From Bacteroidota bacterium (lineage in GTDB: Bacteria; Bacteroidota; Bacteroidia; Bacteroidales; JAADJA01), in contig JAHLKX010000008.1 in NCBI GenBank assembly GCA_020444515.1, positions 46,070-110,069 of the forward strand: a stretch of DNA of 64,000 nt. Direction: 5' to 3'. The notes beneath the pieces are model-generated. The model made no database searches. It saw only the letters and a program-made list of their open reading frames with translations, and had not been told where the DNA came from. Numbering within the stretch: position 1 is the stretch's first letter; each line of letters begins with the position of its first letter. Made by a program: the position numbers and the translations under genes. This document shows, one piece after another, positions 1 through 64,000 of the stretch.

Positions 1-56
1 TTACCTAATGGTTGATCCTGCGGATCAACAAGCACAACAAACTCTTGTTTTGTCAT
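1..56 (-). CDS. idi: Isopentenyl-diphosphate delta-isomerase type 1, N-terminus only (runs off left edge)
   Basis: Manual translation from the ATG at 56 on the minus strand gives MTKQEFVVLVDPQDQPLG, the typical IDI-1 start (V.LVD..D...G). It starts 2 bp after the upstream stop and lies in a crt cluster. Not in the ORF track because it is truncated. Confidence 0.75.
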   Translation of the reverse strand, partial: MTKQEFVVLVDPQDQPLG

Positions 57-58
57 AA

Positions 59-586
59 TCAGCCTCCGGCTGTTAAAAATTCAATTTTTTCTTGCTCTTC
101 TTCCGTAAGATTTCCTGACTCCATTAAATATGCGACGATTCGCTTTTCAAGATCAGGATCCTTTGCAGATAATTTTTGCAAAGTTAAATTTTCCAGAATA
201 AACTTTTTATCCGATTCCCGATCATCGTATTTCAGGAATTCAGGGACGTTGGTCTGAACCGTAAAACGGATAAATCTGACTTCAATATTTTCAGGATCCA
301 ATACAACAGCCTTCTCAATCCAGTCCTTGCCCTTATTGAAAACGGATAATTTGCCAGTGGGCATTTTTTTACAGTTGGCCATTGTAGTGAGGGCAGCACC
401 TTTGTAGGCCATCAAAACAGCATCATTGACAACGAACGGTTCATCCAGTGTTTTGGTCAACTCCTCTGCACCACACTGATCGGTCCAACCCTCAAAATAC
501 ATTTCCCTAACATCCATACGGCCTATATTTTGGGCCATTGAAATTCCAAAAATAAATACCATTATGAATGTGATGAAAAACTTCAT
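59..586 (-). CDS. Secreted hypothetical protein of the carotenoid cluster (TPR-like helical)
   Basis: 175 aa with a signal peptide and a helical 'GKDWIEKAV..DPENIEVRFIR...Q.N.P.FL.Y' motif; lies between crtB and idi. Confidence 0.7.
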   Translation of the reverse strand: MKFFITFIMVFIFGISMAQNIGRMDVREMYFEGWTDQCGAEELTKTLDEPFVVNDAVLMAYKGAALTTMANCKKMPTGKLSVFNKGKDWIEKAVVLDPENIEVRFIRFTVQTNVPEFLKYDDRESDKKFILENLTLQKLSAKDPDLEKRIVAYLMESGNLTEEEQEKIEFLTAGG

Positions 587-595
587 ATTGTAATA

Positions 596-1432
596 TTATA
601 ATAAATTAAAAGCATGCCGCACGGCTGAGGAAACCAATAATCTGTATTTTTCAGAATTGGGTATCCGCACACGTTGTTTCATAATGATCGATGAATGGGT
701 GCGTTTTATTTTCCGAAGCAATGACAAATAGTAGATATAAGCCACGTAAACTCCCAATCTTGCGCCCTTTGGCAGTTGCTTGATCCCTTCATAAGCCAAT
801 TTAAAATCAGCTTCAATGTCATAAATAATTTGCTCCTTGGTCTCTTCGTCAAGCTCAGTCACATCAATATTGGGAAAATAAGAACGTCCCAGGAGATTTC
901 TATCTGCATTGAGATCCCTCAAAAAGTTGACTTTTTGAAACGCTGATCCCAAAGACATGGCAGCGGGTTTCAATTCCAAATATCGATCACGATCACCTTC
1001 AACAAATACTTGCAGACACATCAATCCAACAACTTCTGCTGATCCAAGAATGTATTCTTTAAAGGATTCCAGATCATGGTCTTTTTGTTCCAGATCCATC
1101 TCCATGCTTCTCAGAAACAAATGGATTAATTCATGATCAATGTTATATTTGTTCACGACCCATTGAAAATTATTCAGGATGGGATTAAGACTGATTCCGT
1201 CCTCAATCGCTTCAAAGGTATCTTTCCTGAATTTTTCCAGAAGTTTCCTTTTATTGAATCCATGAAATGAATCCACAATTTCATCACCAAATCGGACGAA
1301 TCCATAAATGGCGTATATCGGGTCATGGTATTTTTTATTAAATACACGAATACCGAGTGAAAACGAAGTACTGTAAGTAATCGTCGTTAACTTACTTGAC
1401 TTCTTGGATATCATGTCGAAAATGTGTTTCAT
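596..1432 (-). CDS. crtB: Phytoene synthase
   Basis: YSTSFS, 'IYGFVR..DEIVD', 'GSAEVVGLMCL', 'LGSAFQKVNFLRDL..D' motifs. Start refined to the ATG at 1432 (MKHIFD), 10 bp after the crtI stop. Confidence 0.95.
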   Translation of the reverse strand: MKHIFDMISKKSSKLTTITYSTSFSLGIRVFNKKYHDPIYAIYGFVRFGDEIVDSFHGFNKRKLLEKFRKDTFEAIEDGISLNPILNNFQWVVNKYNIDHELIHLFLRSMEMDLEQKDHDLESFKEYILGSAEVVGLMCLQVFVEGDRDRYLELKPAAMSLGSAFQKVNFLRDLNADRNLLGRSYFPNIDVTELDEETKEQIIYDIEADFKLAYEGIKQLPKGARLGVYVAYIYYLSLLRKIKRTHSSIIMKQRVRIPNSEKYRLLVSSAVRHAFNLL

Positions 1433-1442
1433 GGCAAAATAT

Positions 1443-2915
1443 TTAAAATTGTTTAGCAATTTCTTTTGCAGCCACCTCACCTGAAATAATGGCGGGAGGA
1501 ACCCCTGGCCCGGGGACCGTTAGCTGACCTGCAAAAAATAGATTTTTAACTTTTTTTGATTGCAATTTGGGCTTTAAAAAAGCTGTCTGCATTAAGGTAT
1601 TGGCCAGTCCATAGGCATTGCCTTTAAAAGCATTATAATCAGCCTCAAAATCCCGATGGGCATAACTCTTTTTGAACGCAATGTGCTTTTCTATTTCCTC
1701 GCCCGTATAGTGTTCCAGTTTGTCAATGACATATCTGAAATATCTTTCACGTACTTCCTGTGTATCTTCCAGTCCGGGAGCCACAGGAATGAGCACCATC
1801 AGATTCTCCATACCTGCAGGGGCTACGCTGGGATCTGTTTTGGAAGTATTACTCAAATATATACTGGGACGTTCCGGCCATTTGGGATCCAGATAAATTT
1901 CATCTGCATGCTTGCTAAAATCTTCATCGAAGAACAGGGTGTGATGTTTTAGCTGAGGTATGACTTTATCAATGCCCAAATAAAATATCAGGGATGAAGG
2001 TGACATTACGCGCTTTTCCCAGTATTTATTTGAATAGTTGCGATAACGCTCCGGTAAGATCTGTTGCTCTATGTGATGATAATCCGCACTGGCAACAACC
2101 ACATCTGCATCATAACTATGACCATTGACCTGAACATTTTTGACGAGATCATTTTTAAACTCCAGTTGATGCACTGGAGCATTGAATTCAAATTCGACAC
2201 CCAATGATTCGGCTAATTGAACCATTCCTTCCACTACTTTATAGATACCTCCCTGAGGATACCATGTTCCCAGCTTGATATCACCATAATTCATGAGGGA
2301 ATACAAGGCGGGTGTTGTTTTGGGCGTGCCTCCGAGAAACAGGACTGGAAACTCCAACATTTGCAGCAGTTTCGGATGGCTAAAATATTTCCGGATGTAG
2401 TTGTGAAACGAATTGAATACATGCATTTTGAATATGCCCATCATGAGTTCCGGGTCAATAAATTCAAGTGGAGAAGCACTTTTTTTATACACCAGTTTGT
2501 TGATCCCCACTTTGTATTTGAATTCAGCATTTTTGAGAAATGCAACCAGTTTTTGTGAACTCCCGGGTTCATATTGATCAAACATTTCACAGAAAGCATC
2601 AAAATCTGCGGGTAAATCGGTTTGGTCATCCTGCCCCCATACGATTCTATAAGAAGGGTCTAGTCTTTCAAGGTGGTAATAATCTGAGGTTTTTTTACCA
2701 AAGCTCTCAAAAAACCGGTCGAACACATCGGGCATCCAATACCAACTGGGACCCATGTCGAACGTAAAACCCTCCGAAACTAATTTTCGGGCCCGACCTC
2801 CTGGTAAAGCGTTCTTTTCAAGAACCTTAACAGCAAAACCTTCCTTCGCCAAAAAGCTGGCAGCTGATAAACCTGAAAAACCGGCACCGATGACTATGGC
2901 TTTCTTTCTTTGCAT
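1443..2915 (-). CDS. crtI: Phytoene desaturase
   Basis: Rossmann GAGFSGL, 'GFTFDMGPSWYWMPDVF', C-terminal 'GQLTVPGPGVPPAIISG'. Confidence 0.95.
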   Translation of the reverse strand: MQRKKAIVIGAGFSGLSAASFLAKEGFAVKVLEKNALPGGRARKLVSEGFTFDMGPSWYWMPDVFDRFFESFGKKTSDYYHLERLDPSYRIVWGQDDQTDLPADFDAFCEMFDQYEPGSSQKLVAFLKNAEFKYKVGINKLVYKKSASPLEFIDPELMMGIFKMHVFNSFHNYIRKYFSHPKLLQMLEFPVLFLGGTPKTTPALYSLMNYGDIKLGTWYPQGGIYKVVEGMVQLAESLGVEFEFNAPVHQLEFKNDLVKNVQVNGHSYDADVVVASADYHHIEQQILPERYRNYSNKYWEKRVMSPSSLIFYLGIDKVIPQLKHHTLFFDEDFSKHADEIYLDPKWPERPSIYLSNTSKTDPSVAPAGMENLMVLIPVAPGLEDTQEVRERYFRYVIDKLEHYTGEEIEKHIAFKKSYAHRDFEADYNAFKGNAYGLANTLMQTAFLKPKLQSKKVKNLFFAGQLTVPGPGVPPAIISGEVAAKEIAKQF

Positions 2916-3055
2916 GATACACTGTCAATTAGCTATAGAAACAACCAAATTGAGTTTTTGTTTAACTATTATTTTTTATTTTTAAACAAGCGATGAACTC
3001 AGCATAAATTAAAAAAAAAACTCAAAAAAACTTGACAAAGGGTCATTGGTTATTG

Positions 3056-3063
3056 TATCTTTG
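3056..3063 (+). promoter_or_regulatory. Bacteroidota sigma70 -7 promoter element (TAnnTTTG) for the TetR operon
   Basis: TATCTTTG at 3056-3063, with TTG about 25 bp upstream (cttgacaa), matching the -33/-7 architecture. Confidence 0.7.
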
Positions 3064-3142
3064 ACCGACCGTTCATTCAATAACATTTTAATTACAGAAG
3101 TATTGTTTGAAAGGCATTATAAACTGACTAATCGTTCAATTA
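3062..3142. promoter_or_regulatory. Two putative TetR operator copies
   Basis: Imperfect 18-bp palindrome TGACCGACCGTTCATTCA (3062-3079; 12/18 self-complementary) overlapping the -7 element, and a second copy TGACTAATCGTTCAATTA (3125-3142) just before the ATG. Confidence 0.6.
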
Positions 3143-3145
3143 AAA

Positions 3146-3721
3146 ATGGCACCAAAAACAAGTGAACAGTATAGCGAGATCCGGGAAATCCGAACACGCC
3201 AAATAATGGAAACAGCCTTACAGCTTTTTGCTGCCAATGGATACGCCAATACTTCCATCAGTCAGATTGCTACCAAAGCAAAAATCAGCAAAGGTTTGAT
3301 GTATAACTACTTTTCGAGCAAAGAGGATTTACTAAAAACTATATTTGAGCAGGGTTTTAAAGAAATGTTTGATTTGTTTGATCCCAATAAGGATGGCGTT
3401 CTCACGAGGGAAGAATTCACCTATTTTATTGAAGAGACCTTTTACCTTATGAGCCGAAAGCGGGACTTCTATAAACTTTATTTTGCCCTGATGATGCAAC
3501 CAACTGTTTGGAAAAAATTAAAAATTCAAATCCATGATATCATTGCTCCATTCCTAAAAATCATGGAAGATTATTATGAGAAAAAGGGAGCTGCCAATCC
3601 TGCACTGGAAGCTGTGCTTGTGGGAGCTTTATTGGATGGAATTGGATTCAACTTCGTTTTCAATCCCGATATGTATCCATTGGATGATGTAAAAAAACTG
3701 GTCATAGAACGTTTTGTATAA
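3146..3721 (+). CDS. TetR/AcrR family transcriptional regulator containing an EF-hand-like motif
   Basis: N-terminal TetR HTH (ALQLFAANGYANTSISQIA..A.ISKGLMYNYFSSKEDL), followed by FKEMFDLF-DPNKDGVLTREE-FTYFI. Confidence 0.92.
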   Translation: MAPKTSEQYSEIREIRTRQIMETALQLFAANGYANTSISQIATKAKISKGLMYNYFSSKEDLLKTIFEQGFKEMFDLFDPNKDGVLTREEFTYFIEETFYLMSRKRDFYKLYFALMMQPTVWKKLKIQIHDIIAPFLKIMEDYYEKKGAANPALEAVLVGALLDGIGFNFVFNPDMYPLDDVKKLVIERFV

Positions 3722-3737
3722 CTTGAAATATTAGAAA

Positions 3738-4499
3738 ATGATGAAATTGATTTTAAAACCACTTTTGGCCTGCTTGATTGCAACAGTCACATTAACCACT
3801 AACGCCCAGGAACTGACTGCCCTGGAAATCGTGAAAAAAGCTGATCAAAAAACCCGTGGTGAAACCAGCCAGGGGAGTATGACCATGAAGATTGTCAGAC
3901 CTGATTGGGATAGAACCGTAGAAATGAAATCATGGTCAAAAGGGGATGATTATTTTCTCATCTATATCACAGCCCCCGCAAAGGATAAAGGACAGGTATT
4001 TCTGAAAAGAGAGAAAGAAATGTGGAATTGGGTACCATCCATCGATCGAATGATCAAGATACCTCCTTCTATGATGATGCAATCGTGGATGGGAAGCGAC
4101 TTCACCAATGACGACCTGGTAAAGCAATCAAGTATTGTTAAAGATTACACGCATAAATTGCTTGGTGAAGAAATGATTCGGGGCGAAGAGTGCTATAAAA
4201 TAGAGCTTACACCATTGCCCGATGCACCTGTCGTATGGGGCAAAATAATATCATGGATCACCAAAGATGGTTTTAACAACTGGAAAAATGAATATTACGA
4301 CGAGGACATCGTCCTTATAAACATCGAGAATGCTTATGATTTGAAAGATTTCGGAGACCGCACACTACCCAGTCGCATTGAAATAGAGCCTGTGGATGAA
4401 CCCGGGAACAAAACGGTGCTGATCATGAGTGACATGCAATTCAACAAGCCCATTGATGATGGATTTTTCACACAACAAAACATGAAAAGGGTACGGTAA
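3738..4499 (+). CDS. Outer-membrane lipoprotein-sorting protein (LolA-like family)
   Basis: Signal peptide and the family signature 'SWMGSDFTNDDL'; precedes LolC/E-like permeases. Confidence 0.85.
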   Translation: MMKLILKPLLACLIATVTLTTNAQELTALEIVKKADQKTRGETSQGSMTMKIVRPDWDRTVEMKSWSKGDDYFLIYITAPAKDKGQVFLKREKEMWNWVPSIDRMIKIPPSMMMQSWMGSDFTNDDLVKQSSIVKDYTHKLLGEEMIRGEECYKIELTPLPDAPVVWGKIISWITKDGFNNWKNEYYDEDIVLINIENAYDLKDFGDRTLPSRIEIEPVDEPGNKTVLIMSDMQFNKPIDDGFFTQQNMKRVR

Positions 4500-4523
4500 A
4501 AAACTGCAAATTCAAACGAATCC

Positions 4524-5750
4524 ATGAAAACCTATTTCAAACTGGCATGGCGCAACCTCTGGCGAAATAAACGGCGATCATTGATTACCATTGCTTCCAT
4601 TTTTTTCGGCGTTTTCTTTGCTATATTCCTCTCATCCATTCAAAAGGGGTCTTTCGAAAACATCCTTGAAAATATGGTGAAGTTTTATTCTGGTTATATC
4701 CAAATTCAAGGTGAAAAATATAAGGACAACAAAAGCCTGAATCAAAGTTTTGAAGATAATGATCTGCTTAGAGGCAAAGTAGCAAGTGAAACCAATGTGA
4801 CCCATTTTGCCAGCCGGATCGAATCCTTTGCCCTTTCAGCCTTTAAAGATCAAACCTATGCTGCTGTTGTTTTAGGAATAGAACCAGCTCAGGAAAACCA
4901 GATTTCAGAAATTTCGAAATGGATCTCCCAGGGAACATATTTCACCAAAAGCAATGAGGTAAATGGTGTTCTGATTGGAAGTCAGTTGGCCGAAAATCTG
5001 GGTATCGGCGTGAATGATACGTTGGTACTGATTGGCCAGGGTTATCATGGACAAACAGCAGCAGGTAAATTTCCCGTCCTTGGACTTTTAAAATTCCCTT
5101 TACCCGATCTCAATAAACAAATGATTTATATGTCACTTGAATCGGCCAGAAATTTCTATTCGATGCCGGACAGGTCAACTTCAATGGTTTTGATGGTCGA
5201 TAATGTGGACAAAATAGATAAAACCATTGATCACCTTGAACAAGCCATAGATAAAAATTTAAAAGTCTATTCATGGAAAGAGATTCAACCCGAACTTGAA
5301 AATTTCATTCAGGGTAAACTGGCTGGGGGTAAAATCATGAAGGGAATCCTCTTTATGGTCATCGGGTTTGGTATTTGGGGAACCATCATTATGCTAATGG
5401 CAGAGCGGAAGCGGGAACTCGGGATCATAATAGCTCTTGGTGTTCGTAAAATAAGGGTGATGCGAATCATTGTTCTGGAATCATTTTTAATCGGATTTAT
5501 TGGTGTTGTCATTGGCTCCATAACTAGCCTTCCACTTGTTTCCTATCTTTATTTACACCCAGTTCATGTTAGCGGCAGTATCAAAGAAACATACGAATCC
5601 ATGGGGTTTGAACCGGTATTAAAATTCAGTATTCATCCTGATAATTTTATCAGTCCGGCAATAACCGTATTTATATTGTTTACGGCAATTACATTATATG
5701 CTGTATGGTATATTGCAAGATTAAAAACGGCTTCAGCACTTAGGGCATGA
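4524..5750 (+). CDS. ABC transporter permease 1 (LolC/E, MacB/FtsX family)
   Basis: 'AWRNLWRNKRRS' start, large periplasmic domain, 'ERKRELG...ALG' FtsX motif, 4 TM. Confidence 0.9.
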   Translation: MKTYFKLAWRNLWRNKRRSLITIASIFFGVFFAIFLSSIQKGSFENILENMVKFYSGYIQIQGEKYKDNKSLNQSFEDNDLLRGKVASETNVTHFASRIESFALSAFKDQTYAAVVLGIEPAQENQISEISKWISQGTYFTKSNEVNGVLIGSQLAENLGIGVNDTLVLIGQGYHGQTAAGKFPVLGLLKFPLPDLNKQMIYMSLESARNFYSMPDRSTSMVLMVDNVDKIDKTIDHLEQAIDKNLKVYSWKEIQPELENFIQGKLAGGKIMKGILFMVIGFGIWGTIIMLMAERKRELGIIIALGVRKIRVMRIIVLESFLIGFIGVVIGSITSLPLVSYLYLHPVHVSGSIKETYESMGFEPVLKFSIHPDNFISPAITVFILFTAITLYAVWYIARLKTASALRA

Positions 5751-5795
5751 TTCCGTATATTGATAGAAAATTATTTAACAAGAAATTCAATAGCA

Positions 5796-7013
5796 ATGAA
5801 TGTTATTAAAATAGCCTGGAGAAACTTATGGAGAAATTCACGCCGAACCGCGATCACGATGGCATCTGTATTTTTTGGTGTTATCCTTTCCGTAGCTATG
5901 ACATCGATGCAGTATGGCTCTTATGATTCAATGATTGATAATGTCGTTAAGTTTTATTCAGGTTATGCACAGATTTTTGATCGTGCATATCATGAAAACA
6001 AAACCATCAACAACACGATGGAGCTCACTGACTCAATCAGAAAAACGGTTCAGCAAACAGAGGGGGTAACGCATATTGCCTCGAGGCTTGAATATTTTGC
6101 ACTGGCATCTTCTGATGAAATTACCAAAGGAGCCATGATCCTCGGAATTGACCCGATCCAGGAAAGTTATGTAACAGATGTAGCCAAATGGGTAGAAAAG
6201 GGACAATATCTCAAAGAAGGCGATGACGGAGTTTTGGTATCGGTCAACCTGGCCAATTATCTCAAAATAAATATAGGTGACACAATCGTATTATATGGCC
6301 AGGGATATCATGGTGTAACTGCTGCCGACCTTTTCCCGGTCAGGGGAATCCTTAAATTTCCTTTACCAGAACTGAACAACCAGATGATCTATATGGACAT
6401 TGGGACCTGTCAACGTTATTTTGGAGCCGAAAACAGAATCAGTTCACTGGTGATAATGGTCGATGACCACAATGACCTACCTGCTGTTATGCGATCATTA
6501 AAAGCAAGCATTAAAGATCCATTAACTGTTATGTCATGGGACGAACTTCAACCCGAACTTGTCCAGATGATAGATGCCGACCGTGCAGGAGGTGTTTTCA
6601 CCAAAATAATCTTATACATGGTAGTGGCCTTTGGTATATTTGGTACGATTATCATGATGATATCTGAAAGGATCAGAGAACTGGGTGTGACCATTGCCAT
6701 TGGCATGCAACGATTTAAAATGGCAGGTATTCTTTTTACAGAAACAGTCTTAACCGGTTTGCTGGGCGCTGCATCAGGAATTATTGGAAGTATTCCAATC
6801 GTGGTTTACTTTTACAATAATCCGATCAAACTCACGGGCGATGCGGCACAAACAATGATCGATATGGGAATGGAACCGTTGATGTATTTCAGCTTAAGTC
6901 CTTTTGTTTTTTACAACCAGGCCATCACTGTTTTCTTTATCACCGTTGTTATTGGTGTTTTCCCGGTTTATAAAGCTTTCAATCTGAAAATTAACCAGGC
7001 ATTGAAAGCATAA
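5796..7013 (+). CDS. ABC transporter permease 2 (LolC/E family), paralog of permease 1
   Basis: 'AWRNLWRNSRRT', 'GQGYHG.TAA..FPV.G.LKFPLP.LN', 'ERIRELG..IAIG'. Start refined to the ATG at 5796. Confidence 0.9.
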   Translation: MNVIKIAWRNLWRNSRRTAITMASVFFGVILSVAMTSMQYGSYDSMIDNVVKFYSGYAQIFDRAYHENKTINNTMELTDSIRKTVQQTEGVTHIASRLEYFALASSDEITKGAMILGIDPIQESYVTDVAKWVEKGQYLKEGDDGVLVSVNLANYLKINIGDTIVLYGQGYHGVTAADLFPVRGILKFPLPELNNQMIYMDIGTCQRYFGAENRISSLVIMVDDHNDLPAVMRSLKASIKDPLTVMSWDELQPELVQMIDADRAGGVFTKIILYMVVAFGIFGTIIMMISERIRELGVTIAIGMQRFKMAGILFTETVLTGLLGAASGIIGSIPIVVYFYNNPIKLTGDAAQTMIDMGMEPLMYFSLSPFVFYNQAITVFFITVVIGVFPVYKAFNLKINQALKA

Positions 7014-7046
7014 GAAAATAAAATTAAAGAGATTAAAACTACGATT

Positions 7047-8264
7047 ATGATTTTTCAAGTTTCATGGCGAAATATTTGGCGAAACAAGGTCAGGAGCCTT
7101 GTGGTCATATCAGCAATTACAGTCGGCATATTCGCAGGTGTATGGTCGGCGGCTTTCTTCAAGGGTATGATGAACCAACGGATCGATAAAGTGATCAACA
7201 CTGAATTATCGAGTATGCAGGTACATGAACCTGATTTTAGAAAAACCTCAGAATTCTCAAATTATATTCCCGATGCCGAAATACTGGCAGATCAGATCAG
7301 AGAAATCCCGGAGGTACGTGGTGTGAGTAACCGCATGGTGGTGCAATCCATGGTGGCTTCGGCCGAAACGGCTTCCGGAGTTGTGATTCTTGGCATTGAT
7401 CCTGAACAGGAATCAAAAGTAACCAATATTTATAATAAGATCATTGATGGTGCCTACTTTGATGGGGTTTCAAGAAATCCGGTTGTGATCGGTAAAAAAC
7501 TGGCTGAGAAACTCAATGTTAAAGTAAGGTCGAAAATAGTGATCACCCTTCAGGACCTGGATAACAATATTGTTTCGGCTGCATTTCGTGTTGCCGGAAT
7601 CTATACCACCAATAATAATATATACGATGAAAGTCATGTATTTGTGCAACACAGTGATCTATCCAATTTAACTGTTTTCCCGATAGGGGCAGGACATGAA
7701 TTAGCCATAAGCCTGAATGACAATCAAACATTACCACAGGTGCAGGCTCAAGTAACCCAAATGGCCACCGGCATGGAAGTCATGAATTGGAAAGAACTCA
7801 GCCCCGAGATGAGTTACCTCACTGAAACCATGGATATGTATATGTATGTTTTCATTATCATAATTCTGCTGGCGCTGCTTTTCGGTATTATCAATACAAT
7901 GTTGATGGTGGTGATGGAACGAACCAAAGAAATAGGAATGCTGATGGCCATCGGGATGCACAGGGCGAAAATATTCTGGATGATCATCGTTGAATCTGTC
8001 ATGCTTTCATTGGTTGGTGGAATTTTAGGAATTATGGTCGGAGCCTTAGTTTCAAAGATTGGTGAAACACATCCTATAGATCTTTCTATGTGGGCTGAAG
8101 GCTATCAATCGCTGGGATATGATTCCTTTGTTTATACCACCTTGCAACCCGAGCTGATCATCAATGTTGCGGTGCTGGTAATTATTACAGGTGTAATTGC
8201 AGCCCTTTATCCAGCCTATAAAGCCCTTAAAAATGATCCGGCTGATGCACTGAGAATTGAATAA
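7047..8264 (+). CDS. ABC transporter permease 3 (LolC/E family)
   Basis: 'SWRNIWRNKVRS', 'GIINTMLMVVMERTKEIGMLMAIGM', C-terminal 'YPAYKA...DPADALR'. Confidence 0.9.
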   Translation: MIFQVSWRNIWRNKVRSLVVISAITVGIFAGVWSAAFFKGMMNQRIDKVINTELSSMQVHEPDFRKTSEFSNYIPDAEILADQIREIPEVRGVSNRMVVQSMVASAETASGVVILGIDPEQESKVTNIYNKIIDGAYFDGVSRNPVVIGKKLAEKLNVKVRSKIVITLQDLDNNIVSAAFRVAGIYTTNNNIYDESHVFVQHSDLSNLTVFPIGAGHELAISLNDNQTLPQVQAQVTQMATGMEVMNWKELSPEMSYLTETMDMYMYVFIIIILLALLFGIINTMLMVVMERTKEIGMLMAIGMHRAKIFWMIIVESVMLSLVGGILGIMVGALVSKIGETHPIDLSMWAEGYQSLGYDSFVYTTLQPELIINVAVLVIITGVIAALYPAYKALKNDPADALRIE

Positions 8265-8319
8265 ATACAACTACTTGATTAATTAAGAATAGGATTTTAA
8301 GAATATAAAATAAACAACA

Positions 8320-9003
8320 ATGAAAGTTATCGAAATCAAAGACCTGGTTAAAATTTATAACAGCAGTGAGGTTCAAGTGAAGGCAGTGAATGGGATCAAT
8401 CTCGATTTTGAAGAAGGTGAATTTGCCGCAGTGGTGGGACCATCGGGTTCGGGTAAAACAACTTTTTTGAACATGGTAGGTGGTCTCGACCGACCCACAT
8501 CCGGTGAAGTGATCGTAGGAGGCACCAATATTTGGGAATTGAAATCCCGCAAACTGATCGACTTCAGACTGCGGAATATCGGGTTTGTATTCCAGGCATA
8601 CAACCTCATACCGGTTCTAACAGCCAGGGAAAATGTAGAATTTATCATGCATCTCCAGGGACGTGACAAACATGAAAGAAATCAACGAGTAAATGAATTG
8701 CTAACCGCAGTTGGTCTTGGCGAACGGATGGAGAGCCGCCCCAGTAAACTGTCGGGTGGCCAGCAACAAAGGGTCGCCGTTGCCAGGGCTCTGGCTTCTA
8801 AACCCAAATTTATTTTGGCTGATGAACCAACAGCCAACCTCGACTCTAAATCGACTGAAAATTTACTCGACATGATGGAGAAACTCAATAAAGAAGAAAA
8901 TATCACTTTTATTTTCAGCACCCATGATGCCCGGGTGGTTAAAAAAGCACGTCGCGTGATTACCCTGGATGACGGTAAAGTAACAAGTGATGAGAAAAAA
9001 TAA
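8320..9003 (+). CDS. ABC transporter ATP-binding protein (LolD/MacB type)
   Basis: Walker A GPSGSGKT, signature LSGGQQQRVA, Walker B ILADEPT, H-loop STHD. Confidence 0.95.
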   Translation: MKVIEIKDLVKIYNSSEVQVKAVNGINLDFEEGEFAAVVGPSGSGKTTFLNMVGGLDRPTSGEVIVGGTNIWELKSRKLIDFRLRNIGFVFQAYNLIPVLTARENVEFIMHLQGRDKHERNQRVNELLTAVGLGERMESRPSKLSGGQQQRVAVARALASKPKFILADEPTANLDSKSTENLLDMMEKLNKEENITFIFSTHDARVVKKARRVITLDDGKVTSDEKK

Positions 9004-9006
9004 GCA

Positions 9007-10167
9007 ATGCGGTTCAAGGTATTATCGGTCTTAGTTTTGCTGGCACTCTCTGCATCTAATCTATGGGCCCAGGATAAAAAAGTGGAGTTTTCAGGTCACT
9101 TGCAAAACCTGAATACTTTATGGATTCAAGATGTGAGTTCGGAATGGTATACAACCGGGTCAATATACAACCGGCTGAATTTGAAATGGTACCCCAATGA
9201 GAGGTGGACCTTTTCGGCCAGCGCCCGCAATGTGGCTAATTACGGACAGCTCATTTATAACTATTATCCTTTATATTCAGACCTGTTGGTTCAGGATGAC
9301 GGATTTGTTGATTTAACTGGAACCATAGCAAGGGATTCCTCCTATATTCTTTACTCAAACCTCGATCGATTAAATCTCAAGTTCACCAAAGGTAAATTTG
9401 AAGCCACAGTAGGACGACAACGCATCAATTGGGGAATAAACATGGTTTGGAATCCCAATGATATATTCAATACTTTTAATTTTTATGATTTTGATTATGT
9501 GGAGCGGCCCGGTTGCGATGCCATCAGACTGCAATATTATACAGGCTATGCATCGGGCTATCAGATCGCTTTCAAAATGGATGCCGACAATGAAATCACA
9601 GCAGCAGGTATGTACAGTTTTAATCAATGGAATTACGACTTCCAGGTTCTCGGTGGTGTGATGACTTCAGATGTGGTTTTGGGAGCAGGCTGGTCGGGTT
9701 ATATCAAAAATGCAGGCTTTACTGGAGAAGCTTCTTATTTCCGGGATAAAGATAATTTTGCAGATACTACAGGGATTTTTGTTGCATCGATCGGAGGTAG
9801 TTATACATTTAGAAACAGCTTGATGGTAAACGCTTCAATTCTTTATAATTCTGATGGGACAACCGGAAAAGCAGGATATGGATCCTCATTTATTGTTCTG
9901 CAAGATGTATCACCAAAAAGTTTTTCACCTGCCAGGGCATCTCTGATGGGACAACTCTCCTACCCCATCACACCCCTCATTCAGGCAGACCTGAGCGGCA
10001 TTGTCAATCCTTACGACGGTTCTTTTTTCATAGGACCATCTGTGACTTTTTCACTCACGGATAATATTGGATTATTGCTTACTTCGCAAATTTTTGCGGG
10101 AGAAACAGGAACTGAATTTGGTGGATATGGGCAATTGTATTATTTAAGATTGAAATGGTCTTTTTAG
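9007..10167 (+). CDS. Predicted outer-membrane beta-barrel protein, last gene of the export operon
   Basis: Signal peptide, amphipathic strands, 'GRQRINWG...WNPND.F', C-terminal 'YLRLKWSF'; 3 bp after the ATPase. Confidence 0.75.
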   Translation: MRFKVLSVLVLLALSASNLWAQDKKVEFSGHLQNLNTLWIQDVSSEWYTTGSIYNRLNLKWYPNERWTFSASARNVANYGQLIYNYYPLYSDLLVQDDGFVDLTGTIARDSSYILYSNLDRLNLKFTKGKFEATVGRQRINWGINMVWNPNDIFNTFNFYDFDYVERPGCDAIRLQYYTGYASGYQIAFKMDADNEITAAGMYSFNQWNYDFQVLGGVMTSDVVLGAGWSGYIKNAGFTGEASYFRDKDNFADTTGIFVASIGGSYTFRNSLMVNASILYNSDGTTGKAGYGSSFIVLQDVSPKSFSPARASLMGQLSYPITPLIQADLSGIVNPYDGSFFIGPSVTFSLTDNIGLLLTSQIFAGETGTEFGGYGQLYYLRLKWSF

Positions 10168-10180
10168 CCCTTAAAGTGTT

Positions 10181-12124
10181 TTAATTCTTCAAAAACTTAA
10201 CAATGTAAACCCTGCTTTTTGAAGTTAAACTCACAATGTAAACCCCCGGTTCCAATTGATCCAGTTCAAGAGAATACTTATACTTCACATCCGTTATCCG
10301 AAACTTTCTTTTCAACACAATATGACCCTTCAAATCTAAAATTTGTAATTGAACAATTTCTTTTTCAAAACCATTCATTTCAATGGTTGCTTTTCCGATA
10401 ACCGGATTGGGATAAATGGATGCATTGAAAATATCTTTGTTGTTAAAAAGGGATATACCTGTTGCTACAGAATGATTTACCCAGTAATTAAAAATGCCGC
10501 TATACTGACCGAGGGTAAGATCCGGATCACCATCTCCATCCAGGTCAGCCAATGCAGGGGTAGTATTTTGCTCCCCCGATATACCCATGAAAATTTCATT
10601 GTTCTGGATCCATTCACCACCCTGATTCTCAAAATAAGTCAGTGAACCACTAAGATTGCCACAAAGGATATCGACATCACCATCCATATCAACATCGTAA
10701 ACAGTGGGCACACAATTCATCCCAACATCAATGGTACCAAAAAAATTTGCTACGACAGACCATTCAGGATCTTCCGGTGTTCCACCGTTTTGGATATACG
10801 TTAAATTTCCCGATTCATTTCCGGCAATGATATCCAAATCTTCATCACCATCAAAATCTGCAAGGCGGGGCGCCGACCAACCACCCAAAGCCACCGCTTG
10901 AAGAAAACTGGGTTCCTTAACAAATCCGTCGCCTGTATTTCTATGATAGTAGAGTCCCCCGTTCAGATCGCCAACAATGGCATCCGGAAGCCCATCATTG
11001 TTTACATCTCCCATTGCAACCGCACTATATATTGAATGTTTAAGAGATGCAAAAGGCGAACTGTTTTCTTCCCATGCAGGACCTGTTATGGTACCTGTAT
11101 TTTCAAAATATTTGATATCACCAAGCTGGGTTCCGGTAAACATATCCAGGTCTCCATCATTGTCAAAATCAAAAAAATAAGGATTGCTGGCACCGCCAAT
11201 ATCAATGACACCCCCGAACAAGGTAGTATTCTCAGTCCAGTCGGGTGCTGATGACGTACCGGTATTCAAGTAATATTTTAATGGTCCGGCATAGGTTCCG
11301 AAAACAAGGTCTGTCAGGCCGTCATCATCCAGGTCGGCCAACCCGGGCGAATTCCAGTAGCTGTCATTTCCCAAACCATCAAAAGCGGTTGTATTTATCT
11401 CCCAAACTGCTGTCGTTGAATTACCGGTATTTTCGTAATATACAAATCCATAGCTATCTCGCCCTAACAGCAAATCCTGGTCTTCGTCCTGATCGATATC
11501 ACAAAAATGAGGATACGCATACAGGCCCACATCACCGACCTCACTCACGTTATTCTCATTAAATTCCACCTCCTGGGGGGTTCCCATATTCATATAAATT
11601 TTAACAAGACCACTCTCGCTAATCCCGACGACCATATCATAATCGCCATCGCCATCCAGGTCACCAAAGTCAGGTATTGGATTTTGTCCGACTTCAAGAC
11701 CATTAAAAATACCAGGCTGTTTTTCGAAAACCGGGCTCAATGATGTGCCTATATTCTTGTAGAGGTTAAGCCCCGTAAAACCACCGCTTATCAAATCAAG
11801 ATCATCATCCGAGTCAATATCACTGAACACGCCTACTTCCGCATCAAGCGACTGAACATTTTCGAAAATATCGGCACCCGGAACAAACATTGGAGAAGCA
11901 GATGATCCGGTGTTTTCAAGATACAACGGATTTTCACCAACACTCCCGAGAATCATGTCAAAATCATCATCCCCATCCAGATCGGCAAAGCGGGGCTGCG
12001 AAAAAGTAAGACTGGGGACGCCGCTTGGATTAAAAATATTATCATTCTGGGTCCAGGGTTGTCCTTTTACCTGGGAATTAATGAGGATTGTAGTGATAAA
12101 TAAGATGAGAAATAAATTTTTCAT
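10181..12124 (-). CDS. FG-GAP/VCBS-repeat secreted protein with T9SS type A C-terminal domain
   Basis: Signal peptide, ten DxDxDGDxD-type repeats, CTD 'IYPNPV...L..GVYIV...KFLKN'. Confidence 0.88.
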   Translation of the reverse strand: MKNLFLILFITTILINSQVKGQPWTQNDNIFNPSGVPSLTFSQPRFADLDGDDDFDMILGSVGENPLYLENTGSSASPMFVPGADIFENVQSLDAEVGVFSDIDSDDDLDLISGGFTGLNLYKNIGTSLSPVFEKQPGIFNGLEVGQNPIPDFGDLDGDGDYDMVVGISESGLVKIYMNMGTPQEVEFNENNVSEVGDVGLYAYPHFCDIDQDEDQDLLLGRDSYGFVYYENTGNSTTAVWEINTTAFDGLGNDSYWNSPGLADLDDDGLTDLVFGTYAGPLKYYLNTGTSSAPDWTENTTLFGGVIDIGGASNPYFFDFDNDGDLDMFTGTQLGDIKYFENTGTITGPAWEENSSPFASLKHSIYSAVAMGDVNNDGLPDAIVGDLNGGLYYHRNTGDGFVKEPSFLQAVALGGWSAPRLADFDGDEDLDIIAGNESGNLTYIQNGGTPEDPEWSVVANFFGTIDVGMNCVPTVYDVDMDGDVDILCGNLSGSLTYFENQGGEWIQNNEIFMGISGEQNTTPALADLDGDGDPDLTLGQYSGIFNYWVNHSVATGISLFNNKDIFNASIYPNPVIGKATIEMNGFEKEIVQLQILDLKGHIVLKRKFRITDVKYKYSLELDQLEPGVYIVSLTSKSRVYIVKFLKN

Positions 12125-12315
12125 TTTTTACTATTTTTGATAATCCTGTTTTTAATTTCTTGAATCACAACCAAAATTAAGTTAATTCATGATGACTTGC
12201 GAATTTTATACTTTTGATTGCTATTTATAAAAGCTTCCGGTTCGGGAGTAAAAACAATGCACTTTGAATCCTAAATTTAATACTTTTACTACGATTTATT
12301 CCATAACCAAAACAC

Positions 12316-14760
12316 ATGATTCATAATTCGGAACTTGATCTGGCTTTTGATTTTGTGCAATATACAAATCGTAATATTTTCCTGACAGGTAAAGCTGGCA
12401 CTGGAAAAACAACTTTTCTGCATAAACTCAAGGAGGTGTCGCCCAAAAGAATGATTGTGGTTGCCCCAACCGGTGTTGCTGCCATCAATGCAGGCGGGGT
12501 AACTAGCCATTCATTTTTCCAAATGCCTTTTGGTCCCATTTTGCCGGGCCGGCTAAGCGAAGTACAAAATGATTCGGGTCAGAATAGTGCGATCCGTAAA
12601 TTTAACAAAAGGAAGATCAACATCATTCGTTCCCTTGATTTACTTGTGATTGATGAGATCAGCATGGTAAGGGCCGACCTGCTGGATGGAATCGACCAGG
12701 TGTTGCGCCGGTATAAAAACAAAAACAAACCTTTTGGTGGAGCTCAGGTGCTGATGATTGGGGACCTTCAGCAATTGGCTCCTGTGGTAAAAGAAAATGA
12801 GTGGCGCATGCTCAGAGATTTTTATGAAACGGCTTTCTTTTTTAGCAGCAAGGTCTTCCAGCAAGCTGATGCAGTCAGTATCGAGCTCAAACATATTTAC
12901 CGTCAAAAGGATAATGAGTTTATCCGGATCCTGAACGAAATCCGTGACAACCGGCTCTCACCCGAATCATTGGAAACACTGAATAAAAGGCACATACCCG
13001 GATTTCAACCCAAAAGTAAAGAAGGTTATATTATTCTCACAACCCACAATGCGATAGCCAATCGAATTAACCAGGAGCAACTTGAAAAGGTAAAGGCCAG
13101 GGAACACACTTTTGAAGCAGAAATACAAGGACAGTTTCCTGAGCATTCATTCCCCGCCGAACAATTTCTAGCTTTGAAGGAAGGGGCACAGGTGATGTTT
13201 ATCAAAAACGACAGCTCTCCTGAAAAAAGATTTTTCAATGGTAAAATAGGACGCGTTGTAGGCATCGAAGATGATTCCATTTTTGTGCAATGCGATCATG
13301 AGGACAATCCCATAGAGGTGGGCAGGGAAATGTGGGAAAACATTCGCTATTCCATCAACGAAAGGTCCAAAGAGATTGAAGAAGCGGTGGCCGGGTCATT
13401 TATCCAATACCCGTTGCGTTTGGCCTGGGCTATAACCATCCACAAAAGTCAGGGCCTTACCTTTGATAAGGCTGTGATAGATGCCAATGCAGCCTTTGCC
13501 CACGGGCAGACCTATGTCGCCCTGAGCCGATGCAAATCGCTGGAAGGACTTGTACTCAGTACTAAAATTTCACCTGATGGAATCATCTGCGATCCCACGG
13601 TTGGAAAATTCAATAATGATGTTGAACAACACCAGCCTGATGAAAAGGTACTTTCATTCTCTAAACAAAACTATCGCCTGGAACTTCTGGATGAGTTATT
13701 CAGTTATCGGCAGCTTCAATACCACTTTGAAAAGTGTAAAACGCTAGTCGCAGAAAATAAGCGATCCATTCAGGGTGATATCGGGGAAAAAATTGATCAG
13801 ATCCTCCAAAATGGTATTCCACCTTTAAAAGAGGTGGGAACCAAATTCATGGCTCAATTGAGATATATAACACAGCAGGAGTCGTCCGAAGCACAATTCC
13901 AGGATAGGATCAAAAAAGGGGCAAACTATTTTGGGGATCAAACAGAAAAACAGCTTGCGAAACCATTTAACGAAAGTGAACTCGAGACGGATAACACAGC
14001 TGTCAGAAAAGTGATCCGGGAAACCATTGAGAAAATAGATGAACTGATAATTGTAAAATTGGCTTGTTTAAATGTTTGCAAAAATGGATTCATTCTCAAA
14101 GATTACCTGCACGTGAGGGCAACAGCTGCGCTTGAAAAACCGACAAAGGCAACACAGGAAAAAACAAAGATCACCGGCAAAATGTCGTCGCATCCAAAAC
14201 TGTATGAATACCTGCGCGAGTGGCGAAACAGGATCGCCCTTGACGCAGGCATACCGCATTATCGGGTAATCTCGCAAAGAGCACTGCTTGGCATTTCAAA
14301 CACTGTTCCCGGCAACGAAAATAAATTGCTGGAGGTGAAAGGTTTCGGAAAAATGAAGTTTAAAAAATTTGGAGAAGACATTTTACACATTGTGAGTCAA
14401 TATTGCGATGAGCACAGTGTGGAGCCAACGTTGTCCCGGGCAACTTCAAAACCGGTAAAAAAGGACACCAAAAAGATTACCTTTGAATTATTTAAAGAAG
14501 GTAAAAGCATCACCGAAATTGCGAAGATCAGGAACTTTACTGAGAATACCATTGAAAGTCATTTAGCCCATTATGTGGGGTTGGGTGAACTCGACATTCA
14601 TCTTTTTGTAGACAAAAAGACCCGGGAAACTATTTCTGATTTTTTCGAAGAAAACCCCGGAGCTGGATTAAGCCTGGCAAAAGAAGCGCTTGACAATAAG
14701 ATCACCTATTCTCAAATCAAAATGGTCAGGAGCCATCTTGAATTTCTCACCAATCAATAA
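12316..14760 (+). CDS. PIF1-like (SF1B) helicase with HRDC and C-terminal HTH domains
   Basis: GKAGTGKT, 'IDEISMVR', 'AWAITIHKSQGLTF', 'GQTYVALSR', HRDC 'LYEYLREWRN.IA....IP.Y.V', terminal HTH. Confidence 0.9.
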   Translation: MIHNSELDLAFDFVQYTNRNIFLTGKAGTGKTTFLHKLKEVSPKRMIVVAPTGVAAINAGGVTSHSFFQMPFGPILPGRLSEVQNDSGQNSAIRKFNKRKINIIRSLDLLVIDEISMVRADLLDGIDQVLRRYKNKNKPFGGAQVLMIGDLQQLAPVVKENEWRMLRDFYETAFFFSSKVFQQADAVSIELKHIYRQKDNEFIRILNEIRDNRLSPESLETLNKRHIPGFQPKSKEGYIILTTHNAIANRINQEQLEKVKAREHTFEAEIQGQFPEHSFPAEQFLALKEGAQVMFIKNDSSPEKRFFNGKIGRVVGIEDDSIFVQCDHEDNPIEVGREMWENIRYSINERSKEIEEAVAGSFIQYPLRLAWAITIHKSQGLTFDKAVIDANAAFAHGQTYVALSRCKSLEGLVLSTKISPDGIICDPTVGKFNNDVEQHQPDEKVLSFSKQNYRLELLDELFSYRQLQYHFEKCKTLVAENKRSIQGDIGEKIDQILQNGIPPLKEVGTKFMAQLRYITQQESSEAQFQDRIKKGANYFGDQTEKQLAKPFNESELETDNTAVRKVIRETIEKIDELIIVKLACLNVCKNGFILKDYLHVRATAALEKPTKATQEKTKITGKMSSHPKLYEYLREWRNRIALDAGIPHYRVISQRALLGISNTVPGNENKLLEVKGFGKMKFKKFGEDILHIVSQYCDEHSVEPTLSRATSKPVKKDTKKITFELFKEGKSITEIAKIRNFTENTIESHLAHYVGLGELDIHLFVDKKTRETISDFFEENPGAGLSLAKEALDNKITYSQIKMVRSHLEFLTNQ

Positions 14761-14778
14761 CTTTAGGGTTCAAACATA

Positions 14779-15489
14779 TTAAGCAATATTCGTATAAACA
14801 GCCTGAACATCGTCATCATCCTCAATTTTATCGAGCATTTTTTCAATGTCGATTAGTTGTTCTTCTGAAAACGATACGGGTGAAGTTGGGATCCGTTGCA
14901 AATTGGCTTTGCTGATCTTGATTCCTTTCTCTTCGAAGGCTTTTGAAAGGGTACCGAAATCCGTATAATCGGCATAAGCATAAAACGTGCCTTCATTTTC
15001 TTCGATTTCCTCGAGTCCATGGTCAATGAGTTCAAGTTCCATTTCTTCGATGTCCATGTCTTCCGTTTTCTCAAACTCAAATACGGCCTTACGAGAAAAC
15101 ATAAACTCCAGTGAACCAGTTGGAACAAGTGAACCACCCACTTTATTAAAATACGATTTCACATTGGCAACAGTCCGCGTAGTATTATCGGTGGCACATT
15201 CCACAAAAACCAACACACCGTGGGGACCTTTTCCTTCGTAGTTCACCTCAGTGTAAGCATCGGCTTCTTTTCCTAAAGACCTTTTGATGGCAGCATCTAT
15301 GTTATCTTTGGGCATATTTTGTGCTTTGGCATTCTGGATAGCAGTTCGAAGCCGTGGATTTAAATCCGGATCAGCACCTCCCTCTTTGGCAGCCACGGTA
15401 ATAGTTTTGGACAACTTTGGAAATATTTTGGACATTTTATCCCAGCGCTTTTCTTTGGCGGCCCGACGGTATTCAAATGCTCTTCCCAT
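14779..15489 (-). CDS. yebC: YebC/PmpR family protein
   Basis: 'MGRAFEYR', 'NMPKDNI', 'YEGKGPHGV', 'TDNTTRT', '[11 protein letters not shown]'. Confidence 0.95.
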
Positions 15490-15772
15490 TGATCAGTATT
15501 TAAGATTTAGGCGGCAAAAATATGAAACGCATGGATTCATATCTAAAAAAAATTTAATTCGGGAATTAATAACATGTATACTTGCATGTTAATTTTATTA
15601 AGCAGGGCAATTCGGTGAGATTTATTGATGATGGTTGGCCATCAAATGATTTTAAGTATACATGCTGCGCGATTCAATAAAATATTTGTATATAATTTCT
15701 TGTTAATTAAAAAGTTTATATTAATTTTGCAGCCCTAAAATTTCAAGCAAAAGTTTTATAAACAGAAACAAT

Positions 15773-16042
15773 ATGTACTTATCGGCCGAAAAGAAAAAAG
15801 AGCTCTTCAAAGAATACGGAAAATCAGAATTTGATACTGGTTCCACCGAAGGACAGGTTGCTTTATTCACATTCAGAATCAAGCATTTGACCGAACATTT
15901 GAAAAATAATAAGAAGGACAATAAAACCGAGCGTTCACTTGTACTTCTGGTTGGTAAAAGAAGAAAACTTCTGGATTACCTGAAGAAAAACGATATTGAA
16001 CGGTACAGGGCAATTATAAAAAAGCTTGGTCTGAGAAAGTAG
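15773..16042 (+). CDS. rpsO: 30S ribosomal protein S15
   Basis: 'DTGSTEGQVALFT.RI.HLTEHLK', 'LVGKRRKLLDYL', terminal LGLRK. TAATTTTG promoter at 15722-15729. Confidence 0.98.
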   Translation: MYLSAEKKKELFKEYGKSEFDTGSTEGQVALFTFRIKHLTEHLKNNKKDNKTERSLVLLVGKRRKLLDYLKKNDIERYRAIIKKLGLRK

Positions 16043-16054
16043 GAAAAAAAACTG

Positions 16055-16080
16055 AAAGGCAATGTAAATTGCCTTTTTTT
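16055..16080 (+). terminator. Intrinsic terminator/hairpin between rpsO and pnp
   Basis: AAAGGCAAT-GTAA-ATTGCCTTT followed by a T run. Confidence 0.7.
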
Positions 16081-16098
16081 GTATTAATGTAAATAATA

Positions 16099-18231
16099 AT
16101 GAGTAAAACAGGAATTCAAAAATCAATTACCCTGGCCGATGGCAGGGAAATTACAATAGAAACCGGCAAATTAGCCACCCAAGCTGATGGATCAGTTGTT
16201 GTTAAAATGGGTGAAACCATGCTTTTAGCAACCGTGGTATCCAATAAAGAACCTAGAGAAAACGTAGACTTTCTTCCATTATCGGTTGATTATCAGGAAA
16301 AATATGCAGCAACCGGAAGATTTCCGGGAGGATTTTTTAAGCGTGAAGCACGCCCTTCAGAATATGAAATTTTAATTGCACGTTTAGTCGACAGAGCGCT
16401 TCGCCCATTATTTCCCAGTGATTATCACGCGGAAACACAAGTCTTGATCACCCTTATTTCTGCCGATAAAAACACAATGCCTGATGCATTGGCTGCACTC
16501 GCAGCATCATCTGCCCTTTCCGTTTCAGATATCCCATTCAACGGTCCCATATCAGAGGTACGTGTGGGTCGTAAAAACGGTCAATTGATCGTCAATCCTT
16601 CTGTATCTGATATTGATTTACTCGATCTCGATATAATGGTAGCTGCGACCATGGATAACATCATGATGGTTGAAGGAGAAATGAAAGAGGTCAGTGAAGA
16701 AGAAATGTTGGAAGCATTGAAATTTGCGCATGATGCCATTAAACCGCAATGTCAGGCGCAACTTGACCTGGCTGCCATGATTGAAAAAGCTAAAGTAAAA
16801 CGTGAATATTCACATGAAGATAATGATGAAGCATTAAAAGAAAGGGTTTGGAAAGAAACGTATGATAAAGTATATGCTGTGGCCAAACAAGGAACAGCAA
16901 AGCATGAACGTCATGAGGAATTTGACAGGGTAAAAGAAGAATTTAAAGCAACCTTTTCCGAAGAAGAGCTGGAAGAAAAAGGAATGTTGATTGATCGCTA
17001 TTATCATGATGTTGAGAAAGAGGCCATGCGTCGTATGATTTTGGATGAAAGCCAGCGTCTGGATGGAAGAGCATTGAATGAAGTCAGGCCCATTTGGTCG
17101 GAAGTCGATTATTTACCAGCAGCTCATGGTTCTGCCATTTTCACAAGGGGCGAAACCCAGTCGCTTACAACAGTAACACTCGGTACCAAGCTTGATGAAC
17201 AAACCATCGATGGTGCTGTGATTGAAGGTAAAAGCAATTTTATTTTACATTATAACTTTCCTCCATTCTCAACCGGTGAAGCACGCATGATGCGGGGTAC
17301 CGGTCGCCGTGAAATAGGACATGGAAACCTTGCTCTTCGTGCCTTGAAGTTTGTCATGCCCAAAGGCGAAGAGAATCCTTATACCGTCCGAATCGTTTCT
17401 GATATTTTGGAATCCAATGGCTCCTCATCAATGGCCACTGTTTGTGCAGGCACTATGGCGCTCATGGATGCCGGGGTGAAAATTCTTAAACCCGTTTCTG
17501 GAATTGCCATGGGTTTGATAACCGACAAAGATTCAAATAAATACTCGGTATTGTCTGATATCCTTGGTGATGAAGATCATCTGGGCGATATGGACTTCAA
17601 AGTTACCGGGACCCGTGATGGGATTACTGCCTGTCAGATGGACATCAAAGTCGAGGGATTATCTTATGAAATTTTGCAGAAGGCCCTTGATCAGGCCCGG
17701 GAAGGAAGACTCCATATCCTGAATGAAATGGAAAAAACCATCCAGCAACCCCGAGAAGATTATAAGCCACATGTACCTCGGATTGAAAAGATGTCTGTTC
17801 CCAAGGAATTCATTGGTGCAATCATTGGTCCTGGTGGAAAAGTCATTCAGGAAATCCAGGAATCCACCAATAGCACCATTGTGATCGAGGAAGTTGACAA
17901 CCTGGGTATCATTGATATTGTTACCACTGATAAAGCTTCAGCTGAGGCAGCCAAAGCACGGATCAAAGCCATTACGGCCGTACCGGAAGTTGGTGAAGTA
18001 TACCTGGGAACAGTTAAGAACATTACAACCTTTGGGGCTTTTGTTGAAATACTTCCAAATAAGGAAGGGCTGTTGCACATTTCAGAAATTGACTGGAAGC
18101 ACATTAAAGATGTAGAGAGTGTTTTGAAAACCGGGGACAAAGTCAAAGTTAAATTGATAGACGTTGATGGAAAATCAGGCAAACTGAAATTATCCAGAAA
18201 AGTTCTTATTCCGCGTCCAGAGCGCAATTAA
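16099..18231 (+). CDS. pnp: Polyribonucleotide nucleotidyltransferase
   Basis: Two RNase PH domains ('RREIGHG', 'SNGSSSMA', '[11 protein letters not shown]'), KH and S1 domains. Confidence 0.98.
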
Positions 18232-18394
18232 TTTCTGAAACCTTCTAGGTTTCTGAAACGTAAAACTCCCGAAAAACAGATTACGTTAGCTTTTCGGGAT
18301 TTTTTATGGAACCATAAAAAATCCCGGTTTGATGTTAAAATGCTAGCTGTTTAAAAACGTTATAAATACATTACGGTTATAATTAAATTTTGGA

Positions 18395-19258
18395 ATGAGG
18401 CAACTTAAAATCACGAAACAGGTCACCAACCGGGATACAGCATCACTCGAAAAATATCTACAGGAAATTGGAAAGGTCGACCTGATTTCTGCTGATGAAG
18501 AAGTCAAGCTTGCTCAACGAATTAAGCAAGGTGATAAACTGGCACTTGAAAAACTTACCAAAGCCAACCTCCGTTTTGTCGTTTCTGTTTCCAAACAATA
18601 TCAGAATCAGGGTCTCAGTCTGCAGGATTTAATCAATGAAGGGAATCTGGGGCTCATTAAAGCAGCCCAGCGATTTGATGAAACAAGAGGGTTTAAATTT
18701 ATCTCTTACGCCGTTTGGTGGATCCGACAGTCGATCATGCAAGCCCTGGCTGAGCAATCCCGGATAGTGAGGCTGCCACTGAACCGCATCGGGACACTGA
18801 ATAAAATTAACAGGGCATATGCCCAGTTGGAACAAGAGTTTGAAAGGGAACCCAACAGCAGTGAAATCGCAAATATGTTACAGGTTAATGAAGATGAAAT
18901 CAGGTCCTCTATTAAGGATGCAGGCCGGCATGTTTCGATGGATGCACCGATGGTTACTGATGAAGAAACCAGCCTTTACGATGTGCTTCATAGTGATGAT
19001 TCACCCCACCCTGACAAAGACCTGATCCATGATTCTCTTAAAATTGAAATTGAAAGAGCAATTTCAACATTGACTGCTCGTGAAGCTGATGTGTTAAGAT
19101 CCTATTACGGACTTAATTCAACTGCTCCACTATCACTTGAAGAAATTGCCTTTAAATATGATCTAACCCGTGAACGGGTTCGGCAAATTAAAGAAAGGGC
19201 CATTCGGCGATTGAAACAAAGTTCCAGAAGCAATCTATTAAAAAACTATCTGGGTTAA
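18395..19258 (+). CDS. rpoD: Primary RNA polymerase sigma70 factor, Bacteroidota type lacking region 1.1
   Basis: '[13 protein letters not shown]', 'ANLRFVVSV', '[14 protein letters not shown]', '[12 protein letters not shown]', '[10 protein letters not shown]'; pnp-sigma-rpe synteny. Confidence 0.88.
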
Positions 19259-19264
19259 GACACT

Positions 19265-19290
19265 GGCGGACTTTTGGTCCGCCTTTTTTT
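19265..19290 (+). terminator. Rho-independent terminator after the sigma factor gene
   Basis: GGCGGAC-TTTTG-GTCCGCC followed by a T tract. Confidence 0.85.
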
Positions 19291-19327
19291 ATGAAATCTT
19301 ATTACTTTTACCCACAAAATAATCACC

Positions 19328-19975
19328 ATGAAAAAAATGATTGCCCCATCTATACTCTCTGCTGATTTTGGCCATTTGAAATCAGATATTGAAATGATCA
19401 ATGAGAGCGACGCTGATTGGATTCACGTTGACATCATGGATGGTGTATTTGTTCCCAATATTTCCTTTGGCTTTCCGATTATTAAAATCATTAAAAAATA
19501 TGCCCGAAAACCGCTTGATGTTCATCTAATGATCGTACAACCCGATCGTTATATTACCCGCTTTAAAGAAGCCGGCGCTGATATCCTTTCGGTTCAATAT
19601 GAGGCCTGCACTCATTTGCACCGAACCGTTCAAAGCATTCATGGTGCAGGAATGAAAGCGGGAGTCGTTCTCAATCCTCACACCCCAGTCAATGTTCTTG
19701 AAGATATCATTGATGTGGTTGATCTTGTGCTGATCATGTCAGTCAATCCGGGTTTTGGGGGACAGAAATTTATTGAAAACACCTTTAATAAAATAGATCG
19801 ACTTGTTAAAATGAAGTCACAACACAACGCCGAAGCATTGATTGAAGTTGATGGTGGAGTTGATTTTTCCAATGCCGAAAAGCTCTTCCAAAGAGGTGCC
19901 AATGTGCTTGTTGCCGGAAATAGCGTTTTTTCAGCTGAGAATCCGACAGAAATGATCAGCAAATTAAAAAAATAA
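19328..19975 (+). CDS. rpe: Ribulose-phosphate 3-epimerase
   Basis: 'IAPSILSADF', 'HVDIMDGVFVPN', 'DVHLM', 'MSVNPGFGGQKF', 'EVDGGV'. Confidence 0.97.
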   Translation: MKKMIAPSILSADFGHLKSDIEMINESDADWIHVDIMDGVFVPNISFGFPIIKIIKKYARKPLDVHLMIVQPDRYITRFKEAGADILSVQYEACTHLHRTVQSIHGAGMKAGVVLNPHTPVNVLEDIIDVVDLVLIMSVNPGFGGQKFIENTFNKIDRLVKMKSQHNAEALIEVDGGVDFSNAEKLFQRGANVLVAGNSVFSAENPTEMISKLKK

Positions 19976-20091
19976 TCGGGTTTCTCCATTTTGATTATTT
20001 AAGATAGTAATGAGCTTTTCTTAAAGAAATCGGAAAATCACCGAACAAATTTGGACAAGGCCAGTATAAACAGCATCATTGAAGTTATTTT

Positions 20092-20763
20092 ATGCAAAAG
20101 TCGATCGCTGTTATTTCCGTCATGCTATTACTTATAAGCACCTCACTTATTGGCCAGAATAAAAGTACCAAAGAGGTTGCCAAAACGGATTTCAATAGCA
20201 GATCAATCCTTCCTGAAAAATCATTTGACTTCATAACCCAATACGGAATCAACGTTGACGAGTTGGAGATTTATACCACCCTCGAAGATGTGCATATCCG
20301 AAATAAACCTGATTTCAATGGTGGGACCTATGATATCATGATTCCCGAGGGGACCCATGTGGAAGTTTTTAAGTACCTCTCCAAACAGGCCTTTTATATT
20401 GTGCGATACGAAGAAGTATGGGGCTTTATTCCCTCCACCACCATTATCAAAAACAATAGCCAGAAACACCGGCTTCATGTAAGTGAAGTGGATCGCCAAC
20501 CACAACTGATTTCAAACCTCGAGGTCACTTATCCAAATGATGCATCCTTGAAAAGCATTGAAGGAACGGTTGTATTAAAAATAGACATCAGCAAAACTGG
20601 AGCGGTTACCAATGCTGTTGTAGAACAAAGCGTTCCGGGGCTGGATGAACATGCCATTGAAATTGTGAAAGACCTCAAATTTAAACCTGCATTGAAAAAC
20701 GGAAAACCTGTTGAGGTATTCCAGAACTTCCCGGTCGATTTCAAACATCGCCAAACAGATTAA
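20092..20763 (+). CDS. TonB C-terminal domain protein with an N-terminal SH3b-like domain
   Basis: Signal peptide; SH3b-like 'VHIRNKP...IPEGTHVEV...YIVRY..VWGFI'; TonB_C 'YP..A....IEGTV...GLDEHA....FKPA..NGKPV'. Confidence 0.75.
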   Translation: MQKSIAVISVMLLLISTSLIGQNKSTKEVAKTDFNSRSILPEKSFDFITQYGINVDELEIYTTLEDVHIRNKPDFNGGTYDIMIPEGTHVEVFKYLSKQAFYIVRYEEVWGFIPSTTIIKNNSQKHRLHVSEVDRQPQLISNLEVTYPNDASLKSIEGTVVLKIDISKTGAVTNAVVEQSVPGLDEHAIEIVKDLKFKPALKNGKPVEVFQNFPVDFKHRQTD

Positions 20764-20875
20764 AACCTCCGATTATTTCAATCTCTTCGTGAATTCATAA
20801 TTTTCAAAAAGAAAATTGTGGGATTTTAAATTTATATTTGTGCTTCAATTTGAAGTTTAACGATAATCGGCAACA

Positions 20876-22339
20876 ATGAACGAAGAATTATTGAAATTAG
20901 AACCCCGCAGACTTTGGTATTATTTTACTGAAATTCTGAAAATTCCACGTCCCTCAAAAAAAGAGGAAAAAATCATTAACTATTTACTCCGATTTGGCAA
21001 AGATCATCAGCTTGAAACATTACAGGATGAAATAGGCAATGTTTTAATCAGGAAATCAGCGACACCTGGTATGGAAAACCGGAAAATGGTAGTCCTGCAA
21101 AGCCATGTTGATATGGTTTGTGAAAAAAACAGTGATGTTGATTTCGATTTTGACAACGATCCTATTCAATCTCGCATTGAAGATGGCTGGGTTAAAGCAT
21201 CAGGAACCACACTGGGAGCCGATGATGGTATTGGTATTGCTGCCCAATTAGCCATTCTGGAAGCAAAAGATATAGAACATGGTCCTATTGAATGTTTATT
21301 CACCATTGATGAGGAAACCGGATTAACCGGTGCTTTTGGCTTAAAACCAGGCTTTTTAAAAGGTAAGATATTGCTCAACCTTGATTCGGAAGATGATGGT
21401 GAACTGTTCATTGGTTGTGCCGGAGGAATTGATACCGTGGCCAGCTTCATGCTTCAGAAAGCAGATGTTCCTGATGACCATGAACACTTTAGACTTCATG
21501 TTAAAGGATTGCTGGGAGGACATTCCGGGGATGATATTTCCAAAGGCCGCGGAAATGCTAATAAAATACTTAATCGAATGCTTTGGCATGGAATGAATCA
21601 ATGGGAACTTAAAATTGCCTATATTGATGCTGGGAATCTCAGAAATGCCATTGCTCGTGAAGCTTTTGCAATTGTATCCATGCCATCGGAAGATATTGAA
21701 AATTTCAAACAATATATTAAAGAATTCACTAAGCATGTAAAAGCCGAATTCAAGATTACTGAACCGGATTTAAGCATTGCATTAGAATCAACAGATAAAC
21801 CAGATTTTTTGCTGGATAAGACATTGCAATACAAACTGATCAATGCGATTTATGCGTGTCCACATGGAGTGATCGCCTGGTCAGCGGAAATACCCAATTT
21901 TGTTGAAACTTCCACGAACCTTGCTTCCATTAAATTTGAAAAAGACCGGATCCTTGTGACCACCAGTCAGCGCAGTTCGGTTGAATCAGCCAAACGGGAT
22001 ATCGCAAATATGGTCGCCAGTGTTTTTAATCTGGCCGAAGCCGAAGTAAAGCATTCAGATGGTTATCCCGGCTGGACGCCCAATCCGCACTCCGAAATTG
22101 TTGAAATAACACGACAGGAATATACCCGTTTGTTCAACGAAGATCCTAAAGTTTTGGCAATCCATGCTGGCTTGGAATGTGGTTTGATCGGAGATGTATA
22201 TCCGGAGATGGATATGATCAGTTATGGCCCTACTATTAAAGGCGCACACTCACCAGATGAAAGATTAAAAATCGATACGGTTGACAAATTCTGGAAATTA
22301 ACACTTGAAGTACTGAAAAAGATTCCAGCAGTAAATTAG
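20876..22339 (+). CDS. pepD: Aminoacyl-histidine (cytosol non-specific) dipeptidase, M20C
   Basis: 'LQSHVDMVCEKN', 'TTLGADDGIG', 'DEETGL', 'NLDSE', 'GGHSG', 'IHAGLECG', 'HSPDE'. Confidence 0.95.
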   Translation: MNEELLKLEPRRLWYYFTEILKIPRPSKKEEKIINYLLRFGKDHQLETLQDEIGNVLIRKSATPGMENRKMVVLQSHVDMVCEKNSDVDFDFDNDPIQSRIEDGWVKASGTTLGADDGIGIAAQLAILEAKDIEHGPIECLFTIDEETGLTGAFGLKPGFLKGKILLNLDSEDDGELFIGCAGGIDTVASFMLQKADVPDDHEHFRLHVKGLLGGHSGDDISKGRGNANKILNRMLWHGMNQWELKIAYIDAGNLRNAIAREAFAIVSMPSEDIENFKQYIKEFTKHVKAEFKITEPDLSIALESTDKPDFLLDKTLQYKLINAIYACPHGVIAWSAEIPNFVETSTNLASIKFEKDRILVTTSQRSSVESAKRDIANMVASVFNLAEAEVKHSDGYPGWTPNPHSEIVEITRQEYTRLFNEDPKVLAIHAGLECGLIGDVYPEMDMISYGPTIKGAHSPDERLKIDTVDKFWKLTLEVLKKIPAVN

Positions 22340-22989
22340 AATCCGGCTGCGAAACCTATTCGGATCCTGGGATTAGAATAAGGAGAGTACAATTCTTCGT
22401 TGAAATCCCATAAAACTTCTATGTACATATAACTTCTTCCTCCTACTGGCTGACTTAAACCTCCCCCGAGGAAAACTCCCGTGAGGTTAATGCGTTCATT
22501 CTCCTCAACATATTGATTCCCAAAAGGATCAAAAATATTGCCATTGGGATTAAAACGATACTTATTTACAAAGGTAAGGGGTTCTATTTCACCATGGAGA
22601 AAGATATTCTCGATCACGGGTATTTCTGTTTTCGTCAGAAAATAGCGCATCCAAACACTCCCGCCATAAATGTTGGTTCTTAAATCCGACAGGGCACCAT
22701 TGTCAATATTGTAATAATAATCCTTATAACGATAAAATTTATAAGTTACTCCGATCCCTGCAATCAAGTCATCCGTAACAGAATAGCCAACAATGGGAGA
22801 TATGTCCACCAATGAGGAGTAGGAGCCAAAACTGAGTCCAAGAGCACCTCCAAAAGTTAAACGCTCGGTGAAGGACTTTTTTGGTTTTTCTATTGGTTTG
22901 GTATTTTGGGCACTTATACTATTTATATGTAGGGTCGATAAAAGTATGGTGATTCCATAAAAAACAATGATCCTCTTTTTCAATTTCAT
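22336..22989 (-). CDS. Hypothetical outer-membrane beta-barrel protein
   Basis: Signal peptide, 'FGGALGLSFG', alternating strands, terminal GF. Confidence 0.65.
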   Translation of the reverse strand: MKLKKRIIVFYGITILLSTLHINSISAQNTKPIEKPKKSFTERLTFGGALGLSFGSYSSLVDISPIVGYSVTDDLIAGIGVTYKFYRYKDYYYNIDNGALSDLRTNIYGGSVWMRYFLTKTEIPVIENIFLHGEIEPLTFVNKYRFNPNGNIFDPFGNQYVEENERINLTGVFLGGGLSQPVGGRSYMYIEVLWDFNEELYSPYSNPRIRIGFAAGF

Positions 22990-23140
22990 AGGTACAAAAT
23001 TAGCTATTTAATAGAACAAAATTGACGCAAAAAAATTATTTAATTCAATTATTTTAATTTATAAGTATTCATTTTCAAACACTTAATTATTAATTAAAAA
23101 AAAATAAAATAATTGCTTGTTTTTTAAAAATATTAATCTC

Positions 23141-23360
23141 TATCTTTGCACCCGCTTTTAACAAATAGTTCTTTAAAAAATCTGAAACAAAAATGTGGCT
23201 GGGAGAATTAAAATGTTTATCTTTGCAGTCCATTTTTCCGGCATTAAAAAATTATTTAAAAATATTTTTAAAAAAAGTTGTCGGATAAAAAAAAGGTTGT
23301 AATTTTGCAGCCCGTTTCTGAAAAATAAAACAGAACGAAACAACATAGTTCTTTGAAAAA
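23141..23360 (+). promoter_or_regulatory. rrn promoter region: three tandem -7 elements and two boxA-like sites
   Basis: TATCTTTG (23141-23148), TATCTTTG (23218-23225) and TAATTTTG (23300-23307), each followed by CA; TAGTTCTTT at 23166 and 23346. Confidence 0.75.
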
Positions 23361-23447
23361 ACTGAAGTAAAAAGCCTAGTAGCAAATATCCATTCCTGGA
23401 AATTTCCGGAATGAGAAGTAGATCTTGAGACATTTAAATTTTTAATT

Positions 23448-24971
<1,524 letters not shown>

Positions 24972-25156
24972 AGAGCATCTACTTATGATCCTGATATTCA
25001 ATATTAGGATTGATATTTGCTACAAGCTTTTACTTCTTTTTTATATATTATCCCAAACGAGTACAAGTGAGGGCTCTTCCTTGGAGTTGATGGTTTATCC
25101 ATAATCTCTTAAAAGAGCTTCGGGCATGAAGGGAAGAACCTATCAACACGGAATTT

Positions 25157-25230
25157 AGTCCCGTAGCTCAGTTGGTTAGAGCACTACACTGATAATGTAG
25201 GGGTCCGCAGTTCAAGTCTGCGCGGGACTA
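25157..25230 (+). tRNA. tRNA-Ile (GAT)
   Basis: AGTCCCG...CGGGACT acceptor stem, CTGATAA anticodon loop, GTTCAAGT T-loop; in the ITS. Confidence 0.97.
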
Positions 25231-25240
25231 CTAGCTCTTT

Positions 25241-25314
25241 GGGGAATTAGCTCAGCTGGCTAGAGCACCTGCCTTGCACGCAGGGGGTCATCGGTTCGAA
25301 TCCGATATTCTCCA
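25241..25314 (+). tRNA. tRNA-Ala (TGC)
   Basis: GGGGAAT...ATTCTCC acceptor with G3:U70, TTGCA anticodon loop, GTTCGAATC T-loop. Confidence 0.97.
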
Positions 25315-25416
25315 CAAACTCTCACTGTTTTAAGAGAGGTCCTTTACGGGATAAGTTCTTTGACATATTGAAAGAAAATACAGCGAAATATTTAAGAATC
25401 ACAATAAGATATAACA

Positions 25417-28327
<2,911 letters not shown>

Positions 28328-28435
28328 TGTCATGCTTTTTTTGATTCTTATCTGGATTTCTGTATTTTCTTTCATATATATGTCATTTAAGGTATTGATT
28401 CACCTTTGTCATTGACTTCGGTGAACGAAAGATTT

Positions 28436-28546
<111 letters not shown>

Positions 28547-28550
28547 TTTT

Positions 28551-28585
28551 AACCCTGAAGTTTAACAACTTCAGGGTTTTTTTTT
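28551..28585 (+). terminator. rrn operon terminator
   Basis: AACCCTGAAGT...ACTTCAGGGTT followed by a long T run. Confidence 0.9.
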
Positions 28586-28630
28586 GCCTTCTTTTTATTA
28601 CTATTTTTGACAAAATTTCGTTACTAGCTG

Positions 28631-30523
28631 ATGAATAGGAGTCTTATCGCTTTTTTTACGTTTGTATTGTTCAACCTGCAATGGGGTTGGACCTTTCCCC
28701 TTCAAGCTCAGGATTCAACCATCAGTGCCCCTGATTCTGCTAAAGTCTATTTCTTCCTGAATAAATTTGAAACACAGGGGCCCGAGTTCCTCACCCTGAT
28801 CGACACCAATATAACCCATGTTCAAAAGTATGATCCTGTTGATAAACCTGGTAAGTACTACGCTACATTGGGAAACCAGGGACTGGCACATACCAGTCTT
28901 GTATATAATCCTATCATTCATAGTGGTTATAACTTTGGACTTGATGCGTTTAGAGAATATATGTTCTATAATGATAGTATTAAGTATTATTGGGTAGGCC
29001 GTCCATATACTCATGTAAAATACATCATGGGTAGTAAAAAAGAACAAAACCTCCATATAGATCATTCGCAAAACGTGGCATCCTGGTTTAATGTGGGCTT
29101 GCGCTTCAGGTATATCAATTCTCCGGGATTTTACAGGAACCAGGAAGGTGACGATAAAAACTTCGTTTTTAAAACCAGGTTTCAAACCCGCAATTATCGC
29201 TATATGGTTCTCGCCAATTATATTCATAACAAATTAAAGATTGAAGAAAACGGAGGGATTGTTTTTGATACGGTATTTGAGCAGAATGTAATAACAGATA
29301 GAAGAGGGATTATTACACATCTATCAACCGCATCAAATTATATAAAAGAAAATAGTTATTATGTAAAGCAATTTTATAAATTATCCAAAAGAAAGCGGTT
29401 TGATGCAGATGACACAACCCGCTATTCAGGCTTTTTCAATCAATTGAACCTGGGGAATATTTCCCATTCTATTCAGTTAATTGATCAAACCTACCTTTAC
29501 CAGCAAACAACCCAGGATAACAACGGCTTTTATCCTGCTACCTTTGATTCGATCAATCCGACTTACGATTCTACAAGAATATATCGTATCGAGAATCAAC
29601 TGGCATGGACCAATTCGGACAACGCAAAAAGGCAACTTCTAACTTTTAATTTCATGGTTCGGTATCTTTACATCGAACAATCCATTGATTCCATCAAGTC
29701 TGTCTACAACCAGTTGATTCCCACAGGTGAAGTTAATTTTACCGTTTCTGATATACTCAAACTTTATTTTTTTGCTGATTTTGTTACAGGCAATAGCAAT
29801 GCTGGTGATTTTAACCTTTTGGGTCGCCTGCGTCTTCATACCAGGTTAGGAGAACTATTCTATACGTTTCATACAGCTAATCAGGAAGTCAATAAAATAT
29901 ATAATTTCTACAAATCCAATCACTTTAGGTGGATCAATAATTTTGGCAAGCAATACTTCATTATCAATCGTATCGGATACCAATATAATAATTTGAAAGC
30001 CGGTGTTAATTTATTCGCCATTGATAATTTTGTGTATTTTAACCCTGAGGCACAACCAGCACAATTGGATAAAAATCTTCAAATTTTGCAGCTTCACCTC
30101 GGAAAGGCATTTAACCTGGGAAACTGGACACTTGAAGGACAGGCATATTATCAGAAAGCCTCTGATCTAGATGGTATCCGCCTGCCAGAATGGACTGCCG
30201 AGGCTGCCCTTTACTACACGAAAGATCTATTTAAACAGGCTGCCATCCTTCAAACAGGAACGAATGTGTTTTATAATACTCCTTATCAGGCCTATGCCTA
30301 TATGCCGGCAACGAGGGCATTTTATATTCAGAACGAAAAAGAATTGGGTAATTATTTTTATGCCAATGTTTTTATTAATCTGCAAATAAAAAGAGCCCGA
30401 TTGTTTTTAAAATACTATAACCTGGGCTCCGCATTTGGGGATTACAACTATTTTATGGTCCCTTCTTATCCCATGAAAGATGGAGGATTCCGTTTTGGTG
30501 TTTCCTGGATGTTTTACGATTGA
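28631..30523 (+). CDS. Bacteroidota putative porin (large beta-barrel)
   Basis: Signal peptide, 'LGNQG', 'HSQN', Tyr/Phe-rich strands, 'Y.A.AYMPA...FY.Q', C-terminal 'FRFGVSWMFYD'. Confidence 0.8.
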   Translation: MNRSLIAFFTFVLFNLQWGWTFPLQAQDSTISAPDSAKVYFFLNKFETQGPEFLTLIDTNITHVQKYDPVDKPGKYYATLGNQGLAHTSLVYNPIIHSGYNFGLDAFREYMFYNDSIKYYWVGRPYTHVKYIMGSKKEQNLHIDHSQNVASWFNVGLRFRYINSPGFYRNQEGDDKNFVFKTRFQTRNYRYMVLANYIHNKLKIEENGGIVFDTVFEQNVITDRRGIITHLSTASNYIKENSYYVKQFYKLSKRKRFDADDTTRYSGFFNQLNLGNISHSIQLIDQTYLYQQTTQDNNGFYPATFDSINPTYDSTRIYRIENQLAWTNSDNAKRQLLTFNFMVRYLYIEQSIDSIKSVYNQLIPTGEVNFTVSDILKLYFFADFVTGNSNAGDFNLLGRLRLHTRLGELFYTFHTANQEVNKIYNFYKSNHFRWINNFGKQYFIINRIGYQYNNLKAGVNLFAIDNFVYFNPEAQPAQLDKNLQILQLHLGKAFNLGNWTLEGQAYYQKASDLDGIRLPEWTAEAALYYTKDLFKQAAILQTGTNVFYNTPYQAYAYMPATRAFYIQNEKELGNYFYANVFINLQIKRARLFLKYYNLGSAFGDYNYFMVPSYPMKDGGFRFGVSWMFYD

Positions 30524-30557
30524 TCCTTCCAAGAACCAGGAACTTCACAAAATTTGT

Positions 30558-30800
30558 TTATGCTGATTCAAGATAATACCTATATCCGGCATTATAAAGA
30601 TTCTCATAAAAAAAACTTCCTTTTGACTCGGCCGAATCAAATTTAGCCATCAGTTCATTGGGAATATCTTTAAAATATCCCGTTAATCCATCATTGAATC
30701 CGATTTTAAGCTCCCTTGAGTCTTCGTCATATTCAATAAAACAGATAATTTTGGAAGTAACATACCGCCTGTTAGCCCGTTGCTTAAATGTAAAACTCAT
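30558..30800 (-). CDS. KTSC domain protein
   Basis: 'V.SKII..I.YD...RELKI.F.DG...Y..DIP......F..AESKGSFF.EN' matches the KTSC pattern. Confidence 0.85.
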   Translation of the reverse strand: MSFTFKQRANRRYVTSKIICFIEYDEDSRELKIGFNDGLTGYFKDIPNELMAKFDSAESKGSFFYENLYNAGYRYYLESA

Positions 30801-31022
30801 ATTTCACTCCGATTTTGTTAATACTAAACCTCCCCTTATTGGGGAAATTAAATTCATAATTCGTTTGCGGGCTTTAAAACCTACCCCTAAATCCAGAAGG
30901 TTTTTAAATTGCATTATCTGCAATTGATTTCGGTATACGACATTTGTATAATTTTGTTTACATTATTCCACAACTCACTGATAATGTGAATATAAAAAAG
31001 GCCAGGCAATCCTTCTTACAAT

Positions 31023-31051
31023 AAAAAACCTCCACCTGAATCAGGCAGAGG
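31023..31051 (-). terminator. Rho-independent terminator of the TonB-dependent receptor operon
   Basis: Minus strand CCTCTGCCTG-ATT-CAGGTGGAGG-TTTTTT, about 34 bp after the stop at 31085. Confidence 0.75.
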
Positions 31052-31084
31052 CACAACGGTCGCGGAGTCCTTCCTTGAAGTGGT

Positions 31085-31927
31085 TTAGTGTATTCTCAAA
31101 ATTTTATGGGATTTAATGGCTATATTTTGATCATTAACAATGCGCACAAGATAGACACCTAAGGGGATATTGTGAAGATCCAAACAACACTTGCGGTTTG
31201 GGATCGATTTCCGGATCCAAACCTTTCCTGCAAGATCTACCACCTGAACTTGATTGATTTCTGTTTCTGAATCAATGTATAAAAATCTGTTTGTTGGATT
31301 GGGTCCCATTTTAATTTTCAATTCTTTAAGGTTACTTATGGCACTGATCTTTGTTCCCCGAACATAAATTTCATCAATTTTGGATTTACCAGATTCAACG
31401 ACAGGACCACCTGTTCCCGAAGCTTCATTGGAAGTCATCAACCACCGGATCGAAAGATTCGCCTGATCATCACAATTATTGGGTAAAACCAGGTTATCCA
31501 CAAAACTTGTTTCCCAATCATTTTCAACGGTGATTCCTCCGTTTTCAACATCTGTCCATGAAGTACCTTCATCAGTGCTGAATTGTAATTTAAAATCTTT
31601 GGGACCAGGATCATTTCCTCCGGACTGCTGCCGTGAGCTTATGGTAATATTCGCAAATCCTGTTGTATTACAATTGATCATCCATCCTTTTGTATCCATA
31701 CCATTCTCCCAACTACTTGCCTGGGCAGCTTTTGTTGTATATCCATTTTTCAATTCAATGGCCGAGGTACCCCCAAAAGAGACCAATTCCTGGGTTAAGT
31801 TTAAAGACAGACCCGTATCGGCCAGCAGTTCATTTCCTGGGAATGTCCATCCCACGATCATTTCATCTTGCGTAAATGCAAATGAAAACAGGTTGATCAA
31901 AATCAACATCAATGTAAATTTTTTCAT
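31085..31927 (-). CDS. Secreted beta-sandwich protein with T9SS type A CTD
   Basis: Signal peptide, jelly-roll-like core, CTD 'GPNPT...V.DL.GK...L..GVYLV.I...HKI'; overlaps the receptor stop by 4 bp (ATGA). Confidence 0.8.
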   Translation of the reverse strand: MKKFTLMLILINLFSFAFTQDEMIVGWTFPGNELLADTGLSLNLTQELVSFGGTSAIELKNGYTTKAAQASSWENGMDTKGWMINCNTTGFANITISSRQQSGGNDPGPKDFKLQFSTDEGTSWTDVENGGITVENDWETSFVDNLVLPNNCDDQANLSIRWLMTSNEASGTGGPVVESGKSKIDEIYVRGTKISAISNLKELKIKMGPNPTNRFLYIDSETEINQVQVVDLAGKVWIRKSIPNRKCCLDLHNIPLGVYLVRIVNDQNIAIKSHKILRIH

Positions 31928-34233
31928 ATTTTCTTATTTTTATGAATGGTGTATTTAATTTCGAACATAAGAAACCTACCAGGTGAAAGATAACCTTTTC
32001 GATCAATAAACTGCTCATCGAGTAGGTCCTGTATGTCCAGACTAATGTGCAGATGTTGCAAAAACAGTTTCGATATTTTTAGGTTTACCAATGAATAACT
32101 TTCAATGACCTCCGTATTTTCTTCGTCATACCATTGTTCATCGGTAAAGGTGTAATTGATTTGAAAATTAAAAAAAGGGTTTTGCCATGTGAAACCGGTG
32201 TATAACAAATTTTCAGGTACTTCATTTAAAACTTTTCCTTCAAGATCAGTTGAACCTGGTGAGGTGTATTCCAAAATCTCAGACTGGTTATAAGTATAAC
32301 TTACATCCCATCGAAGGTTTTTGTTAATTCTGTAGTTGACACCCAATTCAGCGCCCGAGACTTCAACCCTGGATACATTTTGACGTTGATATACTGGAAC
32401 GGGATCCTCCGACCCATTATCAATAAAATCGCCTGTTGCAACGAGATACTGAAAATCATGACCCCGTGAATAAAACAGTGAGGGTTTTAGATCAAACTTT
32501 TTCCCAATTGACCCGTCCAAACCCCATTCAAAGCTGGTAATTGATTCGGGAATCAGTTTTGGATTGGCAATTTTAAATCCCCTTCTGATTTTGCGTGAAC
32601 CAGCCAGGTCATCAAGTTTGGGGGGCATAAAACCGGTAGATGCATTCAAATAGATGCGAAATGTCTTGGAAATCCAATAATTTAAACCCAGTTTAGGGCT
32701 AATTTGGTACCATGAATTCTCATCAAAGGATTCATTTAGATCTCCTTGAAATCCTGTTTTGTTTGTGGGATTATTAACTTTAAGAAGACCGTTATAAAAC
32801 TTGGCATAATCAAGACGGATTCCTGCCACAATATTAATTCTATCCTTCCATATTTTGATCTCATCCTGAACAAATAATGCTGAAAAGATTGTATTTCCGC
32901 GTGTTGCGATCTCATCAGTTGAGGTCCGATAGATCTCGGAATTGTCCAGATTACCATTTTTCAAATCAATCCCCGCCGAAAAAAGGTTATTTTTTATGAC
33001 CTGTCCGGAAAAAGTGATCCAAAGCCCCAGATCATTCTTATTTGTCTCAGTATCTACCAGTTTATATTCGGAAGAAGTATTCAGATTTTCGTTCTGGCGA
33101 TAATAGTATTCATTAAAATAAAAGGCCTTTGCGTTGAACTTCAACATGCCGGCCATGCCCTCATAAGCGAGTCTTATATTGTTGTTTGTAAAACCCTCAT
33201 AGCTACCATCTGGTTCATAAACTTTTACACCCGAACCACGTTTATCCTTATAAAACCTGTAATCCAATTCAATCCGAGCATTGTTTGAAAACCTGTATCC
33301 TGCCAATCCATTAAAGTTTCCTTCATAAAGAAATGCATTCACATTGACCGAATCCTTAATCTCACCCGGTTCAAGGATATAACCGTCTCCATGCCTGTAG
33401 AAGCTTCCCAATTTCCAAAAAAACCCCTTGGATTTTTTATAATGATTTTTGCTAAAATTTAACTGGGACTGAAATGTATGGTAGGTTCCATAACTTAAAC
33501 CAGCAAAACCCTGTAAATTTTCCTCAGGTTGTTTCGTAATGATATTGATAACTCCCCCCATGGCATTGTTACCATACAAAGTGCTACCAGGACCTTTAAC
33601 AACCTCTATTCTTTCTATTTCTTCAGGGGTAACCAGGTGCCAGCTCACCGTTCCCCCGGCAGTTTTATTCAGCGGAACACCATCCAGTAAGATAAGGCTT
33701 CGGGCACTTCCGGGCATCCCTCTCATGGTTACACTTGCATTCCTGGAAAAAATACCCCAACTGCGATTCACATTGATACCGGGCACCATACGTAATAGGT
33801 CATCGGTGTTTGTTGCGGGAAAACCTAAAATGGTTTTTTCATCAATGATATTTATACTTTGCGGAAGGTCTTCAGCAGATTGATGGGTTCTGGTAGCCGT
33901 TATTACAATCGAAGCAAATTCTAATGAATCTCGTTCCATGAATATTTCAAGGAGATTATTTTTTAAGGGATATACTGTAAAAGTTGTATCGCGATAGCCT
34001 ATATAACTTACAATGAAAGTAACCGGAGATTCCACATTCTTTATTCCGAAATAACCGGATTGATCCGTTGACATAACACTGTGTAATTCAGGAATCCTGA
34101 TGTGGGCACCTGATAAGGGTTCATGGCTTCTACAATCCATTACCCTTCCATGGATTTCGTTTTGCGCAAAGATATTTTGTGCGATTATCAAAAGTGGCAG
34201 AATGACCAGATATTTTAGATAATGTACGGTCAA
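31924..34233 (-). CDS. TonB-dependent receptor (BtuB/CirA-like, non-SusC) with an N-terminal extension domain
   Basis: Signal peptide, CarboxypepD-like extension, 'IVITATRT', plug 'LRMVPGI...RG...LILLDGVP...IERIEVVKGPGSTLYG.NAMGGVINIIT', C-terminal 'PGRF...I.Y'. TTG start overlaps the upstream stop. Confidence 0.93.
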   Translation of the reverse strand: MTVHYLKYLVILPLLIIAQNIFAQNEIHGRVMDCRSHEPLSGAHIRIPELHSVMSTDQSGYFGIKNVESPVTFIVSYIGYRDTTFTVYPLKNNLLEIFMERDSLEFASIVITATRTHQSAEDLPQSINIIDEKTILGFPATNTDDLLRMVPGINVNRSWGIFSRNASVTMRGMPGSARSLILLDGVPLNKTAGGTVSWHLVTPEEIERIEVVKGPGSTLYGNNAMGGVINIITKQPEENLQGFAGLSYGTYHTFQSQLNFSKNHYKKSKGFFWKLGSFYRHGDGYILEPGEIKDSVNVNAFLYEGNFNGLAGYRFSNNARIELDYRFYKDKRGSGVKVYEPDGSYEGFTNNNIRLAYEGMAGMLKFNAKAFYFNEYYYRQNENLNTSSEYKLVDTETNKNDLGLWITFSGQVIKNNLFSAGIDLKNGNLDNSEIYRTSTDEIATRGNTIFSALFVQDEIKIWKDRINIVAGIRLDYAKFYNGLLKVNNPTNKTGFQGDLNESFDENSWYQISPKLGLNYWISKTFRIYLNASTGFMPPKLDDLAGSRKIRRGFKIANPKLIPESITSFEWGLDGSIGKKFDLKPSLFYSRGHDFQYLVATGDFIDNGSEDPVPVYQRQNVSRVEVSGAELGVNYRINKNLRWDVSYTYNQSEILEYTSPGSTDLEGKVLNEVPENLLYTGFTWQNPFFNFQINYTFTDEQWYDEENTEVIESYSLVNLKISKLFLQHLHISLDIQDLLDEQFIDRKGYLSPGRFLMFEIKYTIHKNKKI

Positions 34234-35171
34234 TGATTCGCCTCCTGTATTTTTATATCAAATTTGGCCATTCCATCCAGTGTCCCTGAGGCAGCACTGA
34301 TCCTGAACAATCCCAACCTGTTTTGTCGGTTTTTAAACACATATATATCTCCAACAGAAAGATTTTTGGCCTTTCGCTTTCCATCAGCATCAATATAAAG
34401 AGCGATCATCAGGCTGTCATTGACTGTCTGATTAAAGTCCTCCTGGGTTAAAGATGTTTTGATGTAACGGGTGGTATTGCGTATTTCCCAGTTAACAGGC
34501 GAAAAACTCTCATCAAAAATTCCTTCTTCAATATTGGCTCCGGGTGAAGCCATGGTAAGTGCATCTTCGCCATAATAAAAAATAAGATCAATGAAGGCCT
34601 GATTTTCCATAGCCTGTGGCCCATCATAAACAATGTTATCATCGATGGTATAAAAACCATCAAACATTGTATTTTCCTGTGCACCCAAAACGATTCCGGC
34701 AATATTGGTCAAAGGTTGATAGGAACTATTTGTATCAGTTGTGAAATGAAATACACTGCTATTCCCCTGCCCTACCCGGTCTCGTAAAGTGAAAATCCAA
34801 TTTTCAATCTCCGCAGCAGATTTGTAAAAACTTCCTGTCCAAATGAATTCGGAAGCAAATATGGCTGAATCGAATAATCGATAAGAGGAACCGGCAACCG
34901 GATCCCGTACCTCAATGTAAAAATTGGTAATCTTTTCTGATCCCTGCCTGGCATGAACTTTAAACTTCATCAAACTGCCAGCGGGTATCGATGCGGATCC
35001 ACCAATAAAACCCGAATCCTGGATTAATTCAAAAGTGGGTGGATCTCCTTTTTCAAATTCTTTGCGACAACTCATAACAAACAAGATAAGGACCATTAAC
35101 AACAGAATTCGATATGCCCCAGAAAACATATCGAAAAATATCATAAATATCTTGTTCTTTGGTATCATCAT
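34230..35171 (-). CDS. Putative surface lipoprotein
   Basis: Lipobox LFVMS-C followed by a charged 'RKEFEK' stretch; C-terminal domain 'IDLIFYYG..ASPG..W..RNTT..L.VGDIYVFK...LGLFRI'. The start may be the Met at 35129. Confidence 0.75.
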   Translation of the reverse strand: MMIPKNKIFMIFFDMFSGAYRILLLMVLILFVMSCRKEFEKGDPPTFELIQDSGFIGGSASIPAGSLMKFKVHARQGSEKITNFYIEVRDPVAGSSYRLFDSAIFASEFIWTGSFYKSAAEIENWIFTLRDRVGQGNSSVFHFTTDTNSSYQPLTNIAGIVLGAQENTMFDGFYTIDDNIVYDGPQAMENQAFIDLIFYYGEDALTMASPGANIEEGIFDESFSPVNWEIRNTTRYIKTSLTQEDFNQTVNDSLMIALYIDADGKRKAKNLSVGDIYVFKNRQNRLGLFRISAASGTLDGMAKFDIKIQEANH

Positions 35172-35177
35172 CTGATG

Positions 35178-35774
35178 CTATTTCCGATTGATCTTTTTTA
35201 TAATGGAATGGGTAAATCCTGAACCTAAATATCCGCCGGTCATCCCAAAAACGAAGAACCCAACCATAGGGATGAGATAACCATGTTTTGCAAAAGAACC
35301 GTAGGGAAAACCTGTTAAAAAGTGAATGAGCAACCGGCTGAGTGGTATTGCAGCATAAGCGGTACCGGCAATGATAGCCGAAAACAACAAATGGTATCTT
35401 GATCTCCAGCTGGAACCGAATAGTATATCGATTATAAATCCGGGAAACATATAGTTGATCCCCATAAAAGGATCATTGAAGCCAAAAACCGGAAATAATA
35501 AAATAAACCCGATGCCCAATGAAGATATGGTCGATGCCCACCTGATATTTGAAGCCGTTCTGCCTGCCATCAGCAGGGCCATAAATTCGAGGCCGTGATG
35601 TCCAGGAATATTCAATGGAGTGCGCAAACGAGCATGCAAAACCATGGCAATGATTCCAATTCCAAACAGTATTATGTATTCAAGAGCCACTGGTACCGAT
35701 CCGCTAAGAGATGGAGCGGATATACTCTTTTCCGATTGTTTTCCATTCATTGTCTTTGTCATTTGATTTTTCAA
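35178..35774 (-). CDS. Small polytopic membrane protein, ECF S-component-like
   Basis: About 190 aa, 5-6 TM helices, 'PLNIPGHHGL' loop. The start may be 35750. The ECF-S assignment is inference from size and topology. Confidence 0.55.
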   Translation of the reverse strand: MKNQMTKTMNGKQSEKSISAPSLSGSVPVALEYIILFGIGIIAMVLHARLRTPLNIPGHHGLEFMALLMAGRTASNIRWASTISSLGIGFILLFPVFGFNDPFMGINYMFPGFIIDILFGSSWRSRYHLLFSAIIAGTAYAAIPLSRLLIHFLTGFPYGSFAKHGYLIPMVGFFVFGMTGGYLGSGFTHSIIKKINRK

Positions 35775-36444
35775 CCAGCAATACAGCTTGTTGTTCAGTT
35801 AAAACTGGGCGCGTCCAACCATCGCAATGAACCAGATTGTATTCTGACACCCGAGTTCCTTCTTTCGTCGAAACCTGATCAATCCCTGCGCTTTTTAACA
35901 ATTCTCCAACGGAATAAATTCCCGCATCAAAATCCCGCAATTCCCTGCTTCCCTTCAGCCAGATGAATCTGCCGTCATTACCACCTCTTCTGAGTCCGAC
36001 TGCAGCCAGTGCACCGATTTGTCCTATCCTCTTTCCGGTAAAACCCTGTAGAAAGAAATTCCATTTTGAAGCCAAAGCTTGGGCACCTTTTAAAGTTAGT
36101 ACTTCTTTTTTCGCTCTTTTACCCCAATTTATAATGTCCGCCGTGATATGATCCCAACGTATGATGCACAAACCCGCATCTGACCCTTCGGAAGCTTCCC
36201 GCATTAGAAATTCCGTACAGAATTTTATCATTTCTACAGTATGCTCTGTTTCAACATCGAGACAGGCCGAACTATTCTGAGAGGTATAAGCAATGTCCGG
36301 ATGGACATATAACTGATGACGGGTAATGCCTTTTAAAATCCCAAAATCTTTTTCCAGGATCAAATGAGCCAATTGGCGGGCCTTAAAGCCAGTACCCCGT
36401 GATTCCTTATTATCCGTGTCATCCATTCCGATAAGCAGGCGCAT
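35704..36444 (-). CDS. Stand-alone TiaS N-terminal (TCKD)-like domain protein
   Basis: 'LIGMDDTD...RGTG', 'RHQL.VHPDIAYTSQNSSAC', 'SDAGLC', 'G.IGALAAVG' parallel TiaS/Mmp11 kinase-domain motifs; no OB or Zn-ribbon domains. Start refined to the ATG at 36444. Confidence 0.78.
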   Translation of the reverse strand: MRLLIGMDDTDNKESRGTGFKARQLAHLILEKDFGILKGITRHQLYVHPDIAYTSQNSSACLDVETEHTVEMIKFCTEFLMREASEGSDAGLCIIRWDHITADIINWGKRAKKEVLTLKGAQALASKWNFFLQGFTGKRIGQIGALAAVGLRRGGNDGRFIWLKGSRELRDFDAGIYSVGELLKSAGIDQVSTKEGTRVSEYNLVHCDGWTRPVLTEQQAVLLVEKSNDKDNEWKTIGKEYIRSIS

Positions 36445-36462
36445 GCAACTCCGATTTGGGAA

Positions 36463-36557
36463 CAAATGTATCAGAATTTTTGAATAGAAGGATTCTAAAT
36501 TTAATAAAGATTATAGCTATACAAAATGTATAAACATCCCTAAATTCACTATATTTG
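36463..36557. promoter_or_regulatory. Divergent -7 promoter elements for the TiaS-like operon (-) and atoE (+)
   Basis: TACATTTG on the minus strand (36463-36470) and TATATTTG on the plus strand (36550-36557). Confidence 0.65.
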
Positions 36558-36609
36558 AACTTCGCAGGCAGTGGTATCCTGTGATCAAATTTTAGCATCC
36601 TATAACAAC

Positions 36610-37998
36610 ATGAAGAAATTTTTTCCTTCTACTTTCACCATCGCAGTGTTTCTGACATTTGTTACGTTCATCCTTGCACTGATATTTACGGCTCCCGTGG
36701 AAATCGAATCATCAGCATCAAGTGTTTATCATGAGATGGGCTCAGATCCGCTAATCCAATCTGGCAACCACCTAAGTCAGTTGATTGGTTTCTGGTACAA
36801 CGGTCTTTGGAATACCGGAATGCTCGCTTTTATGGTTCAAATGATGCTTATCCTGGTCCTGGGTTATGTGCTGGCTTCAACCGAGATTTTTAAAAAAATC
36901 ATTGAACAGGTCCTGATTTATTGCACTTCCACCGCAAAAGCAGCCTTTCTTGTCACTTTGTTGACCTTATTGGTCAGTTTTTTTAACTGGGGATTGGGAC
37001 TGATATTCGGGGCATTATTTGCCCGGAAGGTAGCTGAACGTGCCAAAGAGCGACATTTTGCATTAAATTATCCGCTTATTGGTGCAGCAGGTTATTCAGG
37101 GCTTATGGTATGGCATGGAGGCATTTCAGGATCGGCACCTCTGAAAGTTGCTGAACCCGGTCACCTCAAATCCCTCACCGGACTTGATCTTGCTCCTGTT
37201 GATTTCAGCCAGACCATCTTTTCCGGAATGAATATCGTTGTCTTTATCACCTTGATCGTTATACTCCCAATTGCTATGTTTTGGCTCGGTAAGAGCGTAT
37301 CGAAAGAGAATATTGAAATTCAAGAAACAGAAACAGAAACAGATCAAAAAGCAGAGGCTAAAGAAGAATTCACTGGTGCTGAAAGATTTGACAAATTGGT
37401 TTGGGCAGGAAGAATTCTGGGAATAATATTTTTACTGATTGCCGGTTACAAGGCAATCAGTATGCAAAGCCTGGCCGTGATCGATCCGAATTACCTGAAC
37501 TTTGTATTACTCGGGTTGGGGCTTCTTTTCAGCGGAAGCATTTATAATTTTCTCAAGCAGGTACAAAATGCCATGGGAGCAGCGGCGGGTATTCTCATTC
37601 AATTCCCGCTCTACTTCGGAATTATGGGCATTATGAGATACAGCGGTCTTGTAGAAGTTTTTTCAAATTTTCTGATGAACATCTCAAACTCAACCACTTT
37701 CCCATTATTCACTTTTTTAAGTGCGGCAATCGTGAATGTATTTGTTCCCAGCGGTGGTGGTCAATGGGCAGTACAGGGACCTATCATCATTGAAGCAGCT
37801 CAAAACCTGGGAATACCTTTAGGCAAGGCAGTTATGGCACTGGCCTATGGTGATCAGGTAACCAATATGTTGCAACCATTCTGGGCTCTACCGCTGCTGG
37901 GGATCACAGGCTTGAAAGCAAAAGATATAATTTCTTATACTTTATTTTTGATGATGATCGGTATTATAATATTTATTGCCGGACTGTTAATTTTTTAG
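36610..37998 (+). CDS. atoE: Short-chain fatty acid transporter (AtoE family)
   Basis: 'F..QM.LILV.GY.LA', 'NWGLGLI', 'WHGGISGSAPL', 'QFPLYFGIMG', 'VPSGGGQWAVQGP', 'TNMLQPFWALP'. Start refined to 36610. Confidence 0.9.
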   Translation: MKKFFPSTFTIAVFLTFVTFILALIFTAPVEIESSASSVYHEMGSDPLIQSGNHLSQLIGFWYNGLWNTGMLAFMVQMMLILVLGYVLASTEIFKKIIEQVLIYCTSTAKAAFLVTLLTLLVSFFNWGLGLIFGALFARKVAERAKERHFALNYPLIGAAGYSGLMVWHGGISGSAPLKVAEPGHLKSLTGLDLAPVDFSQTIFSGMNIVVFITLIVILPIAMFWLGKSVSKENIEIQETETETDQKAEAKEEFTGAERFDKLVWAGRILGIIFLLIAGYKAISMQSLAVIDPNYLNFVLLGLGLLFSGSIYNFLKQVQNAMGAAAGILIQFPLYFGIMGIMRYSGLVEVFSNFLMNISNSTTFPLFTFLSAAIVNVFVPSGGGQWAVQGPIIIEAAQNLGIPLGKAVMALAYGDQVTNMLQPFWALPLLGITGLKAKDIISYTLFLMMIGIIIFIAGLLIF

Positions 37999-39548
37999 TC
38001 ATCAAAGGCATCAAACTTAATTCCCTGCGCCAAAGGCAATTCCGTACTGAAGTTTATGGTATTCGTCTGCCTGCGCATATAAGCTTTCCAGGCATCTGAA
38101 CCCGATTCACGTCCACCACCGGTATCCTTTTCACCACCAAAAGCTCCTCCTATTTCTGCACCATTGGTTGCTATGTTCACGTTGGCTATTCCACAATCGG
38201 ATCCTTCATGAGAAAGGAACCGTTCTGTTTCATGAATATTTTTCGAAAAGATGGCAGAAGAAAGACCCTGAGGCACGCCATTGTGCATTTCAATGGCCTC
38301 TTCGATGGTTTTATATTTCATCAAATAAAGGATGGGGGCAAAAGTTTCTTCCTGAACAATATGATAATGATTTTCGGCTTCAGCAATACAGGGAACAACA
38401 TACGTGCCCGATTCATAACCTTTCCCCTCAAGAACCTGCCCTCCATAAACTACTTTACCTCCTTCTTTTACAACTTGCTCCTGTGCATACTTAAATGCCT
38501 CAACAGCAGTTTTATCAACCAGTGGTCCCATTACGTAATTTTCATCCAGCGGATGTCCGATCTTCACTTGTTTATAGGCAGCAATTAATTTCTCCTTAAA
38601 AAGATCGTACATACATTCATGGATGAATAACCGCCGCGTTGAGGTGCATCGTTGGCCGGCTGTAGCGACAGCTCCGAATAAACTGGCCCGCAAGGCCATA
38701 TTTCGGTTGCCATATTGTGAAACAATGATGGCATTGTTACCACCCAGTTCAAGGATGGTTTTTCCCAGCCGCTCTCCAACAAGTCGAGCTACTCTTTTAC
38801 CTACAGCAACCGAACCTGTCACCGAAATCAAAGGAACACGCCTGTCTTTTAAAAAATCATCCCCGACGTATTTTGAACTGGCAACCACCAGATTGATCAC
38901 CCCTTCTGGAATCTGATTCCGAACCAATACATCTTTCATGATATGATGCACAGCCACAGCACAAAGTGGTGTTTTCGATGAGGGCTTCCAAATGACTACA
39001 TCACCTGCAATCAAAGCGATCATGGTATTCCAGGCCCATACGGCTACCGGGAAATTGAAGGAAGTGATAACACCTACCACACCCAGGGGATGGTATTGAT
39101 CATACATTCGATGCATTTCCCGTTCGGAATGCATGGTAGACCCATAAAGCTGCCTCGATTGACCAACAGCAAAGTCAGCAATATCAATCATTTCCTGAAC
39201 TTCACCCAGGCCCTCCTGGTAAACTTTACCCATTTCATAGGACACCAGTTTACCCAGGGGTTCTTTATATTTACGAAGCTCATCACCCATCTGCCGCACA
39301 ATTTCACCCCGTTTGGGTGCCGGTACCATTCGCCAGTATTTAAATGCTTCCTGCGCTCTGGTCATCACCTTTTCATAATCTTCCCAACCCGCTTGTTTGA
39401 CACTTCCTATTAACTGACCATCGGCAGGTGAAAAAGATTGAAGCTCTTCACCTTTTGTTTCAATCCATTCGGCTCCGGTAGATGCACCATTATTCACTTT
39501 TTGCAATCCTAATTCCTTCAGCATTTCGCTAATCCCAAATTTTTCCAT
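37995..39548 (-). CDS. Aldehyde dehydrogenase, ALDH7/antiquitin type (piperideine-6-carboxylate / alpha-aminoadipate semialdehyde dehydrogenase-like)
   Basis: 'PAPKRGEIVRQ', 'GEVQEMIDI.DFAVG.SRQLYG', 'ELGGNNA', 'AGQRCT', 'GAEIGGAFGGEK.TGGGRESGSDAWK.YMRR'. Confidence 0.93.
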   Translation of the reverse strand: MEKFGISEMLKELGLQKVNNGASTGAEWIETKGEELQSFSPADGQLIGSVKQAGWEDYEKVMTRAQEAFKYWRMVPAPKRGEIVRQMGDELRKYKEPLGKLVSYEMGKVYQEGLGEVQEMIDIADFAVGQSRQLYGSTMHSEREMHRMYDQYHPLGVVGVITSFNFPVAVWAWNTMIALIAGDVVIWKPSSKTPLCAVAVHHIMKDVLVRNQIPEGVINLVVASSKYVGDDFLKDRRVPLISVTGSVAVGKRVARLVGERLGKTILELGGNNAIIVSQYGNRNMALRASLFGAVATAGQRCTSTRRLFIHECMYDLFKEKLIAAYKQVKIGHPLDENYVMGPLVDKTAVEAFKYAQEQVVKEGGKVVYGGQVLEGKGYESGTYVVPCIAEAENHYHIVQEETFAPILYLMKYKTIEEAIEMHNGVPQGLSSAIFSKNIHETERFLSHEGSDCGIANVNIATNGAEIGGAFGGEKDTGGGRESGSDAWKAYMRRQTNTINFSTELPLAQGIKFDAFDD

Positions 39549-39639
39549 CTTATTTTGTAACGTATTAAAAATTAATATTTTTTGATGTTAGCATAACATC
39601 TGTTTCGAACTATTGTTTGATTCAATTTTGGTAAATAGG

Positions 39640-40686
39640 TTACAAATGTATAACAATCCAGTTGTAAAAATAGGAAATGAATTCATCTAAAAGCTTCAGA
39701 TCTGATTTGAAAGTGTATTGCTGATCTGATTTTCGGACTGCATCCGAAGGGAAAAACAGAACTCCAACGGAAATGTCTTTACCAGCAAAGGTTTTGTAAG
39801 TTATCCAGGTGCGACGGCTATGAAATCCCGAGGTTACCAAATTTATAGATGTTAGGGGGTATTCATCAAGATATTGGGTGAATTGTTTGGCTGCAGCCCT
39901 GGTTTGATTGTGTTTAACAGGATTGAAATGTATGGCAGTTATTTGCCCGGGATCAATACCAAGGGCAATTAGATAATCTGCCATTTCATCGGCCTGAGAT
40001 CCGAATCCGGTGGTCAGTTTATTGTTATCATAAATAATTCTGCAGTTTGCAGGGCCAGGAATCATACGATGATGCCCGATATTTATACCGGAAACAAAAA
40101 GGTTTCGGTCACCTGAATAGGTCCATAAATCATTATTAAAACGGATGAACATCGATTGGAGTCTGCTATGCCCGGCAATCCAGTGAAATGTAAAATTTTC
40201 CTGTTCAGCTTGAGCAAAGCTCCCACCCACTAAATGACCATTGATAATAACATTAAAATGAGCACCATAACCTGCCCCCACTTTCCCTTTGATTCGCAAA
40301 GTTAATTCGATGGTATCACCTGCTTTAAAATATACACTTTTAGGAATATTGATTTGCAATGAACCGTTGGTCAGAAGCCAAACACCCGACTTTGTAGCGA
40401 ACATTGCCGGATTTGATGTAAAGATTGAATCTTTGTATCTATTGCTATCAACAACTGGATAATTAAAACCGTTGATGAAATAATGAAAAACCTTTTCCCC
40501 ATTTTTGCCATATGCTGCAGCCTGCTCAATTTCTCTGGCCGATATCCATGATTCGATCAGAAGATTGGAACTCTCAACCGGATGATGAAAAGCAAGAAAG
40601 GATGGCAAAATAAGTCGGGTGGTTATTATTAAACTTACCATTCCCATTAATAAAACTACAAACATTATTATTACACGCTTTTTCAT
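39640..40686 (-). CDS. YdcF/ElyC (DUF218) family protein with an inserted carbohydrate-binding module
   Basis: N-terminal TM + 'FLA..P....L.IE.W'; C-terminal 'MADYL..LGI', 'T...A', 'LVTSGFHSRR'; central 'F.ND.....DRNL.V..I.IG' CBM motif. Confidence 0.72.
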   Translation of the reverse strand: MKKRVIIMFVVLLMGMVSLIITTRLILPSFLAFHHPVESSNLLIESWISAREIEQAAAYGKNGEKVFHYFINGFNYPVVDSNRYKDSIFTSNPAMFATKSGVWLLTNGSLQINIPKSVYFKAGDTIELTLRIKGKVGAGYGAHFNVIINGHLVGGSFAQAEQENFTFHWIAGHSRLQSMFIRFNNDLWTYSGDRNLFVSGINIGHHRMIPGPANCRIIYDNNKLTTGFGSQADEMADYLIALGIDPGQITAIHFNPVKHNQTRAAAKQFTQYLDEYPLTSINLVTSGFHSRRTWITYKTFAGKDISVGVLFFPSDAVRKSDQQYTFKSDLKLLDEFISYFYNWIVIHL

Positions 40687-40696
40687 GGGAATTCAT

Positions 40697-41077
40697 TTAT
40701 ACCTCGAAGGTATTTCTAAACTCCTCAAAGGCCTCTTCCATGTAGCTATCCATTTTTTCATGGAATTCGTCAAAGGCCTCAACCAGCTTTTTACCCTCGG
40801 GAGTAAGGGTAGATTTTCCTCCGTCTTTACCACCACGCTCCTTTTCAAGGATGGCAAATCCCAGCATTTCTTCAATTTTTTTAAGATCACCCCAGGTTCT
40901 CCTATACGTAATATTCAGTGCTTGAGTAGCGGCTTTCAACGAGCCATGTTTTTCGATGGCTTTTAATATTTGCCATTTACCATCGCCAAGAATACCTTGA
41001 TCATCAGCTGTCGAAAGCCAGATCTTGTAATTAAAACGAACATGACTGGGGAATGTAATTCGTTCCATAAATACCAT
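40697..41077 (-). CDS. ModE-family winged-HTH regulator (DNA-binding domain only)
   Basis: 'G.GK.QIL.AIE.HGSL.AA...L.I.YRR.W..L...E...G...L...RGG..GG.S.LT..G..L'; no TOBE/molbindin domain. Confidence 0.85.
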   Translation of the reverse strand: MVFMERITFPSHVRFNYKIWLSTADDQGILGDGKWQILKAIEKHGSLKAATQALNITYRRTWGDLKKIEEMLGFAILEKERGGKDGGKSTLTPEGKKLVEAFDEFHEKMDSYMEEAFEEFRNTFEV

Positions 41078-41224
41078 TTTACCGCAAATATAGTGTTCTT
41101 TCAGGTTATCATTCCGAATTCCATGGTGGAGTGTTTTGGAATAAATTTGAATAAAAACGGCTCAAGACTTGACGGCAGAGGTGAAGATGCTTTAACTTTA
41201 CCGGCAACTTCAAAAAATTTTATC

Positions 41225-41980
41225 GTGAAAAAGTTAAGGGTTAAATTTTTACTGGGATTTATGCTGCTTGTAGCGCTTTTGATCGTAGCTGGTGTGGTTT
41301 CAATCTATCAATTTATCAATATCAGCCACTCTGTAAATGCCCTCATCGAAGATAATTACAAAACCATTATTGCCTCAAAATCGATGTTGGAGGCACTTGA
41401 GCGGGAAGATAGTGGCATCTTATTATTGCTACTGGGCAAATGGGAAGAGGGCCGAAGAATCATCGACGAAGGGGATCAAAGTTTCATTGCAGCAATGGAT
41501 GTGGCTCGCAACAACCTGACCGAACCCGGCGAAGACCGCTACATCCAGCGCATCGATTCAGCCTACCACATATATAAGGAAAAGTGGAGGCGACCCATTG
41601 TGGAAACCGCAAAAGAAGGTAATATCAATTGGTATTTTGAGGAAATTCATATGAGTTTCCTATCTGTGAAACTGACCATCAATCAACTTATGGAACTCAA
41701 CCAAAACAGCATGCACAAGGAAGCCTCATTGCTAAAAGATAAATCACACCGAGCCATCATGCCGGGAATCATTGCCATTATCTCTGCTCTTGTATTTTCA
41801 CTATTGTTTAACTTTTTTATTAACCATTATTTCATATCTCCCCTCACCCGTCTGATTAAAGCAATCAAAGAGTATAGGCCGGGAGCACAATCTTTCAACG
41901 CTGATATTAAGACAGGCGATGAATTATTGGAACTGGAGGAGGAAATCGGTAACCTAATAGATAAAATAAATAGATTCTAA
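41225..41980 (+). CDS. Membrane sensor: four-helix-bundle (KinB/4HB_MCP-like) domain + HAMP, no kinase output
   Basis: TM1, 'NY.TI.AS.SMLEALEREDSG...NNLTEPGE', TM2, HAMP 'I.PL.RL...I......DEL..L...I', then stop. Start refined to the GTG at 41225. Confidence 0.78.
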   Translation: MKKLRVKFLLGFMLLVALLIVAGVVSIYQFINISHSVNALIEDNYKTIIASKSMLEALEREDSGILLLLLGKWEEGRRIIDEGDQSFIAAMDVARNNLTEPGEDRYIQRIDSAYHIYKEKWRRPIVETAKEGNINWYFEEIHMSFLSVKLTINQLMELNQNSMHKEASLLKDKSHRAIMPGIIAIISALVFSLLFNFFINHYFISPLTRLIKAIKEYRPGAQSFNADIKTGDELLELEEEIGNLIDKINRF

Positions 41981-41996
41981 ATTTTATAAAATAACC

Positions 41997-43448
41997 ATGC
42001 GGGCTGAAGCGATCATAAGGCATTTGGGGAATGTAATGTTATTCAACGGAGTATTCCTGTTTCTTGCTTTTGTGATATCTCTATTTCATAATGAAACTTC
42101 CATGATACCACTTTTGTACAGTTCATTGATTTGCCTGATATTTGGTGCTTTTCCAAGAATTTTTATCCCCAAAACCGAGGAGTTGAGTCTATATGAAGGC
42201 ATCACCATTGTGGTATTGGCCTGGGTGATCACGTGCATCGTAGGCATGATCCCCTATATCATGTGGGGCGGCGAATTTTCACTGATCAATGCCTGGTTTG
42301 AAAGTGTTTCGGGTTTTACTACAACGGGGTCTACCATTCTCAACGACATCGAATCCCTGCCCATGGGGTTGCTTTTCTGGCGCTCATCCACGCATTGGAT
42401 AGGCGGTATAGGGATCATCTTATTTATTCTGCTCATCCTACCTCAGACAAGTGAATCGAGAACCATTTTATATCATACTGAAATATCTGATCTTTCCCGA
42501 AGCAGTTTTAAATACAGGTCGGAACAGGTGATCCGCATACTTGCTTTAGTCTATTTTGGTTTGACTGTACTGGAAATAATATTGCTTAAAATTGCCGGGA
42601 TGAGCTTATTCGACGCAGTAAATCATGCTTTTGCTACCATTGCCACCGGCGGATTTTCAACTAAAAATGCCAGCATTGCAGCATTTAACAATCCCACCAT
42701 TGAGATCATCATCATGGTATTCATGGTACTTGCCGGAATCCATTTCGGACTTCTGTTTGCAACGATTACCGGTAAGCGTGATAATATTTTCAACTCAGAT
42801 GTAGTGCGTGCTTATTTGTTGGTGATGTTGATCGGAATTGGCGTAGTGACGTTTAACCTTTATCTAAAAGGATCCTATGACCTTCCCACCTCAATGCGCT
42901 ATGCTTCCTTCCAGGTGATTTCATTGGGTACAACAACCGGTTTTGCCTCCGCCGATTCAGCCAACTGGCCCTCCTTTTCTGTCATTGTTCTGATTTATTT
43001 CACGATTCAGTGTGCCATGGTTGGATCCACATCCGGGGGACTGAAGTTCGATCGTATATTCCTATTTTTTAAATCCTTATCCAAAAGGATCAAGTTGATC
43101 CAGCATCCAAAAGCTGTGATTGCTCTCAAAATTAGTGGTAAACAAATTTCAGAAACCCTTGAAAATCAAACCATGGTTTTTATCATCATGTATCTCTTTA
43201 TTTTACTGGCAACAACCATATTGGTTTCATTGTTTAATGTGGACACGATGACATCCTTTTCAGCTTCTGCTGCAACCCTGGGCAATGTCGGACCCGGTTT
43301 TGGAGAGGTGAGTTCACTGGGAAATTTTGCAAATCTGCCGGCAGCAGCCAAATTTATTTTAACCTTGAATATGCTATTGGGAAGGCTTGAAATGTTTAGC
43401 ATCATAGTCCTCTTAATAATTCTTCGACCCAATTCCCGCTTTAATTAA
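41997..43448 (+). CDS. trkH: Trk system potassium uptake permease
   Basis: Four pore loops: 'FESVSGFTTTGST', 'ATGGFS', 'TTTGFA', 'GNVGPG'; also 'GSTSGGLK' and 'GRLE'. Confidence 0.95.
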   Translation: MRAEAIIRHLGNVMLFNGVFLFLAFVISLFHNETSMIPLLYSSLICLIFGAFPRIFIPKTEELSLYEGITIVVLAWVITCIVGMIPYIMWGGEFSLINAWFESVSGFTTTGSTILNDIESLPMGLLFWRSSTHWIGGIGIILFILLILPQTSESRTILYHTEISDLSRSSFKYRSEQVIRILALVYFGLTVLEIILLKIAGMSLFDAVNHAFATIATGGFSTKNASIAAFNNPTIEIIIMVFMVLAGIHFGLLFATITGKRDNIFNSDVVRAYLLVMLIGIGVVTFNLYLKGSYDLPTSMRYASFQVISLGTTTGFASADSANWPSFSVIVLIYFTIQCAMVGSTSGGLKFDRIFLFFKSLSKRIKLIQHPKAVIALKISGKQISETLENQTMVFIIMYLFILLATTILVSLFNVDTMTSFSASAATLGNVGPGFGEVSSLGNFANLPAAAKFILTLNMLLGRLEMFSIIVLLIILRPNSRFN

Positions 43449-43502
43449 GTAAATTTTTATGTTCGGTTAAATCAAGACCCGAAGATTTTCTTCAATGGAT
43501 AT

Positions 43503-43535
43503 AAAAAACGGAGACCTTTTACAATGTCTCCGTTT
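43503..43535 (-). terminator. Terminator after glyA (possibly bidirectional)
   Basis: AAACGGAGAC-N10-GTCTCCGTTT with a flanking A run between convergent trkH and glyA. Confidence 0.75.
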
Positions 43536-43555
43536 AATATTCATTTCTAAACTTA

Positions 43556-44836
43556 TCAATCCGCAAACATCGGGAAAGCTCCCATCATCTCGTTGACCTG
43601 CTTTTTAACTTTCTCCAACAAGTCTTCGTTATCGATATCTGAAATAACCTGGTCAATGAAGTCAACGATAATCGGCATATGTTCCTCCTTCAGTCCACGT
43701 GTGGTAATGGCAGGTGTTCCAACCCTCAGGCCAGAAGTCTGGAACGGTGAACGGCTGTCGAAAGGAACCATGTTTTTGTTTACCGTTATATCTGCCAGCA
43801 CCAAAGTATTCTCTACTTTTCTACCTGTAATTTCAGGAAACTTATTCCGTAGATCGATCAACATTAAATGATTATCAGTCCCATCCGAAATCACGTTATA
43901 TCCTTTATTAACAAAGGCTTCTGCCATAACTTCGGCATTTTTCTTGACCTGCTTCATATAATTTTTAAACTCCTTGGTAAGGGCTTCGCCGAATGCGACG
44001 GCTTTGGCAGCAATTATATGCTCCAGGGGGCCTCCCTGAATACCTGGAAAGACGCCTGAATTAAACAGTGACGACATCGATCGGATCACACCTTTTGGTG
44101 TTGTTTTACCAAAGGGATTATCAAAATCCTGTCCCATCATGATGATACCTCCGCGCGGACCCCGAAGGGTTTTATGCGTTGTAGAGGTCACTACATGGCA
44201 GTATTTCAAAGGATCGTTGAGCAATCCAACCGCAATTAATCCGGCAGGATGGGCAATATCAGCCATCAGAAATGCGCCGATTTTATCTGCGATCTCCCGC
44301 ATGCGTTTATAATCCCAATCACGGGAGTAGGCCGATGCACCAGCCAGGATCAATTTTGGTTTCTCTCGCAATGCTGTTTCTTCCATCCTGTCATAATTCA
44401 CCAGACCCGTTTCTTCATCTACCTCATAGGCGATGGGTTGGTATAGGATACCGGATGAATTAACCGGTGATCCATGCGAAAGGTGTCCTCCATGCGATAA
44501 ATCCAATCCCATGAATTTATCCCCAGGTTTTAAAAGGGTGAGGAAAACCGCCATATTGGCTTGTGCACCTGAATGGGGCTGAACATTTGCCCACTCAGCT
44601 CCAAACAATTCTTTAAGCCGGTCGATGGCCAGCTGCTCCGTTTCATCCACATGCTGGCAACCACCATAATATCTTTTACCGGGATACCCTTCTGCATATT
44701 TATTGGTCATAACCGATCCCATGGCACTGAGTACCTGGTCGCTTACAAAATTTTCTGAAGCAATCAATTCAATACCGTATCGTTGCCGATCGGCTTCTTT
44801 CTGCAAAATTTCAAAAACTAATTCATCTCTTTTCAT
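43556..44836 (-). CDS. glyA: Serine hydroxymethyltransferase
   Basis: 'LIASEN', '[15 protein letters not shown]', 'GGHLSHG', PLP lysine '[12 protein letters not shown]'. Confidence 0.98.
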
Positions 44837-44995
44837 CTCATTATGTTTTTTCTGGCTATTTATATGATAATTTTGTCATTTTCTGAAGGTAAGCAAAATT
44901 ATAAAATTTATTTGGCCTGCCACGGTGAATGAAATATTTTTGCAAAATTACTGTTCAATAGGATACACACTTATTAAATCATTACAACTATCTAT

Positions 44996-46231
44996 ATGAT
45001 TAACTTTGAGAAGTTTGAATTGGAGAATGGGCTGAAAGTTATCGTACATCACGACCGGTCGACACAAATTGTGGCGGTGAACCTCCTATATGATGTAGGA
45101 GCACGTGACGAAAATCCAGACAGTACCGGATTTGCACACTTATTTGAACACCTGATGTTTGGCGGTTCGGTTCACATACCAAAATACGATACCCCACTGG
45201 AACGTGCCGGTGGTGAGAACAATGCTTTTACCAATAACGACATTACCAATTATTACCTCACCATACCCAAACAGAACCTGGAATTGGCATTCTGGCTTGA
45301 ATCGGATCGGATGCTTGACCTGGCCTTTTCTGAGAAAAGCCTGGAAGTACAACGCAATGTTGTTATTGAAGAGTTTAAACAATCTTATTTGAATCAGCCT
45401 TATGGTGATGTCTGGTTATTGCTTCGTCCGATGGCCTATAAGACCCATCCATACCAGTGGGCCACCATTGGAAAGGATATTTCACACATAGAGAAAGCGA
45501 CGATGGAGGATGTACGGAATTTCTATCAAAGATTTTACAACCCCAACAATGCCATCCTCACCATTGCAGGGGATGTGGAAACTGATCAAATTAAAAAGCT
45601 GGCTGAAAAGTGGTTTGGATCGATCCCATCCGGAAACGGGTATAGCAGGAATATTCCAAAGGAACCCCGGCAGATTGAAGCCCGACAGTTAAGCGTACAA
45701 AGAAACGTTCCATTTGATGCGCTTTACAAAGCTTACCACATGTGTTCGCGTGATGATAAGCAATATCATACAACCGATCTGGTATCTGATATTCTATCAA
45801 ATGGCGACTCATCCCGACTTTTTAACCGGCTGGTAAAAGAGAAAAATATGTTTAGCGATATACATGCTTATATTACCGGTGATCGGGACGAGGGTTTGTT
45901 TATCTTTTCAGGCAAACTGGTAAAAGGGGTCACCATGGAAGAGGCAGAAAAAGCGGTGCAGGAAGAAATTCAACAGATCACTACAAAACCCGTTGAGATC
46001 GATGAACTGGAGAAAGTGAAAAATAAAATCGAATCAACCCTGGAGTTTTCGGAAATCAGTGTTTTAAATAAAGCAATGAACCTTTCCTATTCTGAGCTTC
46101 TTGGCGATGCAGACCTCATTAATCAGGAAAAAAGTTTATATACAGCCGTTACGCGCGAGGGAATCATGGAGACTGCCAAAGAAATTTTCAGGGAAGATAA
46201 TTGTTCAACCCTTTATTATTACGCAAATTGA
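44996..46231 (+). CDS. M16 family zinc peptidase, catalytic subunit
   Basis: Inverted zinc motif HLFEH, 'NAFT', 'ESDRM'. Confidence 0.92.
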   Translation: MINFEKFELENGLKVIVHHDRSTQIVAVNLLYDVGARDENPDSTGFAHLFEHLMFGGSVHIPKYDTPLERAGGENNAFTNNDITNYYLTIPKQNLELAFWLESDRMLDLAFSEKSLEVQRNVVIEEFKQSYLNQPYGDVWLLLRPMAYKTHPYQWATIGKDISHIEKATMEDVRNFYQRFYNPNNAILTIAGDVETDQIKKLAEKWFGSIPSGNGYSRNIPKEPRQIEARQLSVQRNVPFDALYKAYHMCSRDDKQYHTTDLVSDILSNGDSSRLFNRLVKEKNMFSDIHAYITGDRDEGLFIFSGKLVKGVTMEEAEKAVQEEIQQITTKPVEIDELEKVKNKIESTLEFSEISVLNKAMNLSYSELLGDADLINQEKSLYTAVTREGIMETAKEIFREDNCSTLYYYAN

Positions 46232-46235
46232 TTAA

Positions 46236-47522
46236 ATGTCGAACTTAAACAGAAATATACAACCCGATATCAACCTGGTTGATCGAATAAGCCTGGTTAA
46301 ACCTGTGTTTGAACGCATGGATAATGGCATTCCCGTTTATCTGATCGACACAGCGCAGCAAGACCTCATAAAAATTGAATTCATGTTTTCGGGCGGGAGC
46401 TGGTACGAAACAAAAAAGTTGATCGCCAACTTTACCAATCGCATGCTTAAAGAGGGAACCCCGTCAATGAGTTCGCGTGATATCGCCGACCGGATTGATT
46501 ATTATGGAGCACACCTCGAAACCAGTTCTGATAAAGACATGGGATATGTATCGCTCTATTCGCTCAATAAACATTTGGATAAAACACTACCGGTTCTGGC
46601 AGAGATCATACAATCTCCAGTTTTTAATCAAAAAGAACTGGATACGCTCAAGCAAAACCGCAAACAACATTTTTTGGTCAACAATGAAAAGGTTCGGTAC
46701 CTGGCCAAACGGAAGTTCAATGAATTGATTTTCGGAAAAGGGCATCCATATGGCAAAGTGTTCTCGAGTGAAGATTTTGATCAAATCTCAAGGAATGATC
46801 TGGTGTCATTTCATAATCAGTTTTATACGGCCGGAAATTGCAAAGTAATAGCCGCAGGAAAAATCCCGGGGAACCTGCTATCTCTGTTGAATAAATATTT
46901 TGGTAATTTCAGTGGAAATGTAAGTCAACAACCAATCTTACCAGCCATTGATATGATCAATCCGGAAGATAAAAAAGCGCATCTGGTCAAGAAAAATGCA
47001 GTTCAAACAGCCATCAGGGTCGGCAAAGTTTTGTTCAATAAAACCCATCCGGATTATGTTCGGTTGAAAGTTCTCAATACCATCCTGGGTGGCTATTTTG
47101 GTTCGCGTTTGATGTCGAATATCCGTGAAGATAAAGGGTATACATACGGCATAGGATCGGCAATCGTTTCCTTGCACCACAGTGGATATTTCTTTATTAC
47201 ATCTGAAGTAGGGAGCGATGTGGCCCAGGACGCAATTCGTGAGATCTATCATGAAATTGATCACCTGAGGCAGGAGAAAGTTCCGCAGCAGGAACTCGAC
47301 CTGGTTAAAAATTATATCCTGGGGTCTTTTCTCCGCAGCAATGATGGAGCTTTTGCACAAGCCGATAATTTTAAAAGTCTGCTTGAATACGGACTGGATT
47401 ATACCTATTTCGACCATTATATTGAAATCGTAAAAGCAATCAATACGGGTGAAATTCTGGATCTGGCCCAGCAATACCTCGATCCCGAATCCCTCAGGTT
47501 ACTGACCGTTGGTCAGGAATAA
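46236..47522 (+). CDS. M16 family peptidase, non-catalytic partner subunit
   Basis: No HxxEH; has 'LGG.F.SRL...IREDKGYTY'; 4 bp after the catalytic subunit. Confidence 0.88.
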   Translation: MSNLNRNIQPDINLVDRISLVKPVFERMDNGIPVYLIDTAQQDLIKIEFMFSGGSWYETKKLIANFTNRMLKEGTPSMSSRDIADRIDYYGAHLETSSDKDMGYVSLYSLNKHLDKTLPVLAEIIQSPVFNQKELDTLKQNRKQHFLVNNEKVRYLAKRKFNELIFGKGHPYGKVFSSEDFDQISRNDLVSFHNQFYTAGNCKVIAAGKIPGNLLSLLNKYFGNFSGNVSQQPILPAIDMINPEDKKAHLVKKNAVQTAIRVGKVLFNKTHPDYVRLKVLNTILGGYFGSRLMSNIREDKGYTYGIGSAIVSLHHSGYFFITSEVGSDVAQDAIREIYHEIDHLRQEKVPQQELDLVKNYILGSFLRSNDGAFAQADNFKSLLEYGLDYTYFDHYIEIVKAINTGEILDLAQQYLDPESLRLLTVGQE

Positions 47523-47533
47523 ACCTCTTTTGA

Positions 47534-48724
47534 ATGTTAAAACAATTCGTGCATATCGTTCTTATTGCCACTTTATTGTTTTTAAGTGGGTCGTCAGTAT
47601 CCCGGGCACAGGTTTATGCAGGAGAAGATGTGACCATTTCAGGAGGAATACCTGTCGTTCTTGAGGCTACTTATACCGGTTACACAGGTATTCCTGTCAC
47701 TGCCCAGGATGACTATTTCGTGGGACCGTTTCCCATTGGTTTTGAATTTGAGTTTTTTGGAAATACGTATACCAATTTTGCCATAGGCCCCAATGGATTA
47801 CTAAGCTTTAATCTCCCCGACATCTTGGATGTCGTGCACTGGACCAATGTTACCATCCCCACATCCATATTTGAATCCACCATCCTTGGCCCTTATCAGG
47901 ATCTTTTTCAGCGCCCCGGGGCTCCTCACAACCAGTTCATCTATTATCAAACTGTGGGTTTAGAACCGGAGCGAAAACTGATTGTCGGGTGGTGCGAAGC
48001 GCCTATGTTCAGTTGTGAGTCCTCTTATGTGACGGCACAGATCGTATTGAATGAATCGGACTACAGCATTGAAAACCATTTGATCAACAAACCGGCCTGT
48101 GAAGCCAATCTGGGGAACAGGGCCACCATGGGCCTGAACCGGGATGATGTATTGGGAGTAACGGTTCCGGGTAGAAACAATACATCATGGACAGCCGTAA
48201 ATGAAACGTGGCGCTATGAACCTGACGGTCCCGACAATTATACGGTTGAAAATGCTGACTTTATGCCGGAAGTAATCGTTCCTCCCGGTCATATCAGCTA
48301 TCGATGGTATAAAGATCAATACCCGGGTGGTGAAGAAGTAAGCACTGCGCAACGGTTTATCGTCTCACCATTAGAAACAACAACTTATTATTGTGAAATC
48401 ACCTTGTGCGGGGGATTAAAATATGTCGATGAAGTTAGCATCCAGGTGATCCCGATACCAAACGCCTTCAATCCTGACAGCCCTGTGGATGAAAACAGAA
48501 CCTTTAGGGTCTTTGCCAATCCTCCGGATCATATCATCAACTATAAATTGATCATATTCGACCGGTGGGGACAAAAAGTTTTCGAATCAAACGATATAGC
48601 AGACGGATGGGATGGACAACAAAACGGCAATGACTGCAACAGCGGAGTATATGTATGGGTGGTATATTATGATGCAGGAGAAGGAAAAGTAACCAACAAG
48701 GGAACGGTTACCCTGGTTAGATGA
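47534..48724 (+). CDS. Secreted protein with a gliding-motility-associated (T9SS type B) C-terminal domain
   Basis: Signal peptide; CTD 'IPNAFNP...N..F...IFDRWGQKVF....GWDG...GVY...G.VTLVR'. Confidence 0.85.
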   Translation: MLKQFVHIVLIATLLFLSGSSVSRAQVYAGEDVTISGGIPVVLEATYTGYTGIPVTAQDDYFVGPFPIGFEFEFFGNTYTNFAIGPNGLLSFNLPDILDVVHWTNVTIPTSIFESTILGPYQDLFQRPGAPHNQFIYYQTVGLEPERKLIVGWCEAPMFSCESSYVTAQIVLNESDYSIENHLINKPACEANLGNRATMGLNRDDVLGVTVPGRNNTSWTAVNETWRYEPDGPDNYTVENADFMPEVIVPPGHISYRWYKDQYPGGEEVSTAQRFIVSPLETTTYYCEITLCGGLKYVDEVSIQVIPIPNAFNPDSPVDENRTFRVFANPPDHIINYKLIIFDRWGQKVFESNDIADGWDGQQNGNDCNSGVYVWVVYYDAGEGKVTNKGTVTLVR

Positions 48725-48751
48725 TCCGGTATAACTATCCATGCAAACAAT

Positions 48752-48780
48752 AAAAAACCCCCGAGAACGGGGGTCATTTT
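48752..48780. terminator. Bidirectional terminator between convergent genes
   Basis: AAAAAACCCCCG-AGAA-CGGGGGT..TTTT. Confidence 0.8.
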
Positions 48781-48784
48781 CTTT

Positions 48785-49348
48785 TTATTCTTGAGGAAGT
48801 ATCGAACTATCAACTCCCTTTTTGGGTGTCGGTTTTGTTATTTTCAATTTGGCTTTGACCATATCCATGATATCATCAGAGGGCGTAGCATAAAGCAATA
48901 GACCTTCCGTACTGTTAAAAATGTAGGTATAGCCATTTTCTTTGGCCACATCTTCGACTGCTTTTCTGGCTTTTTCGATCAGTGGAGAAGTCAGCTCCAT
49001 CTCTTTGTTCTGCAAGTCCTGGGTAGCTGTCACTTCAAAAGAATCCATGCGCTCTTTCAGGTCATTGATCTCAGCCTCCTTGGTTTGCTGAATGATGGGT
49101 GACATGGTTCCCATTTTCGATTGGTAGTCCATGAATTTATTCTCCAGTTCGGTTTGCATGGCAGCATATTGCTCCTGGATGCCTTTATTGTAATCTTCGA
49201 AAATCGTTTTAACCGAATCCAGTCCGGGCATCATCGAATAAAGGGTAGCAAAATCAATGTGACCCAATTTTACTTTTGTCTGAGCTTGTGTACCCGTTGC
49301 AAAAAAGAATGTGATTGCGATTAGAAATAAACCAACTATTTTCTTCAT
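48785..49348 (-). CDS. skp: OmpH/Skp periplasmic chaperone
   Basis: Signal peptide, 'KLGHID...L...MP', coiled coil, 'V..VAKENGYTYIF', 'DI.D.VK.KL'. Confidence 0.9.
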   Translation of the reverse strand: MKKIVGLFLIAITFFFATGTQAQTKVKLGHIDFATLYSMMPGLDSVKTIFEDYNKGIQEQYAAMQTELENKFMDYQSKMGTMSPIIQQTKEAEINDLKERMDSFEVTATQDLQNKEMELTSPLIEKARKAVEDVAKENGYTYIFNSTEGLLLYATPSDDIMDMVKAKLKITKPTPKKGVDSSILPQE

Positions 49349-49436
49349 ATCTCTTGAATAATAAAGTTTTGTACGTTTTTGAAATTGAGGTGCAAATGTA
49401 GATAAATAATTGAATTCAAGCTACAAATTGATCGTA

Positions 49437-50087
49437 TTATTTTCGATCCTTACCCTTAACCGGTCCCGGAGAGTTTCCACCAGGACCCCGTGGTGGAGCG
49501 GTTCCTTTATTACTATTGCCTGATTGGGCAGGATTATATTCCTTTTTCACCCGATCTTCGCGCCTTACCGTACCCAGTTCTGCGCCTACTTTGTCCAGCA
49601 CGTCGTCGCTGATATCAAAACGGGCATTGACATACAAAATGGTAAGACTGCCAGCACGATCAAACACAAAGGCATAGTTATCATCCATGGCAATTTCTTC
49701 GATGGCATTGTAGATTTTTTCCTGGATTGGTTTTACCAGTTCCTCCCTTTTCAGGAAAAGATCACCATCCGGACCGAACCGTTGTTTTTGTAAATCCTTC
49801 ACTTCTTTTTCCTTGGCCTGGATCTCCTCCTCTTTTTTCTTCTTAACATCATCGGGCATTAAAACAGCTTCGGCCTGAAAATTTTTATACATTTTATCGA
49901 TTTCACCGAATTTTTCCTCGATTTCCTGCTGATACTCTGCTGCCAGGTCATCGAGTTGAATTTGTGCATCTTTATACTCCGGGATATTATCAAGAATGTA
50001 TTCCGTATCAACATAAGCATATTTTTGAGCAAAACCAGGAACCATCAGTATGGATCCCAATAATAATGTCAGCATTAAGTTTTTCAT
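49437..50087 (-). CDS. skp: OmpH/Skp periplasmic chaperone (Omp17/SkpA-like)
   Basis: 'QKYAYVDTEYIL.NIPEY', 'FGPDGDL..KR.ELVKPIQ', 'DISDDVL'. Start refined to 50087. Confidence 0.9.
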   Translation of the reverse strand: MKNLMLTLLLGSILMVPGFAQKYAYVDTEYILDNIPEYKDAQIQLDDLAAEYQQEIEEKFGEIDKMYKNFQAEAVLMPDDVKKKKEEEIQAKEKEVKDLQKQRFGPDGDLFLKREELVKPIQEKIYNAIEEIAMDDNYAFVFDRAGSLTILYVNARFDISDDVLDKVGAELGTVRREDRVKKEYNPAQSGNSNKGTAPPRGPGGNSPGPVKGKDRK

Positions 50088-50173
50088 AAACCGGAAATTT
50101 AAAATTCTTCTATTCAATGATTTGCTATTCAAGTTAAACGTTGATAATTTCAATTTCTTTTTTAAACCGGAAA

Positions 50174-52807
50174 TTAATCGATGGATTGATTGATAGAAAA
50201 GTGGAACTGCCCGCGGTTAGCATCGGGTAAGCCCGGCACATCATCGAATCCATAGCCCCAATCAAGACCGAGAATTCCAAACATCGGCAGGAATACACGA
50301 ACGCCAAAACCGGCTGCTTTATAAACTCCGAAAGGATTGTAGTCCTCGAATTTTAACCATGAGTTACCTGCCTCTAAGAAGGTTGCAACAAATATGGTCG
50401 CATTGGGATTCAATGACAATGGATATCTCAGTTCCAGGGTATATTTCGAATAAATGGTAGCCCCAGTATTACTGGTCCTCCAGTAATTCGGAGTGAGGGT
50501 TTCATTTCCATAGCCTCTCATACCAATAATCTCGCGTCCATCCAGGTTATTATATCCTGATAAACCGTCACCACCCAGATAATAGCGCTCAAAAGGAGTT
50601 ACCCCAATTTGGGGATTATAACTTCCGAGGAATCCCATTTTAGCACGGGCCATAATTACCAGGTTTTCGACCACCGGAGTGAAAAATGCTGATTGAATAC
50701 CCCATTTATGATATTCGATCCACTTATATTTTTCATTATCAGAAAGCGTCGCATAATTCCGGTCAGAAAAAGATGAATAAGGCGGGGTAATGTTTAATGA
50801 GACACTCATCAATGAGCCGTTCCTGGGATAAATCGGTTGGTCAATGGAGTTTCTTGATAAGGTGATATCCCAGCTAAAATTATTATAATATCCGGTACCT
50901 GTGCCAAAGGAGAATATGCTGGTATAATTTTTCAGATCATAGCGCTGAAAATTAGCACCGAGATAGAGCTGGAAATAATCATCCGGCCAGGTCAAACGTT
51001 TACCAAGACCAACAGTGACGCCATTGATGACAAATGACTGACGGTCGGGACTATCTTTCGGAAGTCCGTTCGAAAACAATGAATGGTAATAACTTACGCT
51101 GAGAGCATTGGGTTTTTTACCACCCAGCCAGGGTTCGGTAAAAGAGGCACTGTAACTGATGTACCCGGCACCATAGGATTGAACCCGCAGGCTTAGTTTC
51201 TGACCATCACCGGTAGGTACAGGCCTCCATGCTTTGCCTGTGAACATATTCCGCAGGGAGAAATTATTAAAGGAGACCCCCAGGGTTCCGATCACCCGGC
51301 CATAGCCCCAACCACCAGAAAGTTCAATTTGATCCGATGAAGTCTCTTCAACTTCATAGGTAATGTCAACGGTACCCTCGGCAGGATTGGGTTCCGGAAC
51401 CGGATTGATGGTTTCCGGGTTGAAATATTTCAACTGGGCCAGCTCACGTGTGGTTCTGATGATATCAGACCGGGAGAACAATTGCCCGGGACGGGTCCGC
51501 AATTCTCTTACCACAACATGATCATGGGTTCGGGTATTGCCTTTCACTTTAACCCGTTTAATGGTGGCCTGTTTTCCTTCGTAAATCCTGATCTCAATAT
51601 CAATGCTGTCATTTTCAACGGCAATTTCAACCGGATTGGCCTGAAAAAACAAATAACCTTCATTCATATAAAGCGAACTCACATCATCTTCATTCATGTT
51701 AAAGGTGAGATTTGAGTTCAACAATTCCCAATTGTATACATCTCCCTTCTGAATTTTTAAAACCCTGTTCAACGATTCATCGGTATACTTGGTATTTCCA
51801 ACCCATGTAATATCACGGAAATAATAACGGTCTCCTTCTGTGAGGTAAATATCTATGTTTACAGCATTATCCTCCTCATTCCGATAAATTGAATCTTTCA
51901 AAATATTGGCATCACGGTATCCTTGTGAATTATATTTGGTAATCAGATTTACGAGGTCAGCCTTGTACTCTTCCGGAATGTATTTGGAAGATTTAAAAAT
52001 ACGCATCCGCATATTGCGATTTACATAATCTCTGGTATCTTCTACCATTTCAGAAAAGCGGAATGTGATTGCATTTTTTGCAAGGTTAAAAATGAGGTTT
52101 TCCAATTTGTAAAAGGGATCAAAAGCTCCTTTTTCTTTGGTCTCTTTCAGGAATTTTTTTACCCGGGCATCATCAAATGCCTCGTTCCCGATGATATTGA
52201 TCCTGTTGATCTTAACTTTTTCCTTTTTATCAATTTCAATGAGCAGCCTCACATGGTTAATGCGTAAGCTATCCTCTACCTGCTTAATATTGATTTCCGC
52301 ATCCAGGTAACCCTTATCTGTATAATAATCTCTTATCCTGTTTTTGGTCCGAATGAGCATGTTATCGGTAACAACGTCCCCGCTGGCGAGTTTGATCTCA
52401 TCCCGAATATTATCGGCTTCTGATTTTTTAATGCCTGTAAAACTAAAAGTGGACATCCGGGGCCGCTCCACCAAATCAATGTTCAGAAAAATGAGTTTGT
52501 CCTGAATGCGGGTAGCCGTGATCTTAATATTTTCAAACAATCCCTGTTTCCATAAATTTTCAATGGCACGGGAAATTTCTTCACCGGGAACATTGATCAT
52601 ATCCCCCACCGATAATCCAGATAGCATCACCAGTGCATTGTTATCCAGGTATTTTACGCCTGATACGGTAATTCCACCAATTTCATATTTTTTGGGATTG
52701 GCATAGTCAATTAAATCCTTGTCATCCAGGTTTACCTGACCATAAAGGGTTATGGATCCCCATAAAATAGCGAAGATTAGTATGATATTTCTGACCGTTC
52801 TTTCCAT
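50174..52807 (-). CDS. bamA: Outer membrane protein assembly factor BamA
   Basis: POTRA repeats, 'SFTEPWLGGKKP', 'FERYYLGGDG', 'RGY', terminal 'FHFSINQ'; conserved operon. Confidence 0.96.
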   Translation of the reverse strand: MERTVRNIILIFAILWGSITLYGQVNLDDKDLIDYANPKKYEIGGITVSGVKYLDNNALVMLSGLSVGDMINVPGEEISRAIENLWKQGLFENIKITATRIQDKLIFLNIDLVERPRMSTFSFTGIKKSEADNIRDEIKLASGDVVTDNMLIRTKNRIRDYYTDKGYLDAEINIKQVEDSLRINHVRLLIEIDKKEKVKINRINIIGNEAFDDARVKKFLKETKEKGAFDPFYKLENLIFNLAKNAITFRFSEMVEDTRDYVNRNMRMRIFKSSKYIPEEYKADLVNLITKYNSQGYRDANILKDSIYRNEEDNAVNIDIYLTEGDRYYFRDITWVGNTKYTDESLNRVLKIQKGDVYNWELLNSNLTFNMNEDDVSSLYMNEGYLFFQANPVEIAVENDSIDIEIRIYEGKQATIKRVKVKGNTRTHDHVVVRELRTRPGQLFSRSDIIRTTRELAQLKYFNPETINPVPEPNPAEGTVDITYEVEETSSDQIELSGGWGYGRVIGTLGVSFNNFSLRNMFTGKAWRPVPTGDGQKLSLRVQSYGAGYISYSASFTEPWLGGKKPNALSVSYYHSLFSNGLPKDSPDRQSFVINGVTVGLGKRLTWPDDYFQLYLGANFQRYDLKNYTSIFSFGTGTGYYNNFSWDITLSRNSIDQPIYPRNGSLMSVSLNITPPYSSFSDRNYATLSDNEKYKWIEYHKWGIQSAFFTPVVENLVIMARAKMGFLGSYNPQIGVTPFERYYLGGDGLSGYNNLDGREIIGMRGYGNETLTPNYWRTSNTGATIYSKYTLELRYPLSLNPNATIFVATFLEAGNSWLKFEDYNPFGVYKAAGFGVRVFLPMFGILGLDWGYGFDDVPGLPDANRGQFHFSINQSID

Positions 52808-53550
52808 TATTTCACTATCTGTTCACTCGTTTTACCAAATCTGCGTTCTCTCTTCTGAAAATCAATGATGGCTTCATACAGGTCTTCTTTCCTGAATTCA
52901 GGCCAATACTTGGGTGTAAAATACAGCTCTGAATAGGCGATTTGCCATAATAAAAAGTTACTGATCCTGTATTCACCACTGGTTCGGATGAGCAGCTCCG
53001 GATCGGGGATATCTTTGGTTGTCATGTAGGAGCTGATCAATTCCTGATTGATTTGCGCCGGATCCACAATTCCAGCTTTAACATCAGATGCAATCTGGTT
53101 CATAGCTCTAGTAATTTCCCAACGAGAGCTGTAACTCAGTGCCAGGATCATGGCCATCCGGTCGTGGTGTGCAGTTTCTTTAATGGCCTCCATCAATTCC
53201 CGATGGGTTATATCCGGTAAATTATCAAGGTTGCCAACGGCCAACAATCGGATATTGTTATCGTGAAGCGTTTTGGTTTCTTTGTGAATGGTCTGAACCA
53301 ATAACTTCATGAGGGCGGTCACCTCAGCCCGGGGTCGTTTCCAATTCTCCGTAGAGAAAGCATACAGGGTGAGATAATTTATACCCAGTTCAGCTGCAGC
53401 TTCAGCAGTTTCACGAACCGAAGTAACACCATGCCGGTGACCAAAAACCCGGGGCTTGCCTCGCTGCCTGGCCCATCTTCCGTTGCCATCCATAATGATG
53501 GCAATATGCGCTGGTAAACGATCCGGATCTATTTTATCTTTTAAACTCAT
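52807..53550 (-). CDS. uppS: Undecaprenyl diphosphate synthase
   Basis: 'HIAIIMDGNGRWA', 'YAFSTENWKRP', 'LIRTSGEYRISNFLLWQ', 'RERRFG'. Confidence 0.97.
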   Translation of the reverse strand: MSLKDKIDPDRLPAHIAIIMDGNGRWARQRGKPRVFGHRHGVTSVRETAEAAAELGINYLTLYAFSTENWKRPRAEVTALMKLLVQTIHKETKTLHDNNIRLLAVGNLDNLPDITHRELMEAIKETAHHDRMAMILALSYSSRWEITRAMNQIASDVKAGIVDPAQINQELISSYMTTKDIPDPELLIRTSGEYRISNFLLWQIAYSELYFTPKYWPEFRKEDLYEAIIDFQKRERRFGKTSEQIVK

Positions 53551-53571
53551 GAATGGTGTTTCATCCTCCTG

Positions 53572-54399
53572 TTAATACCGCTGCTCAAAATCTGAACACT
53601 TATTCTTGTTTCTCAAATCAATATAGTATGTTATGGTAAGACCTGCAAAGGAATACCAATCTGTTGTCTTCGAATTTCCCCGCTGCATCCATGGATCATG
53701 GTTTCTATTCGGATCAGAATATTGTTGCTCCAGATAATCCGGATCCGTAGGATCCAGGTCAGCAGGCAAATAATACGTTTTACTTACATCATCAATGTAA
53801 TCAAAAAAGGTTTTCCTCATCCCCCATTCCAGGGAAGCAGCAATCCGTTCCGAAAAACTGTATTTAACACCGATCCCGAAAGGAATGCCCAAAACAAAAT
53901 CACCATAGTCTTTACGTTCAACCGATTCGCCTTTTATGGCCTCAAGGTAAGCAGAATTATCCTGGCCTTCTGTTCCAAAGTCCTGCAGGTCTTTTTCATC
54001 CAATTGCGGATTGTGATGCAACATGGCAACTCCCGTAAAAAGATAAGGTGTCCAGTATTCTTTCATGCTACCATTGAAATACGACAAAAAGTGAAATTCC
54101 ATGGTGAAACCCAGTTCAGTGATATCATTGGTAAACGAGAGGGAACGTTCCGGCAAAAAACCACTCTTCGCATCATTACCAGTCAATTTCCCCTGGTATA
54201 AATTTAATTTGGCTGCCCACCGTGAACTGAGATTGTAACGGGCTAGTATACCAAAGGCAACATTGGTTTGCAAAAAAGGAACATTGGGATTCAGATCACC
54301 TTGATAATAGGAACCTCCTCCAAAGAGGCCTACTTCAAGTTGCGCCTTGCCCGAAAAAGAAACAACTGCAAGTAAAACGAACAGAATAAGATTTCTCAT
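53572..54399 (-). CDS. porG: DUF6089 / PorG-like outer-membrane beta-barrel (T9SS-associated)
   Basis: 'E.GLFGG.SYY.GDL', 'IPFGIG.KY', 'R.TF.D.IDD', 'D.YSF.G.TITY'; position directly upstream of uppS-bamA-skp-skp matches the porG locus. Confidence 0.7.
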   Translation of the reverse strand: MRNLILFVLLAVVSFSGKAQLEVGLFGGGSYYQGDLNPNVPFLQTNVAFGILARYNLSSRWAAKLNLYQGKLTGNDAKSGFLPERSLSFTNDITELGFTMEFHFLSYFNGSMKEYWTPYLFTGVAMLHHNPQLDEKDLQDFGTEGQDNSAYLEAIKGESVERKDYGDFVLGIPFGIGVKYSFSERIAASLEWGMRKTFFDYIDDVSKTYYLPADLDPTDPDYLEQQYSDPNRNHDPWMQRGNSKTTDWYSFAGLTITYYIDLRNKNKCSDFEQRY

Positions 54400-54489
54400 A
54401 ATTTGCCGCAAAAATAGCGTTTTTCTTTATATTGTATCATGGCCCGGCAATTCCATAAAAAATGACTTTTCCGGGTGGTTCATTGTTTG

Positions 54490-55368
54490 TTAATTTCTGA
54501 TGTCGAGACCCCACATCAATTTATCCCGAATGGTTTTAAAATAGCTTTCTTCTGCAAGCCTGACAAGATTGATCTTAAAATCTTCACGATTGATCACGAG
54601 TTCCATGGAAGAATCCACCAGTACGGACCGGGAATCGAGATTGACATAAAATTCTTTGACTCTCCCCACAACTTTTATCCTGATTTGAGAACTGTCAGGG
54701 ATAACGATAGGCCTCACGGTTAAATTGTGCGTGGCAATGGGCGTGATCACAAAATTCTGTGAACCCGGTAATATGATTGGTCCACCGTTGCTCAGCGAAT
54801 AAGCTGTTGATCCGGTGGGCGTGCTCACGATCAGTCCGTCGGCCCAATAAGAATTCAAAAACTCGTCATCCACAAAAGCCTGTATTTTCAGCATCGATTG
54901 CGGTGATTTCCGGTAGACGCTCAACTCGTTCATGGCATAATTCATCTCGCCGAAAAGATGTTCACTGGTTTCCAATCGAAGCAAGGTCCTTTTATCCAAT
55001 ACAAATTTTTTGTCAAGCATTGCATGGATAGCCGGGATGATCCGATCGCGGGCAATGGAGGACAAAAAGCCCATGCGCCCGAGGTTGATCCCTAAAATAG
55101 GAATACCTGATTCACGCACCAATGAAATGGTATCGAGCAAAGTGCCGTCTCCTCCAATGGAAAACAAGAAGTCAACTTTTCCTTCCAATTCATCATGGGT
55201 TTTAAAAAACTTCACACCATCCGGAACAAAAATCTGTTGCTTTATCTTTTCGAAAAAGGGTTCATAAAACATGATCCCACAATTTTTAGAATGCAATTCA
55301 TGGATGATGGTTTGAATGTACTGAATACTTTCTTCGGGAATAGTTTTACTGAAGATTGCTATGTTCAT
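54490..55368 (-). CDS. nadK: NAD kinase
   Basis: 'GGDGTLL', 'GINLGRMGFL', 'NE', 'DGLIVSTPTGSTAYSLS.GGP'. Start refined to 55368. Confidence 0.96.
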   Translation of the reverse strand: MNIAIFSKTIPEESIQYIQTIIHELHSKNCGIMFYEPFFEKIKQQIFVPDGVKFFKTHDELEGKVDFLFSIGGDGTLLDTISLVRESGIPILGINLGRMGFLSSIARDRIIPAIHAMLDKKFVLDKRTLLRLETSEHLFGEMNYAMNELSVYRKSPQSMLKIQAFVDDEFLNSYWADGLIVSTPTGSTAYSLSNGGPIILPGSQNFVITPIATHNLTVRPIVIPDSSQIRIKVVGRVKEFYVNLDSRSVLVDSSMELVINREDFKINLVRLAEESYFKTIRDKLMWGLDIRN

Positions 55369-55478
55369 GGGATTTTGCACTAAACTAACTACCAGTCTTA
55401 ATTGTGCAAGATTACAAAATAAACCTGAAAATCAGATGCTTTTAACAAATATTATGAGAGTAATTGGGGCAAATAAAA

Positions 55479-56918
55479 TCAAATCGACGGCATAAAACTG
55501 ATAAAGAAACCCGACTCACCCATTTTATTAAAGGAATACTCGAGGCGGAGTACAAAATCGTAATAGGTTACAAAGTCGAGCCCGATGCCGTAACCGGTGA
55601 GTATTTCGTTGGAAAGCGGATTGGTGCTGATGTTCCGGTTATCAAAAACATAACCGAGGTCAGCATACAGGTTGAGGTAAAAAGCATAAAACAATTTATT
55701 GAACTTATCGGTGGGGATAAAGGGAAAGGTCATCTCCCGCATTTTCACCAACTCAAATTTGAGGTTGTTTTTGAGCAGGGCAAAGTGTTGCCCGTCGATC
55801 ACGTAATACTCGTATCCCCTCACATAATCACGGCCATAGCCCAGACCCTGCATGTAATAATAAGGTTGATCCCAGAAAGGCGATACTTTGCCCGAAAGCC
55901 CTGAAGCCCAGTAAAAGCGACCTTTTAAATGTTCATACTTGCGAATATTGGGTTTAATCTGGAGTACATTGACACCGGCATCAAAAAAGCCCAGCCCCTT
56001 CTTTTCAATATCCACATCGAAATAATAACCATTCAGGGGGTATTGTTTATAATCCCGGAAGTCGGTCCGGAAATGATAAAACAGGGTCATAAATTGATTG
56101 CGGGTTGCATTGCCAAAAGCGAAATCAGGGTTCAGTATGATGACCGAATCGGCAACCCTTAAATCGGTATAACCCACCATTCCCCGATGAAAATTATGAA
56201 TACTTTTTCGGTAATAAACCTCTGAGAATCCAAAATAGGTTTTTTGCGGGTAATAGTCTTCGTTTTTGAAATAAACCTCTTTATTGTCTTCTGAATTATA
56301 GGCGATCTCATGGTTTTGCGAAAAGCCACCTGCAAAACCAATTCCCAGGGTTTGTTTTTTATTGATATAGGGGATCTGGTAACTCACATTGTAATTTTCA
56401 TCGTATCCAAAACGGGTATAGACCACCACCTTTTCTCGGCGACCCCGGAAATTGTTCCAGGTGAGGAACATCCCGTAATTGAGGCGGTTCCAGTCTTTCT
56501 TTTTCAGCCATTCATTGAAGTTCCGGTCGGCAAATTCCAGGATGGGTACCGGCCAAATGTACCATCGTTCGATGAACGTAAAAGTAACCTCTGCCTTAAT
56601 GATGGCTTCACCGGAAATGATTTTTAGATCAGTCGTTACAAAATTAAACAAGGAAGTGTTCACCAGGTTTTTTCGGCTTTGTTCGGTTTTCGACCTCAAC
56701 TCAGTCATTGTCAGGGTATCCCCTTCCCTAAAAAGAATTTCTCGGTAAATGATCCGTTCTCGTGTAATCTTGTTTCCTGAAAGTCCGATGTTTTGGATCA
56801 CAACCACACTATCCATATCCACAGATGGTTGTTTTTCCTGACCCATTACATCAGTTTGAAAACCAGTAAAATATAGAAAAATTAAAAAGATGTAAAGTAT
56901 TTGCAATTTTCGGCTCAT
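55479..56918 (-). CDS. Omp85-family protein with a single POTRA domain
   Basis: POTRA 'I...GNKITRERII.RE..F.EGD...NL.NT.LFN', 'ERWYIWP', barrel with 'VRGYEYY', 'G.G.G.D..TYYD'. Confidence 0.82.
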   Translation of the reverse strand: MSRKLQILYIFLIFLYFTGFQTDVMGQEKQPSVDMDSVVVIQNIGLSGNKITRERIIYREILFREGDTLTMTELRSKTEQSRKNLVNTSLFNFVTTDLKIISGEAIIKAEVTFTFIERWYIWPVPILEFADRNFNEWLKKKDWNRLNYGMFLTWNNFRGRREKVVVYTRFGYDENYNVSYQIPYINKKQTLGIGFAGGFSQNHEIAYNSEDNKEVYFKNEDYYPQKTYFGFSEVYYRKSIHNFHRGMVGYTDLRVADSVIILNPDFAFGNATRNQFMTLFYHFRTDFRDYKQYPLNGYYFDVDIEKKGLGFFDAGVNVLQIKPNIRKYEHLKGRFYWASGLSGKVSPFWDQPYYYMQGLGYGRDYVRGYEYYVIDGQHFALLKNNLKFELVKMREMTFPFIPTDKFNKLFYAFYLNLYADLGYVFDNRNISTNPLSNEILTGYGIGLDFVTYYDFVLRLEYSFNKMGESGFFISFMPSI

Positions 56919-56921
56919 ATA

Positions 56922-57587
56922 TTATATGCTCAGGTACTTCATCAATGAATCATACCTATCTCGCAGGTCGTCATACATTTTTTCATCCTCCGTATACGTC
57001 GCCTTTATAATATAGTTATACCGATTAAAAGTCTGGATCAGAGCCTGTATTTCAATCGTATTCAATTTGAGCGTAATGTCCATCTTGGTGGAATCTTTAC
57101 TGGTCGACACAAACAAATTGAGCACTTTGGTATCTTGTGATTCAACAATGCGGGCTATTTCCGAAAGCACATAATCGTTGTGATTGACTTCTAGCACAAT
57201 GATCGCACCCGGATTGTTCACAGCAAGAATCTCACCCAGTCTTTCTACCATATCACTTTGCTGGATAAATCCCAGGTATTTTTCTTTTTCATCCAACACA
57301 GGCAACATGGTCAGTTTGGAAGCGGCCATGATTCGAATCACATCAAAGATATGATGGTAGTCGTAAACAAACTCCCTGTTGAATGTAAACTTCTGCTTTT
57401 TCAAGGGCAGGTCCGGATCATCCATGGTATACACATCCGATTCAGTAACCGACCCTTTGAGATTGGTTCCATCTACAACAGGCATATCCGATAATCGATT
57501 CTCATCGAGGTGATACAGAATATCTGTTCCCGTTTCATTAAAACGGATGGGCTCTATGGTTGTCGTTATAAAATGTTTTGCAATCAT
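56922..57587 (-). CDS. CBS-domain protein (CBS pair + ACT-like)
   Basis: 'MPVVD....G', 'LPVLDE..KYLG', C-terminal 'PGAIIVLE...DY.LSEI.RIVES' and 'RYDSLMKYL.I'. Confidence 0.85.
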   Translation of the reverse strand: MIAKHFITTTIEPIRFNETGTDILYHLDENRLSDMPVVDGTNLKGSVTESDVYTMDDPDLPLKKQKFTFNREFVYDYHHIFDVIRIMAASKLTMLPVLDEKEKYLGFIQQSDMVERLGEILAVNNPGAIIVLEVNHNDYVLSEIARIVESQDTKVLNLFVSTSKDSTKMDITLKLNTIEIQALIQTFNRYNYIIKATYTEDEKMYDDLRDRYDSLMKYLSI

Positions 57588-57639
57588 CTGATCTTTGCTT
57601 TCTGGATAAATTATTTTTCATTAAACGGTAAAAAAACAA

Positions 57640-58581
57640 TTAAAGTCTAAAATCCTTTTCTGTTTTTTCCCAGTAATTATCAGTTAGTATGGTTAAATAG
57701 TTTTCATAGCGGCTCAAACTGATCTCCCCTTTTTCAAGAGCCTCCAGCACCGCACAGCCCGGTTCATGCACGTGCGTACAATTGTTGAATCGGCAATCAT
57801 GCATATATTTTCGCATCTCCGGAAACCGCTCGGCGATCTCCTTACGTGAAAAATCAGTCAGCCCGAATTCTTTGATACCCGGCGTATCAATGATAAATCC
57901 ACCAAACGACAGCGGAAACATCTCGGCGAAAGTGGTGGTATGAATGCCCTTTTGATGATAGGCTGAAATCGCTTTGGTTTTAAGATCCAAAGCAGGCTCA
58001 ATGGCATTGATCATAGCCGATTTCCCAACTCCTGAGTGACCGGTTATCAGTGACTTTTTATTTTTTAAAGTGGCTTTAACCTCATCCAGGTGATCACCAC
58101 GAACGGCAGATACCGATATCACCTTATATTCCGCATCACGATAGACCGATTCGAGTTGTTCCAACTTTTTCATTTGTTGATCATTGTACAGATCAATCTT
58201 ATTAAAAATGATCACACCGGGGATATGATAGGCTTCAGCCGTAACCAGTATTCGATCGATGAAGCCAGTACTGGTGCGGGGCTGGGCAAGGGTAGCCAAT
58301 ACACAAACCTGATCAACATTGGCCGCAATGATATGAGATACCTTGGAAAGCTTGGTAGCTTTGCGGATGATATAATTCTCACGGGGATGAATGGTCCTGA
58401 TCAATCCGGTTTTTTCTTCATCCATTAATTCAAAGTCAACCACATCCCCTACCGCCACCGGGTTGGTCGATTTAATTCCACGGATCCTGAAATTGCCTTT
58501 TAATTTGCAATTGTAAACTTCGCCGTCGTCCGTTCGGACATATAGCCAGCTTCCCGTTGATTTTATGACAATTCCCTGCAT
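57640..58581 (-). CDS. rsgA: Ribosome small subunit-dependent GTPase A
   Basis: OB 'GIVIKSTGSW', circularly permuted GTPase 'NKIDL...GHSGVGKS...HTTT...DTPG', Zn site 'C.F.NC.H..EPGCAV'. Start refined to 58581. Confidence 0.96.
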   Translation of the reverse strand: MQGIVIKSTGSWLYVRTDDGEVYNCKLKGNFRIRGIKSTNPVAVGDVVDFELMDEEKTGLIRTIHPRENYIIRKATKLSKVSHIIAANVDQVCVLATLAQPRTSTGFIDRILVTAEAYHIPGVIIFNKIDLYNDQQMKKLEQLESVYRDAEYKVISVSAVRGDHLDEVKATLKNKKSLITGHSGVGKSAMINAIEPALDLKTKAISAYHQKGIHTTTFAEMFPLSFGGFIIDTPGIKEFGLTDFSRKEIAERFPEMRKYMHDCRFNNCTHVHEPGCAVLEALEKGEISLSRYENYLTILTDNYWEKTEKDFRL

Positions 58582-58597
58582 GATCCCGTGTTCCGTT

Positions 58598-58870
58598 TCA
58601 GGAAAAACGATAGTGTTTACGAATGGGTTTTTTAACATCCCAAACACAAGTTAACCCTTGTTTAAAAGTTACAAAATCACCGGGTTTGATGGATACGCTT
58701 CCGGCCGGTGTTTCAACAACCACCTCTCCCTCCAGGATCAAACATTCTTCATCGCTATCATAATGCCAGTCGAAACGCGAAATTTCCTTTTCCCATATCG
58801 GCCATGTATCAATTTCTTTTTGCCGGCGTTCTTCTGGACTCAGTTTTTGAATAAGGATAGATTGCTCCAT
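58598..58870 (-). CDS. Cupin (DUF861/EutQ-like) protein
   Basis: 'W.IWEKE...FDW.YD..E.C.ILEG.V.V......I..GD.V.F..G..C.WDV...IRKHY'. Start refined to 58870. Confidence 0.85.
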   Translation of the reverse strand: MEQSILIQKLSPEERRQKEIDTWPIWEKEISRFDWHYDSDEECLILEGEVVVETPAGSVSIKPGDFVTFKQGLTCVWDVKKPIRKHYRFS

Positions 58871-58971
58871 ACCTGATTTTTGATTTCCGGTAAAATTACA
58901 AGTTTTCCTGGTACTGCTCATGAATAGATATGGATATATATTAATTTTGGAACCAAAACTGATAACATTAA

Positions 58972-59406
58972 ATGCGTCTTATGCCTGAAAAACTATCCTT
59001 TCAAGAATTTCGCAATATCTATGGAAAAGTACCCCGCCTGTGTGTTGATCTATTCATGAGAGGGACAAATGGATTCCTGCTCAGTTTGCGGGACATTGAA
59101 CCCGGAAAAGGATTATGGCACATGCCTGGCGGCACCGTACTCATGGGCGAAAATATCCGGGATGCACTGGCGAGGATCGCCTCCGAAGAAACCAACCTCA
59201 AGATCAAAATAGTAGATAGGATGGGGGTTATGGAATTCAACAAAAAGGAAAATCCATTTTATCATACCGTAAGTTTGGTTTACGAAGTGGAAATCATCAG
59301 TGGTAATTTAAAAGGGAGTGAACAAGGCAAGCAATTAAAATTCTTTAATGAAATTCCGGAAAAGATGATCCCCGAACAAAAGGAGTTTCTTAAGCATTTT
59401 TTATAG
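58972..59406 (+). CDS. NUDIX hydrolase
   Basis: 'PGG.V..GE....A..R...EET' Nudix box with 'R..EP.KG.W'. Confidence 0.85.
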   Translation: MRLMPEKLSFQEFRNIYGKVPRLCVDLFMRGTNGFLLSLRDIEPGKGLWHMPGGTVLMGENIRDALARIASEETNLKIKIVDRMGVMEFNKKENPFYHTVSLVYEVEIISGNLKGSEQGKQLKFFNEIPEKMIPEQKEFLKHFL

Positions 59407-59415
59407 AACCCGGTT

Positions 59416-60012
59416 TTAATCTTCTTCCATCAAATGCTCAATGAGTGAAAATACCTCCTCCCGTCCCCGTTTGCTGGTTGCCGAGGTAATAACCGACAGG
59501 GGTGGTTCCTCCCAAAATTCCAAAAGTTTTTCACGATAAATTTTTAGATTGTGTTGCAATTTCGCTTTGGTAGGTTTATCGGCTTTGGTAAACAACAATA
59601 CAAACGGTAAGCCCCGCTCACCAAACCAGGATATAAAATCCAGGTCAATGGTCATGGGTTCATGCCGCGCATCAATTAAAATGAATGTGTTCACCAGGTT
59701 CTGACGATTTTCCAGGTAACGGTAGATCATTTTCTCCCAGGCTTCCCTGTTTTTTTTAGAGGTCTTTGCAAAGCCATATCCCGGCAAATCTACCAGGTAC
59801 CAGGCCTCATTGATCAGAAAATGATTGATCAACCGCGTTTTACCCGGAGTCCCGGAAGTCTTGGCCAGGTTCTTCCGCCCGGTGAGCATATTGATCAGTG
59901 AAGATTTGCCAACATTGGATCGTCCGATAAATGCAAACTCCGGAAATTTCGGCTCGGGACATAAATCAAAAGAAGGACTGCTTTTTATAAATTTAGCCTC
60001 GTGGATGATCAT
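59416..60012 (-). CDS. engB: Ribosome biogenesis GTP-binding protein YihA/YsxC
   Basis: 'GRSNVGKSSLIN', 'TPGKT', 'DLPGYG', 'TKAD'. Confidence 0.96.
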   Translation of the reverse strand: MIIHEAKFIKSSPSFDLCPEPKFPEFAFIGRSNVGKSSLINMLTGRKNLAKTSGTPGKTRLINHFLINEAWYLVDLPGYGFAKTSKKNREAWEKMIYRYLENRQNLVNTFILIDARHEPMTIDLDFISWFGERGLPFVLLFTKADKPTKAKLQHNLKIYREKLLEFWEEPPLSVITSATSKRGREEVFSLIEHLMEED

Positions 60013-60015
60013 CTT

Positions 60016-60966
60016 TTAGCTTTCACTTTCAGGTTTGGATTCTTTTTTAAAGCTGGAAACATGCCTGTCTTTTTTATAATCATAAATATCGGCAATGGTG
60101 ATCATAATAGCAGTTTCTTCCACATCGCCAAAAGAGGCATTGATTGAGGTTCCGAATATCCGCATGGAACCTGATAGGTTCATGTATGCGTTCACCAGGG
60201 GTGGGATCTGCTCACCCAATCGCCTCACCTTTTGCACTAAAATGCGGTAATCCTCATCATAATTGGCACCAGAAAAAATGCTTTGTAAAACCTTATCGCG
60301 GGTTTGGATCAGCAAGGGCTCACGCGGCATCACCAGCTTTTCTGGATCCGGAAAATATTTGTGCATAAAATAAAGGATCATATCCCGAGCAAAAGAATCA
60401 TAACTGGGATACATGGTAATTTTACCAAAGAAGTATTTAACTTCAGGCCTCAATATGGTAATGGCACCCAATCCGTCCCACAAATTATCAAGGGAGTACA
60501 TTCCCTTGCGTAAATTCACAGTGGGTTGATAAATGGGTTGCACAAATGAGCGGCCCAATTCAAAGGTCAGGGGCCAGTATTTATCGATGTAGGTCTTGCT
60601 AAACTCAAACAACTTACTGGTGGGGGTCATGGGCTGACCGTCCTGATCATTTGCCACATCTTTCCCAAGGACGAAGCGGTAGCCACCTACAATTTCCTGA
60701 TCTTCCGGATTCCATACGATGAGCTGTTTAAAAGGGATTTCTGCCGTATCATAATCGTCGATATCACAGCATTTTCCGGTACCGCCACTGGCATCGCGGA
60801 AGGTAAGCTCACGCAGCCTGCCCAGCTCACGCATCAGGTTGGGGGCCTGGTCATGGGTGAAAATATAGATCTGGTTGTGTCCATTGTTGGTATCACGGAC
60901 AAACAACTCCTTGGTCAGTTCTTTCTTCAACAGGGTCCTGTCGACCGGTGGAATGATGGTTTCCAT
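60016..60966 (-). CDS. glsB: GNAT N-acyltransferase, GlsB/ChoA-like (N-acyl amino acid / glycine lipid synthase)
   Basis: 'IIPPVDR.LLKKELT', 'LGRLRE.TFR..GGTGK..DID', 'GGYR', 'ELGRSFV', 'LDNLWDGLG', 'IPPLVNAYM.LS'; paired with an O-acyltransferase. Confidence 0.75.
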   Translation of the reverse strand: METIIPPVDRTLLKKELTKELFVRDTNNGHNQIYIFTHDQAPNLMRELGRLRELTFRDASGGTGKCCDIDDYDTAEIPFKQLIVWNPEDQEIVGGYRFVLGKDVANDQDGQPMTPTSKLFEFSKTYIDKYWPLTFELGRSFVQPIYQPTVNLRKGMYSLDNLWDGLGAITILRPEVKYFFGKITMYPSYDSFARDMILYFMHKYFPDPEKLVMPREPLLIQTRDKVLQSIFSGANYDEDYRILVQKVRRLGEQIPPLVNAYMNLSGSMRIFGTSINASFGDVEETAIMITIADIYDYKKDRHVSSFKKESKPESES

Positions 60967-60984
60967 ATTGTATTGAGGTTCGTT

Positions 60985-61851
60985 TTACAGTTCATATTCT
61001 TTATCTGGATCGAAGGGCTCGGTCAATCCTTCACCCATGGCATATACATACCGCTTGATCTGATTGGCCCATTCGGCAAAATTATAACGTTTATCAAAGG
61101 TTTGATAAGGTATGGGTTTGCCAAACAGGATGTGGACCGTTTTATTTTTCTGTTTAAACATCTCATCGGGCAGGTAAAGCATTTCGATGTTGGCCTTGAT
61201 ATTTAAACGCTTGCGTAAATTGGCCAGGTTATAAAAAAAGTTTGAATTGCGGCCATCCACATAGGTCGGAATGATATCGCGTTTATACTTTTTCGCTTTC
61301 GAAATAAAGGTGGTTTTCCATTCCAGGTCTTCAATGGTTCCTTTTTGCTTACGAGAAACCAGACCCGCCGGGAAATACAACATCAATTTATCGGATTCAA
61401 AAGTCTGATGAATGATCTGCAGGTTTTCGGTGTTGCTGCCATGTTTGTTGATGGGGATGAACAGGGGCTTCAGGCTGGGCAAAAACAACAACAGGTCATT
61501 CACCGGAAAAACAATGTCCTTTCGGATCTTACCTACTTCATGCATGAGGGCAATACCGTCCAAACCGCCCAGGGGATGATTGGCCGCAATGATATAGCGA
61601 CCGGTCTGAGGAATATTCTCTGTTCCGCTCACCTCCAGATTTACACCGAATCCTTCAATGAGTTTTTCCACAAAATCCAGCCCTACCCTGTCCCGGTAAT
61701 TATACAAAATACCATTGATCTCTTTTTCGTGGATGACCCTTCGCAGATAACTATAGATAAAACCCGGAATGAGTTTTGCCAAATTCGGACTTTTTTCTCT
61801 GAATATTTTTTCGAGGTTGATGGTCCGTTCCGTAATTTTTAAATCTTCCAT
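60985..61851 (-). CDS. glsA: PlsC-family O-acyltransferase, GlsA/ChoB-like
   Basis: 'NHPLGGLDG' (HX4D), 'FPAGLVSR', 'W...FI..A', 'EMLYLPDEM'. Start refined to 61851, downstream of a TAATTTTG promoter. Confidence 0.72.
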   Translation of the reverse strand: MEDLKITERTINLEKIFREKSPNLAKLIPGFIYSYLRRVIHEKEINGILYNYRDRVGLDFVEKLIEGFGVNLEVSGTENIPQTGRYIIAANHPLGGLDGIALMHEVGKIRKDIVFPVNDLLLFLPSLKPLFIPINKHGSNTENLQIIHQTFESDKLMLYFPAGLVSRKQKGTIEDLEWKTTFISKAKKYKRDIIPTYVDGRNSNFFYNLANLRKRLNIKANIEMLYLPDEMFKQKNKTVHILFGKPIPYQTFDKRYNFAEWANQIKRYVYAMGEGLTEPFDPDKEYEL

Positions 61852-62063
61852 TTGAGTCGGCCTGTTCAAATGCAAAATTACTGAATAATCGATTAATGTG
61901 AACAGATTTGAATTCAGTCTGGTGTTTCCAATAAAAACGGGGGATCAATTCCGGTTGCACACACAATCGCATCATTCACAGCAACAGGGGTATTTTGTGA
62001 TTCTGCAATTAAAACAAGGATTGCGAAAACAATAGACAGTAAAAGTGTTTTTATAGCTCAAGA

Positions 62064-64000
62064 TTACATTTTGATAAATTTTGTTCTATAAGATAAATTA
62101 CAATCTGCTAATATCAGGATATAAATACCTTTTTCAAGCGCTGATACATTGATGATTTCTTCTGATTGTTGATTCACGCTTCTTGAAAAAACATGAATAC
62201 CCATGCTATTAATAATGGTAATCGTTCCATCTATTTTTTTTGGAGTTTTTACCCTTATTATTTCAGAGGCGGGGTTGGGTGAAACAATCAATGAAAAATC
62301 AGCTTTCCTAATATTTTTGACATCGGAAAAGAATTCCGGATCATTCTGAAATTTTTCACGGATATAGGCTGTATGTTCCTTCAACAATAAAACCGACGAC
62401 CAGGGATCACCATCATAAGCCCTCGCCCAGGGATAAGCAAAGTCGAATTCGAAACTTTCACCGGCTGCCAGATCAAACGGGCCAATAGAACCCAGTCCAC
62501 GACGGTCATTGGGATTTGCTCCTGACTCTTCTTCTGTCCAATAATACCCGTTTTGATTATAACCACCATTGGGCCATATACAACCGGTTCCCCAATTGAC
62601 CGGGTCACTATCCCCGGGCCACATATACCTGCATTCCGGCCCGACGGAATAACCGGGAAATCCCCACCCCCCATACAACAAGGGGTCTCCGTTTTTCCAT
62701 AAACCTTTTAAATAAGTATAATATTGAGGGGCGATTGCCGGATCATCAATATTACCGTTGCCGCCACTATTAAAATAAATAAATGAACTCATTCCGAGCC
62801 GCTCATTATCCACAATTCCATCGCCAAATCCCAGTCCATTGATCGCTTCGGAGCAGATCAGGTTTCCGAGGTTATCATATTTGGGATTGTCAATCTCATC
62901 AGGCTCCATGAAAGGACCGCCCAACAACATAATTCCCTGTGCCGGCGGATTGGGGCCGTAGGCTAGCGAATCATTTTCATTTCCATCTATTGATTCACTG
63001 TTATAGGTGAAGTACATCCCGTTTTGAACGTCACATTCGATGCGGTCGTCCCAATTATATCCGAGATAGGTATCGGTAAATAATCCCAAATACACATCAT
63101 GATAATTGGTATCCGAACGATTAATAATTTTAAAATTAAAGAATATTGTATTCCACAGGGCTGAATCGGCCGGTTCATCAAATGCATAGGCCATGGCATG
63201 GATTTCAATGCCCAATGGAACTCCATCAGTTTCTGTATGCGTGCCCCTGACATCATTAAAAACAAAGAAAATAGCCTGATCTCCTTTTATGCGCGGTGCA
63301 TCGCCCTGCATGGGTTCATAAATTCCGTTTCCGTTTTGATCGAAGAAGGGAGCAATTTGTTCCGATTGACCGTTTTCAACATCGCCGTTTCCGGGCCAGG
63401 ACAGGATATCATCTAATGGTTCATAACCGGCTTGCCACCAGTTGGCCTGGTGAAATTCAATATCAGAGCGGTTCAGTTTCCAGGCATGGAACCAGCGGAT
63501 ATCAAACAACGAATCATAATTATTGGAAACCGGCCCGTGCCAGTAATCTTCGCCCACCTGCCGGTAGCGGTTGCCTGCAAGGTGTAATTCATCCTGTTCA
63601 TCCAAACCACCAATCCAAAAAGAACTATTGAATAAACTGGATGCTAATTGATTTTTAGGAACTCTGAAATGGGGCGTATCATCACCATCCCAGAACTGCA
63701 TTTCAAAGCAATTGATCAGCGCATTGATGTTATTAATATCCAGCGAATCGTAAAAATCATTGTGCTCAATATTCAAATAGATCTCTCCTAAATCAAACCG
63801 TTGAAAAGGTGCTGAAGTATCGCTGATTATGTATACATACGAATCACTATTGGAATAATAAGTGGGATCAACCCGTATCCTGATCTTATCACCTTCAACA
63901 TAGGCACTGCTTTGCTGAATATGGATTTCTTTGCCAAGCGGGTGATAATCGTTAGCCAGTACATCCACATATGAATTATGATAGGGTGTGCCGCTGATGG
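62064..64000 (-). CDS. Large T9SS type A cargo protein, 5'-truncated by the window edge
   Basis: The frame stays open from 63968 to the edge (ISGTPYHNSY-VDVLANDY). Ig-like 'DVLAND' motif, 'LDINNINA', 'WIGG.D', CTD 'VSPNPA...L.KGIYIL...TKFIK'. Confidence 0.85.
   Translation of the reverse strand, partial: ISGTPYHNSYVDVLANDYHPLGKEIHIQQSSAYVEGDKIRIRVDPTYYSNSDSYVYIISDTSAPFQRFDLGEIYLNIEHNDFYDSLDINNINALINCFEMQFWDGDDTPHFRVPKNQLASSLFNSSFWIGGLDEQDELHLAGNRYRQVGEDYWHGPVSNNYDSLFDIRWFHAWKLNRSDIEFHQANWWQAGYEPLDDILSWPGNGDVENGQSEQIAPFFDQNGNGIYEPMQGDAPRIKGDQAIFFVFNDVRGTHTETDGVPLGIEIHAMAYAFDEPADSALWNTIFFNFKIINRSDTNYHDVYLGLFTDTYLGYNWDDRIECDVQNGMYFTYNSESIDGNENDSLAYGPNPPAQGIMLLGGPFMEPDEIDNPKYDNLGNLICSEAINGLGFGDGIVDNERLGMSSFIYFNSGGNGNIDDPAIAPQYYTYLKGLWKNGDPLLYGGWGFPGYSVGPECRYMWPGDSDPVNWGTGCIWPNGGYNQNGYYWTEEESGANPNDRRGLGSIGPFDLAAGESFEFDFAYPWARAYDGDPWSSVLLLKEHTAYIREKFQNDPEFFSDVKNIRKADFSLIVSPNPASEIIRVKTPKKIDGTITIINSMGIHVFSRSVNQQSEEIINVSALEKGIYILILADCNLSYRTKFIKM

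Follow-up and report, generated by a model that had tools for sequence, protein, structure and literature searches.

The TetR-family regulator encoded at 3146..3721 (+ strand) of the window, the 64,000-nucleotide stretch of a Bacteroidota contig analysed here, carries a canonical EF-hand loop between helices 4 and 5, and this loop is conserved at the same place in its relatives. The reading that we favor is that the protein is an autorepressor of an envelope export operon with a metal-responsive EF-hand at the hinge between its two domains, a proposal that we rate, taken whole, at about an even chance (roughly 0.5). The loop probably binds a metal ion; more tentatively, and at somewhat less than even odds, the ion may be Ca2+ and act as a regulatory signal.

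The regulator and its EF-hand

Identification of 3146..3721 (+) as a TetR-family regulator, already made in a preliminary description of this DNA, is borne out by the open reading frame (a predicted repressor of 191 aa), by its match to Pfam TetR_N (PF00440; E 2.3e-16, 59.7 bits against a cut-off of 24) and by the likeness of its predicted fold to TetR chains. The Pfam match covers the DNA-binding helix-turn-helix region, aa 20-64 (3203..3337, +), where the model has helices at residues 6-31, 38-44 and 49-55, and TetR_N is matched by all 150 members of alignment A2. The AlphaFold2 model (pLDDT 92.6) is an all-helical two-domain fold with 10 helices; all of its matches listed by Foldseek are TetR-family chains, headed by Bacillus FadR (TM 0.71-0.77). 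The source genome has one copy of the gene, with the nearest paralog 28% identical. Orthologs are found in the cultured species Carboxylicivirga linearis FB218 and in two Saccharicrinis strains.

A homodimer is predicted with a score of 0.72, against 0.00 for the best of three controls. Of proteins solved as one-chain pairs, 20 of 30 attain the mark that this score passes, as does 1 of 23 of those solved as single chains; these reference counts hold only roughly here because the prediction used a custom alignment and included Ca. At least 95% of the contacts agree between runs, with a partner pLDDT of at least 83, and the predicted interface consists of residues 110-119 and 151-186, that is, of the last helices; residues 79-90 are absent from the confidently predicted contacts. 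The pass may reflect memory of, or likeness to, solved TetR dimers.

The 12-residue loop, DPNKDGVLTREE (aa 79-90; 3380..3415, +), is encoded by codons that read D-P-N-K-D-G-V-L-T-R-E-E, with the canonical EF-hand positions filled by D79, N81, D83, G84, L86, T87 and E90. Pfam EF-hand_1 (PF00036) matches aa 71-96 at 30.7 bits (curated cut-off 25.4; E 1.8e-7), EF-hand_6 barely passes (25.1 against 25), and the loop matches the PROSITE EF_HAND_1 pattern in the form of a regular expression. The canonical EF-hand that had been proposed at this site from the sequence is thus upheld by a profile, a pattern and the conservation described below, and its proposed location between helices 4 and 5 agrees with the AlphaFold2 model. 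In that model (DSSP assignment), helix a4 (aa 59-78; 3320..3379, +) is the putative entering helix and connects the DNA-binding and ligand domains, residues 79-87 are a nine-residue non-helical stretch, and helix a5 (aa 88-104; 3407..3457, +) is the putative exiting helix. The predicted helix restarts at residue 88, which is loop position 10 and the point at which the exit helix of a canonical EF-hand starts; the helix-loop-helix assignment is one of secondary structure of the model only. Searched against the PDB, the 35-residue a4-loop-a5 segment retrieves only EF-hand Ca2+ sensors, with KChIP2 at the top (5e-8), followed by calsenilin, NCS-1 and calmodulin.

The likeness to calmodulin that had also been claimed stands only in part. 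The entering helix, FKEMFDLF, is calmodulin-like but peculiar to this sequence: in relatives, positions 71-77 vary (entropy 1.9-3.3 bits), and only F78 is fairly conserved. The loop likewise has its canonical ligand positions filled, but its proline at position 2 is not calmodulin-like. No second EF-hand was found with the regular expression, all motif-bearing sequences having a single motif per chain, and the pair model EF-hand_7 is below its cut-off in the TetR protein (22.8 bits against 30). Isolated EF-hands are usually weak Ca2+ binders.

Conservation and loss of the loop

Of 120 homologs among the matches listed (48-100% identity), 118 have the motif at the same place, as do 76 of 80 species-level genome loci and 60 of 150 distant cluster representatives (33-53% identity), and EF-hand_1 is matched by 70 of the 150 members of alignment A2. 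Among 79 species-level sequences D79 is invariant, while E90 is kept in 78, D83 in 76 and G84 in 75. Entropy in the same set is 0-1.0 bits at loop positions 1, 3, 5, 6, 8, 9 and 12, and 1.5-3.2 bits at the non-ligand positions 2, 4, 7, 10 and 11; D79 and E90 are within the 20 best-conserved of the 191 positions. All 254 motif-bearing loops have Glu at position 12, where the pattern permits Asp too. Synonymous sites are saturated, with the Gly84 codons GGC, GGT, GGG and GGA used 18, 18, 21 and 18 times. As read from these alignments, the ligand positions of the loop are under purifying selection. Lack of conservation of D79, N81, D83 and E90 in orthologs had been named in the preliminary description as grounds for giving up its idea; the four residues are conserved.

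Relatives without the ligands have loops of unchanged length and unrelated sequence, and a LolA-like neighbor gene is kept at 18 of the 19 loci of relatives lacking the motif. The evolution of the motif was followed on an unrooted FastTree phylogeny of 147 representatives, computed with the loop columns removed and four of 151 rows (those shorter than 170 aa) left out, in which good support is limited to 13 of 144 inner branches. Parsimony gives 25 changes of motif state, against 45.1 in shuffles, with none of 500 shuffles as low, so that the motif is clustered on the tree. At least three changes are forced on well-supported branches, their direction being unreadable without a root. Metal binding would therefore be dispensable for the basic regulator, as relatives lacking the ligands keep both the length of the loop and the LolA-like neighbor, and the motif has changed state repeatedly.

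Operator and export operon

The sequence TTGACA at 3032..3037 (+) is a putative promoter element, presumably at -33 by the spacing rule for Bacteroidetes promoters; by eye, a “cTTGACaa” element is present at a similar distance in many of the orthologous upstream regions. A putative -7 box, TATCTTTG (3056..3063, +), was located by comparison with the Bacteroides consensus TAnnTTTG (PMC4747536). It is overlapped by the first of two predicted operator boxes, TGACCGACCGTTCATTCA (3062..3079, +), which has no mismatches to TGACYNNNCGTTCANTCA; the second, TGACTAATCGTTCAATTA (3125..3142, +), has one mismatch and is 3 nt before the start codon. In the 220 nt upstream of orthologous tetR genes, sites with at most five mismatches to the perfect palindrome TGACTGAACGTTCAGTCA were found at all 80 loci but in only 5 of 1600 shuffles, with a second site at 26 of the 80. 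The consensus of this 18-bp palindromic operator is TGACyrAmCGTTCArTCA. TAnnTT precedes 73 of the 106 operator sites at the 80 loci, which places the -7 box over the first TG of the operator. The stretch 3050-3145, suggested earlier for mobility-shift assays, thus contains two copies of the conserved operator. We infer from this arrangement that the TetR protein binds the palindrome at its own promoter, and it is very probably an autorepressor of its own operon.

The first structural gene of that operon encodes a LolA-like periplasmic protein of 253 aa (3738..4499, +; Pfam LolA_like PF17131, E 2.4e-57), which adjoins tetR downstream at 78 of 80 loci, the remaining two ending less than 200 nt after tetR. 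It is followed by three genes for MacB/LolCE-type permeases (4524-5750, 5760-7013 and 7047-8264; together 4524..8264, +), each matching Pfam MacB_PCD and FtsX, and by one for an ABC ATPase of 227 aa (8320..9003, +; Pfam ABC_tran, E 9.2e-35). The permeases score 94-147 bits against the NCBIfam lolCE model (cut-off 362) and the ATPase 233 bits against LolD (cut-off 307.75); since these scores are below the equivalog cut-offs, the operon is better described as LolCDE-like or MacB-like than as the housekeeping Lol system. The last gene (9007..10167, +) encodes a predicted outer-membrane barrel of 386 aa, so classified from look-alikes in the Protein Atlas; it has no Pfam or NCBIfam match. The automatic names of these look-alikes, “alginate export domain” or “putative porin” (score 0.99), give a lead only.

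Genes for LolA-like, permease, ATPase and outer-membrane proteins follow tetR at all 57 loci with at least 6.5 kb of downstream sequence, the number of permeases being two or three, and the association of the regulator with the downstream export operon that had been suggested is thereby strengthened. No calcium-related gene is visible in the operon, and a literature search combining “LolA-like”, Bacteroidetes and ABC transporter found nothing.

A possible connection of the regulator to the divergent carotenoid (crt) genes, which had been raised as well, was considered and is rejected: crtI/crtB are upstream at only 3 of the 59 loci with at least 3 kb of upstream sequence, and the operator belongs to the tetR promoter and is separated from the start of crtI by some 150 bp.

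Short contigs from four metatranscriptomic runs match the region at 99% identity or more, at 3077-3242, 3097-3320, 3383-3556, 3724-3886 and 3746-4028; as contigs from RNA libraries they cannot show start, strand or true transcription, and the parts not covered are uninformative.

Possible metal sensing and its alternatives

In the proposed mechanism, a TetR homodimer would repress its own envelope export operon by way of the operator overlapping the -7 box. A single unpaired EF-hand, made up of a4, the 12-residue loop and a5, would lie at the junction of the DNA-binding and ligand domains; in TetR proteins, it is through the a4/a5 junction that the ligand domain acts on the DNA-binding head. 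An ion, most likely Ca2+, could be held by D79, N81, D83, the carbonyl of V85, T87 (via water) and E90 (bidentate), and its binding would fix the angle between a4 and a5. With the angle fixed, a4 would move, and with it the two DNA-reading heads, altering affinity for the operator. The metal would be one input to expression of the exporter, probably beside a hydrophobic ligand in a FadR-like pocket; indeed, with acyl-CoA bound by the nearest solved folds, the chief inducer may be organic. The proline in the second position of the loop might lower the affinity for calcium.

Another possibility is that the site is purely structural, with Ca2+ or Mg2+ bound constitutively and stabilizing only a4-a5, while the inducer is organic, probably lipid-like, and binds in the FadR-like pocket. 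Stabilization of structure is a common role of calcium bound by Dx[DN]xDG loops, a motif that is convergent in many folds (Rigden et al., 2011; PMC3123361); among solved structures the closest in fold are FadR proteins, which bind acyl-CoA, and members of the family that lack the motif control operons of this kind as well. The protein is cytoplasmic, however, and free Ca2+ in the bacterial cytoplasm is sub-micromolar, too low to keep a site of ordinary EF-hand affinity permanently occupied. Repeated decay of the loop at constant length also fits an optional regulatory input better than a site critical for the fold, and the model puts the loop exactly at the allosteric a4/a5 junction. A structural site seems the less likely reading, though it deserves to be kept in mind.

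Is a metal involved at all? The DPNKDG...E sequence could instead be a rigid turn with a helix cap, or a surface for protein contacts, that mimics an EF-hand, as might be suspected from a proline atypical of calcium-binding EF-hands and from a hand without a partner. It is against this idea that conservation tracks the ligand positions one by one, including Gly at position 6 and the bidentate Glu at position 12, while the neighboring surface varies. Acidic or amide side chains at positions 1, 3, 5 and 12 would be superfluous in a simple turn, and relatives reach the same loop length with unrelated sequences. We regard a metal-free role as improbable.

If a metal is bound, it need not be calcium: the loop could have been tuned from Ca2+ to trivalent lanthanides or another non-calcium ion, with the repressor responding to that ion. 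Proline at position 2 (P80 in the window) is found in 90 of the 118, 34 of the 60 and 57 of the 76 motif-bearing relatives in the three sets described above. It is unusual for EF-hands and lowers the Ca2+ response of lanmodulin and of an engineered calmodulin sensor (PMC10949232, PMC9362731); in lanmodulin it is a hallmark, critical for specificity for lanthanides over calcium (PMC10949232). A 23-residue loop segment, DPNKDGVLDIPE, from a member with 49% identity (P0111) has as its top matches among 177,635 PDB sequences two chains of lanmodulin, 8fns_A (E 1.6e-8) and 6mi5_X (E 3e-8), with the third match at 1.2e-4, and the window's own segment matches lanmodulin at E 1.9e-5. The window loop nonetheless has Asn at position 3 and Thr at position 9, where lanmodulin has Asp at both; the full pattern D-P-D-x-D-G-x-h-[DE]-x-x-E is shown by one of the 60 motif-bearing loops in the second set and by none of the 118 and 76 in the other two; and proline itself is missing from 28 of the 118, 26 of the 60 and 19 of the 76. 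The 94.7%-complete genome yielded no XoxF/MxaF-type PQQ alcohol dehydrogenase (TIGR03075; best 20.7 bits against 480), and the regulator is cytoplasmic while lanmodulin is periplasmic (PMC11848957). Tuning to lanthanides or the like is accordingly rated a long shot.

Finally, a short pattern may turn up in one protein by chance. The source genome, taken as a crude set of 3588 ORFs (1.52 million residues), gives 22 matches to the regular expression, against 4-9 in each of five shuffles, and the other 21 are in proteins of 475-1855 aa; since shuffled proteins give such false positives too, a lone match is weak evidence. Chance as an explanation is refuted here, its residual probability being negligible, by the recurrence of the motif at the same place in the three sets of relatives, down to 33% identity and despite turnover of codons.

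Should the proposed metal-sensing repressor be real, these proteins may possibly be the first one-polypeptide Ca2+-sensing transcription factors of bacteria, a claim that we advance with less than even confidence. Literature searches on TetR and EF-hand, prokaryotic EF-hand regulators and calcium-responsive TetR proteins, which took in sources other than subscription journals, found no EF-hand TetR; in the two papers where the terms “TetR family” and “EF-hand” co-occur, they are mentioned separately. The mechanistic basis of calcium as a bacterial second messenger was called elusive in 2026, and finding the molecules by which intracellular Ca2+ signals are transduced was named as the next goal (PMC13599509). 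An EF-hand at the allosteric hinge of a repressor would be the shortest path from a cytoplasmic ion to gene expression; it would mean that a ligand-gated fold had gained a new input through local evolution of a 12-residue loop, and could supply a compact metal-responsive TetR switch for synthetic biology. If the proline alters selectivity in the manner of lanmodulin, interest in the family would extend to the sensing of metals other than calcium, and if the ions are in fact lanthanides, a clade of sediment Bacteroidota would be switching an envelope exporter by rare earths. If the loop is only structural, the finding is reduced to a curiosity of one TetR subfamily. The system is an amenable one, with a small protein, a defined operator and orthologs in cultured species.

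Comparison with known systems

The nearest solved relatives are FadR/YsiA of Bacillus (3WHB, 3WHC with stearoyl-CoA, 1VI0, 5GPA/5GP9) and aq_1058 of Aquifex (2EH3), which share the N-terminal helix-turn-helix and the all-helical two-domain fold (TM 0.71-0.77 as above). The predicted dimerization by the last helices and the palindromic operator at the gene's own promoter are features of TetR/AcrR proteins in general. An EF-hand is reported for none of these relatives; in 2EH3 the stretch aligned with the a4-a5 connection is without the ligands and shorter by two residues. The window protein also differs from Bacillus FadR in its score against the NCBIfam FadR model (NF053878; 59.5 bits, cut-off 200) and in the genes it would control, an envelope exporter rather than fatty-acid degradation.

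Metals are known to take part in the switching of other TetR-family repressors. TetR(D) is switched by [Mg-tetracycline]+, the Mg2+ arriving chelated by the drug and the signal running through a4 to the DNA-binding heads, while SczA (Zn) and ComR (Cu) are metal-responsive family members with other sets of ligands. To our knowledge, a helix-loop-helix EF-hand is found in none of the three.

The loop itself has counterparts outside the family. Lanmodulin (6MI5, 8FNS) shares the proline at position 2 and the D-P-[DN]-K-D-G core; its four closely spaced hands have Asp at both position 3 and position 9, and it does not bind DNA, in contrast to the one hand with Asn3 and Thr9 in the window. Single Dx[DN]xDG loops in non-EF folds, for which multiple convergent origins have been argued, are likewise local calcium-type loops in unrelated domains (Rigden et al., 2011; PMC3123361); a search of that paper for the term TetR gave no mention. 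The window site would be a full EF-hand, not only the DxDxDG half, since both flanks are predicted to be helical and Glu is present at position 12, and its host differs in being a cytoplasmic transcription factor.

In proposed action, the closest analog is DREAM (calsenilin/KChIP3), a transcriptional repressor that Ca2+ releases from DNA. The EF loops of DREAM and its KChIP/NCS relatives are also the best PDB matches of the window segment (calsenilin 2E6W at E 1.2e-6, after KChIP2), over a similarity limited to about 25 residues. They differ in being eukaryotic, with four EF-hands in two pairs, no helix-turn-helix and an unrelated fold.

Among bacteria, EfhP, LadS and CarRS/BqsRS of Pseudomonas aeruginosa are candidate or proven Ca2+ sensors that alter gene expression (PMC13599509). 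They act through separate partners or as membrane kinases, whereas in the TetR protein of the window the putative ion loop and the DNA-binding domain are combined in one polypeptide.

The EF-hand loop and its conservation

The TetR-family gene (ORF 3146-3721, + strand; 191 aa) encodes an EF-hand loop at aa 79-90 (3380-3415, + strand), which in translation reads DPNKDGVLTREE. The preliminary description of a TetR regulator carrying an EF-hand holds: Pfam TetR_N covers the N-terminus (aa 20-64, E 2.3e-16) and EF-hand_1 covers aa 71-96 (E 1.8e-7; 30.7 bits, where the curated cut-off is 25.4), with EF-hand_6 scoring 25.1 bits on the loop segment against a cut-off of 25. Many of these regulators already carry an automatic PF00036 assignment in public collections; searches of the open literature found neither a description of a TetR-family protein with an EF-hand nor one of a calcium-binding TetR. 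Residues 79-90 also fit the PROSITE EF_HAND_1 pattern, the scan for which had been proposed, applied as a regex. A lone pattern match is weak evidence by itself; the regex gives 22 matches across 3588 crudely called ORFs of the genome to which the window belongs, against 4-9 in shuffled proteins, and the remaining 21 matches are in proteins of 475-1855 aa, none with proline at position 2.

Homologs from a word-indexed search number 421 at E <= 1e-5. Of the 120 top-ranking ones (48-100% identity), 118 carry the pattern in the same position, and P0062, which is one of the two that do not, has Ser instead of Gly at position 6. Because a word index could favor homologs sharing the loop, an index-free phmmer search of 1.84 billion cluster representatives was added (148 matches at E <= 1e-30). 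Among its 150 best representatives (33-53% identity), 60 have the pattern at the homologous connection between helices a4 and a5, and the rest mostly keep the loop length minus the ligands, several resembling decayed hands. A relative is encoded in 528 candidate stretches of species-representative genomes, and the best 80 loci include 76 with the pattern; of the four others, Glu occupies position 3 in L040, L063 mismatches solely at the residue following the loop, L065 has a degenerate loop, and L077 is counted without an extracted ORF.

The strongest evidence of selection on the loop is position-specific conservation among 79 species-level sequences (the window and 78 loci). Entropy at ligand and scaffold positions 1, 3, 5, 6, 8, 9, and 12 is 0, 0.8, 0.27, 0.33, 0.43, 1.0, and 0.1 bits, as against 1.46, 2.38, 2.12, 3.22, and 2.38 bits at positions 2, 4, 7, 10, and 11; the ortholog check suggested earlier for the ligands thus comes out in their favor at positions 1, 3, 5, and 12. 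D79 and E90 rank 12th and 20th in conservation among the 191 positions, beside residues of the HTH, while codons turn over (Gly84 uses all four about equally, and Leu86 six Leu codons). All 254 motif-bearing loops have Glu at position 12, though the pattern permits Asp too. The calmodulin-like character claimed for the entering helix does not persist in this comparison, where the helix is variable apart from F78.

Predicted structure

An AlphaFold2 model from a 150-sequence alignment (mean pLDDT 92.6, pTM 0.85) has helices at 6-31, 38-44, 49-55, 59-78, 88-104, 106-116, 119-125, 129-146, 152-172, and 179-190. Nine loop residues (79-87) are therefore non-helical, and the exit helix starts from loop position 10, the canonical EF-hand arrangement. 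The whole-fold matches listed are exclusively TetR-family structures, in agreement with a PDB sequence search; the best are Bacillus FadR chains (TM 0.71-0.77), including the stearoyl-CoA complex 3WHC. The NCBIfam FadR model scores 59.5 against a cut-off of 200, far below it, so that the protein, though FadR-like in fold, is not itself a FadR.

Homodimer prediction passed (0.72 against 0.00 for the best of three controls), with at least 95% contact agreement between runs and partner pLDDT of at least 83. A score at this mark is obtained for 20 of 30 proteins whose solved structures are one-chain pairs and for 1 of 23 whose structures are single chains, counts that hold roughly here, with a user-made alignment and Ca included in the run; since TetR dimers have already been solved, the pass may reflect the predictor's familiarity with them. 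The predicted interface comprises residues 110-119 and 151-186 and excludes the loop, so the two hands of the dimer appear not to pair. By computation, the a4-a5 connection of this TetR-family protein is a canonical EF-hand, under selection and predicted to be unpaired.

The export operon and a putative operator

The export operon noted earlier downstream of the TetR gene is conserved, and the TetR gene heads it. On the same strand downstream are a LolA_like protein (PF17131, E 2.4e-57), three MacB_PCD+FtsX permeases (4524-8264; LolCE-like yet below cut-off), an ABC ATPase (LolD-like yet below cut-off), and a 386-aa protein with no family match, whose Atlas look-alikes, a lead only, are auto-named porin/alginate-export. 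In 78 of 80 loci the gene directly after the TetR gene is the LolA-like one; the remaining two loci end <200 nt past the TetR gene. The full set is present in every one of the 57 loci whose downstream sequence spans at least 6.5 kb. Judged by summed length, about 49 of these carry two permeases and 8 carry three, as in the window, where permeases one and two are mutual paralogs; in several loci the permeases are ~470 aa, with a periplasmic-domain insertion (split tblastn matches). Short contigs from four sediment metatranscriptomic runs, counted as two studies, match segments of the TetR and LolA-like genes (3077-4028) at >= 99% identity. The window DNA is complete in two freshwater-sediment runs, from which it may derive, and one soil run has 61% of its sampled words.

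Upstream of the TetR start, each of the 80 loci has one or more sites that differ from the perfect palindrome TGACTGAACGTTCAGTCA at <= 5 positions, and 65 loci have one that differs at <= 3; only 5 of 1600 shuffled sequences reach five mismatches. Two sites are present in 26 loci. For 73 of the 106 sites, TAnnTTTG is completed by the six bases just ahead, and passages of PMC4747536 give this sequence as the Bacteroides -7 promoter consensus; a repressor bound to the palindrome would therefore sit on the promoter. In the window, a putative -33 element (TTGACA, 3032-3037) and a putative -7 box (TATCTTTG, 3056-3063) precede or overlap box 1 (3062-3079), and box 2 (3125-3142) ends 3 bases ahead of the ATG. 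Computation thus yields a conserved putative operator on the regulator's own promoter, boxes 1 and 2 being candidate sites. In three loci (L005, L007, L058) the upstream region is full of short tandem-like repeats ('caatgacc' in L005, 'atcaa/aatc' in L007) and the best operator match is poor; these may be rearranged promoters.

Other features of the window

Divergent from the TetR gene are crtI (1443-2915, - strand; Amino_oxidase E 1.3e-38) and crtB (596-1480, - strand; SQS_PSY E 3e-39). The regulatory link to them that had been suggested is not supported: of 59 loci with sufficient sequence upstream, only 3 have crt genes beside the TetR gene. Beside them, a 175-aa ORF (59-586, - strand) with no Pfam or NCBIfam match accompanies crtB/crtI in the three other loci having them (L004, L042, L043; 34-46% identity). 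Convergent with the operon end is a 647-aa ORF (10181-12124, - strand) with repeated D-x-D-x-D-G-type stretches (DLDGDDDFD, DIDSDDDLD, DLDGDGDYD), which looks like a calcium-blade repeat protein of the FG-GAP/VCBS type, ending in a sorting domain. A complete rRNA operon (23448-28545, + strand) comprises 16S (23448-24969), two tRNAs (25157-25230, 25241-25314), 23S (25416-28331), and 5S (28436-28545) genes.

Possible roles and origin of the ion site

The loop probably binds a metal of some kind. In the model that we favor, the TetR-family protein would repress the operon through promoter occlusion, and a loop-bound ion would fix the a4/a5 geometry; in TetR and QacR the DNA-reading heads are moved through a4 acting as a lever, so ion binding would alter operator affinity. 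That Ca2+ is the regulatory signal is a tentative reading (probability roughly 0.4). A structural metal site is a rival reading that we consider unlikely, if credible.

With a motif-less query, 42 genomes of a 401-genome sample of the phylum matched at E <= 1e-20, and a LolA-like gene adjoins the relative in 18 of the 19 non-window loci retrieved, at times divergently; the pairing of regulator and exporter thus predates the EF-hand and extends beyond it. The motif clusters on the tree, which is weakly resolved, and changes state at least three times on supported branches; sister pairs such as P0121 (intact loop) and P0125 (DSNKAN...) suggest that decay was recent. The ion site is thus an option added to a repressor that works without it. 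That the loop of the window protein holds no metal we think improbable.

Comparison with calcium sensors and lanmodulin

Searched against 177,635 PDB sequences, the isolated 35-aa segment (aa 66-100) retrieves EF-hand calcium sensors only, including KChIP2 (5e-8), Entamoeba CaBPs, calsenilin/DREAM, NCS-1, and calmodulin, with lanmodulin at 1.9e-5. Proline at position 2 is the majority state (90/118, 34/60, and 57/76 motif-bearing loops among homologs, cluster representatives, and genome loci). Passages of PMC9362731 describe this proline as unusual among EF-hands, and a proline as reducing Ca2+ affinity in helix-loop-helix peptides. According to parts of PMC10949232, it is critical for the lanthanide-over-calcium specificity of lanmodulin, and its back-mutation in an engineered calmodulin sensor brings back the calcium response (data in supplementary figures). 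Tuning to a lanthanide or other ion is nevertheless very improbable for the window loop: its Asn3 and Thr9 count against a true lanmodulin-type site, the full signature is present in 0/118, 1/60, and 0/76 loops, and no XoxF-type dehydrogenase was found in the 94.7%-complete genome. Some relatives combine Pro2 with an acidic position 9 (DPNKDGVLE/D...), among them the homologs P0097, P0101, P0103, P0111, and P0120 and the loci L009, L014, L017, L028, L033, L049, L067, and L076. In P0111, 49% identical to the window protein, the loop is DPNKDGVLDIPE, and a 23-aa segment retrieves two lanmodulin chains from the PDB (1.6e-8 and 3e-8) far ahead of the next match (1.2e-4). By sequence this subgroup is closer to the lanmodulin loop.

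What the first reader, a model, noticed from the sequence alone, without database searches (positions are those of the whole stretch)
31085..36470. Candidate undescribed import-and-modify system: TiaS-like kinase domain + ECF-S-like permease + lipoprotein + TonB-dependent receptor + T9SS cargo
Seen: five same-strand genes with overlaps or gaps of 6 bp or less, one TAnnTTTG promoter (36463-36470) and one terminator (31023-31051). The first gene keeps the TiaS kinase-domain motifs (GxDDTD, a Thr just after it, R..L..P.I.YT..N, GxIGALAA) but lacks the tRNA-binding OB and Zn-ribbon domains. Known: archaeal TiaS uses this domain to ATP-activate cytidine before amine attack, bacteria make lysidine with TilS instead, and solitary ECF S-components and non-SusC TonB receptors import vitamins and cofactors. 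Inference: the operon covers every envelope layer (secreted binder, surface lipoprotein, outer-membrane receptor, inner-membrane carrier) and ends in a cytoplasmic ATP-dependent enzyme that traps or remodels a scavenged heterocyclic cofactor or nucleoside. I know of no characterised system with this architecture.
Basis: partly seen in the sequence, partly recalled or inferred. Interest (0 to 1): 0.85.

Follow-up and report, generated by a model that had tools for sequence, protein, structure and literature searches.

The report
Tungsten uptake operon with TiaS-like enzyme
A five-gene Bacteroidales operon looks like an undescribed outer-to-inner-membrane uptake route for the trace metal tungsten (or molybdenum), ending in an ATP-using enzyme whose only characterised relative modifies archaeal tRNA.

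Summary
The five same-strand genes are real and form a conserved block. The order g1-g2-g3-g4 is strict in 34 of 41 Bacteroidales loci.

- g1 is a stand-alone TiaS kinase-domain (TCKD) fold: 3amt_A Z 23.6, rmsd 1.8, 157 residues.
- g2 has an ECF S-component fold: the 15 best rows are all S-components, top Z 14.6.

The proposed cargo, a heterocyclic cofactor or nucleoside, is not what the context shows. The context points to tungsten or molybdenum:
- A more distant clade of g1 lies in operons behind Moco-family riboswitches in 13 of 44 loci. All 17 aptamers lack P3, the tungsten-cofactor type.
- Neighbours include MoSto-like storage proteins, a MolA-like binding protein, WtpA, MoeA-MoaA-MoaC and a ModE-like regulator.
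- In 401 genomes of the order, 57 of 60 with g1 carry tungsten-type AOR genes, against 105 of 341 without g1.
- The window's own genome has MoeA and AOR but no detectable ModA, WtpA or TupA.

Best reading (0.6): a TonB-dependent tungsten acquisition system whose TCKD-like enzyme processes or traps the imported metal species. The chemistry of g1 and the exact cargo are inferred, not shown.

The parts
36463..36470 (-). TAnnTTTG promoter-like motif (TACATTTG) 19 nt upstream of the g1 ATG
   Evidence: The motif is frequent in the window (91 against 64 +/- 9 in shuffles), so only its position supports it. Its meaning as the Bacteroidetes -7 element is recalled.
35704..36444 (-). g1: 246-aa cytoplasmic stand-alone TiaS-TCKD-fold protein plus a beta-rich C-terminal domain of about 90 aa. 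Proposed ATP-using enzyme acting on the imported W/Mo species.
   Evidence: NCBIfam: Mmp11 E 3.6e-11, TiaS E 1.2e-5, both far below cut-off. PDB phmmer: TiaS E about 1e-4 over residues 1-151. AF2 pLDDT 94.9. Foldseek: 5xob E 7e-11. VIA: 3amt_A Z 23.6. Motif conservation.
35178..35774 (-). g2: membrane protein of about 190 aa with an ECF S-component fold, solitary here (no EcfA/EcfT). Proposed inner-membrane carrier. The likely start is 35750.
   Evidence: AF2 pLDDT 89.4. VIA wide: the 15 best rows are all ECF S-components, with 5edl_A at Z 14.6, rmsd 3.2, 164 aligned. The Chloroflexota homologue touches PF09819 at E 5.8e-5. It is adjacent to g1 in 37 of 41 loci. In A2, position 59 is H/K/R in 37 of 37 and position 147 is R/K in 37 of 37.
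34230..35171 (-). g3: 313-aa putative surface lipoprotein of no known family. Proposed outer-membrane binder working with the receptor.
   Evidence: No Pfam or NCBIfam hit. Atlas neighbours are uncharacterised Bacteroidota proteins. Present in 37 of 41 loci, often duplicated. The lipobox is read from the sequence.
31924..34233 (-). g4: TonB-dependent receptor (769 aa) with an N-terminal CarboxypepD_reg-like domain
   Evidence: Pfam: Plug 1.8e-27, barrel 1.1e-33, CarbopepD_reg_2 9.8e-13. The best NCBIfam match is TonB-hemin at 206 bits, below the 317-bit cut-off. Present in 37 of 41 loci.
31085..31927 (-). g5: 280-aa secreted or surface protein with a T9SS type-A C-terminal sorting domain. Proposed extracellular binder.
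   Evidence: Por_Secre_tail E 7.9e-9 and TIGR04183 at 34.3 bits, above its cut-off. Present in 17 of 41 loci.
31028..31052 (-). Terminator-like hairpin followed by a T run after g5
   Evidence: 11 pairs, 6 of them GC. The scan count is not above shuffles.
40697..41077 (-). 126-aa ModE-N-domain-like winged-helix protein. Probable regulator associated with the system. Here it lies 4.2 kb upstream with three genes in between.
   Evidence: TIGR00637 ModE_repress: E 7.1e-21, 74 bits, below the 98.5-bit cut-off. Its cluster (c4) occurs in 25 of 41 loci, directly upstream of g1 on the same strand in 14.

Best explanation
The operon is a TonB-dependent acquisition system for tungsten, and possibly molybdenum too.

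Proposed route:
- A T9SS-delivered protein (g5) and a surface lipoprotein (g3) capture the metal species outside the cell.
- The TonB-dependent receptor (g4) brings it across the outer membrane.
- A solitary ECF-S-type permease (g2) carries it across the inner membrane.
- The cytoplasmic TCKD-fold protein (g1) uses ATP to trap, unload or activate what arrives, so that it can enter tungsten/molybdenum-cofactor assembly through MoeA.

What is shown:
- the folds of g1 and g2;
- the conserved gene order;
- the genomic and regulatory association of the g1 family with W/Mo genes and with Tuco-type riboswitches.

What is inferred:
- the transported species (tungstate oxyanion is most likely);
- the roles of g3 and g5;
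- ATP use by g1 and its reaction.
For: 1. Conserved block.
- g1 was found in 60 of 401 genomes of the order.
- Of the 59 other genomes with a match I fetched 40 loci. With the window, 34 of 41 show strict g1-g2-g3-g4 order.

2. g1 travels with importers of different kinds. In a distant g1 clade (80 metagenome loci kept, of which the 43 of at least 5 kb were analysed) it follows one of:
- FecCD, ABC ATPase and Peripla_BP_2 (16-17 loci);
- fused EcfAA', EcfT and a g2-like S-component (12 loci; A2 profile E 1e-13 to 1e-28), with TBDR, TonB, ExbB and ExbD nearby;
- in L139, a TupA-like ABC system and a Porin_O_P.
This argues for a step after import rather than a part of one transporter.

3. Riboswitches.
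- Rfam RF01055 is present in 13 of 44 loci scanned, 17 aptamers in all. Sixteen lie on the same strand as the g1 match; the one in L140 is on the other strand, upstream of an ABC ATPase gene and not of either g1-like gene there.
- In 7 loci the aptamer heads the FecCD-ABC-PBP-g1 operon. In L106, L139 and L142 it lies directly before g1. In L142 a second one precedes EcfAA'-EcfT-S. In L098 a tandem pair precedes TBDR-ExbB-ExbD.
- No other riboswitch class was found in these operons.
- By my reading, all 17 lack the P3 hairpin (three alignments). Regulski et al. 2008 correlate that variant with tungsten cofactor (PMC2408646, passages). The E. limosum study treats it as W-dependent (PMC11725836, passages).

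4. Neighbours.
- A MoSto-beta homologue lies beside g1 in L097, L103, L106, L140 and L003 (E 2e-71 and 3e-79).
- The Peripla_BP_2 protein matches MolA/HI_1472 at E 4.8e-24.
- In Bacteroidales loci (of 41): WtpA in 6, passing the TIGR03730 cut-off at 292 bits; MoeA-MoaA-MoaC in 8; a ModE-N-like protein in 25.

5. Phyletic pattern in the same 401 genomes.
- MoeA_N: 55 of 60 genomes with g1, against 135 of 341 without.
- AFOR_N: 57 of 60 with g1, against 105 of 341 without.
- In genus g188 the same 2 of 3 genomes hold g1, MoeA and AOR.

6. The window's own genome (94.7% complete).
- It has MoeA (1), AFOR_N (2) and a MoaB/MogA-type domain.
- It has no modA, no PF13531, and no Moco riboswitch. Its only PF12849 protein is PstS, next to PstC.

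7. In E. limosum, the Tuco-controlled 'Fe ABC-type' FetABC1 is up-regulated on W limitation.
Against: - The window itself has no riboswitch. Its ModE-like gene is 4.2 kb away, with three unrelated genes in between.
- All riboswitch evidence comes from a clade only about 35-43% identical to the window's g1. None comes from Bacteroidales.
- TBDR, FecCD/Peripla_BP_2 and ECF-S transporters usually carry organic chelates or vitamins, not oxyanions.
- The best NCBIfam neighbours of g4 are haem and B12 receptors.
- Three of 60 genomes with g1 lack AFOR_N and five lack MoeA_N. Two of them (G655, G757) hold an orphan g1 beside an aldehyde dehydrogenase (L062, L063).
- The genomes are related, so the Fisher P values overstate the association.
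- No metal-binding site is identified in any of the five proteins.
- The chemistry of g1 is unknown. TiaS acts on a pyrimidine carbonyl, not on a metal oxyanion.
- The authors of the E. limosum paper read the Tuco-controlled FecCD-type systems as iron uptake.
- I found no shared operator motif upstream of g1 and the ModE-like genes.
Confidence: 0.6

Rival explanations
1. Cofactor salvage, the closest surviving form of the first reader's idea. The system imports an organic pyranopterin from the environment: molybdopterin, cPMP, or a whole Moco/Tuco cofactor. g1 re-phosphorylates or adenylylates it to trap it, as kinases do for vitamins imported by Pnu or S-component carriers.
For: - The same three transporter solutions serve vitamin B12: TBDR with a surface lipoprotein, a FecCD/BtuCDF-type ABC system, and an ECF or solitary S-component. 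This comparison is recalled. BtuM is among the fold matches at Z 8.2.
- Riboswitches commonly control importers of their own ligand or its precursors.
- Small proteins with an Oxidored_molyb (molybdopterin-binding) domain head two riboswitch-controlled operons, L119 and L135. The same domain is fused to a PBP in L003.
- g1 is a kinase-type fold. Its weak secondary fold matches include pterin pyrophosphokinases (HPPK, Z about 7), which is at the noise level for ferredoxin-like folds.
Against: - MoaA, MoaC and MoeA lie next to the operon in 8 of 41 loci, and MoeA_N is in 55 of 60 genomes with g1. So de novo pterin synthesis is present.
- Metal-oxyanion proteins are the recurrent neighbours: WtpA, TupA-like PBPs, Porin_O_P, MoSto-like and a MolA-like PBP.
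- The window's own genome lacks any other detectable W/Mo importer.
- The Oxidored_molyb hits are weak (E 5e-10 to 6e-8) and have no PDB relative by sequence.
Confidence: 0.15
2. Iron, haem or siderophore uptake that is merely co-regulated with tungsten enzymes because those enzymes are rich in Fe-S clusters. This is the published reading of the Tuco-controlled 'Fe ABC-type' operons in Eubacterium limosum.
For: - The best NCBIfam family for g4 is TonB-hemin (E 8e-61, below cut-off).
- The binding protein's best NCBIfam family is IsdE haem (E 1.4e-11), and the permease resembles BtuC, FecCD and FhuB.
- The E. limosum authors interpret the systems this way (PMC11725836, passages).
Against: - No iron-related gene recurs in the 41 Bacteroidales loci or the 43 metagenome loci. 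The recurrent neighbours are W/Mo-specific: WtpA equivalog, MoSto, MoeA/MoaA/MoaC and a ModE-like protein.
- FetABC1 rises on W limitation.
- In L139, g1 sits with a TupA-like system instead of a FecCD-type one.
- The window's own genome would be left without any W/Mo importer.
Confidence: 0.08
3. g1 is a bacterial RNA- or protein-modifying kinase of the TiaS type, for example acting on tRNA. On this reading its linkage to transporters is incidental.
For: - TiaS is its only characterised relative.
- Thr18, the residue that TiaS autophosphorylates (recalled), is conserved: T in 37 and S in 3 of 40.
Against: - It has no OB or Zn-ribbon tRNA-binding domains.
- It is patchily distributed: 60 of 401 genomes in the order, and none of the 400 other genomes in a phylum-wide sample.
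- The window's own genome has a TilS-type PP-loop gene.
- Its linkage to importers holds across four transporter types and at least two phyla.
Confidence: 0.02

Closest known systems
TiaS Thr18-Cyt34 kinase domain (archaeal tRNA(Ile2) agmatidine synthetase; PDB 3amt, 4rvz, 5xob)
   Same: Same fold: Z 23.6, rmsd 1.8 over 157 residues, 24% identity. It shares the GxDDTD, Thr18, R..P.I.YT and GxIGALAA motifs.
   Different: g1 has no OB or Zn-ribbon domains and carries a different C-terminal domain of about 90 aa. It is bacterial, encoded with importers and W/Mo genes, and far below the TiaS equivalog cut-off (24 bits against 600).
Methanogenesis marker protein 11 (TIGR03280; function unknown)
   Same: g1 residues 2-152 align with the C-terminal half of the profile (positions 134-283) at E 3.6e-11.
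   Different: The score is 42.7 bits against a cut-off of 255.8. The N-terminal half of Mmp11 is absent. My searches found no paper on Mmp11's function.
ECF S-components, including solitary ones (5edl, ThiT, BioY, RibU, BtuM)
   Same: g2 has the six-helix S-component fold. Homologues sit with EcfAA' and EcfT in 12 metagenome loci and in L003. In Bacteroidales it is solitary, like BtuM and some BioY proteins (recalled).
   Different: It matches no S-component Pfam family. It has a PG[HKR]xG motif. Its context is W/Mo rather than a vitamin. It is translationally overlapped with a TCKD-fold gene.
ModABC, WtpABC and TupABC, the recognised prokaryotic Mo/W importers (listed as such in PMC13144720, passages)
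   Same: The proposed cargo is the same. WtpA or TupA-like genes sit beside the system in some loci.
   Different: The window operon has no type-I ABC transporter and no periplasmic oxyanion-binding protein. It adds an outer-membrane TonB-dependent step, surface binders and a cytoplasmic ATP-using enzyme.
MolBC-A of Haemophilus influenzae (HI1470-1472), a type-II ABC importer for molybdate/tungstate
   Same: The FecCD-type variants of the system have a binding protein that matches HI_1472 at E 4.8e-24.
   Different: MolBC-A has no TCKD partner; this and its substrate are recalled. The window's version uses an S-component instead.
Tuco-riboswitch-controlled 'Fe ABC-type' operons fetABC1 and fetABC2 of Eubacterium limosum (PMC11725836)
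   Same: A P3-less riboswitch lies in front of an ABC importer that the authors label 'Fe ABC-type'. FetABC1 is induced by W limitation.
   Different: They were published as iron transporters. Whether they include a g1 homologue is shown only in supplements that I could not open.

Membership tests
TiaS (tRNA(Ile2) 2-agmatinylcytidine synthetase) | N-terminal TCKD kinase fold with the DDTD/Thr18 motifs | tested here: met
TiaS (tRNA(Ile2) 2-agmatinylcytidine synthetase) | Reaches the NCBIfam equivalog score (NF040849, 600 bits) | tested here: not met
   24.1 bits.
TiaS (tRNA(Ile2) 2-agmatinylcytidine synthetase) | OB-fold and Zn-ribbon domains that bind tRNA | tested here: not met
   g1 has 246 aa against 420. 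Sequence and Foldseek alignments stop near residue 155. There are no CxxC pairs. The fold of the C-terminal 90 aa was not searched on its own.
Pfam PF22641 TiaS_TCKD | Pfam gathering score | tested here: not met
   The window protein has no Pfam hit at E <= 0.1. The Chloroflexota homologue reaches 27.9 bits against a cut-off of 27.
Methanogenesis marker 11 (TIGR03280) | Full-length match above 255.8 bits | tested here: not met
   42.7 bits, covering the C-terminal half of the profile only.
ECF transporter S-component | Six-helix S-component fold | tested here: met
   VIA wide: 5edl_A at Z 14.6, rmsd 3.2, 164 aligned. The 15 best rows are all S-components. Caveat: helical bundles give high background Z.
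ECF transporter S-component | Match to a described S-component sequence family | tested here: not met
   No Pfam or NCBIfam hit for the window protein. PF09819 is touched by 1 of 37 aligned members, at 23.7 bits against a cut-off of 25.2. A PDB profile search gave 0 hits.
ECF transporter S-component | Encoded with, or dependent on, an EcfA/EcfT module | tested here: inconclusive
   None in the window operon or in the 40 Bacteroidales loci. The module is present beside homologues in 12 metagenome loci and in L003.
TonB-dependent receptor | Plug domain plus 22-strand barrel domain | tested here: met
   PF07715 at 1.8e-27 and PF00593 at 1.1e-33.
TonB-dependent haem/haemoglobin receptor (TIGR01785) | Subfamily cut-off of 316.85 bits | tested here: not met
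   206.3 bits.
T9SS cargo | Type-A C-terminal sorting domain | tested here: met
   TIGR04183 at 34.3 bits against a cut-off of 23; PF18962 at 36.1 against 27.
Moco/Tuco riboswitch regulon | RF01055 aptamer upstream on the same strand | tested here: not met
   The aptamer is not in the window or anywhere in the window's own genome. It is met in 13 of 44 loci of the distant g1 clade.
ModABC / WtpABC / TupABC | Periplasmic oxyanion-binding protein with a type-I ABC permease and ATPase | tested here: not met
   None of the five proteins matches these families. The window's own genome has 0 modA, 0 PF13531, and a single PF12849 protein that is PstS. That TupA falls in PF12849 is recalled.

The most novel reading that the evidence does not exclude
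The g1 family is the enzyme of a previously unseen step in tungsten/molybdenum-cofactor economy. One form of this reading is that the importers bring in an environmental pyranopterin (MPT, cPMP or a whole Tuco/Moco cofactor) and the TCKD-fold kinase traps it. That would be the first cofactor-salvage route for Moco/Tuco in prokaryotes. By homology it would also hint that the orphan 'methanogenesis marker 11' serves the W/Mo cofactor of formylmethanofuran dehydrogenase.
Probability: 0.15. Interest if true: 0.95.

Novelty: new variant of a known kind. Interest (0 to 1): 0.8.

Why it matters
Recognised prokaryotic Mo/W uptake is limited to three ABC systems: Mod, Wtp and Tup (PMC13144720, passages). 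Many anaerobes, including this one, carry tungsten enzymes without any of them.

If this reading is right, several things follow:
- It adds a TonB-dependent route for scarce tungsten, with surface capture and an S-component.
- It gives a first cellular role to a bacterial TiaS-type kinase fold.
- It suggests that FecCD-type operons behind Tuco riboswitches, including those published as iron transporters, may be tungsten importers.
- It makes the question 'what happens to tungstate between the membrane and MoeA?' open to experiment.
- It offers a lead for the unexplained methanogenesis marker 11.

Tried and rejected
- Cobalamin, thiamine or other vitamin cargo. No such riboswitch was found in the window or in the 44 related loci scanned. 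Rejected.

- g1 as the missing MPT adenylyltransferase. The window's own genome has MoCF_biosynth domains besides MoeA: three hits, one in a 320-aa ORF 2.4 kb from MoeA. So it is not needed for that role. Not pursued.

- Operator motif. Simple 8-mer counting on the regions upstream of g1 and the ModE-like genes in 41 loci gave only AT-rich words. This is no evidence either way.

- Pfam, NCBIfam and Atlas searches for g3 gave only uncharacterised Bacteroidota proteins.

- The fusion proteins gave no usable hint: P0264 is g1-like plus DAO plus Fer2_BFD, and P0242 has an unknown N-terminus.

- Expression. No RNA holder was listed for this stretch, so the single-transcript claim could not be tested.

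- Binding of g1 to g2. The complex-prediction job returned no answer (score 0.00). It counts neither for nor against.

- C-terminal domain of g1. Its fold remains untested.

- Two paper searches returned only noise.

- Supplements of PMC11725836 (gene content of fetABC1/2) and of PMC2408646 (alignment of P3-less RNAs) could not be opened. They may bear on whether g1 homologues were already visible in those data.

Full report
**Observation.** The window holds five consecutive minus-strand ORFs at the coordinates given:
- g1, 35704-36444
- g2, 35178-35774 (orthologues favour the ATG at 35750)
- g3, 34230-35171
- g4, 31924-34233
- g5, 31085-31927

The g1/g2 overlap is 47-71 bp. The g2/g3 gap is 6 bp. 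The other two junctions overlap by 4 bp each. TACATTTG lies 19 nt before the g1 ATG, and a hairpin with a T run follows g5. Neither signal is statistically unusual on its own: the motif occurs 91 times in the window against 64 +/- 9 in shuffles, and terminator-like sites number 5 against 5.6.

**What the proteins are.**
- g4 is a TonB-dependent receptor with Plug, barrel and CarboxypepD_reg-like domains. g5 carries a T9SS type-A sorting domain.
- g1, g2 and g3 match no Pfam family.
- g1 gives weak NCBIfam hits to methanogenesis marker 11 (E 3.6e-11) and to TiaS (E 1.2e-5). It matches TiaS chains in the PDB at E about 1e-4 over residues 1-151.
- An AlphaFold model built on 40 diverse homologues has pLDDT 94.9. 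It matches TiaS with Foldseek E 7e-11. VIA gives Z 23.6, rmsd 1.8 and 157 aligned residues; the next unrelated row is at Z 7.5.
- D8, T10, D11, T18, R42-H43-Q44, T54, N57 and GxIGALAxxGLR are conserved.
- g1 lacks the tRNA-binding part of TiaS. Instead it has a beta-rich C-terminal domain of about 90 residues that I could not test alone.
- g2 (model pLDDT 89.4) has an ECF S-component fold. The 15 best of 48,161 chains are all S-components, led by 5edl_A at Z 14.6. Foldseek E-values are weak, 0.05 and above.

**Conservation in Bacteroidales.**
- g1 is single-copy in the window's own genome.
- It was not found in any of the 400 other genomes of a phylum-wide sample.
- It is present in 60 of 401 genomes of the order, in 47 of 236 genera.
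- I fetched about 20 kb around 40 of the 59 other matches. The 19 on short contigs or contig ends were left out.
- With the window, 34 of 41 loci have strict same-strand g1-g2-g3-g4 order.

The seven exceptions are:
- L072: g3 is triplicated.
- L055 and L066: the receptor lies 5 kb upstream.
- L070: the contig ends inside g2.
- L044: g1 is followed by MoeA-MoaA-MoaC.
- L062 and L063: g1 stands alone beside an aldehyde dehydrogenase.

g5 is in 17 of 41 loci.

**The turn: what the family keeps company with.**

A Chloroflexota MAG (L003) has, on one strand, the following genes:
- a Tup-like ABC system whose binding protein carries an Oxidored_molyb domain;
- a MoSto-beta homologue (E 3e-79);
- g1;
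- a fused EcfAA' and EcfT;
- a 168-aa ORF;
- a g2 homologue.

A search with a more distant g1 clade (A3; its members hit g1 at E 1e-33 to 1e-43) found 561 relatives in metagenome contigs. Eighty were kept, and the 43 of at least 5 kb were analysed. In these, g1-like genes follow one of two arrangements:
- FecCD permease, ABC ATPase and Peripla_BP_2 (16-17 loci), often after SLH-domain surface proteins;
- EcfAA', EcfT and a g2-like S-component (12 loci), with ExbB, ExbD, TonB and a TBDR alongside.

In L139, g1 instead sits with Porin_O_P and a TupA-like ABC system. A protein that accompanies four kinds of importer most simply acts on the cargo after import.

**Riboswitches.**
- Rfam found the Moco-family aptamer RF01055 in 13 of the 44 loci scanned (the 43 plus L003): 17 aptamers in all. 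The only other regulatory-RNA hit in those loci was a T-box in L109, on the opposite strand outside the operon.
- The aptamer heads the whole FecCD-ABC-PBP-g1 operon in 7 loci. It lies directly before g1 in L106, L139 and L142. It precedes EcfAA'-EcfT-S in L142, and TBDR-ExbB-ExbD in L098.
- In the three printed alignments, and by my reading of all 17 sequences, the P3 hairpin is missing. Regulski et al. 2008 report that P3-less representatives track tungsten-cofactor metabolism (PMC2408646, passages).
- A 2024 study of Eubacterium limosum uses the same criterion. It reports such riboswitches before WOR1, tupABC, focA and two 'Fe ABC-type' operons. It reads these as iron uptake while noting that FetABC1 rises on W limitation (PMC11725836, passages).

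**Further W/Mo links.**
- The AA_kinase-family neighbour (4 metagenome loci and L003) is a close homologue of the molybdenum storage protein (E 2e-71 and 3e-79).
- The Peripla_BP_2 protein matches H. influenzae HI_1472 at E 4.8e-24, behind two uncharacterised binding proteins.
- In the Bacteroidales loci, a 125-aa ModE-N-domain-like protein occurs in 25 of 41. It is directly upstream of g1 on the same strand in 14. In the window it is at 40697-41077.
- MoeA-MoaA-MoaC follow the operon in 8 of 41 loci.
- A WtpA that passes its equivalog cut-off lies between the ModE-like gene and g1, or downstream, in 6 of 41 loci.

**Phyletic pattern.** In the same 401 genomes:
- MoeA_N is present in 55 of 60 genomes with g1, against 135 of 341 without.
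- The tungsten-type aldehyde:ferredoxin oxidoreductase N-domain (AFOR_N) is present in 57 of 60 with g1, against 105 of 341 without.
- I checked membership by hand against the printed lists. The Fisher P values ignore relatedness.
- Within genus g188 the same two of three genomes carry all three features.
- The three genomes with g1 but no AFOR_N are the two with orphan g1 (G655, G757) and one that is 58% complete (G750).

The window's own genome (94.7% complete):
- It has MoeA, two AFOR_N genes and a MoaB/MogA-type domain.
- It has no modA, no PF13531 protein and no Moco riboswitch. Its single PF12849 protein is PstS, next to PstC.
- Its TilS-type gene is present.

**Interpretation.** The best-supported reading is a tungsten (possibly W/Mo) acquisition system. 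The proposed steps are:
1. extracellular and surface capture by g5 and g3;
2. TonB-dependent passage through g4;
3. inner-membrane passage through a solitary S-component, g2;
4. a cytoplasmic ATP-dependent step by g1 that traps or activates the cargo on its way to MoeA.

Conserved basic positions in g2 fit an anionic ligand, but this is inference: position 59 is H/K/R in 37 of 37, and position 147 is R/K in 37 of 37.

The reaction of g1 is not known. By analogy with TiaS, which is described as a kinase domain with dual RNA and protein specificity (PMC11938285, passage), I infer an O-phosphorylation or adenylylation-type activation. Further mechanistic detail on TiaS is recalled, not checked.

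The main rival is salvage of a pyranopterin cofactor or precursor. The transporter classes and the Oxidored_molyb-like proteins fit it well. The adjacent de novo pterin genes and oxyanion-type neighbours fit it less well. Iron uptake and a tRNA-modifying role are less likely.

**Novelty.** Six full-text searches found no description of any of the following:
- a stand-alone bacterial TCKD protein;
- a role for Mmp11;
- TonB-dependent or ECF-type tungsten uptake.

A 2026 survey lists only ModABC, WtpABC and TupABC (PMC13144720, passages).

Noticed in passing
window 23448-28545 (+): A complete rRNA operon: 16S, two tRNAs, 23S and 5S. It lies just upstream of the region and explains the GC rise at 24-28 kb.
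   Followed up: no
window 37995-39548 (-); L062, L063: An aldehyde dehydrogenase passes the L-piperidine-6-carboxylate dehydrogenase equivalog cut-off (779 bits). It recurs near g1 in 12 of 41 loci. It sits directly beside the two orphan g1 genes, whose genomes lack MoeA and AOR. Either this is lineage synteny or g1 has a second role.
   Followed up: partly
L119 3905-4381, L135 4374-4901, L003 5531-6982: Small proteins with a partial Oxidored_molyb (molybdopterin-binding) domain are the first gene after the riboswitch in two loci. The same domain is fused to a TupA-like binding protein in the Chloroflexota MAG. They have no PDB relative by sequence.
   Followed up: partly
L097, L103, L106, L140, L003: Single-gene homologues of the Azotobacter molybdenum storage protein lie beside g1-like genes in anaerobe-type contigs. 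In 3 of the 5 loci (L097, L139 separately, L140) a conserved ORF of 80-95 aa (cluster c17) lies nearby.
   Followed up: partly
L140 3785-4528 (-) and 6109-6852 (+): Two g1-like genes lie in one locus, divergently placed around an ABC ATPase gene, with a MoSto-like gene next to them.
   Followed up: no
L035-L037, L049, L050, L053, L069 and others: A 93-aa Ppnp (pyrimidine/purine nucleoside phosphorylase) gene sits next to the ModE-like gene in 12 of 41 Bacteroidales loci. The reason is unknown.
   Followed up: no
protein P0264 (826 aa): A g1-like domain is fused to a DAO FAD-oxidoreductase and a BFD-like [2Fe-2S] domain. This may be a real fusion or a gene-calling artefact.
   Followed up: no
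window 36571-37998 (+): A divergently transcribed 475-aa membrane protein of the TIGR00366 family (367 bits, below cut-off). It shares the 105-bp intergenic region with g1. It is conserved next to g1 only in the closest relative, L001.
   Followed up: no
L098 4380-5031; L113 813-1119; L139 and L142: Tandem or repeated P3-less Moco-family aptamers occur within one locus, two per locus in four loci. This recalls the triple arrangement reported for S. wolfei.
   Followed up: no
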